DNA of 63,068 nucleotides, filler included, from Choristocarpus tenellus KU-1152 (lineage: Eukaryota; Protista; Phaeophyceae): NCBI GenBank assembly GCA_964200185.2. It is 12 parts of 12 records of this genome, joined end to end, with 100 filler letters (N's around TTAATTAATTAA, not from the genome) between each part and the next. Parts side by side here need not be neighbours in the genome. Positions count along the whole stretch, not along the records: positions 41,918 to 45,970 come from CAXNAD020016461.1; 11 more parts are not named here. The stretch is one strand, 5' to 3'. The translations under genes were made by a program, and so were the position numbers. The notes beneath the pieces are model-generated. The model was given only the letters and a program-made list of their open reading frames with translations, was not told the DNA's origin and searched no databases. Shown one piece after another: positions 1 to 63,068 of this stretch (within the stretch, counting starts at the first letter, position 1; every line of letters starts with the position of its first letter).

Positions 1-3000
1 GTTAGACTCCTAAGCTCTTCACACAAAAGGCAGAGGTGTGGGGGTGGCATAGAGTATAGGGGGGAAGGTTGCAGTTTATCTGACAGTGGCTGAATGGAGA
101 GGGAATGGTAGAGATTTGTCTAACTGCCTTGCACCGTTTTTACCAGTACATGCCATTGAGAAATTGGCTTAACCTTTTCTGTTGACACTTCAAAACTGAA
201 AGTTCTTCCTTTCTCACTCCTGAGTGCATTTTTCAACTTCCCTATGTTTATGAACTATCTTCCCTTTAGCATGTTCTTTTGCTCCAACTTTCCGCCTCAA
301 ACTGCTTAGCTGAACTCTTGCATCCTCTAATGGAAAGCTGAGGATCCTCAATAATATATCTTTCTCTATCTTACTATGCTCAACCCTAACCCTCCCACAG
401 TGACTTACCAGAACATCATATTGACAAAGAAGTAATTTCCACAGGGTGGTCCTTACTGTCACTGTGTCTGTTCTTCATCATGGTCCACCCCTGCCTCCCA
501 CACTCTGCCCACTATATCTTTCCAGGGTTAATAGTATAAATAAGATGAGTAAATTGAGGGCTGTCTACCTAATGATACTCAAATATACTATAACCAGTTA
601 GCTTTTGGGGGTCAAATTACCCCTGCTCCACTTTTCGCATGGTCCACAAGCTGTTTTCACAAGTGAGTCACCTGGCCCCTCTCACACATCCCAACTGCAT
701 TGCTTGGTTCCCTTCCCCCCCTCGCCACCACTACCCCCTTGTCTATCCCTCTTATACTCCCCATTTCCATCATAGCATCTATCCTGTCGACAGTGAGAGC
801 CGTTAATATGTGACACTGTGCATTCAAGATAACTTGAATTTTGTTATTCTTCCCTATCTAATCCTCCCCCCATCCCCCCCATAACCTACAAATACAAAAT
901 GACATGGATGTAAATCCAGGCGAGGGAGAAATGGCAGCAGCATCTACCTTTACAGGGAAAGGAAAGGGGAAAGGAAAGGCGCCAACACCGCCGCCCAGAA
1001 AAAAATCTCGGAAGATGGGGGTGAAGGGTGGGGGGTACAACTCAGACAATGACAACTTTGCGGACATCACTCAAGGTGAGAAGGACAGAATATCATATGA
1101 GAGAGGTGAACGGGGAAGGGGGGGGTACAAAATATCTGTATCACTTACCCCCAAGGTTGTGTTCAAGTGTGATAATAATTCTCCATTTCTGTAGGACACA
1201 CTGGTGAGTGGGGGGAGGAGTCAGGTGATGAGCTTTGTTTTCTGACTGTGGACTAAGTGCATGTGATTTGTTGATCAAGACGTCAAAAACTGACAACATG
1301 GATAAGCCATCTAGCCAGCTCATGGGAGGGTTATTGAATGACTGAGGGTCTTGCCAGTTGATAATTCCTCTATCTACATTTGCAGAAAGCATGAAGTTTT
1401 GAGATCTTCTGTCTGGAAGCAGTTTTTGTTGACATGATTAGACTGGTATCCATGCCTCAATATCCTCTTATTGATGGTCCAATATTTCCAGACAAAGCGA
1501 GACATTGAGGGCCTCATGAGCGGGATTCTACCATTGTTGTTTCTATGGTTTCTCTGCTCAGTGATACTATCCATTGCTTGTTCTCAAGGCCTTTAATACT
1601 AGGATGGGACATATTTTCATTTGGGGGGGATGATGAATGGTGGTAGCCGTACTTCATTTCTTTGAGAAGTAAAAAATGTTACTAGTAGACCGCTCAGTTG
1701 TTTGGTTATTTTGTTAGTGTGCATCTGTTGTCATGCGGTTCATCAAGGTGATTTTTCAGCTCTAGATGAATTCTTGGGCTCCTGGCTTTTGTGCATTGAT
1801 GGTGTTGTCATCTTGGTGCAGATTTTTGTCACACTTTCCGGCAGAGACCCCTCCACCATGAGTAGGAAACAACCTACACGGTTGTTAAAGGAACCTTGCA
1901 ACTGTTTGCATATCGGATTGATTCACCCTTTTTCAGTCATCAAAGAAGGGTATGATGACGTCTCCAACGAGCGTGTAGGTTGAGGATTGGAGTACCATAT
2001 CTTTTTGGCAGGAGTCTTTGATGTATGGAATGAAGGGGGAGTTTGTTCCTTGTTGTTCCCTGTTGGCGTTTATTTTTTCGATGCATCTACAGATCTGTGC
2101 TGATCAGGTCTTTGCTGGAGGTATTGATATTTTCCTAATGTATTTGATAGGTTATTTAAAAAAAAAAGAAGACATTCTCATTTGATAGATGGAGAGAGTT
2201 GGTGTTGGTGTTTGCAAACACTCTCACTATTGTTCTTTGTACTTTATTAGTGGAATGAAGCAATGCCCAGTGTTACTTCTCTGCATTGTGGTGAGTGAAT
2301 TCAGGTGCTGTCAGTGAAACATCATATTCAGCGTATTGTTGTAGCCCATTACTGTATGTTACGGCCAGTACTATGTAGTGGGGTAATTTGATATGCAAGG
2401 GAGAGAATCTCAAGTTCTTGGTTGCAGTGGATAGTGATTTGGAAGAACGCGGAAATAGAATGAGACAACACAGCTTGACTGCAGGGGGCAGGGGCTAGGG
2501 TTCTTAGATCACCAGGGATGATATGTGTATGTGTCTTGATAGATGTTAATGTACACACAGATTTGAGGTGGGATGCATGTATTATCAAAGATGCCTGAAA
2601 GCAAATGTGCATGCCAGCATGCGGGGTAGGCACACTGTACAGTCCAGGGTCATGCCCAGAAGTAACACCTTTGCTGAATGTGGAATGGCCCTAGTTTCAG
2701 CATTATGGTATACTCTTTGTCCAATATTGGCATCTAGGTGTCATGCGCTGGTGAGGCTACATATAGGGCTTAGAAGTGGGTATCAAAGGTTCTCATGAAT
2801 CAAGCTTGAGATATTTTGTCTTGTTCTCTAGCAACTATGTTAAGTGTTTCTTGCTTTTGCCCCTTCCCCTGTTACACCCAGGATCACAAACACCCCCTTT
2901 CACATGCCTTCCCCCTTCCCCACCCCTGTTACACTAGTGCTTATCCTCCCATGCACACCGTTCTGCTGATTAATTCATGGACTTCCAGAACATTCCATTT

Positions 3001-3281
3001 AATGTTTTTGTGTAATGAAATATTTGTGTGTCCTTTGGGGGGGATTCAACACCACAGATGAGTTCTCCATGTTCTCTGAGAGTGCCATTCTTCCACGGTC
3101 TAGGCGCTTAGCAGCTATCAGGTCTCGTAAGCTCACTGCAGCGGAGATCGGCACCTTAGGGGATGATGACGACGACTCTGATGAGGGGGCAGTAGGGGGG
3201 GGGGGGGGGGGGGGGGCAACAGCAGTTGGGGGAGAAAGGGGGGAAGGGGAAGAAGGGCAAGAGTTTTGACAAATCCATGGA

Positions 3282-3381
3282 NNNNNNNNNNNNNNNNNNN
3301 NNNNNNNNNNNNNNNNNNNNNNNNNTTAATTAATTAANNNNNNNNNNNNNNNNNNNNNNNNNNNNNNNNNNNNNNNNNNNN
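3282..3381. other. Artificial contig-joining linker (N44-TTAATTAATTAA-N44). Same linker at 11470-11569, 14330-14429, 18842-18941, 21471-21570, 32107-32206, 35679-35778, 41818-41917, 45971-46070, 48841-48940, 53398-53497
   Basis: The same 100-bp N-padded spacer with stops in all six frames occurs 11 times. Adjacency across it is not biological. Confidence 0.98.
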
Positions 3382-3440
3382 GATTGTCCCAAATGGACAC
3401 CCTGGTGTAGATCCCCCCCCCCCCCCAGATATTTTGGGTC
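3382..3440 (-). mobile_element. MITE end fragment at contig start. Other truncated ends of this family at 11410-11469, 14449-14519, 18813-18841, 21375-~21400, 21571-21633
   Basis: Match to the CAAAGTATCTG-Gn-...GTCCATTTGG terminal motif of the full copies; these fragments lie at or near contig breaks. Confidence 0.85.
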
Positions 3441-3515
3441 CTTTATCCAAGTGTTGACAAACTAGAACCGATCTCGTCCTCCTTCGAATCTTGGAGGATC
3501 ACATACCGAAGTCCA

Positions 3516-3694
3516 GGCTCAAAGTATCTGAGGGGGGTGGAGGGTCTACATGAGGGTGTCCATTTGGACCCTTACCAGGAAAGGTGCGCTTACATTATCC
3601 ATCTGACACATGAAGCCAAATCACCCAAAAATTGCGACATGGAAAAACAAACCCAAAATGGACAGCCGGCACCCCCCCCCAGATACTTTGAGCC
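3516..3694 (+). mobile_element. MITE, ~175-180 bp subfamily (Sola-like), full copy
   Basis: Inverted termini GGCTCAAAGTATCTG...CAGATACTTTGAGCC, 4-bp direct repeat TCCA at 3512-3515 and 3695-3698, G/C tracts just inside each end. Confidence 0.9.
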
Positions 3695-3859
3695 TCCACG
3701 CACAATGCTCCTAAGCACAACACCAACCCAGGACCTCAGGAAGTGTATCTTGAAATACTTTCCGAGAAACGTACGACAATAGACCTTGGCCAATAACCAT
3801 TCGTATACACCTCCAGAATCCGTCCACACACTACATGAAAGATACAGTAGTACACTAAT

Positions 3860-4560
3860 CCGAACACAAAATCCGACCCTTTTCCCTTCCTTCATACCAA
3901 CAACTTCGACCCTAACACCCTCAGCGATAACCACGTTTGTGTACATACTAAATCCGACATATGCACGCAAATAAACGAAGTACTATATATAAAACAGTAC
4001 ATGATATATATTTTGGTTCCTCGTGCAAACACTGGGAGAACAGGCCCTAACTGACGGTCCTCTTTGCGTACAAACCAGACACGACTTATGCAAGCAAATA
4101 AACGAAAAAACCAACCACGCAACAGTCCATAGTCTTTTTTTCAATTCCTCATGCTAACAGTGGGAAAACACACCCTAACCGAAAGCCCTCTTTATGTGCT
4201 AACCAAATCCCACTCATGCAACCAAACAAACCAATAACCAGTCCTGAAACAACCAATGCGATATCGCTTATTTTTCATCGTAACTGCACGACCAACCATA
4301 CATAAACTAATAATCCTGTTTGAACAGATTCGAAATCCGACACATGCAAACGTCGAAACTCCTAACCAAACCTAAACAAATGGTGGCATATATTCCCATT
4401 CCTCTTGCGTACGCAAGGACAGAAAAGAACCTAACCAACAGTCTTCTTTTTTTTGCTGACATTTCCAATCCGACACGTGCGACCAAATTACACCAAAAAG
4501 TGAAAATCGAAAAAAGGGTGGAAAACGGACGCCGGCACCCCCCCCCAGATACTTTGACCC
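3860..4560 (+). mobile_element. Longer non-autonomous element of the same TIR family with degenerate ~120-130 bp subterminal repeats (left boundary uncertain)
   Basis: Ends in CAGATACTTTGACCC at 4560, nearly identical to 21571-21633. An AATCCGACA(C/T)ATGCA..CAAA-like motif recurs at ~3951, 4075, 4205, 4333, 4468. Confidence 0.6.
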
Positions 4561-5911
4561 TGGGACGTGGTCACCCGTTGTATGGTGAGTGTTTGCATGC
4601 CCATGCTGGACACAGAATATGTGCAGTGTCTTAGATCCTTACAGTTCATGTGTATGACATGATGCTTTTGGCGTTGGGTGATGATTGCAATGATCTTTGT
4701 GCCTCCCTGAATGAAGAGTTCCTCACCAAAAGGCTTGGCTTGTTGTCTCAGTTTTCTGGTTACACTTACACAAGAGATTGAAAGCGTGGTACCCTCTCAA
4801 TTACCCAGACTATCTACATTGGCAGTTTGTGTGAACGATTCCCACACAATCAACAAGCCCCATCCCTGCTGCCCCTTCCAGAAAGCTGGGAATTAGGGAG
4901 GGGGATACCCTGTCAGAGGATTGCCCTTTTCGGGAGGCAGTTGGGGGGTTGATGTGGGTCAGTAACATGACCAGGCCAAATGTGACTAATGCAGTGAGAG
5001 CTGTTGCCCATCATTCACGTACTCCAAGTCATGTTCACTGGAGAGTCGTGACCCAGATCCTCAAGTACCTTAAAGGAACGCGGAGTTGGGCTTAACCTAT
5101 GAGAAAGGAGCAGGACTGAAACTAGTGGCCTATTCTGATGCATATTTTGCCAATGAGACTTTGGACAGATGTTCTGTATCAGGGGGGGCAGTGTTGTGTG
5201 CGAGGGGAGCAGTGGCCTGGCCTTCTAAGACCCAGCGTATCATTGCACAGTCACTGCAGGGGCTGAATACATAGCTATGGGGGATTGAGTGAAGGAGTTG
5301 TTTTTTTGGGGGGGTGTTGGAATTTGTTCGACCTAATGTTTCTGGATCTTGTTATGTGGTGTATGAGGACAACACAGGGGTCATCCATTTGGCAAACAAC
5401 TATTTGAGTTCTGGCTGGACCAAGCACATAGATTTGCGTCACCATTTCCTGAGGGACTTGGTAGCACATGAGCAAATACAAATCATCCATGTTAACTCAG
5501 ATGAGCAGCGTGCAGATGTGCTGACGAAGCCTCTAGCAGAGAAATCTTTTTGGAGGCATGCAGGGGCTTTGCTGAACTAAACTATATATTTAGAGGTTTG
5601 TTTTTCGTTGGATTTTGAATTCCTTGTGTTCGTTTGGATTTTCTTCCTCAGTGAGTCCATCACCTAATTATGTCTAGTGACCGCTCAGAGTTGTTTTAGG
5701 TAGGGAGAGTTTCAAATAGACTCCTCCAACTGTAAAGGATATCGTCACTAGTATTATATATACAGGGTCAAAATACAAGAATTAATAGTTGGTTAACTCA
5801 TAGTTGTCCTTGTATTCTAAACGAACAAATGGATAGGAATTGATTCCATTTATGCATGGTGTTTTGGGGTTGTATGGTCACCCTTTCTTATTGGGAAAAT
5901 TACTCCACAAC
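4561..5911 (+). mobile_element. Ty1/Copia remnant: RT C-terminus, RNase H and probable 3' LTR
   Basis: Disrupted frames give TRPNVTNAV, HWRVVTQILKYLKGT, AYSDAYFA, YEDNTG, TKHIDLRHHFLRD and ADVLTKPL (stop 5580). Purine tract at ~5702-5709, then ~200 bp ending ...CCACAACA. Confidence 0.9.
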
Positions 5912-5989
5912 ATTTGGTAATGCTCCTGTATTCATCTCTTCTATCCGTACATGAGCTGGGGGATACTTTAATGGGATATGCGGACATGC

Positions 5990-8900
5990 AAATAATGCTA
6001 CGGACCCATTCCATTGGATGTGATATATTTGGGCTCCAGGGGACTAGGCGAGATGGACGGTCTTCCCTCGTATTTTCAGGAGAATTCGTACTTATCAGCG
6101 GAGGAGATGATGGAATAGAGAGTCATGGCATTGAAGCGGGGGTGAAACATTCGTTTACGCGAGAAGCGGACTGTGAGTAGGAATTCACTAGCGACTGGCT
6201 GATGAAAGTTAGGATCTCCTCACCCTGCGCTAGAGTATGGTCACGCTCATCGTGGGATACACTCCAACTGAGTTTATTGGTAGACAGTGGGAGGAGAGAC
6301 AATAACAGGGAGAAGAGGATCACTTCAGGGTAAGCCTCGAAAACACTGTGGAACAGGTGCTTTCTAAGGAGAATTTATTTATCTTAAAGGGTGCCAGCGC
6401 TCAAACCGGAAGAAGAAGTGAAGGAAAGGCAGGAAGTGATACCTTGGTTCTGGGGGCTTATGGATGTATCCAGCAAAATAATAATGGTGTGTGATTAGTA
6501 AGATTTACCAACATGAACAATCTTGCACCCCTATAAATATTTTCGGCACACCAAAAGGTCAAAGACTCCATACCTTTGTGAGCCCCAAGGTGAGAAATAC
6601 CGCCTTGATTACATCGTCATACATCACATCGACAGACTCATTCAGAATGTGATGGTGTATCCTGTCCTGCAATCAGACCACCGAATAGTATCGATGTCAG
6701 TTTGGCTCCTTAGTCGACTCACACTAAATCAAGTGACACGATCACCCAAGAGATTTATTTTGACCGCCATACCCTCAACTTACATCTTTAGTTCAGACTG
6801 GTCTACCAAATACTATTGCTAAGAAGTGCCTTGGTCTTCCAGAGGGGATGATTAAGGGTGTCGATATCGTGGCATCCGTGTACATTGCATGTATGCTGGA
6901 GACTCCCACTGAGCTTACCTCACCTCCAACACGAAATGCTGTTTCTTGAGGATGGTGAGCCAATTTGAGGTTCGAGGGAGGACGCTTGGATGCAATTACA
7001 TGCCGAACCACAAAACTACACTCTCAAAATGCCGTCAGATGGGTAATAGAGACTTGAAGAAAATGAGACCCTCCATTGTGCAGGACCTCTTTGTTGCCTA
7101 CACCTCGGCAAAGATGGAAGGAAATATTGGACCTGGGGATCAGGTTGGCTACTACTATCAACATATCAAAGGCTCCAACCTGGACGGGAGCAAATACAGT
7201 GACTCTCCATTCGTTCGAGATGAGTTTGGTAGGTTGCTAGAGAACCAGGATCTATTCTTGGACGATGGATAGGGCATTTCCCAGCACTAGTGAATGAAAA
7301 ATTGACCAAACTTAGCCCTAGTATCATCAACTCGATCAACACACTGCCCCCTTACTTGCCACTTGCTGATGAGCCTTACTATTTTGGAAGTGATAAGTGT
7401 CATACATTATCCAACCAACCAAAACGTTGTGGGCCTAGATGACCTTCCGGTGGAACTCCTAAAGCTGGGACTTGACAACTCCCATTCACTGCAGGTCTTC
7501 GACAATATTCTTGCTGTGTAATGGTCAGTGGAGGTCCCCCAGAAGTGGAAGGACGCTGTCATTAAACCATCCACAAGAAGAAAGATCGGGTTGATTACGG
7601 GAACTATAGGTACCATATCCTGATAAGATACTCCGCAAAATTATTTCATGACATATAGGAACCTATGTTGAGCAGGAGTGAATGTTTCAGAGGAGGAATG
7701 CAGATTCTGATCTAGGCAATCGACATTGACATAATGTACGTGGCTTGTGTCTTACTGGATACTCAGGCAAGAGAAGGTCCCTTTATGCATGCGATTTATT
7801 GGCCTGCAGAAGGTGTATGACTCCGTCGATTGAGACCGTCTATGGGCAGTTCTGAACCAAATTTGGGGTGCCAACAAAGGTTATTTATCATTTATCAATT
7901 CCATGTTGGAATGTGGGCTTTTGTGCAGATGCGTGTTGGGGAATGCTGACACTGCTGGTTCATTATTCAACATAGCCTCTGTAAAAAGTCTGTTGTTATC
8001 ATTCCGCTGGTCTATAATCTCTTCTTTACCGCATTGCTTACTATTGTACTGGAGAGGGTTCAGAATTGTGGAGGATTGAGGAGAATATTCCTAAGGAAGA
8101 CCTATTCTATATCAGGAGACCAAGGGTTAAACACTAGGCCTTTGGAGCGGGGGAAGGGCACCAGGAGATACCTTCACAGTTACTGAAATTGTGGTGTAGA
8201 ATGTAAGCTGATGATTCAGGCATCATGTCAATGGCTCAGGAGAGTTTGGTCAAAATGTGGCTGTAAATTGTTACAGTGTGGACGGCAATAAAACTGACCG
8301 TGTCGAAGAAGAAGATGGAGATCACCATGTACCTTCGTGTCCCCAACGGGCCAGCACAAGTGATACAGATTGAGGTTGGAGGACAGCGGTATCATCAGAC
8401 TGCCAAGTGTCTCTATGTCGGGGGTTCTGTCAGTAATGATGCTAGTCACCAAGATCCAATTTCATACCCAAAGGCTTTAGGGTGCTTCAAGGAGTACAGC
8501 AGAGAGTATATGACTGAGCAGTACCCCTTGAGCTAAATATTCGGGTGCTCAAAGTCGAAGTAGTTGAGACTCTGTTGTATGAATGTATGACGTGGACATT
8601 AAGAAAATATCACTACAACCAACTCCGTGCTCAACGCTGCAAATTCCTACAACGCTACATTAGGTTCCACAAACAAAAATGTACGGAACAAGCCATGTCG
8701 TACAAAGAAGGCCTGAAGAGGACTAGATGGGAGTGGATCGAGGCTCATATCCGCCAAACAGGCTAATATTTACAGGTTCAAAGTTGTGATTAGATGGCGA
8801 TCGCTTCCTCAAGAACCTCACGCTTCGGGAACTCAACACCTAGAAACTAGGTGGGGAGGAGGAAGGCCCAGAGAAAAAATGGTGATGGTGCCCTCCAAGA

Positions 8901-9090
8901 TGACTCCAAGGCCTTCAATATCACAGCTGATCAGCGGTTTCTCTTACCAGAAAAGTTTCGAACAGGTGGCACAGGTGTGTGAAGATTGGAGTAAAATACT
9001 CCATAGATGCTGGCATACCGCTGAGGTCAAAGTAGCCACAGCCCGTCATACGAAAGTGGACTTGGCCACCAACCACTTGATAATCATGTG
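5990..9090 (+). mobile_element. Degenerate LINE (RTE-like): APE endonuclease plus reverse transcriptase pseudogene
   Basis: Motifs in the expected order: DIFGLQGTRR, RLDYIV, SDHR, GLDDLPVELLK, VPQKWKDAVI, FIGLQKVYDSVD, *ADD (~8205), VVETLLYECMTWTL. Many stops and frameshifts. Confidence 0.85.
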
Positions 9091-10879
9091 ATGATGTGTC
9101 CTCAGCTTCTTTTATTTTCTTCTTTTCTTCTCTGAAGGAGAAGGGGTCAAGTTTTGCGATGGAGAATCGCGTGAGGCTCATAACTTGTTGAAACTTGGGA
9201 TCGAATGGATCGTGTTTTCTTGTACTGTAACAGGTTGGTAGGGAAGGGGTATCATGGTGCAATCAAACACCAGTTAATTTGTTCTGATGAACCTAGTGTC
9301 GTGCTGCTCATAAATCAGAGGTTTTTTGCTGCAAAGTAGTGGGTATTTCTTGAGACGCTCAAAAGAGATACATGCTCTGAGTAGAGACCTTGGCACCTTG
9401 TGGATAATGGTTTTTCTGTAGATGTTGAAACCCTAGCTATATTGCCATCCAGTTGTGCATCAGGCGCACTTAACGCAGAGTGAACTTAAAGTCTAAATAG
9501 GGGCAAAAACAACCAGAGAAAAAACAATAATCACCATATGAGACACGACTGATGGTTGTGATATGAAGATCGAAAAACAAGTAACAAACTTGAATCAATA
9601 TCTGGGACAACTCATATGGCAAATACTGTGCTTGTATGTTTGACAGATGTCAACTGCTCCATGCCTCCTATGCACCATGATCTTCTATAATAGTAGTTGA
9701 GGATGTTATGATGAGGTGCTAATACTGTATCGTATGAAGTACACAAAAGAGATGAGTAGCCTAGAGGATCCCTTTGCCCAGCCTAACATGCCCTTGTTGT
9801 GGATGTCTTTTAGCAGGCGTTTATCTACTGAATGCAAGAACTTACCTAGATGGTCTGGTGCCATAGTATCTGAGAGGTGGGGTGTGTGTTTAACCCAGGT
9901 TGTCCACGAATGAACGCCTGACCCCCCCTCTAGGATACGATACTTCAGATGAAGTAAGTGCATGTGGATATGTGCCCTTCCAACCAATTTTGATTCTTGA
10001 ATCTGGAACTCATAGTTAAATTTTGATTTTCTTTCTGTTTATTTTCTTGTATCTGGAACGTCGAGTGATGGAATTTGCATTTTGAAAGTTGAAGATATTT
10101 TGTAATGTTTATATTTCTTTCACAATTTAACTAGTGATGTAATGCCCTGTCACTATCATAACACGCCAATTTGACATCTCCCACACCCATAGTTGAAAAA
10201 GTAGTCAACAAGGCAATACAATTCCTTGAGAAAAGGCAACCAAGGAATATATGAAAGAAAAATAAAACAGTAGAAAAAATACAAGAAAGAAACAACGTGA
10301 AGGTATTTACAGTCCATCTCTGCTCAGCTCCAATGACAACTTGTCAAAGTCGGCCTTTAGTTCTTTCCTGTCAAACTTAATTCCATTTTCCACATGCAAG
10401 CTCCGCAAACACCAACTTTGCTTTCTTCACGAACTATAGATTGTTAATTAGCCTCGTCTTAGACTTTCATCCATTCTACTCCTCCTCAGCCATTGTAACG
10501 ACGATGGTGACCAACCAGCACGACCAATCTCTGCCATTGGTTTCCTCTCACCAACCAATGCGACCAATTTCCATGAATCCATCCACCTTCCTTCACAACA
10601 CTTTCCACCACTTTCCACTACACTTCACCATTCTCCACCACACCACAACAACCACCACTCGAAAACACTACACATTTATCCAAGAACACTCCTCCATCAC
10701 CCGCTTCAATGGTGTGCCTTTGAACTAGAGAACAACTAACCCAGCTGAACTTGCCCCCCCCTCCCCGTTCCTCCAACATCCTACTCGATTGTGAGCAATC
10801 GAAAGGGCTGTGGGTTGGAAGGTTGCTTGGAGGTTGACGTGATCTTGCCCCTGCTTGTCCTGCGCTACCACCCCTGGGT

Positions 10880-11116
10880 TTACCTTTAGTTCTGCCCCAT
10901 TCCTTCTTTCCTCATGACCCCCCTGCTACTCATTTCTCTTGACTCCTCTCCTATCGCTTCTACCTCTGAGCCATCCAGTCTTTAACTTTTCGTCTACCCT
11001 TCAATTCTTCTTTTTTTTCCCCTGCCAATACTTCAGCTTAACATAAGTATTCCCCTCTACCAATTGTCCCGCTCACAAAACTCAGATTACTTCATAAACT
11101 TCCCCATCTTGGGAAG
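10880..11116 (-). repeat. Degenerate copy of the 5' region of the DIRS/Ngaro-like element at 39616+
   Basis: 28-nt exact match AAGTTTATGAAGTAATCTGAGTTTTGTG (11074-11101 minus; 39628-39655 plus), followed by similar purine-rich sequence. Confidence 0.6.
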
Positions 11117-11688
11117 TCATTAATCCCCATGGGAGGAACTGAAACAGCACATTCAAGTCTCCACTCGCGCAATATTTCCTTGATATACTTGTGAAAATTT
11201 AGGCTGATGTTTGCATGATTTTTGAAGATGGGAGAAGAGAAGGGAATCTCACACGATTCTCTCTTACTTGAACGTGTTCGCATGATCAAAAATACAATAA
11301 TGATATTATCATAGATGGGGGTTGGTTTAGTACCCGTTGTTTCTATAAAGAATCATCAAAAAGAAACATCTACACTATATTTCCAGAAAACCCCAAGATT
11401 ACTTCTTGAGATCCAAAGTATCTGGGAGGGGGGGGGGTCTACACCAGGGTGTCCATTTGGACCAAAATCNNNNNNNNNNNNNNNNNNNNNNNNNNNNNNN
11501 NNNNNNNNNNNNNTTAATTAATTAANNNNNNNNNNNNNNNNNNNNNNNNNNNNNNNNNNNNNNNNNNNNGGACACTGAATTACATGGGTACCAACCTTGC
11601 CAATGTAGCCTACTTTCGAGGATATATTAGCTCTATCTATGCTCTATTCGTGACGTAGAGTATAACTTGATTTTACACCCAATTTTAC

Positions 11689-12889
11689 CTTTGAAAGAAT
11701 AATCCCCGCTGGCAGCTGAGACTGCCCGATCAATAGTCAGACGCCGTGCAGACACTGCTCGATCAACCATCACCACTGATTGAAACGCCTTTTTTAGTTC
11801 TTCTTCATCTTTTGAAACATGTGATCCTGTGGTGTGTGACAAATCTACCCTTGGAACTATCTCTGAGACGTGAAGAGGAGGAATGTTCTGCGTGTATTTC
11901 GTTCGTAAGCAAGGAAAGTGGTATGACAGTCGTTGGAGAACGTCATCCATTCGAAGGGAGAGCTCTCTCATCTTGTCGATTTCGAGCTGTTTCGCTGCGG
12001 CCTTGGCAGCCTCCTCGTCCTTATAACAGAGACAGCAAAACAAACGGAGGAAGGTGAATTGATTGGAGTGGTAGAACGAACGATGGGGAAGCGTAAGAAT
12101 ACATTTACAGTCCAAGAGAAAGGAACACAGACTCTAGCATATAGGTAGCCGGTGATATTTTGCTATGACCTCGAATGGAAGTATAGAGACTGAAGAGGAG
12201 TAAAATGGATCAGTACACAATCCTTGTAGGATCGGGCAGACGACATCAGCACACCACCTAAGAAGATAACTATGTAGTAGACAGTTTGGCGTTGACACAA
12301 CCCTACCTTGGCGTTTTCTGCTTCCTTATCCAAGTCCTTCCTCTCCTCAGAACTATGTCCATCTTCTGAATCTGTACCCTCCTCTGCGCTCCTACTCTCC
12401 TCAGAGTTACTGGTATCATCTGAGTTGCTGTCATCCTCTGAATCGTTTCCCTCGTCGGAACTGCTTTCCTCCTCAGAATTGCTTTCCTCCTCCGAATTGC
12501 TGTCAGAATCGGAACCGCCGTCCTCACCAGAGCTGCTATTGCTGTCTTCGGAACTGCTTTCTGTTTCGGAGGTTCCTTGATCTGGGTCGGAGTCCTCCTG
12601 CAAGATCGAGTGCCAATAGTAACAGGTCCGCGAGATCTTAGGTGTTTTCGCGGAGAACTACGACCATCGTGAAAGAAGCAACTACGCAAATGGAAGACAG
12701 AATGTGATCAGCCTACCCTTCACTGACCAGGCGTATGTCCTTTCGTGGATCTATCCTGGGTCGTTCTCAGTCGCTTTGAGAGAACCCAACCGAATAACGA
12801 AAATACGTGCATCTTGTTCTGAGGAGCGACGTGATGTTCCCCACCTCAGATTCGCTGCTCTCAGAGATCTCCGACTCAGTACTCGACAT
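11689..12889 (-). CDS. Unknown protein with Ser/Glu/Asp-rich N-terminus, 3' partial. Exons 12889-12845, 12597-12307, 12019-11689
   Basis: ATG at 12889. GT-AG junctions join in frame: MSSTESEISESSESE|EDSDPDQG...ENAK|DEEAAKAAAKQLEIDKMRELSL...YSFK. No family recognised. Confidence 0.65.
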
Positions 12890-13116
12890 TCTGTACTAGC
12901 AACTTTTTCAACGGGAAATTGCCATGGATTGGGGAGGGGAGAAAGGGGTTTTGAAAGGGGAGAAAGGGGTTTTGGGTGAATACGAAGGTGGCGTTTCTTC
13001 TAATGTTTACCCGAAGGTCCTGCCGAATTGCTCCGAGAATGGGTTGAAACAATAAAGACTAAACCTATAAATTACTCAAATATCAAGGAAAAAATTGTGC
13101 ATCCCAGTAACACTCA
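12890..13116. promoter_or_regulatory. Probable bidirectional promoter
   Basis: 227 bp separate two divergent ATGs (12889 minus, 13117 plus); the flanking sequence is CpG-rich. Confidence 0.5.
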
Positions 13117-14118
13117 ATGAAGAAGAGTGTCCATGTTGTGACTGCTTTGATCTACTCAATTGGTCAAGCGTCTGCGTTCATCTCCCTTGACATGTCAGCA
13201 ATGGTTGCAACGTCCAAGGACGCGAGAGTGGATCCTGTGGTTGAACATGCTGTGGCATGGTCCTCCACCCAGGGATTGGGCATGGTTGTTAAGGACAAAG
13301 ATGATCTTTTCACAAGCACTCATTTGCCATTCAGCCTCCTTCCATATAGTGAGTCGATTGTGCTCATTGCTCCTGGTTTCCTCAGAAGAATAAATTATGT
13401 TGGCTCATCTGCATCCCTGATCCGATGTTTTCGGTGCAGTATACATGCCATTCATCCATCCCTTGCTGAAGCAATTGACGTATTGGGTTCACTCCGTGAC
13501 AAATGATGTTTGGCTTCCTATTGCAGCTCTTCCATGCGGTGCCTTCGAACAGGCGCGGAAATGGACCCCTCTTTTCAATACCCTTGTGGATCGAGTGAGT
13601 CGTGATGGAGCCTGGCTGAAGGAGGTGTTGACAGACGTTGTGGTGAGCACAAGATGTAAGGGGGATGTGAGCCTTCTCCACTTTTGGTCTCAGCTGCTTC
13701 GATATCCCTGTAAGGCCTACGCTGCGAGGCTATCTTCCTAAGTGGTATTTCAGATGCACATAATACGGGGGGGTGCCCAGGATGTGTGAAGGTTACTTCT
13801 CTATCCTGTATATTGTTCCTCCTATGCGATCTAGTATCCTAACCGAATAGCCTGCGTCCCTGCGCAATTCTCAGAGTCTCCAAAAATCTTTCCTAGCCAA
13901 TCCTATGGTTCTAGGTAGTCCTTCTGTGATTCCTTACAATCGCATTCGACTTGAATATGTGGCAGGTGGGCGATGAGTTTACAGCAGAACTCATGCGCAT
14001 ACATGACATTATCCAGGCAGAGGGTGGACCACGGCAGTCTGTCTGCCTTGGGATCAACCGATCCGACTACATGCTGCACGCCCCGAAAGAAGAAGGCATC
14101 ACTCCGCACCTTCTTCAG
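13117..14118 (+). CDS. GSS: Glutathione synthetase (eukaryotic type), 5' part. Exons 13117-13348, 13527-13642, 13966-14118
   Basis: Spliced product contains THLPFSLLPY.LP..AFEQA..WTPLFNTLVDRVSRD..WL..VL..V..GDEFT..L and LGINRSDYM, typical of eukaryotic GSS. GT-AG junctions are phase-compatible. Confidence 0.92.
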
Positions 14119-16069
14119 GTATGCTACCTCTGCAGGTTGGGTTAAAGATGCGTCACATCGTGCTGTACGGCAGTGAAAATAGCGTAACTCTCCCCTAAGC
14201 AAGTAGCTTATCCTCAAGTTATGAATTGTCTGGTGATTATGGCTTCCTTCATGCTACCTTACCCTCCCCGACCCCCCCCTCTACTTGTCATACTTTCTTT
14301 CTTTTCTTTTTTTCATCGTTTTTTTGGTTNNNNNNNNNNNNNNNNNNNNNNNNNNNNNNNNNNNNNNNNNNNNTTAATTAATTAANNNNNNNNNNNNNNN
14401 NNNNNNNNNNNNNNNNNNNNNNNNNNNNNCCAAGATACTTTTTGAGTGCTCAAAAATCGCGACATGAAAAAATTGACCCCAAATGGACAGTCGCCACGCC
14501 CTTCCGGATACTTTGAGTCCCTTAACCGGGCGTAGCTCATGACTGTACAGCAGTTGCAGCTAACGCAATATCAGACACACAAAACGGCGAATGCTTGTAT
14601 TTATCTTCAGACATCCCCTACCTTAAGTACTCCCTCTAACCCAATAATTTTACCCATCATTATTGAGAGGTTGAGAGGACAGATGTCCCAGAAGGTGACT
14701 TGTTGATCCTAGAAGAGACGTAGCCTGTGATGCTTTCAATTATATGGAAACAAAACTAGAAATGACTAACCCAAATTCCACATGGAATTTGGGCACGTCG
14801 TTTCTAAAGGGTTCACAAAAATATAGACACCAACACAAAACCATTCAAATAAAGTAGGGTAGCGAGATTGAAGGTTTAAGTTTTAAGATAGGATATTGAT
14901 GGTTCGGTATAGAATCAGGAAGGTTTTTAAGTTGTGGATGTAGATTAAGGAACATATCTCCATGTAATACCTCCCTGTGAAATAATTGTTTGGGTTTATG
15001 CGGTTGGGTTATTATTTTTTGGATATCAGGTGTGTGTTACGGTTAGAAAATGTGATCGAGAGAAAGTCTATTGTATTGCTGAGGTGGTTGGGTGGGCGAT
15101 CTTCATCCTCGCACGCATCATATATATGTGTGTTGTTGGCGTAGGGTCGTTGAACTGGATGATCTTTTGCAGTATTGTTACACACATGTTGATTTTAGTA
15201 AGCCGAAAACGCAGTCCAGAAGTCCGTTGACACATTAATCCTTTGTTCATCTGATATGTAAGCAGGGGGTGTCTCCACCAATAGCTAAGTTGTTACTAAG
15301 GAAAGGGGAGGATGCATGCGTGAAGCAAACACACTCTTGTAAAATCAAAACCACCATCAACACTCACTGTGGATAAGCTATGGCTTGATCAGAGCCGCAA
15401 GACAAGGGATTCATTAAGGATGGGGTGACAGGTGCGATTTTGCGTCTTGTTTTGAAATAAATATAGCAGTAACTGTTCCTACTATATTATGCTGAATGTG
15501 AACGTTTCCTCATATCTTCGAATATATCTATATATTTGGTGTTGTGATTCTGTAGGTGTCGATTTTTCAAGCAATTCCCCCTTAGAGACCTCTTCAAGAA
15601 ATGTTTGATAATGTTTGGGAACATATTATTTTTCTCACACTTTTTCCAAGACCTTTTTCGAATTGATTGATTTTCGAACCATTTATTCATTTTCGGAACA
15701 TTTCCTCTCATTTTTCCTTGACCTTTAGAGGGCAAGTTTGACATTACGTTATTATGTACTTATTACAACTGCCGGTACCCTTGTTTGCATGCAGGTGATA
15801 AGAAGTATTCGAATTTCGTGGTAATTCACAAGCTCCTTCCAGTTCCTTATCCTTTCTTCCTCCTTCCAAGGTTGTTCAGCCAGCACGTAATTCTCCTCAA
15901 CGCAAGTTGTAGGTTCGAGCTAGAGATTGGATCACTGGGAGTGGGATTGACTTTTGTGGCAGATGTATGGAAGGTGGATTGATGTGTTTGGGACGCGTGA
16001 AAAAAGTTCGTATTGAGGCTAAGACTAAGGAGGAGATCTATTTTCGTTTGTGAGATGGATATATGATCG

Positions 16070-16600
16070 GTTGGTCTGATAGGATTGCTCATTTGATTAT
16101 GGAAGCAGTGTGTAGGACCAAGTATACAACCAGAGAGTATATTATCAAGGGGTTTTGTTACATGATTTGGTGCAGTGTGGTTGCGAGCAATGTAAAGCAG
16201 ACCCCTGTGTTTTTCGATATGTGGGAAATTGCTTAGTGCATGCAGTGATAGTTCCCAATATTGATTACCTTATTGTTGCAGGATTGATGATGCTCTTGTT
16301 TGAGTTCGCTCCAGGATCGAGGAGTACTTCTCTATTGAGGATTTTGGATACTTGGAGTACTAACTATTGCTATCTAGGGTCTGAGGTTTCACGCAACAGG
16401 ATCACACGGGACATTAGTACTAGTCGAACCACTTACAGTATGACCACGTGTGTATAGTGTGGATATATGGAATAAGGAGGAGAGTGGTGCCCTCGATCTC
16501 TCCAGGACCCTGGATAAGAGTGAAAAAAAAATTGTGTTGGATATGTACCGAATTTGAAAGCTGTAGATCCTTTGGAGCAGACAGCAGTGGTGACTAGGCC
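16070..16600 (+). mobile_element. Copia RT fragment (degenerate)
   Basis: GCEQCKADPCVFRY...VIVPNIDYLIVAG resembles the Copia DPC..(Y/H)VDD region; YLGSEV follows. Confidence 0.7.
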
Positions 16601-17189
16601 ATACATTGAAACAACTCAGTTTGTTGTATGAGGTAACCATGTGTTGCGTGTCCGCTAATGATCGTCAAACGAAAAGGTAACAGGTCAGAACTTGTTGTAC
16701 CAATATAGTACTCCGGAGTATTTGACAAGTATGTGCACACGGTTCTTCGAGTAACACTATGTGTGCTGCTTCATCAACTACTGTGACCACCACAGGTCAA
16801 TACGTCCAAGTAAGTGTCGTGTCTGTACCCACAGGTTGTTAAGGTAGTAGAGCGCGTGTAAGGGAACACATCGGGCAGCACAGTATACTCTAAATGATGC
16901 TTGCTGTAGGTGGGAGAGCACTGATGAAATGCTTAAGTTGTCTCATAGCGCATGCATTGAACACATGAAAAGTTGTGAGCGAAAAGGATAGGCTACTCTT
17001 TCAAATATAGTGTACCAAGCGTGAGAGTAAGAAAAAAATATCAACAGGCAAAAGAAGTGGGACATGGCACAGTCCATCGAATGTATCACCTCCGGACTAG
17101 GGCAAGAAGTCCCGGACTATGGGTTGCACGGACAGTGTCGATAAAATGCTCTACTGTAGTACTTGGGGAGTAATGTCACGCATAGAATA

Positions 17190-18620
17190 AGTCCGTCCTT
17201 ACCTCTTAAAATGACGTACTCCATAATCACAAAATGCAGGGTCTTTTTGATGCCAAGCAACCCCATGCAAAAGTTCTATGAGAAAAAGAAACATTGGTCT
17301 TAGACTACTGTGATCAGATTCTGAGTCGCGCGGGCAAAGTATTCCATTGGTAGAGAACCATTGTTCTGAACGGTGTTGTACGGGTGAACGTATTCCGTGT
17401 AGGAAGTGAATTATTTCCAATAAGCTAATTAACCGCCTTGTCTTCGCACCTACAATAAATGCTAGGGTTAAACCGAATGCTCATAACCAGCTCAAACAAG
17501 GAACTCAGGTAAGTATGATGGCCGTAAGACCAAGATTGTAGTAGGTACGGTGTACTTGTATGTACATTCTCGCTGTCAGGGTCCTCTTCGACACAAATGT
17601 CAGTACTGGTAAGGATAGTAACTGCTTGCCTTGCTCCAATACTAAAATATTATTAATGGATTATTCGCAGTCCTAGCTCCGCAAACCTACCTCTGTACTA
17701 TTCAATTAATCATATCTGGTCTCAGCAAACCGTTCCACTCTCTGCACCGTTAGTGTGGGGTGCATCGGTATCAAATACTTTGGGGATCATGATGTCAAGC
17801 AAGCCCAGATACTTTATACGCTGCTGGGCGTGTCGCAAACATTTCAGCACTTCACATATAGTTTTCACCACCACACCAACAATATTAAAATCGGAACCAT
17901 CAGAGTCAAAGTATCTTAGAGGGTACGAATTTTCGTCTGTTTGTCCATTTGGGGCTTGCCTTCTCACAGGTCTCTTACGACATTTTCCTTCTCCGAAATG
18001 TTTTGGAGTAGGTAAAATGCGAACATTATGAAAAGGTGTGTTCGAAACAAGGATATTGACACTTTTCCTTAACAAACACAATAGCCAAAATTTTATCAAA
18101 ATCGTGCCATTGAATTTTGGTCCCCAAACGGACGCGGCTCTACCCTCAAAGATAATTTGACTCATCAATGTCGACACTACCAATATATAACTCGACCTAC
18201 CAAGGAGGATAAATTCCTATCGTATTTTCGCCTATTCACCATGCTGCGAGGGTTGATAATGTAACCCTCAACACACTGTCATCAGCAACCCTTCTCTATA
18301 CCTAAATCATCGACTAGTATCCAACCCACAAGCATCTTGCACTCAGAATGGTCTCAATGTATGTGGCAGAGTAAATGATGTACCAAAAAAGATTAGGGAT
18401 TCCAATCAACTCCTATAACTTGCACTTCGTGGGTGCACGCAAAAAATATAATATATATATAACCAAGACAATTTTACTATCCCCCTCTGGGAACTTGTCA
18501 AGTAAAGTGTATTTGCAAAACCCTTCCACCATCAGTTGGATTGGAACACTCTTCAGCACTAACATATCTGGGTCTCCCAGTCGTCTATAACGATGGTGAG
18601 AGGAGGTCCATGACCTATAT
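17190..18620 (-). mobile_element. Possible Helitron RepHel remnant, interrupted by a MITE
   Basis: Weak motifs in the expected order: PEGDSKIVLVIYILYFLRAPT (cf. P..GE..YLRLLL...GPTS), AC.G/ILVDD and WFSTNGILCPRD (cf. Pif1 AIL.P.N). Highly decayed. Confidence 0.3.
17903..18163 (+). mobile_element. MITE, ~260 bp subfamily (Sola-like), full copy
   Basis: TIRs GAGTCAAAGTATCTT...AAGATAATTTGACTC with 4-bp direct repeat ATCA on both sides. Confidence 0.9.
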
Positions 18621-19457
18621 TTCAACCCCTTAGGTAGCGCTTGCGTTGACCTGGCAAGTAAGAGGGAGAGGGAGACACGAGTTATTGTGGGCGTAAGAAT
18701 TGAAGTTTATCACAAATATGAGACGAAGTATTGTGGACCTGATAATTTGAAAGTTATCACCTCCACAAATTCAATTTCCGGGTTTGATTTTCAGAAGTTA
18801 CTTTTCAAATAAGACCCAAAGTATCTGGGAGGGGGGGGGGGNNNNNNNNNNNNNNNNNNNNNNNNNNNNNNNNNNNNNNNNNNNNTTAATTAATTAANNN
18901 NNNNNNNNNNNNNNNNNNNNNNNNNNNNNNNNNNNNNNNNNCCCCCAAATACTTTGTGGTGTCTATCTTGTCCCACACACCGCATACATACTACTAACAG
19001 TGCTACATGCATTCATTCACTAATATGGTGAAATGGATGTGCAGAAATCTTCGATGATCACTTCTTTTCCATAATGAGTTTCAGTCCTGGATCTAAAACC
19101 TCCTCTCTCATTCCTCTAACACCACCCTTCTATCTCTTCTGCCTTGATTATCACCATTAGTGCAACCTTTTCTGTAGTAGGAATTTTAGTGGTTGCAGTA
19201 GCAGACAAATCGTTACCATGTTTTGCAATTATAGACAGAGAGACAAGATGAACGCATCAGTCATCAGGTGTTAAAGGAAAAACAGATAAATCCAAAACTT
19301 AGGAAATATGCGCCACACAACACGACTGCGTACAACTGCACAGAGTGAGACAGGTATACTAGGCCAGCCAAGTGCTCTTTATCGTCCATAAAATGATAAC
19401 GAGTGTGCACGAGTGCACAAAACGGCGCCAGACTGGGCCTCATGTCAACAAGGTTCT

Positions 19458-19634
19458 GGCTCAAAGTATCTGGAGGATGGTGGCGGCTGTCCATTTGGAG
19501 TCCATTTTTCTATGTCGCAATTATTGGGTGATTTGCTTGCATGTGTCGGATGGATAATTTTAGTGTACTTTTCCTGGTCAGGGCCCAAATGGACACCCTG
19601 GTGTAGACCCCGCCCCCCCCAGACACTTTGAAAC
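19458..19634 (-). mobile_element. MITE, ~175 bp subfamily, inverted relative to 3516-3694
   Basis: Colinear reverse-complement similarity over the full length; no clear TSD. Confidence 0.85.
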
Positions 19635-20544
19635 TGGAGTATTATTGTTGTACTGCTGTATAGGAAGATGTTCTTTGCTCCTGTAGTACAGATCAGTTGA
19701 ATTGAGTTTCAAGGCATGGCAGTATCGACACAACATTGCTTCCCTTTGCTTGCTCCAACGAATGTATACTACTGGTGCTTACTCATAATTTGCACAAAAT
19801 CTATTTTTTTCCGTAGTTCAGGGGGAACGTTTAAAATAAACCACACATTCACTGCAAGAATTGGTATCCTCCACCCCCACTCACTATGCATCACGCAATG
19901 AGTTGTCAATTCAATGCATGCTGTAAGAGGTACAGCTAGTTGTTAGCAACGTGGCAGAACTGTATATATCCTCCTTGTACCTGAGAATTTCATACACTAC
20001 ACTACTACAACTTAGTAGTAGTAGTAGGAACAGCAATAGGAGAGGCGTAATGATGTTTGTTTGAGTCAACTCTTGTCCTCCCAGCCCAAAGAAAATAATA
20101 TCTGCGTAACAGCTGGTCATGCAACAAAAGTGTGTCAAATGATATACATGTATGTATGTATTTTGACAAGCAAAGATAAATTAAAGGGGTGCAGCAGCAC
20201 AGGAGGGACACTCGCCCTCATAGAGTGAGCGATACTCCTTCTTATGTCCCATGATCGATTACGCACAGTTCAACAGAAAAATGTCTTACCTAGGACTGTG
20301 GAGTAGTGTTGAAACAATTTTCCTATCAAAAACAATTGCTGGTGGTGCTTTCTACACCATTCCAATTGATGTGGATATTATCGTGATCATATGGAATGTT
20401 TTTCTGATGGGGCATAATTTTGGATAACCTTTATTCCTTATCTCCATAGTGTAGTGCTGTTACCACATATTTCAGTGTGACCATTGTGATCTCCTGCTGC
20501 CTGGTGAGTCACAGGTGATCACATTAACCATGTACAGTACAAAA

Positions 20545-20802
20545 GAGTCAAAGAGTCTTAGAGGGTAGAGCCGCGTCCATTTGGGGCCAAAACCTAACGT
20601 TGCAATTTTGATGTAATTTTGGCCATCGTGTTTGTTAGGAAGTGTCAATATCGACATTCTGGACACCCCTTTTCATACCGTATACATTTTACCTACTCCG
20701 AAACATTTTGGAGTAGGTAGAATGTCATTTAAAACCCATGAGAAGCCAAGCCCTAAATGGACAAATAGGGCAAAAATCGTACCCTCTGAGATAGTTTCAC
20801 TC
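20545..20802 (-). mobile_element. MITE, ~260 bp subfamily, inverted relative to 17903-18163
   Basis: GAGTCAAAG...TTTCACTC ends, flanks AAAA/AAAT, internal palindrome TTTTACCTACTCC..GGAGTAGGTAGAA. Confidence 0.85.
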
Positions 20803-22099
20803 AAATGAAGTAAAACTTGCACAGCCACAAGTAGTGCATACGTAATATGTGTATGCCCTAGTTCCTACCGAGCAAACCTTAGGTTCCAGCAACGTGACCC
20901 CATCACACACATGCACATACTGCCCCCACTTGTTGAGCAGATAACTTCGTCCCTGCCCAACCAAGTCAACTGAGCCACTAGTAAACAGCTCCAGGTATTA
21001 AGGAATGCAGCCAATCCAGCCTTGATTTCCATACAGTTGACAAGTCACGAGGCCCTGTTGAACGGAAAGATGCTATTGTTCCTTCTCCATATAAATCTGA
21101 TTTTTATGGTCTGATTGCACTACTGGAAATACCAACAAACACCAACCTGACCTGTAGCCGCCTGAGTATCTGAAATATACATTCTATGAACATCCTGCAC
21201 TGATATGCTTTATACTGAGTAATTTTGTGTTAAAAACTAATAGAGGAATGCAGCGCATATGATGCTATGCACTCGAAAATGCTCTCTTCTCACAGTGAGA
21301 CAAGCTCACACATAAGAAGCCATGAGTTTTATGTACACACAAGATCTCCCATTATACCCTTGTTTACCAGGTGAGGTTCAAAGTATCTGGGGGGGGGGGG
21401 GGGGGGGGGGGGGGGGGTGGGGGGGGGGGGGGGGGGCACCAGAGACCACAACCGCCGCCCAGAACCGCTGNNNNNNNNNNNNNNNNNNNNNNNNNNNNNN
21501 NNNNNNNNNNNNNNTTAATTAATTAANNNNNNNNNNNNNNNNNNNNNNNNNNNNNNNNNNNNNNNNNNNNAGTGATAATCGAAAAAAGGGTGAAAAACGG
21601 ACGCCGACACCCCCCCCTCAGATACTTTGACCCCTCTGCAGTCTCTGCTACCTCGGGAAAATAGGAAGAGAACGGCGAGTCCATCACCAGGTGATACAGT
21701 GACGAAGTCCGTGGGTCTGTGGGAAAGCCTGGTCACACCAGGGAAAGGGAGAACTGGGGTGGCCGCCGGAAGAGAACGTTGGGGAAGAGAGTAGCGTGAT
21801 TGCATGCCATTGTGCTCAGGAAACGCCTAAGTGAAAATCCGGGTGTAGAATATCATAATAGTGGACAGCTGCAGCAGGCCCTGGCTGTTTGGGAGCTATG
21901 CAAGGCAGAGTGGCTTAAGGAAACGAGAAAGAAGGTGTTAGGGTTGGGGTACAAGGGCTCTGAAGCCCGAAAGAAGGTCGAAAGGGCTCGCAAGGCGGAG
22001 GAGAAAGTGATCGTAACAAGGGCAGCTGTGGAGACCTTTCGATACCACCAAATCTTTTACTTCGAAGAAGTCGCGAAACAGGTGGAGATTTCCCTCTTC

Positions 22100-23200
22100 T
22101 CTGAGATCCCTCAACCACCAGACAATGGTCAGAAGCACCACAAGGAATAGATTGAAAAACTCTTGTTGTGTCAAGTCTTGGTGGTTGTGTTGCAGGTGGG
22201 CGCTGAAGTCCATGGACATGGCGACGTGTCCTTTGGAGAGGCCGGATTTGCAGTGTGTGTATTGTTGCGCCTGCTAAATGGTGGTGTTGTGATGAAGGAA
22301 GAAGCTCTTCTCGAAGTTTGCAAATATGACCTTTAGGAGTGTAGGGAATCCCTCCGTCCTTGGGAACAGTACCTGTATCAAATGGGCCAGGACGGTGCTG
22401 CGGGGGGGAGTATCTGCTCGTTGTTTGACGAATACGCCGTGACACATTCAATGTACACTGTAAATATTACTCGAAGGAAACTGCCACTCACCTTTCATCT
22501 CCGCCTGTGCTTGTCCGTAGATCCTTTGGTGTCTTCGTCATTGTTCTCCTCGGTCCTGTTCCTCCTGAAGTCGGGGGCAGACTCTCCCGCCATACACTTA
22601 GCAAAAATCAAATCGTCGGTCATGAGATTGTCCGCCCTCAGCTCTGCATATTTTGTCTTGATCATCTGGATCATGTCATCTTTGGTGGTCCTGCTGGGGA
22701 TGATGATGCCAAGTCTAGAGGACAGCGCCTGTGTGGCAGTGTAGACGGACATAGAGACTTATTGCCGCATGGGTGTGTGGTCTGGATGTGAACATGGGGA
22801 TACGGTCGATTGGTAGGGTAGGTTGCCGTATCGGTCCTGGACCCGGCGTGAGGGTGGAACCGGACAGGTTCGTCTTCCAAATCTAATTAGTTGGTGAGTG
22901 TTTGGATAAGGCACATCTTTATCTCCTGGCAAGTCTTGCGTTGCAGGTCCGCCTCCACCACCAGGGTGTATGCATGGACTAACTCGTTCCATGTGACACG
23001 GGTGCTGTGAGAGTCCAACATACAAGGGCACTTCCACATCGGATGAGATTTCCAGTCGCACTTGTCACATGTACCGTCGACACAAGAATTTTTGAAACTG
23101 CCCAAGAAACCGCCGGAGGACAGTTCGCTGAAGGGCTCCAGCACGGTCCTCTCACATCTGTTTTGTTTCGATTAGTCCAAGAGCGGTTTTTGTTGTCAGT
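22100..23200 (-). pseudogene. Sola2-like DDD transposase remnant, probably within a KLHDC4 intron
   Basis: Cys cluster C..KNSCVDGTCDKC..W.C..VTW, then FFLHHNTTI*QAQQYTHCKSGLSKGHVAMSMDFSAHLQHNHQDLTQQEFF. This matches the H...WQ..Q....L..G....DFxxN.....QD..Q pattern around the first catalytic Asp of Sola2-type transposases. Confidence 0.65.
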
Positions 23201-23583
23201 GTAGAGGTTTGTTTGAGTAGCGGATCAAACGTCACTAGTGGAGTCCAGCTGTTGCTGCCACATATTTAGAGGACGTAGTGAAACGGTTTGAGGGCGAGTA
23301 CGTTGGTGTGTAACTGCAGTGGGTTCAATATTTTGGATACCATTCCAGCTTGTCGTGCTCACACATTCACCATGTCGTGGGTGTGGTTTGGCATAGAAAC
23401 TTACGGGAGGAAGGCCATTAAATGAGCACCACTTTCGAGTGCGGCTTCCACTTTTTCAGAGTCGCATCCTTTGCCTTTGTCGCAGAATGCGCATGTGCAT
23501 GCACAAGTACGTTGTCCATCGTCGCCAAAGATTGTCCTCACATGTACTTTCTTCCATTTCTCTCTTAGGCACTGAACCTGGAG

Positions 23584-24901
23584 GTCGGTGGGGGAGGAGG
23601 AAGAAGCAATGGCTTGCCCACTGCCAAGGATCAATCCGTGTCTGGCAGTGAGGGGAAACACACTGTATGTCTATGGGGGGATGTTGGAGGTGAGTAGTAG
23701 CTACGGGGGTGGGGAGGGGAGAGCGAGGGGGATGGTGTGTTTGTTGTACCCCACAGTTATGTTCGTAGCAGTCTTAGTTACTCTGGAGCACTATTCAAAA
23801 CCGATTTTGTACCTAGGTGTCAGGGGATTGGGTACGTAGAAATCCTGGAGCATGCTGACAGGGAGGGCAGCGAAGCAAATAAAGATTGTGAAAGAAAAAT
23901 ATTGCGCCCGTACTTATGGTTAGGGTTAGGGTTACGGATTACTTCTGAAAAAGAAAAATAGAAGAAGAAAAGGATTGTGAAGAGGTGCCATAGAGGAGTA
24001 GTAAAACCATTCGAAGGCTTGTCGATGTTCCAAGTAGATGGATACGCTTTGAATGTGGTGTGTAATGAAGGGGGACAACACGCTCCCAGATTTTTTTAAT
24101 TTATTCTGTAGTATTGTGTTGTATTTTATTTTTATAATAGCGCTCAATGGAAGATGGATGTCGTTAGATCCTGTTTGTTTTTTTTCGTGAGGGACCTGTT
24201 GTTGTGGTCATTGTAAGATTTTATTTTTTGTTTGATGCTAGGCACTCGCCTGCACTTTCTCTCTCTCTCTCAATCAATCAATCAATCAATCAAGAACTTA
24301 TCTTTGTCATCTCAACCAATCAGCTGACACTCTGGTCAAGGTTGACTTCGTTCAGCTGGGCTGGATGGAGGAACAACCATAGATTTTTGACAGAAGCTGG
24401 AGAAATCGTAAACAACGAACTCCCATTACTAAAGTCTTCACTTGTTGATTGAAGATCCCACACTCTTTTGACAGCACGATACACTGAAACGCCTTCCCCT
24501 CTTCCACTCCTCACCTCACTTCAGCGTCTGTATCTTAACCAACACCTTCAGCCTCGCCATCGTGCCTACTTCCGTCGATGATCAATATTGCAAGGGTTAC
24601 GTGCAAGTATAGCTGAGAACTATCTTGCCTGTCGTATGTCTACGCTGTGAAGATAGTTCTACTGTGTATTTCATTTTACGTTTGTTTTGTTTTTTGACTC
24701 CCACCGAGGGGGATACACTTTCAACTCCTTGGTCAGGCGATGTCCGCCTTTCTTCCGCCGAGTGATTCACTCACAAATCGATAGTAGCGTAGCGTGCACT
24801 TGGGGATGGATGCACATATCACTGCCTGCTCCCTCGTAATTCATGTCACTCTCTGTCTCCTCCCTGCATACTCTATGAAAAGCTTAATAAGCTCTTTTTT
24901 T

Positions 24902-24936
<35 letters not shown>

Positions 24937-26269
24937 CCTCCTCTGTCGCCAGGTTGGTGATCGTGAGTTCACACTTGATGATTGTTGGACCCTCGAACTG
25001 AACACGCGTACTTACTGGACAAAGGTGCAGCCCGGAACCATGGACGAGCAGGCCTGGAAGGGGGAGGAAGAGGAGGGCTCGGAGTTCGATACGGGAGGCG
25101 ATGACGAGGATTATGACGATGAAGATGATGAGGTGTGGGCTCGGATGATGGGGGTGGGACGTTGGTGGAGTGAAACAGTAACTTCTGGAGGGGCAAGGCG
25201 AATTGACCCTGTTGACTGAAATGGACACGTACGGTATGAGGTTTGGTTTGTGTGTGTGTGTGTTTGTTTTACTTTTTTTGTAGTGTTTTCCTTACCCTTT
25301 TGATCCTATCTTTCTTTTTTTTGTAGTATTTAAAATATAAAATAGATCTTGGCATGACGACTCAGCAGCGGGGAGTGGAAAGAACTATCCGTCTACTCTG
25401 GAGTGTATTACAGTATTTCACAAGCAGTAGTCTTTGAAGTCGATTCCTCCATCATAACCAACAACGACCCAACGTCCTCCTCCATAGGGTTTTGTAGTGG
25501 AGGTGTATGGATGTTCCATGCAACCACTCTGCAGTAGGAAGACAGCATCCGTGATAGTAATGGTCGTATCCTACATTGTTGACTCTTGATTCTTGTCTAC
25601 TAGTGTAGGTAGGGCGTTGGACAGCATTATTAGTGGGTCAATATTCTCGCATGGGATAAGCACAAACGCCTTCCATCTGCCGATCGTTTGTCAAGAGTGT
25701 TGATTTGTAGCAACTTTGCAGCAGAATGCCAGCGCTCAGGCCGATAGTGCACCCATCATGTGTTATCCACGTGAATGTACGGGAGGTAAAAGCGATTTAG
25801 GTAAATTTGACCCTAATAGGTCCTTGATCAAAGGGGTCACCTCCTGTATTCAACATCTTTCTGAGAGAGACCCCTGCTTCAATGCCACAATCAATCAGTC
25901 GTTCCTCTCTGTAATACTACAAAGTTGAGGGTAGATTGATTTTTGGCACAGGTGAAGGAGGTGGGGGCAATGGGAAGCGGTTGTCTGATTTAGCATGGGA
26001 CGGTATGCTTGAGAGTTGGGTGAGAATTGCTGAGAAGTAATTCCTACTGTTGATGCTGTAGGAGGTCTTCCCTTGGACCCCCAAACTTCAACTATCATCG
26101 TTGTGATCCAAGTATCAATCGTTAGACATGACCATTGTTGACAGGGCAGATACAGCACGGACTCTTTGCTATGAAACTGTAATTTTTTGAGAGATTATTG
26201 AACAATAACGCCTGGAGCGTATGTGCCCGAGTGGAAATGATAAATAAATAAAAAATGTATGAGAGTAGC

Positions 26270-26301
<32 letters not shown>

Positions 26302-28819
26302 AATCTAGGGTGGTTACAGAATCGACAGTTTTACCTCACAAGGGCTCCTAAGTGCATCACTCGTTTATCTTGTCGAACTGAAAAATTCCCTTGCCAGGCG
26401 GCAAAGGTAACAGATCGGCTAGTTGTTGCTGTGTTTGTAGGTGATAGGAAGGCGGTTACTGTTTGTTGCTACCTGTCCACGCTCGCCATCTCTGTACTCA
26501 AGGAAAGTTGGAATCCCTCCATGTTTTGTTTTATTTTATTTTATTTTGTGTACAGCTTGAGCTTTAGGCTTAGTGTTTAGTGTGTTTTTTTTTGGTGGGG
26601 GAGGGGGGGGAATTATAGCCGTTTTTTCTTGACAGAGGGGGGTCTGTACTACTACTGCGGTGTTTCTTATTGTGACTTGATTTGTACACAGGAGCAGATG
26701 TGCAACAAAAAATATTTGTTTTCTTCTGTGCTTGAATCAACAACCCTAACCCTGGTTGTTATTGGTATTGGATAGATGGTGTATATTCAGTAATTGTTCC
26801 TGTTTCCAAGGTCAGTGCGCGGCTGTCTGCTTGCACCCAATATTCACTGTGGAGATGGCCCTCTGACCCTCCGTGGTGTGCAAACAGGACATCGAGATGA
26901 GCGACGAGGAAGATGAGGGTGGGGATGGAGGGCATCTTAGGAGAGCCGTTGTAGGGATGAGCTGCCTTGACCTGGATGGAGGAGGGGGGGAAATGAGCTT
27001 GGGAGTTGAGGAAGAAAAGGCACCAGAAAAAGGTATATTGTTCCTGACAAGAAAGAGTCTTCTCGGGTTGTTCTGGCACTGTAAGAAGTGTTCTTGCAGA
27101 GTGGCAGAGATAAGAGGGAGGACCCACCCGGTTGCTAACACGGTAGGTTGGTAAGTTCGACCGAGAGCCGTTGACCCCAAGGATGTATCAGATTGCATAT
27201 CTTTGGTGTTACACTGAGGGAGGTACAGGTGTAGGAGGGCAGAAGAGGGTACAGTGTTTGGTGTACACAACATGTATGCCATTGTACTCTGAAGTACACA
27301 GTGGTACAAAGGTTTTGGTAGGACCTTTTTTGGTGATTTTTTTTTTTACTTTTGTGAATTTCTTACCAACTCATGATAGAGGGTGCAAGGGACCAAGTAA
27401 ACCTAGTGGTGTATGTAGATAACTGCAGTGATGCCTTACCACCCCTATCCCTCTAACCTTGGTTTCTGTTCCACCTACCTGTCCACCCACATATATACAT
27501 GCAGTTAAAGGTAGCAGGAGGAAGGGCAAGGGGGGAGGGGGTGTCCGTGAGGAGATCCGAAAGCTAAAAGAGCTCCTGGGTGTTGATGACCCAAATCGTA
27601 CTCCACAGGTAACTGAAGTATATTCATAGCAATTACTGCCCGCTGAGGCACAGTGTATTTATTGATGGGGCAGTGGGATGGAGGGCTTACATAAGGCTCA
27701 CGTAGTTTTAGGCTGAACTAGCAAATTGAATGTCGTGGGGTCTACTGCTCATAATATGTCGTTTGTGTGGGGGACTATAGTGGGTAATGTTACCATGGAA
27801 GAACTCATTAATCAGCACGAAGTCGCCCACCCCCATATCATGGATTAGAACATTTCTGGGAATGAGGACAAGCACGCTGCTAAGACCGCCCTTCTTTCAG
27901 ATTTTACACTTCCAGTATTGTAGTCGGAACTGCAGATAAAGAGGTAAGACACCTCTGTCTCATACGTAAACAAAAGAAGAAAAAAAATTGGAACGTGTGA
28001 TCCATCCTACTGTGCTTGGAAATGTCTTGCAAAGTTTCGTTGATGCGCACGCACACATTGCCACACTCCTTTTGGGACGCACAGGCAGGAGAGGTGATGC
28101 GGGATTTCTTTGATCGTACCAAGGGGTACTGGACTTCCGAGGTGATCGCACGCATGGAGGCTAAGGAAGGGACCATGGAGCCCCTGAGTGAAAAGGTGCC
28201 GTTCATGATAGTCGGACCACTTTCCATTACCACTGTGCTATTGTAGGGTTAGGGTGTGAACAAATGGCGCAATTATGTCGTGTGTGTATTTTGTTAACAT
28301 TCCTTTGTGATTCCAACCAATTTGATCCTGTGTGTGTGTGTACCGCCAATCGATTTGCAAGTGGCGTTTTTCATGTGACGGTTTCACTCTACCTTCTCAG
28401 GCTGTAGGTGCCGCCTTGCCTGTTGGGCAACACCCCACATTGATTGCTTGCATCTAATTTTTCGAGGGAGTTTTTGTCGTGCGCGCGCATATGTGTGTGT
28501 GTGCACAAGCCTGTTTGTCTGATAGCTTAAAAGCTCCACCATTTTATATAGAAGTATATAGAAAACCACCCGGTGGTGTTATTTTCCAACCTCTTATGTG
28601 TTATGCTTGTGCCACTCTACCATTTGCCAGGAGCTGCGAAGAGATGCCTTTGCTCTTGCTGGAGAGCGTTATAGTGAGCTTGAGCCTTCTTTGAGAAGAC
28701 TGAACAGGCTTGAGGCCGAGCAGAAGGAGTTGCAGGCAGCTGAGGCTGAGAAGAAGCATGCCCTCCGTGGTGGAAGGAGCAGTGGCAAGCCCATTGGCTC
28801 GCGTGGTGGCCGTCGGTAG
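23584..28819 (+). CDS. KLHDC4: Kelch domain-containing protein 4 / Kel3-like with C-terminal DUF4110, 3' part. Exons ~23584-23689, 24953-25132, 26888-27032, 27505-27608, 28085-28195, 28631-28819
   Basis: PLPRINPCLAVRGNTLYVYGGMLE|VGDREFTLDDCWTLELN (last kelch repeat), an acidic linker, TPQ|AGEVMRDFFDRTKGYW and K|ELRRDAFALAGERY (DUF4110-type). Phases are compatible; stop at 28817-28819. Confidence 0.88.
26269..26300 (+). repeat. (CAA)n microsatellite
   Basis: Direct observation. Confidence 0.9.
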
Positions 28820-29449
28820 CACCATGAGCACCTAGAGTGATGCAGTAATATGGAGCAAGAAGAATGATGCAAAGGTGTAGGTGGTGTAGCTCTAGATTGG
28901 TGGTAAGTTGCGGGTTTAGGGCATCCTGTTAATATATGGCGCTGTTTGTTCATACCCTCTATCCTATCCCTCAGTTTACTTTTAGTTGGGATGTTGGCAT
29001 AACAAGTCTTGATGTTTGATCAGGGTTGGGGTCGCAGTGATTAGCGATGTTGGGACTAGTGAGTTGAAATGTGACTATTGAGAGTAGGGGGGGGCTACCG
29101 TCTGTGTTTTGTTTGCAGTATCTTTGTTGTGCTGTGGAGGCACAATGTGTTGATATTTTTATAGATTAATTGCAGGTACCCTGTTTGGTATGTGTGTGGG
29201 GGGGGGGAGGGGGGTTGTGTTGGCTTTTAAACGGCCAAAACTTTATCTTCGTGTTCCATTTGGAGTCGTATATACTGCATGGAACATGTTAACTATAGTG
29301 ATATCCAAGGCAATCGATTGCGAGACACCTCTCTGTCTTGTCTATCACAGCAGGAGTAGTAGTACTGATCAATGCCTAGCGGTTCAACCGCCATATTATT
29401 TGAGCAAGATACCATCATCAGCATTGCAATGAGCAGGAGGAAGTAGTTA

Positions 29450-31960
29450 GACATACTGGAACACCAATCAAACTGAGGAGTCTCTATTGTCAGGAGAAAT
29501 GTTGACACTTGCAACTTAACTCTGCAAAAACTCTTGAAATAGATATAAACTGTATAGATCCCCCTATAGCACAAGAAGAGGAGTTTTTAAAATTATGCAT
29601 CAGCCAGAGGTGTGTATGGTGGAAGGTGTGATGCATGAGTTCTGAAAAGCTCAGGAAAGATCAACTTGGACTTCTGAAAGCTCAGATGTTCTGGATTAGA
29701 CACAACCAAAGACAGCAGAAGTAACTAAGGGTGTACCTTCTACCACTTGTTGAGTCCATGACAAGAAGACAAAGGAAGTCATGATGAGCATATTTCAGTA
29801 TGCATAAATTGTGCTATGGAAGTTGGGCTGCAGGAGACAATTGAGGTGGAGGGAATAGAGCTTATTTCTGCTGAGGCCGTTGACATAGGATCAAGTTTAC
29901 CAACAGGGCTAGATGTAGGAGAGAGCACTGAAGCAACCTTGACTACCATGCAAAAGAGATCACCACAATGGCTTAGAACTGTGAGGTTATGACAAAACTA
30001 TGAAGCAAGAGTTCCTAAAATATCAGGAGAGGTAACATCACCCAAGGTTTGACACATGTCACCAATAGAAAGAGGAGGAATGCTACAGCAACAACGGTGG
30101 TCATCTTCCATTGCCCCTCTTACCAAGAAAGAAGTTACTATTGAGGATACATCGAGAATCGCAGAGTTGGTGGTTTGCACGAGCCAAGTTGCACTGGAGG
30201 AATCAGAGGAATATGAAACTTCTGAGGTCGAACGTGTTGCCTTACAAGTTCCTGTAGAGTTGGTGATAGTGCAGATTCCTCATGAGGTAAGATGCTTGGC
30301 TGCTACCTCTAGTAGGCCCAGAATCGACTTGAAAGGAGAAAGTGAATTGGTGTATGAGGTTCTGCTTTGAATGCGAGGAGCTGCAATACAGGAGTTCCTA
30401 GAAGATCAGGAAACATTAAGCATGCCATGGACTTTGGAGGGTCTAAAGGTTATACTTCGAGTACTAGGTAAGCGATCCTGGGGACAGCAGTAGTTGAGGC
30501 TTGACGATGTGAAAGCCAGTATGAGGATAATTCAGGGGATGGCACCACTCTTACTGTGAAGCTAATTTTCAATGCATCAATTGTACCACAAGGGGTACGT
30601 GAAAGGGAGAATGCTGAACCAACCGTTATGATGATGTATAGTCCTCTTGTGAATGAGCTCGACACCAAGGTCATGACTACCGTGACTCAGAAGTGTGCTG
30701 GGTTTTAGGTGGAAGTAGGAATGCAAGGAATAGTTCATCGAAATGAAAGATAATGCTGCGTTGGAGACAAGAGAAAGAGCTGCAATTATGATAGCGTTAC
30801 AGCCTTGAAGCCTTCCTCTGACCTGTATCAAGTGACTGTGGAGAATTGAACCGGAATGGCTCCAGTCCAAGTACTGTGTACCATGGAATTGTATCGGTAG
30901 AGTGCCCGGAGAGTGAAACTTCTCCTGAGCCCAAATATGCTGAGTCGTTGGATACTGTAGAGTCAGAGGCAGCACAAATTCCTCTTATGATACCATCCTT
31001 GCCTGCTTGTAACCAAAGTGATTAATATGGAAGGAGTGACCGAAATGTCATGTGAGCTTGAATTGAGAATGGAGGGAGACATCAAGCACACTTCGACATT
31101 GGATAGCCCATTGGTTTTCTGGACCAAACACCACTTGAGACAGCTGCAACATCAGAGGTCTAATCTGCTAGCCCTCACTTGAGCCATGAATTCAAGACCA
31201 CTCCAATGGCAAAAGATAATACTGGGTCTAGTGGAGTGTACACTGGAGGCTGAATTACAAGAGACAAGATTGGGAGGTACTAGTGTTGATGCTGATTGGC
31301 AATATAGTAAGTGTACCAGGGCTAGGTACAGGAGGGAGCGTCGAACCATGATGCCATTGTCTAGCCCACCAGTAAGCTTCGCGCTATGGAGGCCATGCCT
31401 ACTATGAATCAGAAGTGCGCAGAGTGTGTATTGGTATTGGCAATGAAAGACTTGCCAAAAGACCAGAAAAAAATAGTATCTGATGATGCTGCCATGGATA
31501 TCACGTTGAATACAACAACACGGGAGAAAGGTAGCATGTTCTGGGACAACGCGATTTAAACACACTACTCTTAGTGGTAATGGAGGGACCATCGAGAAGG
31601 CAGCCAAGATTACTCAACAGTAAACAGTATGTGAGAGAGGACCAAACTCTCCTCTACATCATAGCTAACCTGAAGCCCAACCCTCCAGGGCAGAGCAAAA
31701 GGTAACCACAAAATATAGTGTATCTGGATCGCACTGGTCATTATGTAATTATATAACTTGGTTACAGTCATCAAGGTTGAAACGTAGGCTACTCATCTTC
31801 TGCGTTATTTATACTATACAGCATTACCAGCTCATACTGACTGTTGATTCGCACATCAGTACTGGTCGTTGCTCACCTTTTACATCATCGATACTACATC
31901 ATAGGGTCATCAATCATCATGGTTTATAGGAAGTATGGAACAGTCGACACGTATCAAACA
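29450..31960 (+). mobile_element. Heavily decayed Copia-like remnant with possible 3' LTR
   Basis: EP/NE..L/VLGFRWK-like RT start at ~30615-30715, RNase H-like fragments at ~31300-31620, purine tract at ~31631, end ...TCAAACA at 31960. Confidence 0.5.
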
Positions 31961-32037
31961 TGCAGGCATTGTTTGTACCTCATGAGTTGTCCCAGATATT
32001 GAATTCGATTTTTTTTTATCTTCACAACAGAAACACC

Positions 32038-32106
32038 TGTGAATCGTGTGATTCTGTGGCGGCGTGGTTCACTCAGGCAAGGGTGGCGAAGAGAATCACT
32101 GGCCAA
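32038..32106 (+). repeat. Terminus of an interspersed LTR-like repeat; second copy ends at 46727 (minus)
   Basis: TGTGAATCGTGTGATTCTGTGGCGGCG.GGTTCACTCAGG.AAGGGTGGCGAAG.GAATCAC is shared with the reverse complement of 46660-46727. Similarity starts sharply at TG. Confidence 0.8.
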
Positions 32107-35100
32107 NNNNNNNNNNNNNNNNNNNNNNNNNNNNNNNNNNNNNNNNNNNNTTAATTAATTAANNNNNNNNNNNNNNNNNNNNNNNNNNNNNNNNNNNNNN
32201 NNNNNNCGCCTCTGGTATGAAGATTGGCCGCTACATACATACGTAACGCCTCTAACATGAAAGATGATCACAAGATCGGCTCAACGTAGTGACAGTGTGG
32301 TGACAGACCTTGCTTACTAAGCGTGCCAAAATTACCCGATAATAACAGCCATTAAAGCAAAAAATATATACGAAGTACAAGCAAGCTTCACAAGTATGTA
32401 TAGTATGAAACATGTGTTCTTCTTTGTCGACTTGGTTGGTTAGTTTATTTGGTGGATGTGACCTATCTATCCCTTTCTTGTACAAACCACATCACCCTTT
32501 CAAAAATATTTATAACTAGTGGAAGAAGACGTNNNNNNNNNNACAATATGTAGTGTACCATACATATAAGCATGCCAAAACCGTTACCAGCTCCCCCCTG
32601 TACCTTTGGCTTGGTCGAGGTCGCTTCCAAATCGTAGCGGTGCCCTTGAAAAGTGCCGCAACATTACAAAAAAATATATATGTGTACTTTCCGCACACCA
32701 TTTTGGGTCAAACTCATCCTCCATAGTATGCTTCATCCTCAATTTCGGTGAATAGATAGGTCCGTGACCCGTCTCTTACCGTTACTTCATTTTCCCCTTC
32801 ATTGTGCTCCCAACTTGCAATCAACCTAGTGGGGGCCCCACCTATAATTATTAACACCCTTGACCAAATATAATTTTTATATATTTTCCTAGGAATGGGA
32901 TAGTAGCTGCGCTGGTATTTTCGGAGATGCATGTACCTGTCCGAGAAGATAGAACACATGTGCACTGAACAGTTTACCACTAATCAATCATCTATATCTA
33001 CCAGGCAAATAGAGCCTTGCCAGGATTCCCAAGAGTACGTCACACAATGTTTTGGTGGGTTGAAATAGCATTTTCAATTTTTCGAGCTTGTCTCACTTAG
33101 TAGGTGTTACATAGACAAGTTTCATCTTCCTACCTTCATGTGTGGAGGTCAAATAAGATTTCCAATTGCACGTACATAACGACAGCATCAGCGTATGTAA
33201 GAAACGCCTCAAAGGTAGGAGCTTTTAATACCTCAACACACATTTACATCATGAATATCATGCAAGAATTCTATCCTGTGGTACCAGGACCTGGGAGGTT
33301 GAAGAGGACGTAAAAATTCAACATCTGTGCTGTGTTACCCTCCAATGAAAAAGAAGAAAAAAAAGGTCAACAGTTTTTGAGATTTTGAAATTAGCTCAAA
33401 TTAACAGTGCATTTCTACACCATCTCAAGTTCGAAAAAGGTATTCGAAAATGATATCGTTACCTCTTCTTCTTTCTGTGTTTGGGATTATGGGGACTGTA
33501 ATGGAAGAAGTCGTTTGTGGCGCCTTCACCAGACAAACGGGAAACTCCAGATTTTCCTAAAATAATAAAAAGCAACGCTGGCATAATCGTAAGATAACGT
33601 TCATTACTGCTACATTTTTTTATTACAGGATTATTACCTGTGTGACCTCCCTGATTGTAGACAGCAAATTTGACCCTTTTTTCTCTCGCTTGCACTTATG
33701 CACAGAATCAATGCACTGTTTGTCCAAATACCTGTAGGATCTAGCGACACACTGGAAAGTTACTTGCGTCTAGCTTCACACTATCGCATCATACATGCAT
33801 ACAATAACAACAAAGATAAGTTAATCACTTTGTAGCAGGACACTTGGCGGATCACAGGACAGTTGGTACTAATGGGGCACATTACATTATACTGGATTTA
33901 TTTAGTAGTTCTGCCTGCTGATTGACTTCGAGATTCAAGTGAGGGTCAAGCGCATGCATATGTACACATTTCGAAACAAGAACTGAAGCTGGTGGCCCTG
34001 CGCTGGCACTAGCACCACACAGTAAGGAAGGGTAAGCAAGTGAGAAATTGTGTACTTTGTATAGTATGTATATCAACTTAGAAGATATTTCGAGAGCAAG
34101 AAGAGTAGCTTGCATGCCCCAAAATAGAGGGGGGTGGACAGTTTTCTCACCTCGGCTAGGTATGCATTGGCAAATGCCCCTTCTGTTGCCTTTGGTAGCT
34201 ACTTTTTCACGCCTACCCCCAAACTTTATCTCAGCAACCTTCCCACACCTGCATGACTGAGGTTACACATACCCCTAGGTCAAAACGAAAACGCAATCGT
34301 GAAACAAAAACAATTTCTGAATACACGCAAACACAAACACTCCTAATATCTACGAACACAACAAACCTCTGCCCAAACCTTGTTCACTCACCGCTCACAC
34401 AGACAGACATCACACGTCACCCAACACCCCTATCCCAAGCACAGTATACATGAAGCAGCAAGCCACCCGAGAGCTCTATATAATACATTTGGGCATAACA
34501 ATTGGATCCCACCACCCTAGTCCAATGATGAGTCAAGGTCAAGGTGTCCAGAAGAAGAAAGGGTGAGCAGGAAGTAAGGGCCAGCACCAAGAAGACGAAC
34601 CTTCACATCATGTACTGTAGGCCCCTGAAAGGTATGTCTTCTCAAGACATAATCTTGTGTGTGAGGGTGACGGCAGGAGAATTGCCTCTCTCGACACCCT
34701 GTACTTACTCAATAGTAGAACAGTAGTAGAGCATTTCTCGCCAATAGAAACACCACCTAAGTTCATGTTGCTCTTCTCCTGCTAGTATGATACTATACTA
34801 CTAGGTGCCCCTCACCAGCACCACCATATTGCTGCCTCTGATACAACTTTGCGAACCATGTTGGGATTTGTTTTCAACCGAAGGAATCACCTACTGCTCT
34901 GCTTGACTTGAGATACACACTGATGCCTCCAATGCGATTGAGAGGTGGGACATACAGACTAGACACAGTGCCCCACCACTTCCATTAGACACACATATCT
35001 ATATCTGATAGGATCAATGGGATCAGGCGTGTGCCGCTCTGTGGCAGTGGGGAGCACTACCTTCACAGCAAACAGCCACATTATATTCTTGAAAGTGACC

Positions 35101-35778
35101 CCTTGCCCCTGTCTCAGAACCTACCATTCATGAGCAGAGGCCTATTTACCCATATTTCCCCTCTCTTACACCCTCCATCCTTGCCAAAACGCCTGCCAGG
35201 ATGCAAAAAACCAGGCTTGGCGTGCCTTCACATGGAAAGGATTGTTGGCAGGATCTTTGATAAAACATGTGCTATGCCTTCATGCATTTTCGCTTCCATC
35301 GCTCCTATCAGCAGGAGACATCCCAAAAATCCGCTGTGCATTATCATCGCATTAAAAAATATATTTATATATATATTTCGGACATTCATCCCCCCCATCC
35401 AATGTTAATTTAAGCAAGGTCACACAAAAAACAAAGTAGTGAGGATTGGTGGGGAGGGGGGAGGGGGGAGGGGGGAGGAGAAAGAGCAGAGCAGGGCAGG
35501 GGAATCTCAGTGGTCACAGGGTGCAGACAGTGTTGGCATTAGAAACAACACTACAGGGTAGAACTACAAGTACCAAGTACCATAGACCCTCAATGCAGTA
35601 CAAAGTACAGAGAGTCATGCATCTGGTATTCTGGTGGGAGATTGGGCTGAAAAGGGGGCTGGGGGCAGGGTTGGGGTGNNNNNNNNNNNNNNNNNNNNNN
35701 NNNNNNNNNNNNNNNNNNNNNNTTAATTAATTAANNNNNNNNNNNNNNNNNNNNNNNNNNNNNNNNNNNNNNNNNNNN

Positions 35779-38271
35779 GGTAGGCCTTGCAGTGGGACCA
35801 GCAGAAAGGTGATGTTGAAGCCTCCTTGACACAGCAGGCGGCAACTTGCTGCTCTCTCGATTGGTGTCTCGGGAAAACGTTGGTGCTCTTTGCCTCCGGT
35901 TCAAGTCCTTTCTGAGAACCTCCTTTCGCCTCGAGTACTGCGCACGAATGCTGTGAAACTCTTCCAAGCGGTTGCTGTTGCTGACCCTTCTGACACCCGG
36001 CGGTATTTTTCTACCGGCAAGTGGAAGCCGCTGACTATCTCCAACACCCCCACATCTCACAGAGCTTGCTGCTGCAGATCTTTTTCGCTGCATCCACTCG
36101 CGAATAATTCGGTCTTGGCGTGCAATGCGTTGTGCCTCAGCCTTCTCCCCAGCTATCTTCTTCTTAGCTTCACGGCGCCTCTTCTCCATCTTGGCACTAC
36201 GGAATGAACTTCCCTCATTCCCTCGTCCACCACCACCTATGCCGGAACGATTAGATCGTCCTCTTACATCAGGTAGGGATGTTAGTAGGGAGGGAGCTCC
36301 TGACACTTGTCCTCGTGCCAAAGAATTATTACGGCCTCTTCGACCATTCAACTGCGCTACACCAGTCCTTGACACTGCCGATCCTGAGCAGTTCCGACCG
36401 CCTCCTCGCCCCTGCCTGTTTAAATGGACAGCATAATAATACCTTGAAGGTCCCTTGATGGAAGCCTCAACCTTTTGCTTTGAGAAGCTTAGACGACCAT
36501 GGCCACTTCTCGATGCCCCTGATGTCACTCTGTTTGTTGCTGCCTGTGTTGTGTCCATCTCTACACACTCTGTCCCTTCTTTGCCCCTTGGCTTGGACTT
36601 TCCCTTTGAAGAGCAAAAGTCGTCATATACATTACTCCTCTCCAGCAAGGTTATACGCTTCTCCAGATCTACCAGCTTGTTGAGGCTGCCCAGGACTGTG
36701 TTGAGAGCACCAACAGTCCTTTCCCCGCCCATTCCCTGTCCTTCCATTGCTCTATGCTGAGCACCTGACCCATTAGTTGTGTAGTGTTTTTGTCCCTCAC
36801 CCTTGACCTTGTCTTCCTGACTCCGATTCTGCGGCTCAAGCACCTTCCCTATAAATAGCTGCTCTCTTTCTACCTCCAGCTCCTTTAGGGCGGACCGGTA
36901 TTTGGCACGACGTGCTTGCATCTCTCCTCTTTTCTCCACCTGTGAAAAGAGGTAGAATCCGCACCAATGCAACATCATGTTTCCAGCAGATGTAAAATTG
37001 ATTAATGGTGTTTGGATACCAGAGGAGTCCCTTCAAATTGTTGCCACAAGCCCTGCTTCATTATACAAGGGTGAACAGCAACGAGGGAGGGAAAAGCATT
37101 CATTCCTACCACAATGGGGTATCAACACTTCAAAGCCTTGGTTGTACGAATGGCACGAGGAAAGAGAAGACATGTTATGTTCCGTTGGGCACTCATCGAG
37201 GTCTAGGCAATTATGTGATCAGCACGAACTAATTTGAAAGAGGAAAGGGGGTAAAGAGAGGTCAGTGTGGGATTGATGTTTATTGTGTGGAGAGGAAACC
37301 CTTCCAGGCATGAGTAAGAAGGAAGAATTGTACTTGATGAGAGTTGAATGTGACTCTTCAAGTAGAATATGAATCTGCAACACACAATATACCAGATGCC
37401 AAATTCCTTAAGGCCATCCTAAATGTGGTTCTGATAAAGAGTCTGCCTGCAAATGATGGTTTGGATCCTATCAAGGCCAGGATTGCTCCAACAGGGGGAT
37501 TCTTGTGTGTGCTCGTTGAGAATGTGGTGCAACGTAAGATGACCTGCCTTCCACTCACTATATTAAGTTCCAAGTATAGATCGACTTGATTTTAGTCCTA
37601 CCGTGTTCTACAATACCGATGTATAACTAACTATAGGAGGCTGATGTCTGCCCCAAGAAGGCAAAAGGTAGCAATGCTTCAGTTTGGTAGCATATCAAGC
37701 TCAAGGCTAGAGAGAGGTAGAGACTGACAGATATTTCGCGTATCAACCGTATTACCTTCTGTCTGAGCTTCCTCAAGCTGCGGATATGGCCGGATACCTC
37801 GTTGTCGAGACGCTCATCTTTCAGTCGCTCCTCCGCCTCGTACCTGATTATTGCTTCCTTCGAAACTTGAAGAGGTTTACTCTGCTCCTCCTCAATAACC
37901 TGCTGCATCCAGGCCGCTCTTTCCTCGATTGGCATAGCTAGGGTTGTAGCCGCTGGGATAGGTTTGGTAAAACCCCCACCTTGAGCTTTAATCTTCTTCG
38001 TCTTCAAAAGCGCAGCTTTGAGCGCGGCCTCGTTGGCTAGCTTGTGCCAGCGTAAGAGCTTCATTTCGGCCTTAAGATCCTCCACTGGATTCGTGGGACA
38101 TCCAGAACGCGTTGATCTCTTTGAGCGCGCCGTTGTGGGGACAGCAGGTAGTTTCCCTTTGCCGAGATCATCCATTGATGATTGAAAAGCCTCAAACTCC
38201 GTCACCCAACCATCGTGCCCCAAGTGCTCACCATCTCCTCTTCCAGGTGGAGGCGCGACGCTGATCGTCAT
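35779..38271 (-). CDS. Uncharacterised coiled-coil/basic protein, 3' partial. Exons 38271-37756 and 36939-<35779
   Basis: Two long open frames joined in phase 0 by a GT-AG intron (RKLRQK|VEKRGEMQ...). Helical segments such as LNKLVDLEKRITLLE. No family recognised. Confidence 0.75.
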
Positions 38272-39615
38272 GGTTCAACAAAGGACTGCCTGGGCAGTAA
38301 TGACTTAGGAAATGGAAGAACAAATCGTGAAGCACCAAGAACAAAGAGTACAAACTGAGATGACCAGGCGAATCGAGGCTCGTTCTCCCAGGTTGCATCA
38401 ACAAACCGAATCACGATTCCTTTTCCGCTCAATTATTGCGGTTTCAGAAAAATAAAAACATAGTAGTAGTGTGTAGTTGTAATCAACGATCGCAACGTCT
38501 CTCTTACCTGCTTGATGCTCAGCACTTAAGGCCTCCTATACAAGTATTCCATCTGTTTGTGAGATCAAGTGATCCTACTACCCAGGATCGACCTTGCAAA
38601 GAGGAATACAACCAGAAATATATGCAATTCATCACACAAGAGCAAAGGTGTGTACTTGGTGTGTCATGGAGCATCTTCTAAAAAAAATTGGAAGTGTTAT
38701 ATTATTGATGAAGTCATGAAACCAAGGATTTCATTGTAGCATGGCTCATTAGGACTAGGTAGGACATTAATTACTAGTGCGTTCCTATGTAAGAAAGAGT
38801 TGAGATAAAGCAAGCATAAGATGGATGATTTTTGAAGGATCATGTGTTTTTAACGCTCCCCACAATGTGGAACCACCTGTTTTTTTGTTCTTTTCTGTCG
38901 TAGCCAAGTCCGCGCGATAAGGACGTGCACGCGTAAAACGCCTTCTCACGGTTCTGGACGATTTTCCACGTTTGTAAGAGACCCAATACGCCGAAATACG
39001 CGTATGAAAGAAGGGTTATATCACCTATACGTAGTTAACATCTTCGGACGGCAACAGGGTTGGACAAGCGAAAACTACGACACTTCAGCAGACAAGGCTG
39101 CTCCATAATTATTTTTAATTCCTTTCTTTATCCAACACAAACAGACGTTCTTTCCACAAAAGAGTAGAAAGGGACACACCCACCTGTTGAAACCTCTGAA
39201 ACCATCATAAAGTAAGAATTGTGTGTTGAGTATTGAGTGTTGAGTTCGCAATGTGTTCTTATATTTGAGTTTCAACAATTTCAGGTTTTTAAAATATAAG
39301 TTCCAGCTTTCATGAAATGAATATGTAAATTACTTGCAAACTTGGGGATGAGTTCACCTGAAATTATCTCTGAAGACTTGGCTGAAAAAAATCATACAAA
39401 TAAATTTCATGAACTTACTGACAGTGATGAAATAGACATAAATACTATTGAAAAAAAAAATAGTTAAAGAAAAATTACATTCTGACATAAATATTGAAGC
39501 TGATGAAAATGAAGTAGGTAATTGTTCAAAAGAAATTTCTACACTAGAAAAAGAATATAAAATACTCCTTAGCGCTAATGGAATACAGTTAAAAGTCATC
39601 GGTACTTTAGATAAA

Positions 39616-41817
39616 CTTCCAAAGGGAAAGTTTATGAAGTAATCTGAGTTTTGTGGGCGGAAGAATTCTGGTTGGTTGGGGTCACGGGGCAAGGAAGGAG
39701 ACAAGAAGGAAAAGAAGAATCAACAAAGAAGGGACGAAGAGTTAAGGAACGAGTGGGAGGTTAAAGAAATGAGTGGCAGGCAGAGGCACGAGAAATGAGG
39801 GGATGGTCAGTATTGAAGTGAAGAAGAAATCTGAGGGGGGGTAACAAGGAGAGGGGGGCTAGAACAAAAAGGACCCCCGAGCAAGCTTTCGAGCAAGTGC
39901 TTTAAGTGAGTGGCAGAGACTACGGGGACATGGCAAGGGAGAGAGACACAGAGAGAAAGAAAAACCAAGATAACGTGAGGGAGCATGGCACAGAGAGGAG
40001 AGGGAGAGATGGAAACAATCAAGACATCGTGGGAGGGATTCAGAGGGGAGACAGAGAAAGAGAAGGGAGAGATAGAAAGAAAGACATCCGAGGGATGGGG
40101 GGAACAACAGGATCCAAAAGAAAAGGAGAAGAGAGGAGAATTTTCGGCGCAGAGGATGCAAGAAGAGATCGAGAGTGCGAGGAGAAATCTGGAGATAAGC
40201 ATCGAGGGAGGGAACGAGACGTCGGGAGAGGAAGAAGGAAAGAGAGAAGAATCCGAAGAACTGAGCGAGTCCAATAAGCTCAAGTCTTTGTCAACAGATG
40301 TAGCCAATCTGACGGTGAGGATGGACAGCATGATGGATATCCTGCGAGGGCTACACCAGGCAAACATTTCATGCAGCTATGAAGGAAACAGGGGTGGGAG
40401 AAGAGAGGAGAGACCATGGAATGATGAAGAACCAAAAACGTGGTCGGGCAGGCGACGTCAAGGCGACTAGGAACGAACTCCAATGAATAGTGGACAATAA
40501 AGCAGACATTTCGGAGGCAGTGGCGGAGCAACTGAAGAACTTGGCCAACTTCAACATAAGGGAGTTCATACCTAAAGGAGAGTTGGGGAGGAGGACGAAT
40601 AAAGGAGACTATGAACTGCCGGATAATTTCGATTGTTTTGTGGCAGCAGTGAGGGAAATATGCAAGTACGAGGAGGGCTGGACGCCGGGACGGAGGAGAA
40701 CAGAAAACGTGGTGAGGGAATTCGAAGAAGCAAGATACAAGGTACGAACTTTTTATGGGGCCAACAAACCCACTCTACTCGAGTATCCAAGGATTGCAGA
40801 TTTGATATTCCGAGCAGTGGAGGAGGACTTAGAAGTGTGGGCAAAGGAAATTGCAAAAGCAGCAGATATTATTGGCAATAAATTTAACGCCCCAGACATG
40901 GATCCCTCTACCCCCGACACCCACTTTTACGGGTATGGAAGTCACGTTGAGACAGGCAAGGAACATGTTACCCACGCTATATAGCTCAGAGTCGAGGTCA
41001 AGGTCGATGAAGAGGGCAAGAATGTGGGGGGAACAGAGGTCGTCTAAATCTCCACGACCAGACGAAAGGACTAAGGATGGAGCATCGAGTGGCAAGGGAA
41101 GGCCATATAACCCGTGTTACGCTTTTCAGGCGGGAAAAGAGTGTGAATTCCTGAAGAAGCATGGGTTCTGCAAATTCGACCATTTCTCCGAAGGGGATGA
41201 AGATGCAGGGAAGGGAGACAAGGCCAAGCAAGACTCTAATAAGAAGGACCCCTGAGGGTGCGGGCCCATCCCCGGGGGGGATGGGCCGGCGAGACAGGAC
41301 CAGTGGAGTTCAGTACTACCACAACATGCGCAGTGGATGACAGGGATTCCGCGACCAGGGTCTTTGCACCGGTCAATCAATGGTAGAGAGGGTGGGGGAA
41401 GGAAAAATAATGAACTTGATGAGTGGTTTGAAGTTTGGGAGAGGTTAAAACGGGAAAAAGATCTGGTTTTAGCAGGGGCAGAGTTGGGAAAGTTAGCAAA
41501 GAGAGGAGAAGTGCTGCTTGACAAATACAAGGGGGATTTGGGGGAAGTAGTGGATAGGTTGGGTGAGAAATGGAGCCCCCAACATTCGAAGTGGGAAGAG
41601 ATTGATAGACATTTTGGAAAGAAGGTAGGATTCCCCTAGATAGAGAGACTCCAGCAGGTAATGCAATCTGGGTACCAGTGGAGGTGAAAGGATAAGGGGG
41701 GGGTAGATGAGAGATTGAGTTATGGTAACCATAGGAGCGGGGGGAATCATAGTAAGGCCCTTTTAGAGAAGATTATAGCGGATGTGCTTCAGGGTAGGGC
41801 ATTGGTGTTCCCCAAAA
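39616..41817 (+). mobile_element. Tyrosine-recombinase (DIRS/Ngaro-like) retrotransposon, 5' part, disrupted
   Basis: Gag-like ORF in three frameshifted pieces (39985-41255) with a coiled coil and CCCH finger CYAFQAGKECEFLKKHGFCKFDH. The following frame has GNHRSGGNHSKALLEKIIADVLQGRALVFP, resembling the pre-RT segment of DIRS-like pol. The RT core and YR lie beyond the contig end. Confidence 0.65.
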
Positions 41818-42429
41818 NNNNNNNNNNNNNNNNNNNNNNNNNNNNNNNNNNNNNNNNNNNNTTAATTAATTAANNNNNNNNNNNNNNNNNNNNNNNNNNN
41901 NNNNNNNNNNNNNNNNNCTGGCGGCAATGATTTCATTTGATCGTCGTGCACATGTATGCCCTGCGTTGGATTGCTTGCTTGAATAATTAGTGTGGTCGGT
42001 GGAGTCATTTGACTGTCGATGGTGGAGGTGGTAGGAAAAAATAGTATGTCAAAGCAGTTTCTTTCGTGGCGGCGTTTCATCATGAGAAGAAATGATATTT
42101 TCCCATATTATTAAATTGTTTATCAGTCATTGCTATCGTCGCCAAGTAGAAGAAGAAGCTGTGCAAATTACCTTGGGAGGTTGTGCTATTTGTTAGTAGT
42201 GAAGATAAGAAGGTGTGAAGCCTCACACGACCCCCTTTGCTGAAATTGATCACATGGTTGAAATTAGAAGAGTGACCTTTGTCGGGGCTCTTCTCATTGC
42301 TTGTTTTATTATTTTTTGTGCTTTCTACAGAACTCAACAATTAAATCAAAGTAGTTGAATTCAAATCAACAAAACCTATACATATTCCATTCATAATTCT
42401 GATGTACGTTCTCATTAGTTACATCACAT

Positions 42430-43551
42430 GGACTTAATCAAAATAACTATCTCTCATACACAAAATAAGGTACACCTCACTATTGTCCTATTTTGCACTC
42501 TCTCCCATGAGAATGCAGGCAATGAAAGAGTTGCTGGAACTCTCAAACCTAAAACATCTTATATATACCTGTACTGTCCCATTCTGCACACTTCCACATG
42601 AAAAATGGAATTATAAGACGTCGGATTGGTTCAATTCTCACACACATCACATTTATCTTGTCAACGCAATAAAAGAACACTGATTACTTGAACTCAAACA
42701 CACGTCATTCATCTAGTCAACACAGTGATGTACAATCGCGTCCCATGATGACCCCTCGATTAGTTTATGATTACAAATTTGAACCAGCCCCCTTTTGCTC
42801 TTTCTCTTGTTGGACGTAGCACTCACTCCCCCAGGCTTGACGCCTATCATAATTGAATGCCTTGTACATCCTCTTGTTAGTGAAGTCCTTTGCTAACAAC
42901 CTTCCTCGCCAGGGTGCCTCTGATATGGAAGATGGTTCTTGATGGTCTGGAGTAGACACTATTTACTTCCCAGACTTACAAGTCTTGTACAGGCAGCCCT
43001 TTGCTGACAAACTTCCTCTGGTTTTCTTTTCTGGTTCCAACCCTGGTCTAGCTAATTCCTCCGCTGTTAAGATGGTGTCGCTCTCCTCTGGCGACAAACG
43101 ATAAGGTTTCCTTTTTACCTCCACAGTTGTAGCATATTCCTTCAAAAGAACAAGGACCAATATGCTTGATCAGTCCAGAGTTTAAACATCGTCTGTTGGT
43201 CCTGATCTCGTCTCTGGTAGGGGATCTTGTTGTAATATGGTCCGTACGTTGACCAGTTGTACCTTGGCCGCCTCATCCGCTGACCTTCTGTGTTCTCTTC
43301 CACGAGTCTATGGTCCCAGCGGCTAGAGTGCTCTCAGGCTCCCCACGGTTAGCTCCTCCTTTCCTTTCTGGTGGAGGCTTAGCTACTGCTCCTGCTAATG
43401 TCCTGCTCCCCTAGTGGCAGGTACAACAGCAATTGCTTTTCTCATTCCGTAAGCAAGAAACTTGGGGTCTCCAATCGATGGGCGAGCCCCCTTCAGGGAC
43501 AAGTGTTGTGACGACTGCACTAGGTCCATAGGCAGATTCTTGTGGCTCAGA

Positions 43552-43603
<52 letters not shown>

Positions 43604-43850
43604 TGGCTGAGGCTCAGGATTGCAGCTCCAGCTGCATTGCCTCGATTAACTCTGTCATGTTGTCCCAGTGCCCCACTGTTCAATATTCGGAATGGCATAC
43701 CAGGTACCCAAAGTATCTTCTTGACCTCCTGTTCTTGTTTGTTACCGATTGTACCTTATCTCATGTCTCCCTAGCCTCCAGTTTCCATTTGTGTCAAAGG
43801 TGCAGGTCCACTTTGTTGGGATGACGATGATGATACTATTCTGACAGAAG
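42430..43850 (-). mobile_element. Decayed LTR-retrotransposon (Copia-like) remnant
   Basis: QAWGSECYV (integrase C-terminal-like) and FHF...VQNGTVQV (RNase H end-like) on the minus strand; many stops. Confidence 0.35.
43546..43603 (+). repeat. (CTCAGG)n hexamer repeat
   Basis: About 9 tandem units; reads (EP)n on the minus strand. Confidence 0.9.
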
Positions 43851-44237
43851 TTACCACTGAGCGCATATAAGTATTGACATTATATGATGATCGACCTCTT
43901 TGTACGAATATCTCAGTCGTGCCCGAGATATAGTTTGTTGCGATCTGCCCCCCCCCCCCACCCTGTCAGATACGCCGATCTGCATTTATCTATTTGCTCA
44001 GGCAGGTTGTTGGACTTGCAACACATCGCAGTGGGCGAACGGGGCAAGGGGTAGGTGTGAAGCGGTCGCGGGACACACGCGGCAGGCAGTAGTGAGCAAC
44101 ATGTTGCTGTCGACAGAAAGACCACGAGGGATAAAAAAGATCAACAGCGAAAAGATCAACAATGGACTAACTGACGATGAACCTAACAAAGGAAACTCGG
44201 TAACAACTTGGTAGATCAGAAGAGTCATCAGGCGATC

Positions 44238-44585
44238 ATGGAACAAGGACAACACTCCATCACCCACCGTTGGCAATTAGCCTCTCTTCTGCTTGGTTGA
44301 ACTCCATGTAGACACGCATCATGAAAGCGCGTTTGGGATCAAACTCTCTCTTCAACACCGTTATTCTATGGTTTCCGTCCAGTGTTCATCCTTGAATGGC
44401 AAGCGAAACTCGGCAACATCACATGCACGGAGATGGTGCGTCCACTGAGCGAGTGTGGCCTTGCGCGCGTCAGCAAGTCCATTCGAGAAAAAGGCTGGCT
44501 GGAGCTATTTGCTCCGTCTGTCATCATCCAACGAGACTGCTTCGGCAAGCGCAATTCCGGCGGTGAGCTGGTCCCCATTACCTAA
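44238..44585 (+). pseudogene. Truncated ParB/Srx N-terminal-like ORF (left copy, two in-frame TGA)
   Basis: ATG at 44238 is in frame with KRVWDQTL...KLGNITCTEMVRPLSECGLARVSKSIREKGWLELFAPSV. Confidence 0.5.
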
Positions 44586-44852
44586 ACAGTCTCGCTGGAA
44601 TACGACAGACGGAGCAAACTGCTCCAGCCAGCCTTTTTCACGGATAGACTTGCTGACGCGCGCAAGGCCACGCTCGCTCAGGGGACGCACCATCTCCGTG
44701 CATGTGATGTTGCCGAGTTTCGTCCGGTACATGCCGAGGTAGTGATGTTCTAGGAGCGAGGACATGCCCTTCAGATTGCTGTCCCACGTTCTCGATCTGT
44801 GGGCAGCACCATTGGCGGGCGGATGGGCTGTTGTTGAGCGAATGCTGGACAT
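44505..44852 (-). pseudogene. Truncated ParB/Srx N-terminal-like ORF (right copy)
   Basis: GCCATG at 44852. MSSIRS...RTWDSNL...KLGNITCTEMVRPLSERGLARVSKSIREKGWLEQFAPSVV fits R......L..L..SI...G.L.P..V. Confidence 0.55.
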
Positions 44853-45189
44853 GGCGAAGGTTGGGAGGGTGTGACGGGGATCGATAAATAACAGGTGCGC
44901 GTAGTATGTACGGAGGGGAATGAATTGAAATGAGGACTGAGGGATGGGAAGTGCTGCTTTATTTAATCTGGTCGGTCGGTCCTCAAAACTCAGATTTGTC
45001 TTTCCGTTGACAATTGTGTTACAAGAAATACGAATATTGAACAGCATACGATTTAATATTAGAAAGAGACAGAGAGTAACAGTTTTTTGTGAACTTTTTG
45101 TTTCGTACGTTTCAAACGTATTGAATCAACGAAGGATGTGGTTTGTACTTTTATTTGTTGATGTAAATATTAGATTATTATTATTATTT

Positions 45190-45745
45190 CATAAAAACCC
45201 TAACACACGTATTTTGGGTCTTCAAGGGTTTAGAAGATCAGATCAGATCTCTAAAACTCTAGATCCGCTTTTTTGTCGTCTTTAGTATTCTAAAGTCGCC
45301 AAAAAGCGGTTTTACTCTTTAAATAAATTGTGGGTACCAGTTGGAAGTGACCTTTTAGTTTCTAAAAATTGGAAACGTGTGAGACCCATAAAGTGCGTGC
45401 CTTGTATTTTCAAAAATTGTAAGAACGGTTATTACTGGATTTACTATTCCTAAAACTCCTACTGCACGTGTTTTGGGTGTTTAGGGTTTAGGGGACCAGA
45501 TCGGATCCCGTAAACCCAATGAACCGCATTTTGTCGTCTCTACTATTTTAAGAATGCAAATATCCAACAGTTGAAGATTTTGTACTTCAAAAAATTAGAG
45601 GGTGCCAGTTTTTTTCCGACCTTTTGGTTTCTGAACATTGGAAACGTACAAGATCAATGAAGTATGTGCTTTGTATATTAAAAAATTGTAAGTACGGATA
45701 TAATCGGATTTACAACTTCCAAAGACCGTAATGCACGGATTTTCA
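45190..45745 (+). repeat. Diverged ~265-bp tandem duplication (2 copies plus a partial third)
   Basis: Blocks CACGT.TTTTGGGT, TTTTGTCGTCT, GACCTTTT.GTTTCT..A.ATTGGAAACGT and AAAAATTGTAAG.ACGG each recur about 260-270 bp apart. Confidence 0.8.
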
Positions 45746-46070
45746 GGATCATGGATCTCAGGGTTAGCCCACGGATCGCCCGGAGCTCAAACATCGTTCA
45801 TACGCCTGGCTTCGAATCTCATCACTCCTAGACCTTCTCACTGCCCAAAACCGCCTGTTGCCCGAAAACACCATGACAAGTCCAACAACTTGCCCAAGAA
45901 AATAGATAAATGCAGATCGGCGTATCTGACAGGGTGGGGGTGGGGAGGCAGATCGCAACAAACGATATCTNNNNNNNNNNNNNNNNNNNNNNNNNNNNNN
46001 NNNNNNNNNNNNNNTTAATTAATTAANNNNNNNNNNNNNNNNNNNNNNNNNNNNNNNNNNNNNNNNNNNN

Positions 46071-46727
46071 CCGTGCCTATCTCGTGAGTCTCCATTCCCA
46101 TCCTCGATCGCCTCCACCTCGTCCCCATGTGGGCCTATTCCGTTCTCTGTCCGTCCTTCTCCATTCTGCGAATCCAAGACCTGGGTATCTATTCCCGGAG
46201 CTGGGTTAATCCTTCCACTTGTATTCGGTCCTTGCCCTTGCCTGTCTTGTGTACCGTCGTCGCCTTCCTCCATCACCTCCACAACCCCATCCCCTCCCCC
46301 TTCATATATTGTATCATATTGGTATCAAAGTTTAATACCATTGTATCGTTGTATCATTGTATCGTTGTACCATTGTACCGTTGTACCGATTGAGGTTCCT
46401 TGTCAAGCGCCCATGATTCCACTGGCGGACCTTCCGTCAGAATGACACCATGGAATCTCTTCACGAGACCAACCCCACAGACTTGGGATAGCTCATCATT
46501 CAGAGTTGTCACACAAGAAAGATTCCTTTTGTTCTCACGTCTTGACATGCGGTGACGAAGCCCCATCTCTGAAGATGCTCATCACTCCTCAATTTGTACT
46601 TGTCCAATCTTAACCTCGTATCCTCGGTTACGGTTCGTCTCTGTTCGTCTGATCCATCTTGCCCGGTGATTCGCTTCGCCACCCTTACCTGAGTGAACCG
46701 CGCCGCCACAGAATCACACGATTCACA
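46071..46727 (-). repeat. LTR-like interspersed repeat (homologous to 32038-32106)
   Basis: Shared terminus; internal short GATACAA/GGTACAA repeats at 46335-46390. Confidence 0.6.
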
Positions 46728-47670
46728 GTTGTCATAAATAAGAAAGAAATTAATCTATTCGTTTTTTTTCTACTACAGTAAGTATGCTACACTGTTCCCT
46801 TCTTGTATCTCGAACCTAGGTTATTCTTGTACTGCAAGGTGAGGGGCTAGGGAGGATCCCACGAATCTAACAAACCCCTCCTTGCCCATCTCCCTGGTGT
46901 CTCCAGCTTAAAGTGCATGACCCGTCTGGATAGGGCTACCTGTGTTGTGACAGAATCTACCTGTCTTAGACGGGAATTGACAGCCCCCTTCCTGCTATAA
47001 CTTCCTATCCCTCTCCCTCCTATTGCGTGGGTAGCTAGCTAATCCAGAAAAATTTCCGCTTGCTTACTGAGGCGCACAAAACGTTCCACCGTGAAGGTGT
47101 TGAGGTTATAACTATGAGGGTCAAACGAGCCCTCGTAGTGGGTGCGTTTCGTACCTCAGCTGCAGCAGCAGTTACACTCTTGCTGGTGGATGAGCGGTGG
47201 GAGGTTGCCTGCACTTCTGTAAAGGTAACATCTAGCAGGAGATCTTTGTCTTGGTAGAGGATTAATCTGGTGTCCGCAAGTGCCCCTGCATGGAATGTTA
47301 CAACATGGAAGTCTCGGTAGGACATCCATGTTACAAAACGCTCCAGAAGCTTACCTCTACAGGATGTGTAGTCGCAGTCCACAAGTCTATAGATAACGAT
47401 GATGCACGTAAAGTACTCCTGATGCAGAAGTCGTCAAGTATGCTGTATCTCTGACTTGTATTATTCCCCTCATAAGTATCAATATCATCGTATAAAAAGG
47501 AACTGGCAAGGATGTACCACCTGAGATAGTAACTAAGTAATAAACAAAAGTCAAGAAGTACAAATATATCAAAGCTAGGACTTCGAGGTCATAATGTTAT
47601 TTATGAAACCACCATCAAGACATATCGCTTGTAATATGCCCCCCTAGCATGAAGCATAACTGCTTCAATG

Positions 47671-47845
47671 GGCTCAAAGTATCTGGGAGGGGGTGGCGGC
47701 TGTCCATTTGGGGGAAATTTGTTCATATCACGACTTTTGGGTGATTTGGTTGCATACTTCGGACGGATAATGTAAATGCACTTTCCCGATTTTGATCCAA
47801 ATGGACGCCCTGGTGTAGAACCCCCCCCCCCAGAAACTTTGGGTC
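47671..47845 (-). mobile_element. MITE, ~175 bp subfamily, full copy
   Basis: GGCTCAAAGTATCTG...CAGAAACTTTGGGTC with 4-bp direct repeat AATG on both sides. Confidence 0.9.
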
Positions 47846-48056
47846 AATGCGATGAACAGGCAATTGGAAAAGGAAATATAATTTCACTCCTCATCCTATC
47901 ATGAACATAGCAGAAATAAAATGAATGTCACTTTCAGGTCCTAAAATATCAGTAGGCAGCGTTGGGGATCCATCGGAGGAGGAAATCTGGAGGAAAAACC
48001 TCCTTCCAACGTTTGCCCTGACGACGGATAGGTTAGTGCGACACTCGCACCTCACG

Positions 48057-48352
48057 GGCTCAAAGTATCTGGGGGGGCCGGCGGCTGACCATTTGGGGCC
48101 AATTTTTCATGTCGCGATTTTGGGGTGATTTGGTTGCATAAGTGGGATGGATAATGTAGTGCATTTTTCCTGTTTATAGGCCAAATGAACATCCTGGTGT
48201 AGACCCCCCCCCCCCCCCCCCCCCCCCCCCCCGTCTGCCGCTCTTCCCCCCCCCTTTATTCCCAAATAACAAAAAAAAAAAAAAATCGCAAGAAAAACAA
48301 ANNNNNNNNNNTGGTGTAGACCCCCCCCTCCCCCCCCCAGATACTTTGGGTC
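48057..48352 (-). mobile_element. MITE, ~175 bp subfamily, spanning a 10-N gap
   Basis: Both termini present, flanked by ACG(G). The poly-C tract appears duplicated by assembly. Confidence 0.85.
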
Positions 48353-49189
48353 ACGGCATTCACTCTGCATTTAACTCAACATTCAAAAGAAGGGTACTGT
48401 CTGAAAAGACACCACCACTTCCAAGCTAAACAAACACAAATACAGACACAAAACCGTAGTAGCACTGAACTTGGGTATTGCCATAGACGCTCTCCCTTCA
48501 GAACTAAAACACAGCAACTACAGGACGCCAAGACAAAGACTCCACTAGGTCTTCTGAGGGACACCTGTAGAGAGGAGGATGCGGATGGACGATCCCAGGG
48601 CCCGTACTGTGGGCCCCAGGGCTCGCAAAAATGGCTTGTGAGAAGGATTCACCATGAGGCCCCTGCTGCCTTGCTAGGAGGGTGGGGAGAGTAGCCACTA
48701 GTGATCCTACAAATAATGCATGTTGGTGGTGCTTCATAGAGGAGAAGCCCAACCCCCCCACACTTGTGGGCATCTGTGCCTGTACGTGTTGGTGGATCTC
48801 TAGGCGGAGAGACCCATTGTTATACCCCCCCTCAAGAAAGNNNNNNNNNNNNNNNNNNNNNNNNNNNNNNNNNNNNNNNNNNNNTTAATTAATTAANNNN
48901 NNNNNNNNNNNNNNNNNNNNNNNNNNNNNNNNNNNNNNNNGAGGTGGGGCGGGTGGTGCGGGTGGGGGGGGTGGGAGGGTGGGAGGGGGGGGGGGGAAAT
49001 ATTGAAACAATGATACGTAGCGTCTCTTTGAAGGCAGAATAAGGTATACCATCATAATGCCAACAGGGTACTTTGCAAGTGTATTGTACTGCCACAAAGC
49101 TAACCCTAACCCTACTCCATATCTCTTCACCACATTGTACATAGCGTCATTAAGTACGGGCTATTGATAAGCAACAAATGTGCTTAAGA

Positions 49190-49570
49190 AATAAAAACAA
49201 GATAGTGTGCTTTTTTAAACATTTGTAACAATGTATGAAAGAAAAAAAACAAAATATTGTGCTTTTTAAAACATTTGTAACAATGTATGAAAGAAAAAAA
49301 AACACGATAGTGTGCTTCTTTAAACATTTGTTACAATGTAAGAAAAAAAAGCAAGATAGTGTGCTTTTTAAAACATCTACAACAATGTATGTAAGAAAAA
49401 AAAGCAATATAGTACACTCTTTAAAACATCTACAACAATATATGCAAGAAAAAAGAAAGTACACTAGTGCAAGTGTACTCTTTAAAACATCTGTAACAAT
49501 GTAAGAGAGAAAAAAAAACACGATAGTGTATTCTTTAAAACATCTACAACAACATATGTAAGAAAAAAAA
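49190..49570 (+). repeat. AT-rich minisatellite, ~53-bp unit x7
   Basis: GATAGTGTGCTTTTTAAAACAT(T/C)TGTAACAATGTA..AGAAAAAAAA repeated in tandem. Confidence 0.9.
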
Positions 49571-50076
49571 AGTATGCAAAAATGATTCGCAGTCTGCATG
49601 TGAAGACAGTAACAGAAATAATAGCAATAACAACAAAATTATTATTATTATTATAGCAATAGTAATAGTAATAGTAAATAGCAATAGCAAATAGCGCTCA
49701 AGAAATAGAAAAATAGAAAAAAAAAAATGAAAGCCGCTGAACTTGTTCTGACCATTGCAAATCGCATTCACGGGTAGGAGCTCTAAACCAACTGACTATT
49801 AAAAAAATAAGAATCGAACACCTCAGAGTACCACAGGGCTCTGCGAACAGAGCACGCAAGCACCCACAAACGCACGTACGTACGAGAAAAAAGAAAAAAA
49901 TATACCAGAAAAAAAATAATAATCCTCATTTTTTTTTTCAAGTTTTTGATCAAATATTGATCCTGTGATTTGATCAGGTGACAATCAAATCAAACAACAT
50001 TGCCATCGCTACAACTCACATCACAACACCCTAACAACACCTGTGCTACAGTCAAAACTCTCTTCTTCATTTTTAA

Positions 50077-50215
50077 GTGTGCGTGTGTGTGTGTGTGTGT
50101 ATTGTGTGTGTGTTGTGTGTGTGTTGTGTGTGTGTTGTGTGCGTGTTGTGTGTGTGTGTGTGTGTGTATTGTGTGTGTGTTGTGTGTGTGTTGTGTGTGT
50201 GTTGTGTGTGTGTTG
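50077..50215 (+). repeat. Compound (TG)n/TTGTG microsatellite; (ACATTT(A/G)TA)n at ~50445-50492
   Basis: Direct observation. Confidence 0.9.
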
Positions 50216-50977
50216 ATTATCGGTTGTACAAAAAAATGTTGCAGTGTATCCAAAAAAATCGGATCCTCGAAAAAGATAAGCATAGTATGGAATACTGCCA
50301 AAACTAATCTCCTTTTAAAAAAAAAGGAAAAAAAAAAAGAACAAGAGCGTGAACAGAACGTCACAATGACGTAAGCAGGAGAAACCAAAAAAAAAAAAGT
50401 TGTGCGACTTTGGAATGGAGCGTGCATCGGTGAAGACTCCACATGTTTGTAACATTTGTAACATTTATAACATTTATAACATTTATAACATATATATACA
50501 TACATTAGACCAGAAGAAAGTGCTAATCAGAAGAAGTGTGCATCAGTAACGACCTCGCCGCATTTGTTCGTACATATGTACAGTTTACTATTATTTTATT
50601 CTTTCAAAGCAATAAAAATACAGTAATTTTATTACACAAAGACAGTATACAATTCATATATATATTTATATATATATATATAAATGTGCGATATTTTTTG
50701 TTTTTGTTTTCTAATAGACATTGAATATAACGTCCCGAAAGAAGCGATACAGAAGCGCCCCCCTCCATCCTCCGTTCATTATTTATTCATAACACGATTG
50801 CATAGAATGACTCCCGGGCACGTCCAATCGAAATACTCCAATGGGCGAAGCAGGTGGCATGGGAAGGAGATTCGGGGGGGGGGGGGGGGGGGGGGAGCCC
50901 GGAGCTTCCGNNNNNNNNNNTTTTAAAAACAAAACAAGACACGCCACAGCACCAAGCAGACAAAGACGAAAAACCGG

Positions 50978-51038
<61 letters not shown>

Positions 51039-54000
51039 TAGGACTCTCCTGAGTTGACAACTGCCACGTCACCAGAATACACAAAGGGATTCCACCAAAA
51101 ACATGTGAACTGTGGCAAACTCAATGCTGCTGATTGCTCGCCAGATTGTACTACGTCATGTAAAATACAGTTGTTTTTTTTACATTGGCGGGGTTAGGGT
51201 TAGGGTTAGGGGCACAATACTTGCCCTAAAGCCACACTACTCGTGAGTGCTCTAAGGTTAGGGCCAAGTGTGAAAAATATATATAAAATGTCAGGATTGG
51301 AATATTGTATGGTTGGTTGGGGGGGGGGGATAGGGTTAGGGATAGGGTAATAGAGCTCAAACTTCATGGCTAGGGTTAGGGATATTGTTGCTCTGTTAAG
51401 GTTGGGGCAAGGGATACTACTACTAATCGTGTTTGGACCATCAGGGGTAGCAATACTATAGGCTACAGTAGCACCAAAAGCACAGAAATAAGAAGTGTAA
51501 GAAGGGAACAAACGATTCACAGGAGATTCAAGTGCACTAAGTATATGCAATGCACGAGCAGACGCCACAGGCAACAAAGAGTACCCACAGGCCCCATTTA
51601 CCCACCAGAAAGCACCTATTGCCTCCAGACAAATCACCGCCTCCACCCTTGGGAACACCTGAAGCATGTGCCTCGTCAGGTCTGCAGCATCCCAAGATGT
51701 TATCAGGCCAAGCCACATGGCAGCCACCAGAGCAATAACCCTTTTCACTGGGCCGCTTTCACCTGCAAGTGCTGCATGTTCATGGAGGTAAGAGTGGGGT
51801 GTTGGTTAAGCACAAAACTGCAATTCCCAAGACCAGAAAACATCTGGGTTCCCAGCACCAGCATACAAAATTGCTCCAGATGAAAGAAGCAGTGCATCGT
51901 ATGCTCCTCCCAGTTGTTGAAGCTTCACAACTGATTGCGGAAGCTCTGGGGTACACCAGAGCAGTCCTAGTGTCTTGGGGCAAAATGCACTAAAATGCAC
52001 TAGCTGAGCCTGTTGCGTAAAATATCGACATTTGAAAAGCATACCGAGGTTCTGCTTGCTCCCCATTGCCTAACTCAGGGCACCCTATATAACAGGCCGG
52101 AGAAGAAAGATTTTGACAAGAAGACGATATGATTCGAATTATCAATTCTGCAATCTAATCTGAGTATCCAGCACTAACAACAAAATCAACAACTCCTCTT
52201 GCGGACAGATATACTCCTTATCCGGACTGCGGTAGATGTGTTTTGTCTCTATGTATAAAAATATCACAACTACAATCAAGAGCGGATCGCATGCCATAGT
52301 AAACGACAATGTCTAGTTCTCCTCACTTCAAGGCATGGCGATGGCGCCTCTTGTGTAAGGACTTGTGTCCACGTTTTCACCCATGTATATGAGGAAACTA
52401 TGTTATCTGTCTTTCACATTCACCTTGGCATTTCCCGTACATATAGTATTCATAAATATTATCTATTGGGCGAAGCATTCTCATATCCGGAAGGACTCGT
52501 GGCCAATGACCAAGCACAACTTGCAACTTTGAATATCAGCAAACCTGTCCTAGGGGTGAGCGATGTCGCCTGCAGCCATGCCACCACAACCACAGTAAAG
52601 AAAACTCTGGTCGCCGCAGACCATCGCAACTCCCTTGTTTCCACAAACGAACTGTGGTCGAGAATCTGTAAGAGAAGGCGAAAAGGGACAAGGATGAGAC
52701 GTCAAACGACATAGTTAATCCAACATGACCTCCATAGGATGGCAACAGTCAGTCTAAGGAAGTAGCATTATCGCACTAGGGGTACAAAACTCACGATAAT
52801 CAGAAAGAGCTGCGTGACGGAGGTAGTGACGACCAGCAGAGAAAGAGCTAACGTCATGAGACTTGAGCCCCTGCGGCTTCCTCCCTGTACACCGTTGTCA
52901 TCGGTATTTCCAGTCCAAACCGGGCCATCTTGGTATCCAACCACCTTGCAATCTGATTCGGTTCCTCTCCTACTAATATACTTCAATGATCCATCAATGG
53001 CAAGTATAACTGATGCAGCAGCCAGCCCTGAAGCGGGCAAGAAGGGGAGAGGGTAGTGAGATGTACAAGAGCCATAGCACACAGACACATATAACCTCGG
53101 ATAGTCTCAGCCGTGCTCCCCCCCACCTATGATAATATTGAGTTGCAAAAACATAATAACTGCCATGACTTGGATTGCACCACATGCAAGCACTGGTATC
53201 TCCCTGTAACCTCGATGCAGTGGTACTCTAACTTGCTTGGTGTTAGAGATATTGCAGTTTTGTGAAGTATATACTACATATTCAGGAACATCTGATAACA
53301 TTCTTAGCAACACGATTGGACCAACAGAAGATAATGTGGAAAGCATGTTTGTCTGTTATTATACCGTATTTCTCGTATGCCATATACCGTTATACCGNNN
53401 NNNNNNNNNNNNNNNNNNNNNNNNNNNNNNNNNNNNNNNNNTTAATTAATTAANNNNNNNNNNNNNNNNNNNNNNNNNNNNNNNNNNNNNNNNNNNNGTG
53501 AAATAGGCACTGGACAGGGAGGGGAGGGGGGGGAGGGGGATTGGAGGTTTGTGAGTTTTTACAATGTACTTTTGTGAGGAGAGCACAGTGGTGTGTAGAT
53601 GCTTTTGTGTCTCTGGCTTTTTTTTTTGATACTTTTTTGGTAGGCGAGGGGATACTTGGATGGGGTGTTTGTTAATGTCTGCAGTGTGACGGCAATGTGT
53701 GATTGTTGGTGTACTCGAAAAGCAGATGCTTGGGGGCATGGGCTCAGGAACTGATGAAGCATTTCTGTGTGCATATGCATGTGTGTGTTTCTCGACTCCT
53801 TTTTCCAGATCAGTTTTTGTAAACACAAAAGGTTTGTTGTTGATTTGTCAAGCTATGGTTAAAGTCGTGGTTTGATAGGTGTGGTCATTGGTACCTAAAA
53901 TAGGTATGTGCCTAGGGGTGATGATGGCATGACCATGAAAACCATCATGGGGCACAATTGTATTAAAGACCTGAGATTCATGTCAGGATACTGTCTGTGT

Positions 54001-54101
54001 TTGTAATTGTGTTGATTCATATCTATTGATTCATATCTGTCCCTCTTTCGGTTCCATTTGCTGGCTTTGTCAGAACTATTTGGCCCACTCGCTTGTAACC
54101 A

Positions 54102-54157
54102 CTTCCTCTTCCTCTTCCTCTTCCTCTTCCTCTTCCTCTTCCTCTTCCTCTTCCTCC
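54102..54157 (+). repeat. (TCTTCC)n repeat just upstream of an ACC splice acceptor
   Basis: Direct observation. Confidence 0.9.
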
Positions 54158-54190
54158 TCCTCGCCCCACCTACCTGTCTTCCTCACTCAG

Positions 54191-57100
54191 GTATCAAATG
54201 AGGTCGTTGGGTCTCCCATCTTCATGATGCAGCTTTGCACCGGTGCCAGGCACATTGAGGTTCAGATTGTGGGAGACGAGCATGGCCAGGCGGTTGCCCT
54301 CAATGGTCGTGACTGCTCCACCCAGAGGCGTTTCCAGAAGATCTTTGAAGAGGCGAGTGTGTTTGTAATGGTTGGGATAAGTGATCTTGTTTGGATGAGG
54401 GATGGGAGGGGGGTTCGACTCATAGATAGTTGGTTTAGATGGACGTTTGTGCCTAATGTTGAAGTGTTGGGAGGTGTGTTATTGAATGAGAATGCTGTTT
54501 AGGTGGTTGGGATGCGAGGGGTTGAAGTGGGGGGCTAAGGCTTGGAGAGGTATTTGTGTGCCATTGATAGGTGAGTGTAAGCACTGAAGTTCAGGGACAC
54601 ACGGTGGTGTACGATTTACAAGAGGTTTGTTTCAAAACTTGAGTGGTGGGCCTTCTTGTTGTGGTGGTGACCAATCTTGTCCTATGGTGATATCACAGAA
54701 AGGTTCAGCCATTATCTGTGCATGCACTTGTGTGCAGTGGGGGTGTTTCATATAATAATGTTAACCCTCTTGGACCACTAAGTTCGCTCTCCTTCCAGTT
54801 GCACCCTCTCCTACGGCAAGTTCCTTGAGATTCTGTGCACTGGAGCATGGTTCACCTTAGTTCAACTCCGCTCTCAGGCGCGATAGCTTTTGTGAAATAC
54901 CCTTCATCTTGAGGCAACACCCCTCGCGTCTATGAGAACACACTCCGCTCCCTGTTCCGGTTGTTTTTGTTCTGCTGTGATGATATCAGGGTCCACCGAC
55001 CATCGTGCCCCCTGAGACTTTCACGGAGATGGAAAGGGCAGCACAGCGCCTTACCCAGAACATCGGGTACCGTGGTGCTGGTACGGTGGAGTACTTGTAC
55101 AACCCTGCCTCGAACCAGTTCTTCTTCCTGGAGCTTAACCCTCGTCTGCAGGTGTGTGTATGGGTATGAGTGTGGTTGCTCATGGTGAGGTTCTAGTTTT
55201 TTTTTTTGAGGAGTGGCTGCAAATGGCAACTATTAGTATTAGTATTAGTAGTAGTAGTAGTAGTAATATGTAACTGCTACACCAACATTTTGAAATGAAA
55301 CTGATGAAACTGGTGGTAAATATATCCTCTTGAGGGAGGTTGAAGGTTGTGGCTGTTACTTGTTTTGGGATACCCCCTGCTGGGCAGCCTTTATGGATGA
55401 ATTGTAATTTATGGATGTGTGACAGACCTCGGCATTTGAGATTCGGTAGGGGAAGGGTCTGCTGTTGGTGGTGGTGCCGTTGTCCTGTAGGGTATGTCAA
55501 TGCAGTATTGGCTGCAATAAAAGTGTTTTTGTGATCATGGAAGGTGGTACCTGTTGGTTGACTCTTCTTGTCGGGCGTGTGTTGACTCATCTCATCTGTT
55601 CATTGTGTGTAATTGATTAGGACTGATATCTTCTGACATCATCCTATGTATGTACATACATCCGTTGTTTCTTTTGGCAGGTGGAGCACCCAGTCACTGA
55701 GGGCATTTCCTTTGCCAACATCCCTTCAGTGCAGCTGCAGGCAAGAAGGGACCTAAAGTTATTGGGTGGATGTATGGATTAGGGATGAAGAGGGTAGCCG
55801 AAGCACTGGGGTGGAGAGATTGTGCAGTTTTTTTTCTTGAAGTCACACTCTGCAACGATCATTGGTCATCTTGTTTTGGTTCGGTGCTTCTTAGTTGGTA
55901 CAGCGAACACATAGGGTTGATAGTACAGACGGATGATTTCTCTCGACCATGGACACCATATTTCCTTGTTAAGGCATTTCAAAACAAGCTCTTATGAACC
56001 TGTACATACCTCTCAATTTAACTGCATCGGCGATGTGGTTCATGTTGCGACATGCGTCTGATTCTAGTGTCAAGACCTCCTATCTCTTGGCACTCAATCC
56101 TCAGTATCTTGGGAGTGCTCTTTGAATACTCGACCTTTCGTGCACGCATACGATATTGGAACTCCCTATGCTCTAATCTTAAACTCTTTGAGAAACGATG
56201 CCTCTTTTTGCATGATTATCTTTTTCCATTTGTGGTTCATGCTCTCAGGTTGCCATGGGCATTCCCCTGAACGAGATACCAGACATTCGTCAGTTCTATG
56301 GCAGGGACCGCTATGGCCATGATGGGATTGACTTCATGACGGAGCCCTACCTTCCCCTCCGGAATCACATCATTGCCGCCCGGATCACTGCAGAGAACCC
56401 TGATGAGGCAAGGGATATTTGGAGTGGATAGTACTTTGTGCGTTTGTCCTTGGTTGAGTTTTTTGGGTGATGTTGATAGTGCTGTTATCTTGTGATGATT
56501 GTGTTCGCCTGCAAGTCAGGGTGAATTTGTAGAGGTGAAGAGACTGGGAGACAGGCTATTGGGTGGGATCAACTATTTGCTTAGGAGTGTTGGTTGACGT
56601 ATTGATTGATTCCTCACGATGTGGAGTAGAGGGACCGAGGAAGTGGGCCAACACTGCATGCAGGAGGTGAGTAGCTGAAGCTGTCCATTGTGTGAATGCT
56701 CTATCTTCCTGGGTTTATCTTGTCTTCTTTATAACTGATGTGCGCTCAGGTGAGGTCCCAATACATGTTTTATTTTTATGGTCCCCTTTTTGCACCCTAC
56801 CATACTAGGTTATTTTGGACTGATGTTGTTACCGGCTAAGTCTACACACGTAGTTTAGTTTGTTTTGATGACGCTGGTAACAATACCTTACTCCTGACCC
56901 AAGATCAACTTTGTCCTTACCTTACCTTCTTTGCCTATTTATTGCTCACTCGTGCGTGTTCCAACCTCTCTTCTCACCCGGGTCCTACCCACCCGTCTCG
57001 AACTAACTAATTCCTGTGCCACTGCGGGGAGTTCAGGGCTTTAAGCCCACATCTGGGACCATAGAGCGTGTGAAGTTCCAGTCTACATCGAGCGTCTGGG

Positions 57101-60100
57101 GTTACTTCTCTGTTGGGGCTAATGGTGGCATCCATGAGTACGCTGACTCACAGTTTGGACACCTCTTTGCCTCAGGACCTACTCGGGAGGCAGCAAGGAA
57201 GAACTTGGTCCTGGCACTGAAGGAGATTGAGGTGTGTGGTAGTGTGGGTGTGGGTGACTGGGTATGTATGCACATGGCAGCCCTGTGCTTTGGAAGGAGT
57301 TTGGTGATTTTTGGGGGCTTGGGTGATGATCGTGGTCCGGGCTGCGGTTCTCAGTTTTTTTTTTTCCTGGTCGGACTGGAGCTGGTACCGAGTACTGCAG
57401 AGGGCGACTGTTGTTGTACCGAAAAAGTACCTTTTGGTGCCTTTTGTATTGAAAAAAAAAGTCGAATTATTGTGAGAAATATTTTTCAGATCCTTCCATA
57501 TCACGGTTTGAAATGTTTTGATTCTGTGATGAATAAAAACCTTTGTCACAGTTTTTTCTTTGATTGTCAATGTGTATGTGTGTGTGTGTTTTCCGATTGT
57601 ATCACAGAGTGTCCATTCACATTGTTTTTCATTTCAATGTTTTTTTTATTATTATTGTTTTGACAGGTCCGTGGCGAGATCCGCACTACGGTTGAGTACC
57701 TTGTGCAGCTACTTGAGACGGACGAGTTCAAGGAGAACACGATCGATACCTCTTGGCTGGACGGACTCATCAGGGAAAAGGTGAGGGGCTCAATACTCTT
57801 GAGAGTCGAGAGGAGCCTTGTGCTTCTGGGGAGTAGGGGGCAGGGGAGGGGAATCGACGATCAGGGAACGGAGTAGTTAGTTCCACCTGTGTTCATCGTC
57901 GTTGCAATTAGTGCAAGGTTCGCTTCTTGGGCAGCAGTGCAGGACTACGGCTGGTGGGAGTAGAGTTAGTGGCGTTGGACACCCGACTTGAATTCCGTTC
58001 CCAGCTGACATCTTTGTTGATGGTGAAAGTTGACACTACGGTATATGTACATATGTGTGTAGAGGTGGAGGGTTAGAAACAGCACATGGTAATGTGGCTA
58101 TGATGTCATCTCCTCTTGTGAGCACATAGTTGTAGACAAGATACCTGTAGATACTGGGGTGATGGGATAGATGGGATAGATGGGATAGATGGGATAGATG
58201 GGATAGATGGGATAGATGGGATAGATGGGATAGGTGTCAACCGAGTGAGGTATTGTGAATAGTACTCTACGTAATACACTCTGCTATGCCTCAGATTTTT
58301 CTTACATCTGCTTTCGCTTTGACTTAATGCACGACTCTCTCTCCCTCTCTCTCTGTTCGATATTCATGTTCACGTGTCTTGATTTGCCCCCACCCAACCC
58401 CTCACCCCTGTTTGTTTGTGTGTGTGTGTGTGTGTTCTTTCTTTGTCAGTCTGTTGGTGTGAAGCTCGAGGCTCATGCTGTTGTGGCTTCAGCAGTAGTG
58501 TACCGTGCCTTCACCTTTTGTCAGGAGGAGATGAAAAGATACTCTGCTCAGCTGGAGAAGGGGCAGGTGTGTCAAGGAGACGAACATGTAATAAATGCCT
58601 TCCATGACCTGTAGGTGCATGTTGATCTTACCCCCTTCTTTTCTGTTTCAAATCCACACTTCTTGTAGCGATGTACTGTTGCTATGTAACCCTCTCTACA
58701 CCACAAATGAATCGGGAGGCGTTTTTTTGGTTGGGATCGTGACCATTTGAGGTACAGTGATGTGTAATCTGTGACCCTAAGCTTTCTCCCTCGCATGCTC
58801 TTCCTCTAACCCTCTTCCCCTCCCCCCACTTTCTTCTGTATATTTTGTTAAAATGTCGTGTTTTGTGTGTGTGGAGTTCAGACTGGTCTCATCGGGGTGA
58901 CTGGGATGAACAGTTTCCCTGTGGAGATCTCTTATGAGGGTGTGAAGTACTCCTTCAGGGTGCAGAGGCAGGCGTCGGATGTGTTCAAGATGTCAATCAA
59001 CGGCCAGGTAATGCATGTGGAATCTTGTCAGGTCATGATGCAATCACTTCTGTTAGGTTGGTGGGTAATTAAGGTTTTTCTTTTTCTTCATCTCTTTTAA
59101 CTCCTTTTTAGTGTGAATACTTTTGTGAGTTATTCCCGAAGGTTTTCCATTGATAAGTTTGCTTTTTTCTACTCTATTTTGTTGATGTTAGTGGCAGCTT
59201 GTGTCCTAGGAGTTGGTAGACATCTTTGAGGCGTTGTGGTATGCGATGGAGCTGGGAATTTCAGTTAGAAGAGTTAGATTATCTATATTTTTGAAGTGGT
59301 TGGTTTCTGATGGAGCCCTACCCATAGCGATAACGTTTTCAGCTACAAAATCAATATATATATATACATAAATGTATGCATAAAATATCTCCCCTAAAAT
59401 ATACACCTCTTAAAAAAAAATGACCTCAGTGATCAATGGTTCTTTTCTTTTGGTCCCCTACGATGAATGTGTTTTGCCTCCCCCATTTCTTTACAATGCA
59501 GGACATTATTGCCAAGGTACGTGAGCAGCGTGATGGCTCTCTCATGGCCACTTTCGGAGGGGCCACCCGTCTTATCTTTGGTCAAGAGGAGCCGCTTGGT
59601 CTTCGCATGGTACTGGATGGGAAGACTGTGTTGCTTCCAAGCATCTTTGACCCGAGGTATGCCCGGAGCACTAAACTACACAAAAAATTTCAATTCCACG
59701 AGTAGTGCTTAATAGTGTCAAAAATGTCTTGGCGCACCTGTGCCTGTTGGCTTCGACTGGGTATGTCAATGTGATAAATGGATGATTAATTTGATGTAAG
59801 TGCTTTGCTGCCGGCCAAGATCTTCCACCCTCAGGGGTGAACTACTGCATAGAAGTATATATATATATATATTCTCGTATAGGATGGTACAAGTGGCATG
59901 GGAATGCTTGAGGAAGTGGTACGGATGCCGTCACCCTTTTTTGTAGCTCATGGAAGGCGGCATATTTTTTGTATGGATTTCTTTTCTGTTTACATGTCGG
60001 TACTTGTCTGCTTTGAAGCGGGACTCTCGGTACGTGCTTGTGTCTGTAGGTTGGGGGGGGGGGGTGATATGATAGTTTTAGAAAAAAATATCAGAGAGAA

Positions 60101-62996
60101 ATAATGTGAAACAAATTTTGAATACAGTTAGAAATCTCTCTGTGCTAGAGAATTAAATCATAGATCTACACGCAATGCCCTCGCCTCCAATTACCACAGT
60201 CTCTGGAGAGTCAAGAGTGTGTTGTTGTAGGAAGAGTCTCAGTCCGCTCTTCTTCCTACTACTGACTAGACCTTTTTCTCAGAAGGTATACTCTAGGGAG
60301 TCAGAACCACCATGTAATTACTCATCTTTAGTAGGCAGGTGTTGTTCCTGTCTGTGGTTGGTTGTTATCCATGTGGATGGATGTTTGTGAACTAAATGCC
60401 TGGGTCTGTATGAGTAGTAGGCGTTATTTGTGTATGTTACCATTTTGTGGAATATTCTCTTTGGATTAGAGACGGGAGTGGAGTTGTGTAAGAAGCGGGC
60501 GTTGACCATGTATCATGTCTTTAGAGAAGGTGATGTCTTTTTGTGTTTCTAAATTTAATTTGATTACTGTACAAATATTTCAAAGCAGTTTACTTCATTT
60601 GTTGTTTGTGGTGATGTACGTAGACCTATACAAAGGTTGTAACGTAGTACAGACTGTTGATGTAGCATTCCCTAACTTCTAAGCAAGAGGTTACTATGAG
60701 AAACGCAAGTGAATTATCATCATGCATGGGATAATTATACATAAATCTTCAAAAGTAGGAATCATGGAATGACAATAGGCCTAGAATAGAGAAGAATGCG
60801 ATGATGTCCAAATCGCTCAGGTACGTATGAGCTGCAATAGAATGACATCATCCATTAGTACTCGTTAGTTGTAACAATCAGTACAAATGCATAACTCGAT
60901 TCTTTGAAGGATCATCCCTTTGATAGATACTGACAGGTGCATGAATGATAGTGTACACTCTGGTGATGGTGAGAGTGTGCAAGGCAGTCTTACCATCCTC
61001 TTTCTGTGCCCCCCCTCCCTGCCCCCCACAAATTTTGCCTAGTGAGTTGCGTTCTGACATCACTGGAAAGGTGGTTCGTTTCCTACAGGAGGATGGCGCC
61101 GAGGTCGCCGCTGGTCAACCATTTGTTGAGGTGGGTGTGGGCTTTGACTGCACTCCAGGGGAAGGAGAGGTGGAGAGATGGGTTGCTGGTTAATTTTGTT
61201 GTGATGTACATGGCATCAGATTTGAAATGGTGCTTGTGTACAATATGTGGGATGAATGATTGTTTCCGTCTATTGATTTGAAGGTAGGCTTTTCGGTGAT
61301 GCATGCGGCTCTTGATTGTGGTGAGAAGACACTTCACTCTTGTGTTTGTCAGGTTGAGGCAATGAAGATGATCATGCCACTCAAGGCCACGGAGACTGGA
61401 AAGATTTCTCACGAGATGTCTCCGGGATCGATCATCAGTGCGGGGGATCTGTTGGCTTCTCTCACGCTGGCGGTGAGTTTTGGTTTGGTAGTTTGCACGT
61501 TGTGTTTTATTATTGTGTGCAAGAGGGGAGGGGGGGAGGAAGCAGGAGGTCGTTCATTTATACCTGTGTGTGTTTGTATGTATGTATGTATGTATGTATG
61601 ATGAGGTATTCTGTAAAATGATTTGATTCTGTTTGTTACTTATTATTCTGGTGTGTGTGTGTGTGTGTGTACAACTAATGTGTGTGTGTGTGATGATGTT
61701 GGTACGGTTGTATTGTGGTTGAGGGTTAGGGTTATGGTTGAAGTTGTTGGGTTCAGCTTTGGTGGGCGTGAGATTATGTGAGTATTGAAATCTGACTGTT
61801 AGAATTGTTGTATCGATATTGAAAGGTGTTACATAGTAGAAGTATCTTTTGGGTTGATGATAGTCTGTGCTGGTATTGAGGAAGCATTTTGCAATGCTGT
61901 CGACACTGTCACGGCAAAGGAGCCAGATAGAATAATATGGGCGTACAATCGATGATGAATGCTGTGTGGACTTTGACTGTAGGTGTTTGGTTGTGAGAAC
62001 ATTTTTGTGACATGAGTACTTGGTGTGACAATGGTTGAAGGTGGTCTAGTTCTAGGTAGAGGTATCGATTCTTTGTGAACCGAGAGTGATGGTTAGGTTA
62101 TCTCAGTGTGCTTTTTTTGGAGGGATTCTTTTAGTCAAAAGTGTAGTGAAAAATTTCAACTCTAACCCTAACCCTAACCCGAAGTGTAGTGTAAGGAATA
62201 TGAAAAGTCTTTTTTAATCTTTTAGAATCTATTTTTATCAAAAGTGTAGTGTAAAAAATTTGTTTCTTGGAACCATTGCTCTCTTCTTTATTGTGTAAAA
62301 CCAACATGTGTTTCTTTATTTTCTTACAATTTTCTTTTTTTCTCAGCTCATCAACTGCTGTAAAACAGTTTTTTTCATTTTAAATGCTTTTTTTCTGCAA
62401 AAAAAGCAAAAACATCAAATATTTTATTTTTCCACTTGTATACATACAACTAACTAAATAACTTTCAGTGCTTCTATTGACCTTCCTGCGTATTTTGGTA
62501 CTAATGATGGAAATTGACCTTCCCTTTTGTCTGTTTCAGGACCCAACCCGTGTCAAGACGATTGAGCCCTTTAATGGACAGCTCAACCTGGAGGATGAAG
62601 CACAGGGTGATGTGGATGACCCGGAGGAGATCGAATCCAAGCTTGGCATGGCCATGCAGGTGCGCAAGCGATTTATTTTTAGGAAACCCTCGGCTGCTTG
62701 CTTACTGCTTGAAGATTGAAATTGCTTGAAGTTCAACAGACAACACAATACACTTTGCCACCTTGCTTGAGTTTGGTGGGGTTCAGTCCCCCCTCCCTGC
62801 CCCTATGTATTGGTCGTTCTCATCGACACTACCTCCCTAGCAGAACATGCCTTCTCTGTAGTGCTAATTGCAGGCTGTTGTCTGTGTCTGTGCTTAGGGT
62901 TTCGACCTGGACTTTGAGACTTTGGTGGCTAGGTTGTTTGCTGGGAGTCAGGACCCGGACAGTCTTGCCTGGAGCATCAAGACCTTGATTGATAAG
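54191..62996 (+). CDS. ACC: Homomeric acetyl-CoA carboxylase, internal part (biotin carboxylase to BCCP). Exons 54191-54352, 54990-55151, 55681-55740, 56249-56407, 57037-57231, 57667-57780, 58450-58566, 58882-59007, 59502-59656, 61043-61130, 61353-61472, 62540-62659, 62898-62996
   Basis: [16 protein letters not shown]|[10 protein letters not shown]|[16 protein letters not shown]|[19 protein letters not shown] and the biotinylation motif VEAMKM. All junctions are in phase. Confidence 0.97.
58161..58232 (+). repeat. (GATGGGATA)n 9-bp tandem repeat x8, intronic
   Basis: Direct observation. Confidence 0.92.
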
Positions 62997-63068
62997 GTGA
63001 AAGTTGATCTGGTGTTTGTGGGGGAGGGGGAGGGGGAGGGGGAGGACTTTGAATAGTGTTACCGTTAC

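Follow-up and report, generated by a model that had tools for sequence, protein, structure and literature searches.

Positions 44028-45877 of the window, the whole 63,068-nucleotide stretch of Choristocarpus tenellus DNA that was analysed, are probably (at roughly 0.7) a dead piece of a giant Sola1-type DNA transposon that is present in many copies, with a broken ParB/Srx-like accessory gene of which exon 1 and intron 1 are left. The fragment would have kept these two together with the upstream region and its 269-bp tandem repeats. The original prediction had proposed a piece of a larger, undescribed mobile element; the defective piece has stood, while 'undescribed' has not, since ParB-domain accessory genes were published in 2025. 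The locus is a new example of a giant-transposon cargo known in algae since that year, not a new kind of element, and it belongs with those giant DNA transposons of algae in which ParB-domain accessory proteins were then recognised.

What had been read as two convergent genes, inverted ParB-like paralogues of each other, is on sequence comparison one minus-strand gene broken by an inverted 138-nt copy of part of itself, a palindrome within a single gene having been mistaken for a pair (Table 1). This follows from three paralogous C. tenellus contigs (L003, L004 and L010), which, apart from having no 44406-44543, are collinear with the window's minus strand between 45759 and 44028; joints in the reads (44405>44559 and 44381>44547) likewise show copies free of the insert. 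The minus-strand frame from ATG 44852 is confirmed, and the inner repeat as first described (142 bp, 13 differences, nine at third positions) closely matches the one found here, 44404-44548 against 44578-44722, with 14 mismatches over 145 nt, 10 of the 14 at third codon positions. The supposed plus-strand gene from ATG 44238 contains two in-frame stops, its open stretch being just a 67-codon GTG ORF (44382-44585). Its R.WD..L string is not homologous to that of the minus strand, DNA similarity between the arms starting at KLGN, and plus-strand 44263-44385 lies antisense to the stretch in which the real gene continues. Nor is the gene cut off where the two frames meet, as it resumes at 44405 beyond the insert and encodes at 44379-44365 (minus strand) the DGNHR motif, the GxxR element that was thought to be missing by truncation.

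The insert shares 90% identity with 44578-44722 and sides with L003 against the window's own gene at several sites. It is flanked by an 8-nt direct repeat, and this octamer, CGCTTGCC, is single in L003. An insert with such a duplication would most simply come from repair or template switching between inverted copies, and the synonymous-biased differences would date from a time when both source copies still coded, each in a different copy of the element; the third-position bias, for which coding constraint had been invoked, does reflect such constraint in the family. At 44388-44386 the codon is CGA in L003 and TGA in the window. Exon 2, missing from the window, occurs in L003 (2672-2815), L002 and L004, and the Sphacelaria relative P0010 has it joined. 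Given the TGA stop and the missing exon 2 the window gene is therefore a pseudogene, and it would have been destroyed three times: by the 138-nt inverted insert, by the CGA>TGA nonsense change and by the loss of everything from exon 2 on. Homology in the intron 1 remnant extends to 2653 in L003, 2650 in L004 and 1883 in L010, and another copy in the reads also diverges at 44028. Upstream of the gene lie about two units of a 258-269 bp tandem repeat (~45181-45798); L003 has 2.5 copies of a 269-bp period at 1070-1745.

Table 1. Coordinates of the features at the locus (positions along the window)
Feature	Position	Strand	Remarks
Nested insertion, ~1.69 kb, in left flanking repeat	42159..43850	.	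Context, outside the element; (A)GAAG duplicated at ends; contains (GGCTCA)12 microsatellite
Left arm, outer inverted repeat	43926..44018	.	Outer limit defined solely by the truncation of the right arm
Intron 1 remnant	44028..44262	-	Homology to full-type copies ends at 44028, ~18 nt before L003 exon 2 start
Exon 1, second part	44263..44405	-	Reads QG*TLDGNHRITVLKREFDPKRAFMMRVYMEFNQAEERLIANG; TGA stop 44388-44386; DGNHR 44379-44365
Direct repeat of 8 nt, distal copy beside the insert; CGCTTGCC as read on the minus strand	44398..44405	-	Proximal copy 44544-44551
Inverted copy of segment KLGNITC...QRDC, 138 nt, inside the gene	44406..44543	+	The 'second gene' of the original prediction; absent from L003, L004 and L010
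Exon 1, first part, putative ParB/Srx-like accessory gene	44544..44852	-	ATG 44852, through ...LTAGIALA; 83% identical to C. tenellus P0001; collinear with L003 1975-2284
Region upstream of the gene	44853..45876	.	82% identical to L003 1054-2284; in L003 intergenic, separating the gene from the divergent transposase-like ORF
Right arm, outer inverted repeat	45877..45970	.	Truncated by contig end; L003 homology stops at 45878

The gene belongs to a large family that is invisible to Pfam, with at least 133 clusters (50% identity) at E<=1e-3 in Cladosiphon, Pylaiella, Sphacelaria, Ectocarpus, Ascophyllum and Choristocarpus; it spans the Phaeophyceae, the early-branching Choristocarpus included. 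Structure prediction supports a ParB/Srx fold of the DGxHR (DndB/DGQHR-like) type for its N-terminal domain, a call that was tentative at the outset and that is made because of the fold, the invariant DGNHR motif and recurrent sub-threshold matches to DGQHR, DndB and GmrSD_N. The model was built with AF2 for P0010 (117-sequence alignment, pLDDT 82), which is ~43-55% identical to the window peptide and stands in for the window's broken gene. With it, the top 50 Foldseek matches in the PDB were all ParB/Srx (PadC at E 6.5e-5; sulfiredoxin at TMt 0.70), as were the top eight of VIA-align (Z 10.3-6.9, the next dropping to 4.4), and a shape search of the atlas matched ParB_N and DUF6551 along with phage ParB-methylase proteins. 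Among the 117 family members of alignment A5, DGNHR varies hardly at all in its D, G, H and R, and the motif has the form of the G-x-x-R type nucleotide-binding loop of the ParB/Srx superfamily; P0105 (567 aa, 10 matched stretches), a tandem-repeat protein, was excluded from the alignment. A ParB/Srx profile match, on which the domain call had been staked, recurs below threshold in these 117 members, concentrated in the ParB clan, as GmrSD_N (10), DndB (4), ddrB-ParB (3), DGQHR (TIGR03187; 19), DGQHR_dnd_1 (10) and DpdB (2), but no Pfam or NCBIfam model, ParB_N (PF02195) included, reaches its cut-off for any family member.

In Pfam the window ORFs and their closest relatives matched nothing at E<=10 beyond RHS_N and AbiEi_3_N, both at chance level, and the window peptide gave no usable match in the language-model atlas. 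SbnI appeared in the PDB sequence-profile search at E 0.88. Profile matches in the PDB to EF-Ts, tautomerase and phycocyanin-beta are regarded as spurious; they rest on a DGNKR-like string, and the fold searches give ParB/Srx.

The resemblance to the structures of ParB, Noc, KorB, PadC and sulfiredoxin lies in the N-terminal fold (VIA Z 10.3-8.5 over 87-101 residues, rmsd 2.4-3.2; Foldseek probability 1.00), whereas identity is 13-16% and the motif is DGNHR instead of GERRxR. Neither HTH_ParB nor ParB_C, the helix-turn-helix and C-terminal dimerisation domains of partition ParB, was matched in family members, and no ParA partner was found in the loci fetched; the helices that follow the domain have weak generic structural matches (Z<=4.4). 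With DndB and DpdB of bacterial DNA modification the family shares a D-G-x-H-R motif after the central strand, TIGR03187 being its commonest sub-threshold match (19/117), but it differs in reading DGNHR and not DGQHR, in reaching no curated cut-off, in its eukaryotic host and introns, and in its other partner domains.

Full-length relatives of ~850 aa consist of the ParB-like domain, a helical region, a Cys-rich/acidic linker and a methyltransferase-like C-terminal region. As a lead from language-model comparison, this last region looks like an N6/N4 DNA methyltransferase: all 30 neighbours of P0084 residues 560-843 were N6_N4_Mtase clusters, with scores of 0.90-0.92. The C-terminal region gave no Pfam match at E<=10, either in P0084 or in the C-terminal exons of L008 and L007, and no PDB sequence match, and a word search with the P0084 C-terminus recovered itself alone. 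By eye the canonical forms of DPPY and FxGxG are absent, P0084 and L008 having TAESDG/TADKDG. It may thus far be read as a methyltransferase-like domain that is either divergent or inactive.

The connection to Sola1 comes from the neighbourhood of the gene in related loci. In three brown-algal loci from three taxa (L002, L003 and L009) the ParB-like gene is found head to head with a conserved divergent ORF upstream, which by eye agrees with the N-terminus of the Sola1-1_Ec32 transposase at ~32 of 72 positions (CC..C, LE.EQ, DRKRFV, GSM.A.G.PVC, CKGT), and L009 has a second, collinear transposase-like segment (PH.K.K..G.FM.C..CTL). A transposase-like ORF adjacent to the gene is lacking in six of the nine related loci, L002, L003 and L009 yielded no catalytic domain, and no transposase sequence lies within the window.

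Sola1-1_Ec32 of Ectocarpus is a 21.5-kb element with a ParB-like and DNA-methyltransferase gene on the strand opposite to the transposase (PMC12477816, Genome Biol 2025). There the ParB-like domain is fused to an N4C/N6A DNA methyltransferase, and the divergent arrangement in the three loci resembles this layout; judging from gene arrangement, the gene may be orthologous to that of the 1104-aa Sola1-1_Ec32 accessory protein. Both are brown-algal, high in copy number and mostly fragmentary: in Choristocarpus, 5738 contigs of read run X1 fall on the 4 kb at >=90% identity, and the copy equivalents number roughly in the hundreds, many copies being fragmentary and stop-containing. None of the RNA runs contained the stretch. 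Unlike Sola1-1_Ec32, the window has no transposase and just exon 1 of the accessory gene, and its repeat of at least 93 bp starts with AGATAT, whereas the published TIR is 282 bp (AACCG...CGGTT). The table of the Ectocarpus paper calls the gene Ectocarpus-specific, while the family occurs here in at least six brown-algal genera, the accessory proteins being compared by arrangement. The second published case is Plavaka PAG3 from the red alga Bostrychia moritziana, a giant DNA transposon with a ParB-domain accessory gene (10.1101/2025.02.11.637652). Likened by its description, it shares the N-terminal ParB-like domain, repeat arrays beside the gene and a proposed binding to its own element, but the partner domain is a 2OG-dependent oxygenase and the superfamily is Plavaka/EnSpm.

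Both 2025 papers put forward the idea of self-binding or marking (PMC12477816; 10.1101/2025.02.11.637652). By analogy, the protein of intact elements would bind the DNA of its own element, perhaps at the tandem repeats, via the ParB-like domain and mark or regulate it, an idea that becomes testable in brown algae although the window copy itself is dead. It is rather doubtful that the ~2 kb unit is in addition a mobilisable non-autonomous Sola1 derivative that keeps the 269-bp array as target, and that the DGNHR protein would have served as a pan-brown-algal self-marking factor since the earliest-branching Choristocarpus, possibly with an inactivated methyltransferase.

The outer inverted repeat itself is real and of about the predicted ~93 bp (93-94 nt, ~93% identical, seven of 94 positions differing), but it may or may not mark termini: the right arm ends at the edge of the piece, and a diverged copy in read run X3 (43863-43995) runs past the left outer edge at 43926, which is not a repeat boundary. 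Possibly the repeats bound a non-autonomous derivative that was amplified in its own right. Somewhat short of an even chance is the view that the two arms are inverted copies of a different abundant repeat, unit A (41918-42158 plus 43846-44027), which on both sides interrupted or rearranged a Sola1 copy, leaving the gene fragment as debris between nested repeats. Other copies of unit A extend to the left of 43926, its read depth is several-fold above that of the gene region, it holds a nested insertion of its own, the corresponding places in L003, L004 and L010 are without such a repeat, and two deletions would be needed for a derivative that kept just the central piece of its parent. No TIR copies were found in any related locus fetched or in JGI metagenome contigs. 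A unit amplified whole nonetheless fits the L003 breakpoints at 44028 and 45878, each no more than 10 nt from the inner end of an arm, and the junction of left arm and gene fragment, which two other copies bridge at ~91% identity in the read contigs. That same recurring junction, the existence of both inverted repeats and the bias to third positions are what speak for the original picture of a compact ~2 kb element of an undescribed transposon class, with 93-bp TIRs and two convergent truncated ParB-like paralogues; it is extremely unlikely, as the plus-strand 'gene' has no homology outside 44404-44548 and has stops upstream, the three paralogous contigs have no plus copy and a minus gene that continues through, and ParB-domain cargo of algal TIR transposons has already been published.

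An assembly artefact, with the contig end folded back and the inner palindrome a chimeric join, is very unlikely, even if the contig finishes exactly with the right arm, the genome is full of repeats to an extreme degree and, in one X2 contig, 43954 is linked to 45934 of the opposite strand. The arms differ from each other (7/94 in the outer and 14/145 in the inner repeat), so that a simple fold-back of a single molecule accounts for neither, and the junctions of the inner insert are clean, with the 8-nt duplication; the outer repeat is less certain, as the read evidence consists of short Logan contigs from four runs, shorter than the whole structure. It is also quite unlikely that a host or virus-derived gene family happens to lie near transposons without being their cargo. 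P0084 and locus L008 of Ectocarpus carry multi-exon gene annotations, the flanks fetched show no transposase-like ORF beside them, and the phage ParB-methylase proteins of the shape search would suit such an origin, but the copy equivalents in Choristocarpus, the fragmentary and stop-containing state of many copies, the divergent Sola1-transposase-like ORF conserved in three taxa and the matching architecture of Sola1-1_Ec32 argue for transposon cargo. As for the left flank, the joints of the nested insertion (42150/42159/42160 > 43846/43852/43857) are present in all four read runs.

At this locus the window holds one minus-strand gene with a ParB/Srx-like domain, broken by an inverted copy of its own segment, and not the two convergent paralogous genes of the original prediction. 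A word search retrieved relatives from the brown alga Choristocarpus tenellus at 83% and 71% identity (contigs L003 and L004), with L010 as a third paralogous contig; all three are collinear with the window minus strand from ~45759 down to 44544, jump straight to 44405 and run on down to 44028. As 44406-44543 is without counterpart in all three, this is therefore one minus-strand gene carrying an inserted inverted copy. Insert-free copies also occur among same-organism Logan contigs (joints 44405>44559 and 44381>44547), and the octamer CGCTTGCC that flanks the insert is present only once in L003. Past the insert the translation continues as QG*TLDGNHRITVLKREFDPKRAFMMRVYMEFNQAEERLIANG, with a TGA at 44388-44386 against a CGA codon in L003, and here it encodes the DGNHR motif previously believed lost by truncation. 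The supposed plus-strand gene dissolves on inspection: its N-terminus with R.WD..L is antisense of the minus gene's continuation, its reading frame from ATG 44238 contains two in-frame stops, and the KLGN codons are the first point of DNA similarity between the two supposed genes.

Features of the locus and its left flank (positions along the whole stretch)
Feature	Position	Strand	Details
Left flank	41918-42158 and 43846-43925		repeat commoner than the gene region
Nested insertion	42159-43850		~1.69 kb, inside the left-flank repeat
(GGCTCA)12 microsatellite	43544-43618		inside the nested insertion; (EP)n or (LS)n in overlapping mechanical ORFs
Outer inverted repeat	43926-44018 and 45877-45970		93-94 nt as seen (lower bound, right arm cut by contig end), ~93% identity
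DGNHR motif	44379-44365	minus	gene continuation beyond the insert
8-nt direct repeat	44551-44544 and 44405-44398	minus	flanks the 138-nt insert
Insert	44406-44543		138 nt, inverted copy of the gene's own KLGN...QRDC segment
Inner inverted repeat	44404-44548 and 44578-44722		145 nt, 14 mismatches
ORF	ATG 44852	minus	
Tandem repeat	~45181-45798		about two units of 258-269 bp, upstream region of the gene

The minus-strand ORF and both inverted repeats noticed earlier, which lie nested in the piece 41918-45970, are present, as is the third-position bias: in the frame that both arms share, 10 of the 14 inner-repeat mismatches fall on the third base of a codon, where ~5 would be expected by chance. 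At several sites the inverted fragment matches L003 and not the window's own gene. Taken with the synonymous bias, this agreement says that the two inner-repeat arms stem from different element copies, which diverged as coding sequences. Template switching or repair between inverted copies may have brought them together later.

The tentative ParB/Srx call is borne out at the level of the fold. A Pfam search of the window ORFs and close relatives found no family, and an exhaustive profile search returned 133 cluster representatives at E<=1e-3, with named members in Cladosiphon, Pylaiella, Sphacelaria, Ectocarpus, Ascophyllum and Choristocarpus. Near-invariant in a 117-sequence alignment are the G of a GW pair and the D, G, H and R of DGNHR. 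The AlphaFold2 model of the Sphacelaria member P0010 built on this alignment has a pLDDT of 82 (>90 through the domain), and in a Foldseek search of the PDB each of its 50 best hits belongs to ParB/Srx, including PadC (E 6.5e-5), Noc, ParB, KorB, sulfiredoxin (TMt 0.70), SbnI and Atu1540. An independent all-against-all structural alignment recovered the same eight families at Z 10.3-6.9 (next Z 4.4), and an ESM-Atlas shape search led to ParB_N and DUF6551 clusters. No HMM match of the family reaches a curated family threshold; the sub-threshold matches are concentrated in the ParB clan (DGQHR TIGR03187, 19 members; DGQHR_dnd_1, 10; GmrSD_N, 10; DndB, 4; ddrB-ParB, 3; DpdB, 2), and together with the fold searches they therefore support the call. 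The nearest branch is DGxHR (DndB/DGQHR-like), not partition ParB.

Full-length relatives are multi-exon genes, among them Cladosiphon P0084 (843 aa), which is collinear with the Ectocarpus locus L008. They encode, in order, the ParB-like domain, a helical region, a linker that is Cys-rich and acidic, and a C-terminal region. The helical region is exon 2, which is found in L003, L004 and L002 and occurs joined in P0010. The C-terminal region has no match in Pfam or PDB sequence searches; the language-model neighbours of P0084 residues 560-843 are N6_N4_Mtase clusters in 30 of 30 cases (scores 0.90-0.92), which we treat as a lead only to a methyltransferase identity. By eye the DPPY and FxGxG positions are non-canonical, and this region (L008 9206-10840) may be an inactivated methyltransferase-like domain.

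The element was proposed as a candidate for an undescribed class, but Sola1-type giant algal DNA transposons with a ParB-domain accessory gene have recently been described, and the locus is probably a decayed representative of this kind. Sola1-1_Ec32, from a 2025 survey of Ectocarpus transposons, is 21.5 kb long; its TIR is imperfect and spans 282 bp, and its TSD is 4 bp. Opposite in strand to its transposase gene, it encodes a protein of 1104 aa that combines ParB-like and N4C/N6A DNA methyltransferase domains (PMC12477816). A conserved ORF lies on the opposite strand a few hundred bases upstream of the gene in three loci, L003, L002 and the Sphacelaria locus L009. Compared by eye with the Sola1-1_Ec32 transposase (PMC12477816 supplement), these ORFs are alike at ~32 of 72 positions and share the motifs CC..C, LE.EQ, DRKRFV, GSM.A.G.PVC and CKGT; L009 has a second collinear segment, PH.K.K..G.FM.C..CTL. 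In Plavaka elements of the red alga Bostrychia moritziana, a preprint reports the accessory gene PAG3, which pairs a ParB domain with a 2OG oxygenase and adjoins repeat arrays (10.1101/2025.02.11.637652). The proposal that the intact protein would bind and mark the element's own DNA is drawn from these papers and from the fold. Supplementary Material 3 of the survey lists the Sola1-1_Ec32 accessory gene as an 'additional Ectocarpus specific gene' (PMC12477816); if it and the DGNHR family, known from at least six brown-algal genera, are one family, this label is too narrow.

The upstream tandem repeat, situated between the ParB-like gene and the site of the transposase-like ORF, may serve the ParB-like protein as a binding array. 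L003 has 2.5 units at 1070-1745, and L002 and L009 have no such 258-269-bp repeat. The units also contain short palindromes (e.g. L003 1229-1294) and, in the window at 45479-45493, two TTTAGGG-like heptamers.

The earlier reading of this copy as a defective part of some larger mobile element is supported. Homology to L003, L004 and L010 ends at 44028, ~18 nt short of the start of exon 2, and upstream homology to L003 ends at 45878, the would-be start of the transposase-like ORF. The outer arms could nonetheless be mere inverted copies of another repeat, to which we give somewhat under even odds. A diverged copy (record 22) passes uninterrupted over the left arm's outer edge, the right arm is truncated by the contig end, and the left flank is a still more abundant repeat with its own nested insertion (summed depth in sequencing run X1 ~70,000-107,000 vs 6,500-16,000 for the gene region). 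Against this, both homology stops fall within 10 nt of an arm's inner end, and the left junction recurs, bridged by two Logan contigs (records 3 and 12) at ~91% identity; the composite is therefore present in more than one diverged copy, which fits an amplified deletion derivative. The arms have no copy in any fetched locus or JGI metagenome contigs. An assembly artefact is very improbable; between the arms 7 of 94 positions differ, so this is not a trivial fold-back.

In run X1, 5738 contigs match the 4-kb piece 41918-45970 with >=90% identity, and a depth of 17 for one perfectly matching contig, set against a summed depth of ~6,500-16,000 for the ParB exon, suggests, as a rough estimate, hundreds of copy equivalents. 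Other copies of the left-flank repeat lack the insertion nested in it, with joints from 42150/42159/42160 to 43846/43852/43857 in four of four runs. This insertion starts with CTGTGCA, ends with CTGACAG and has (A)GAAG duplicated at both ends; many other copies diverge beyond 43840. The insertion is probably a small transposon in its own right or a solo LTR. The surroundings of the family members on two large ENA contigs, L001 and L011, are repeat-rich neighbourhoods, and reverse-transcriptase and RNase H genes lie <10 kb from these members (L001 11476-12339; L011 12083-12292 and 19763-20221).
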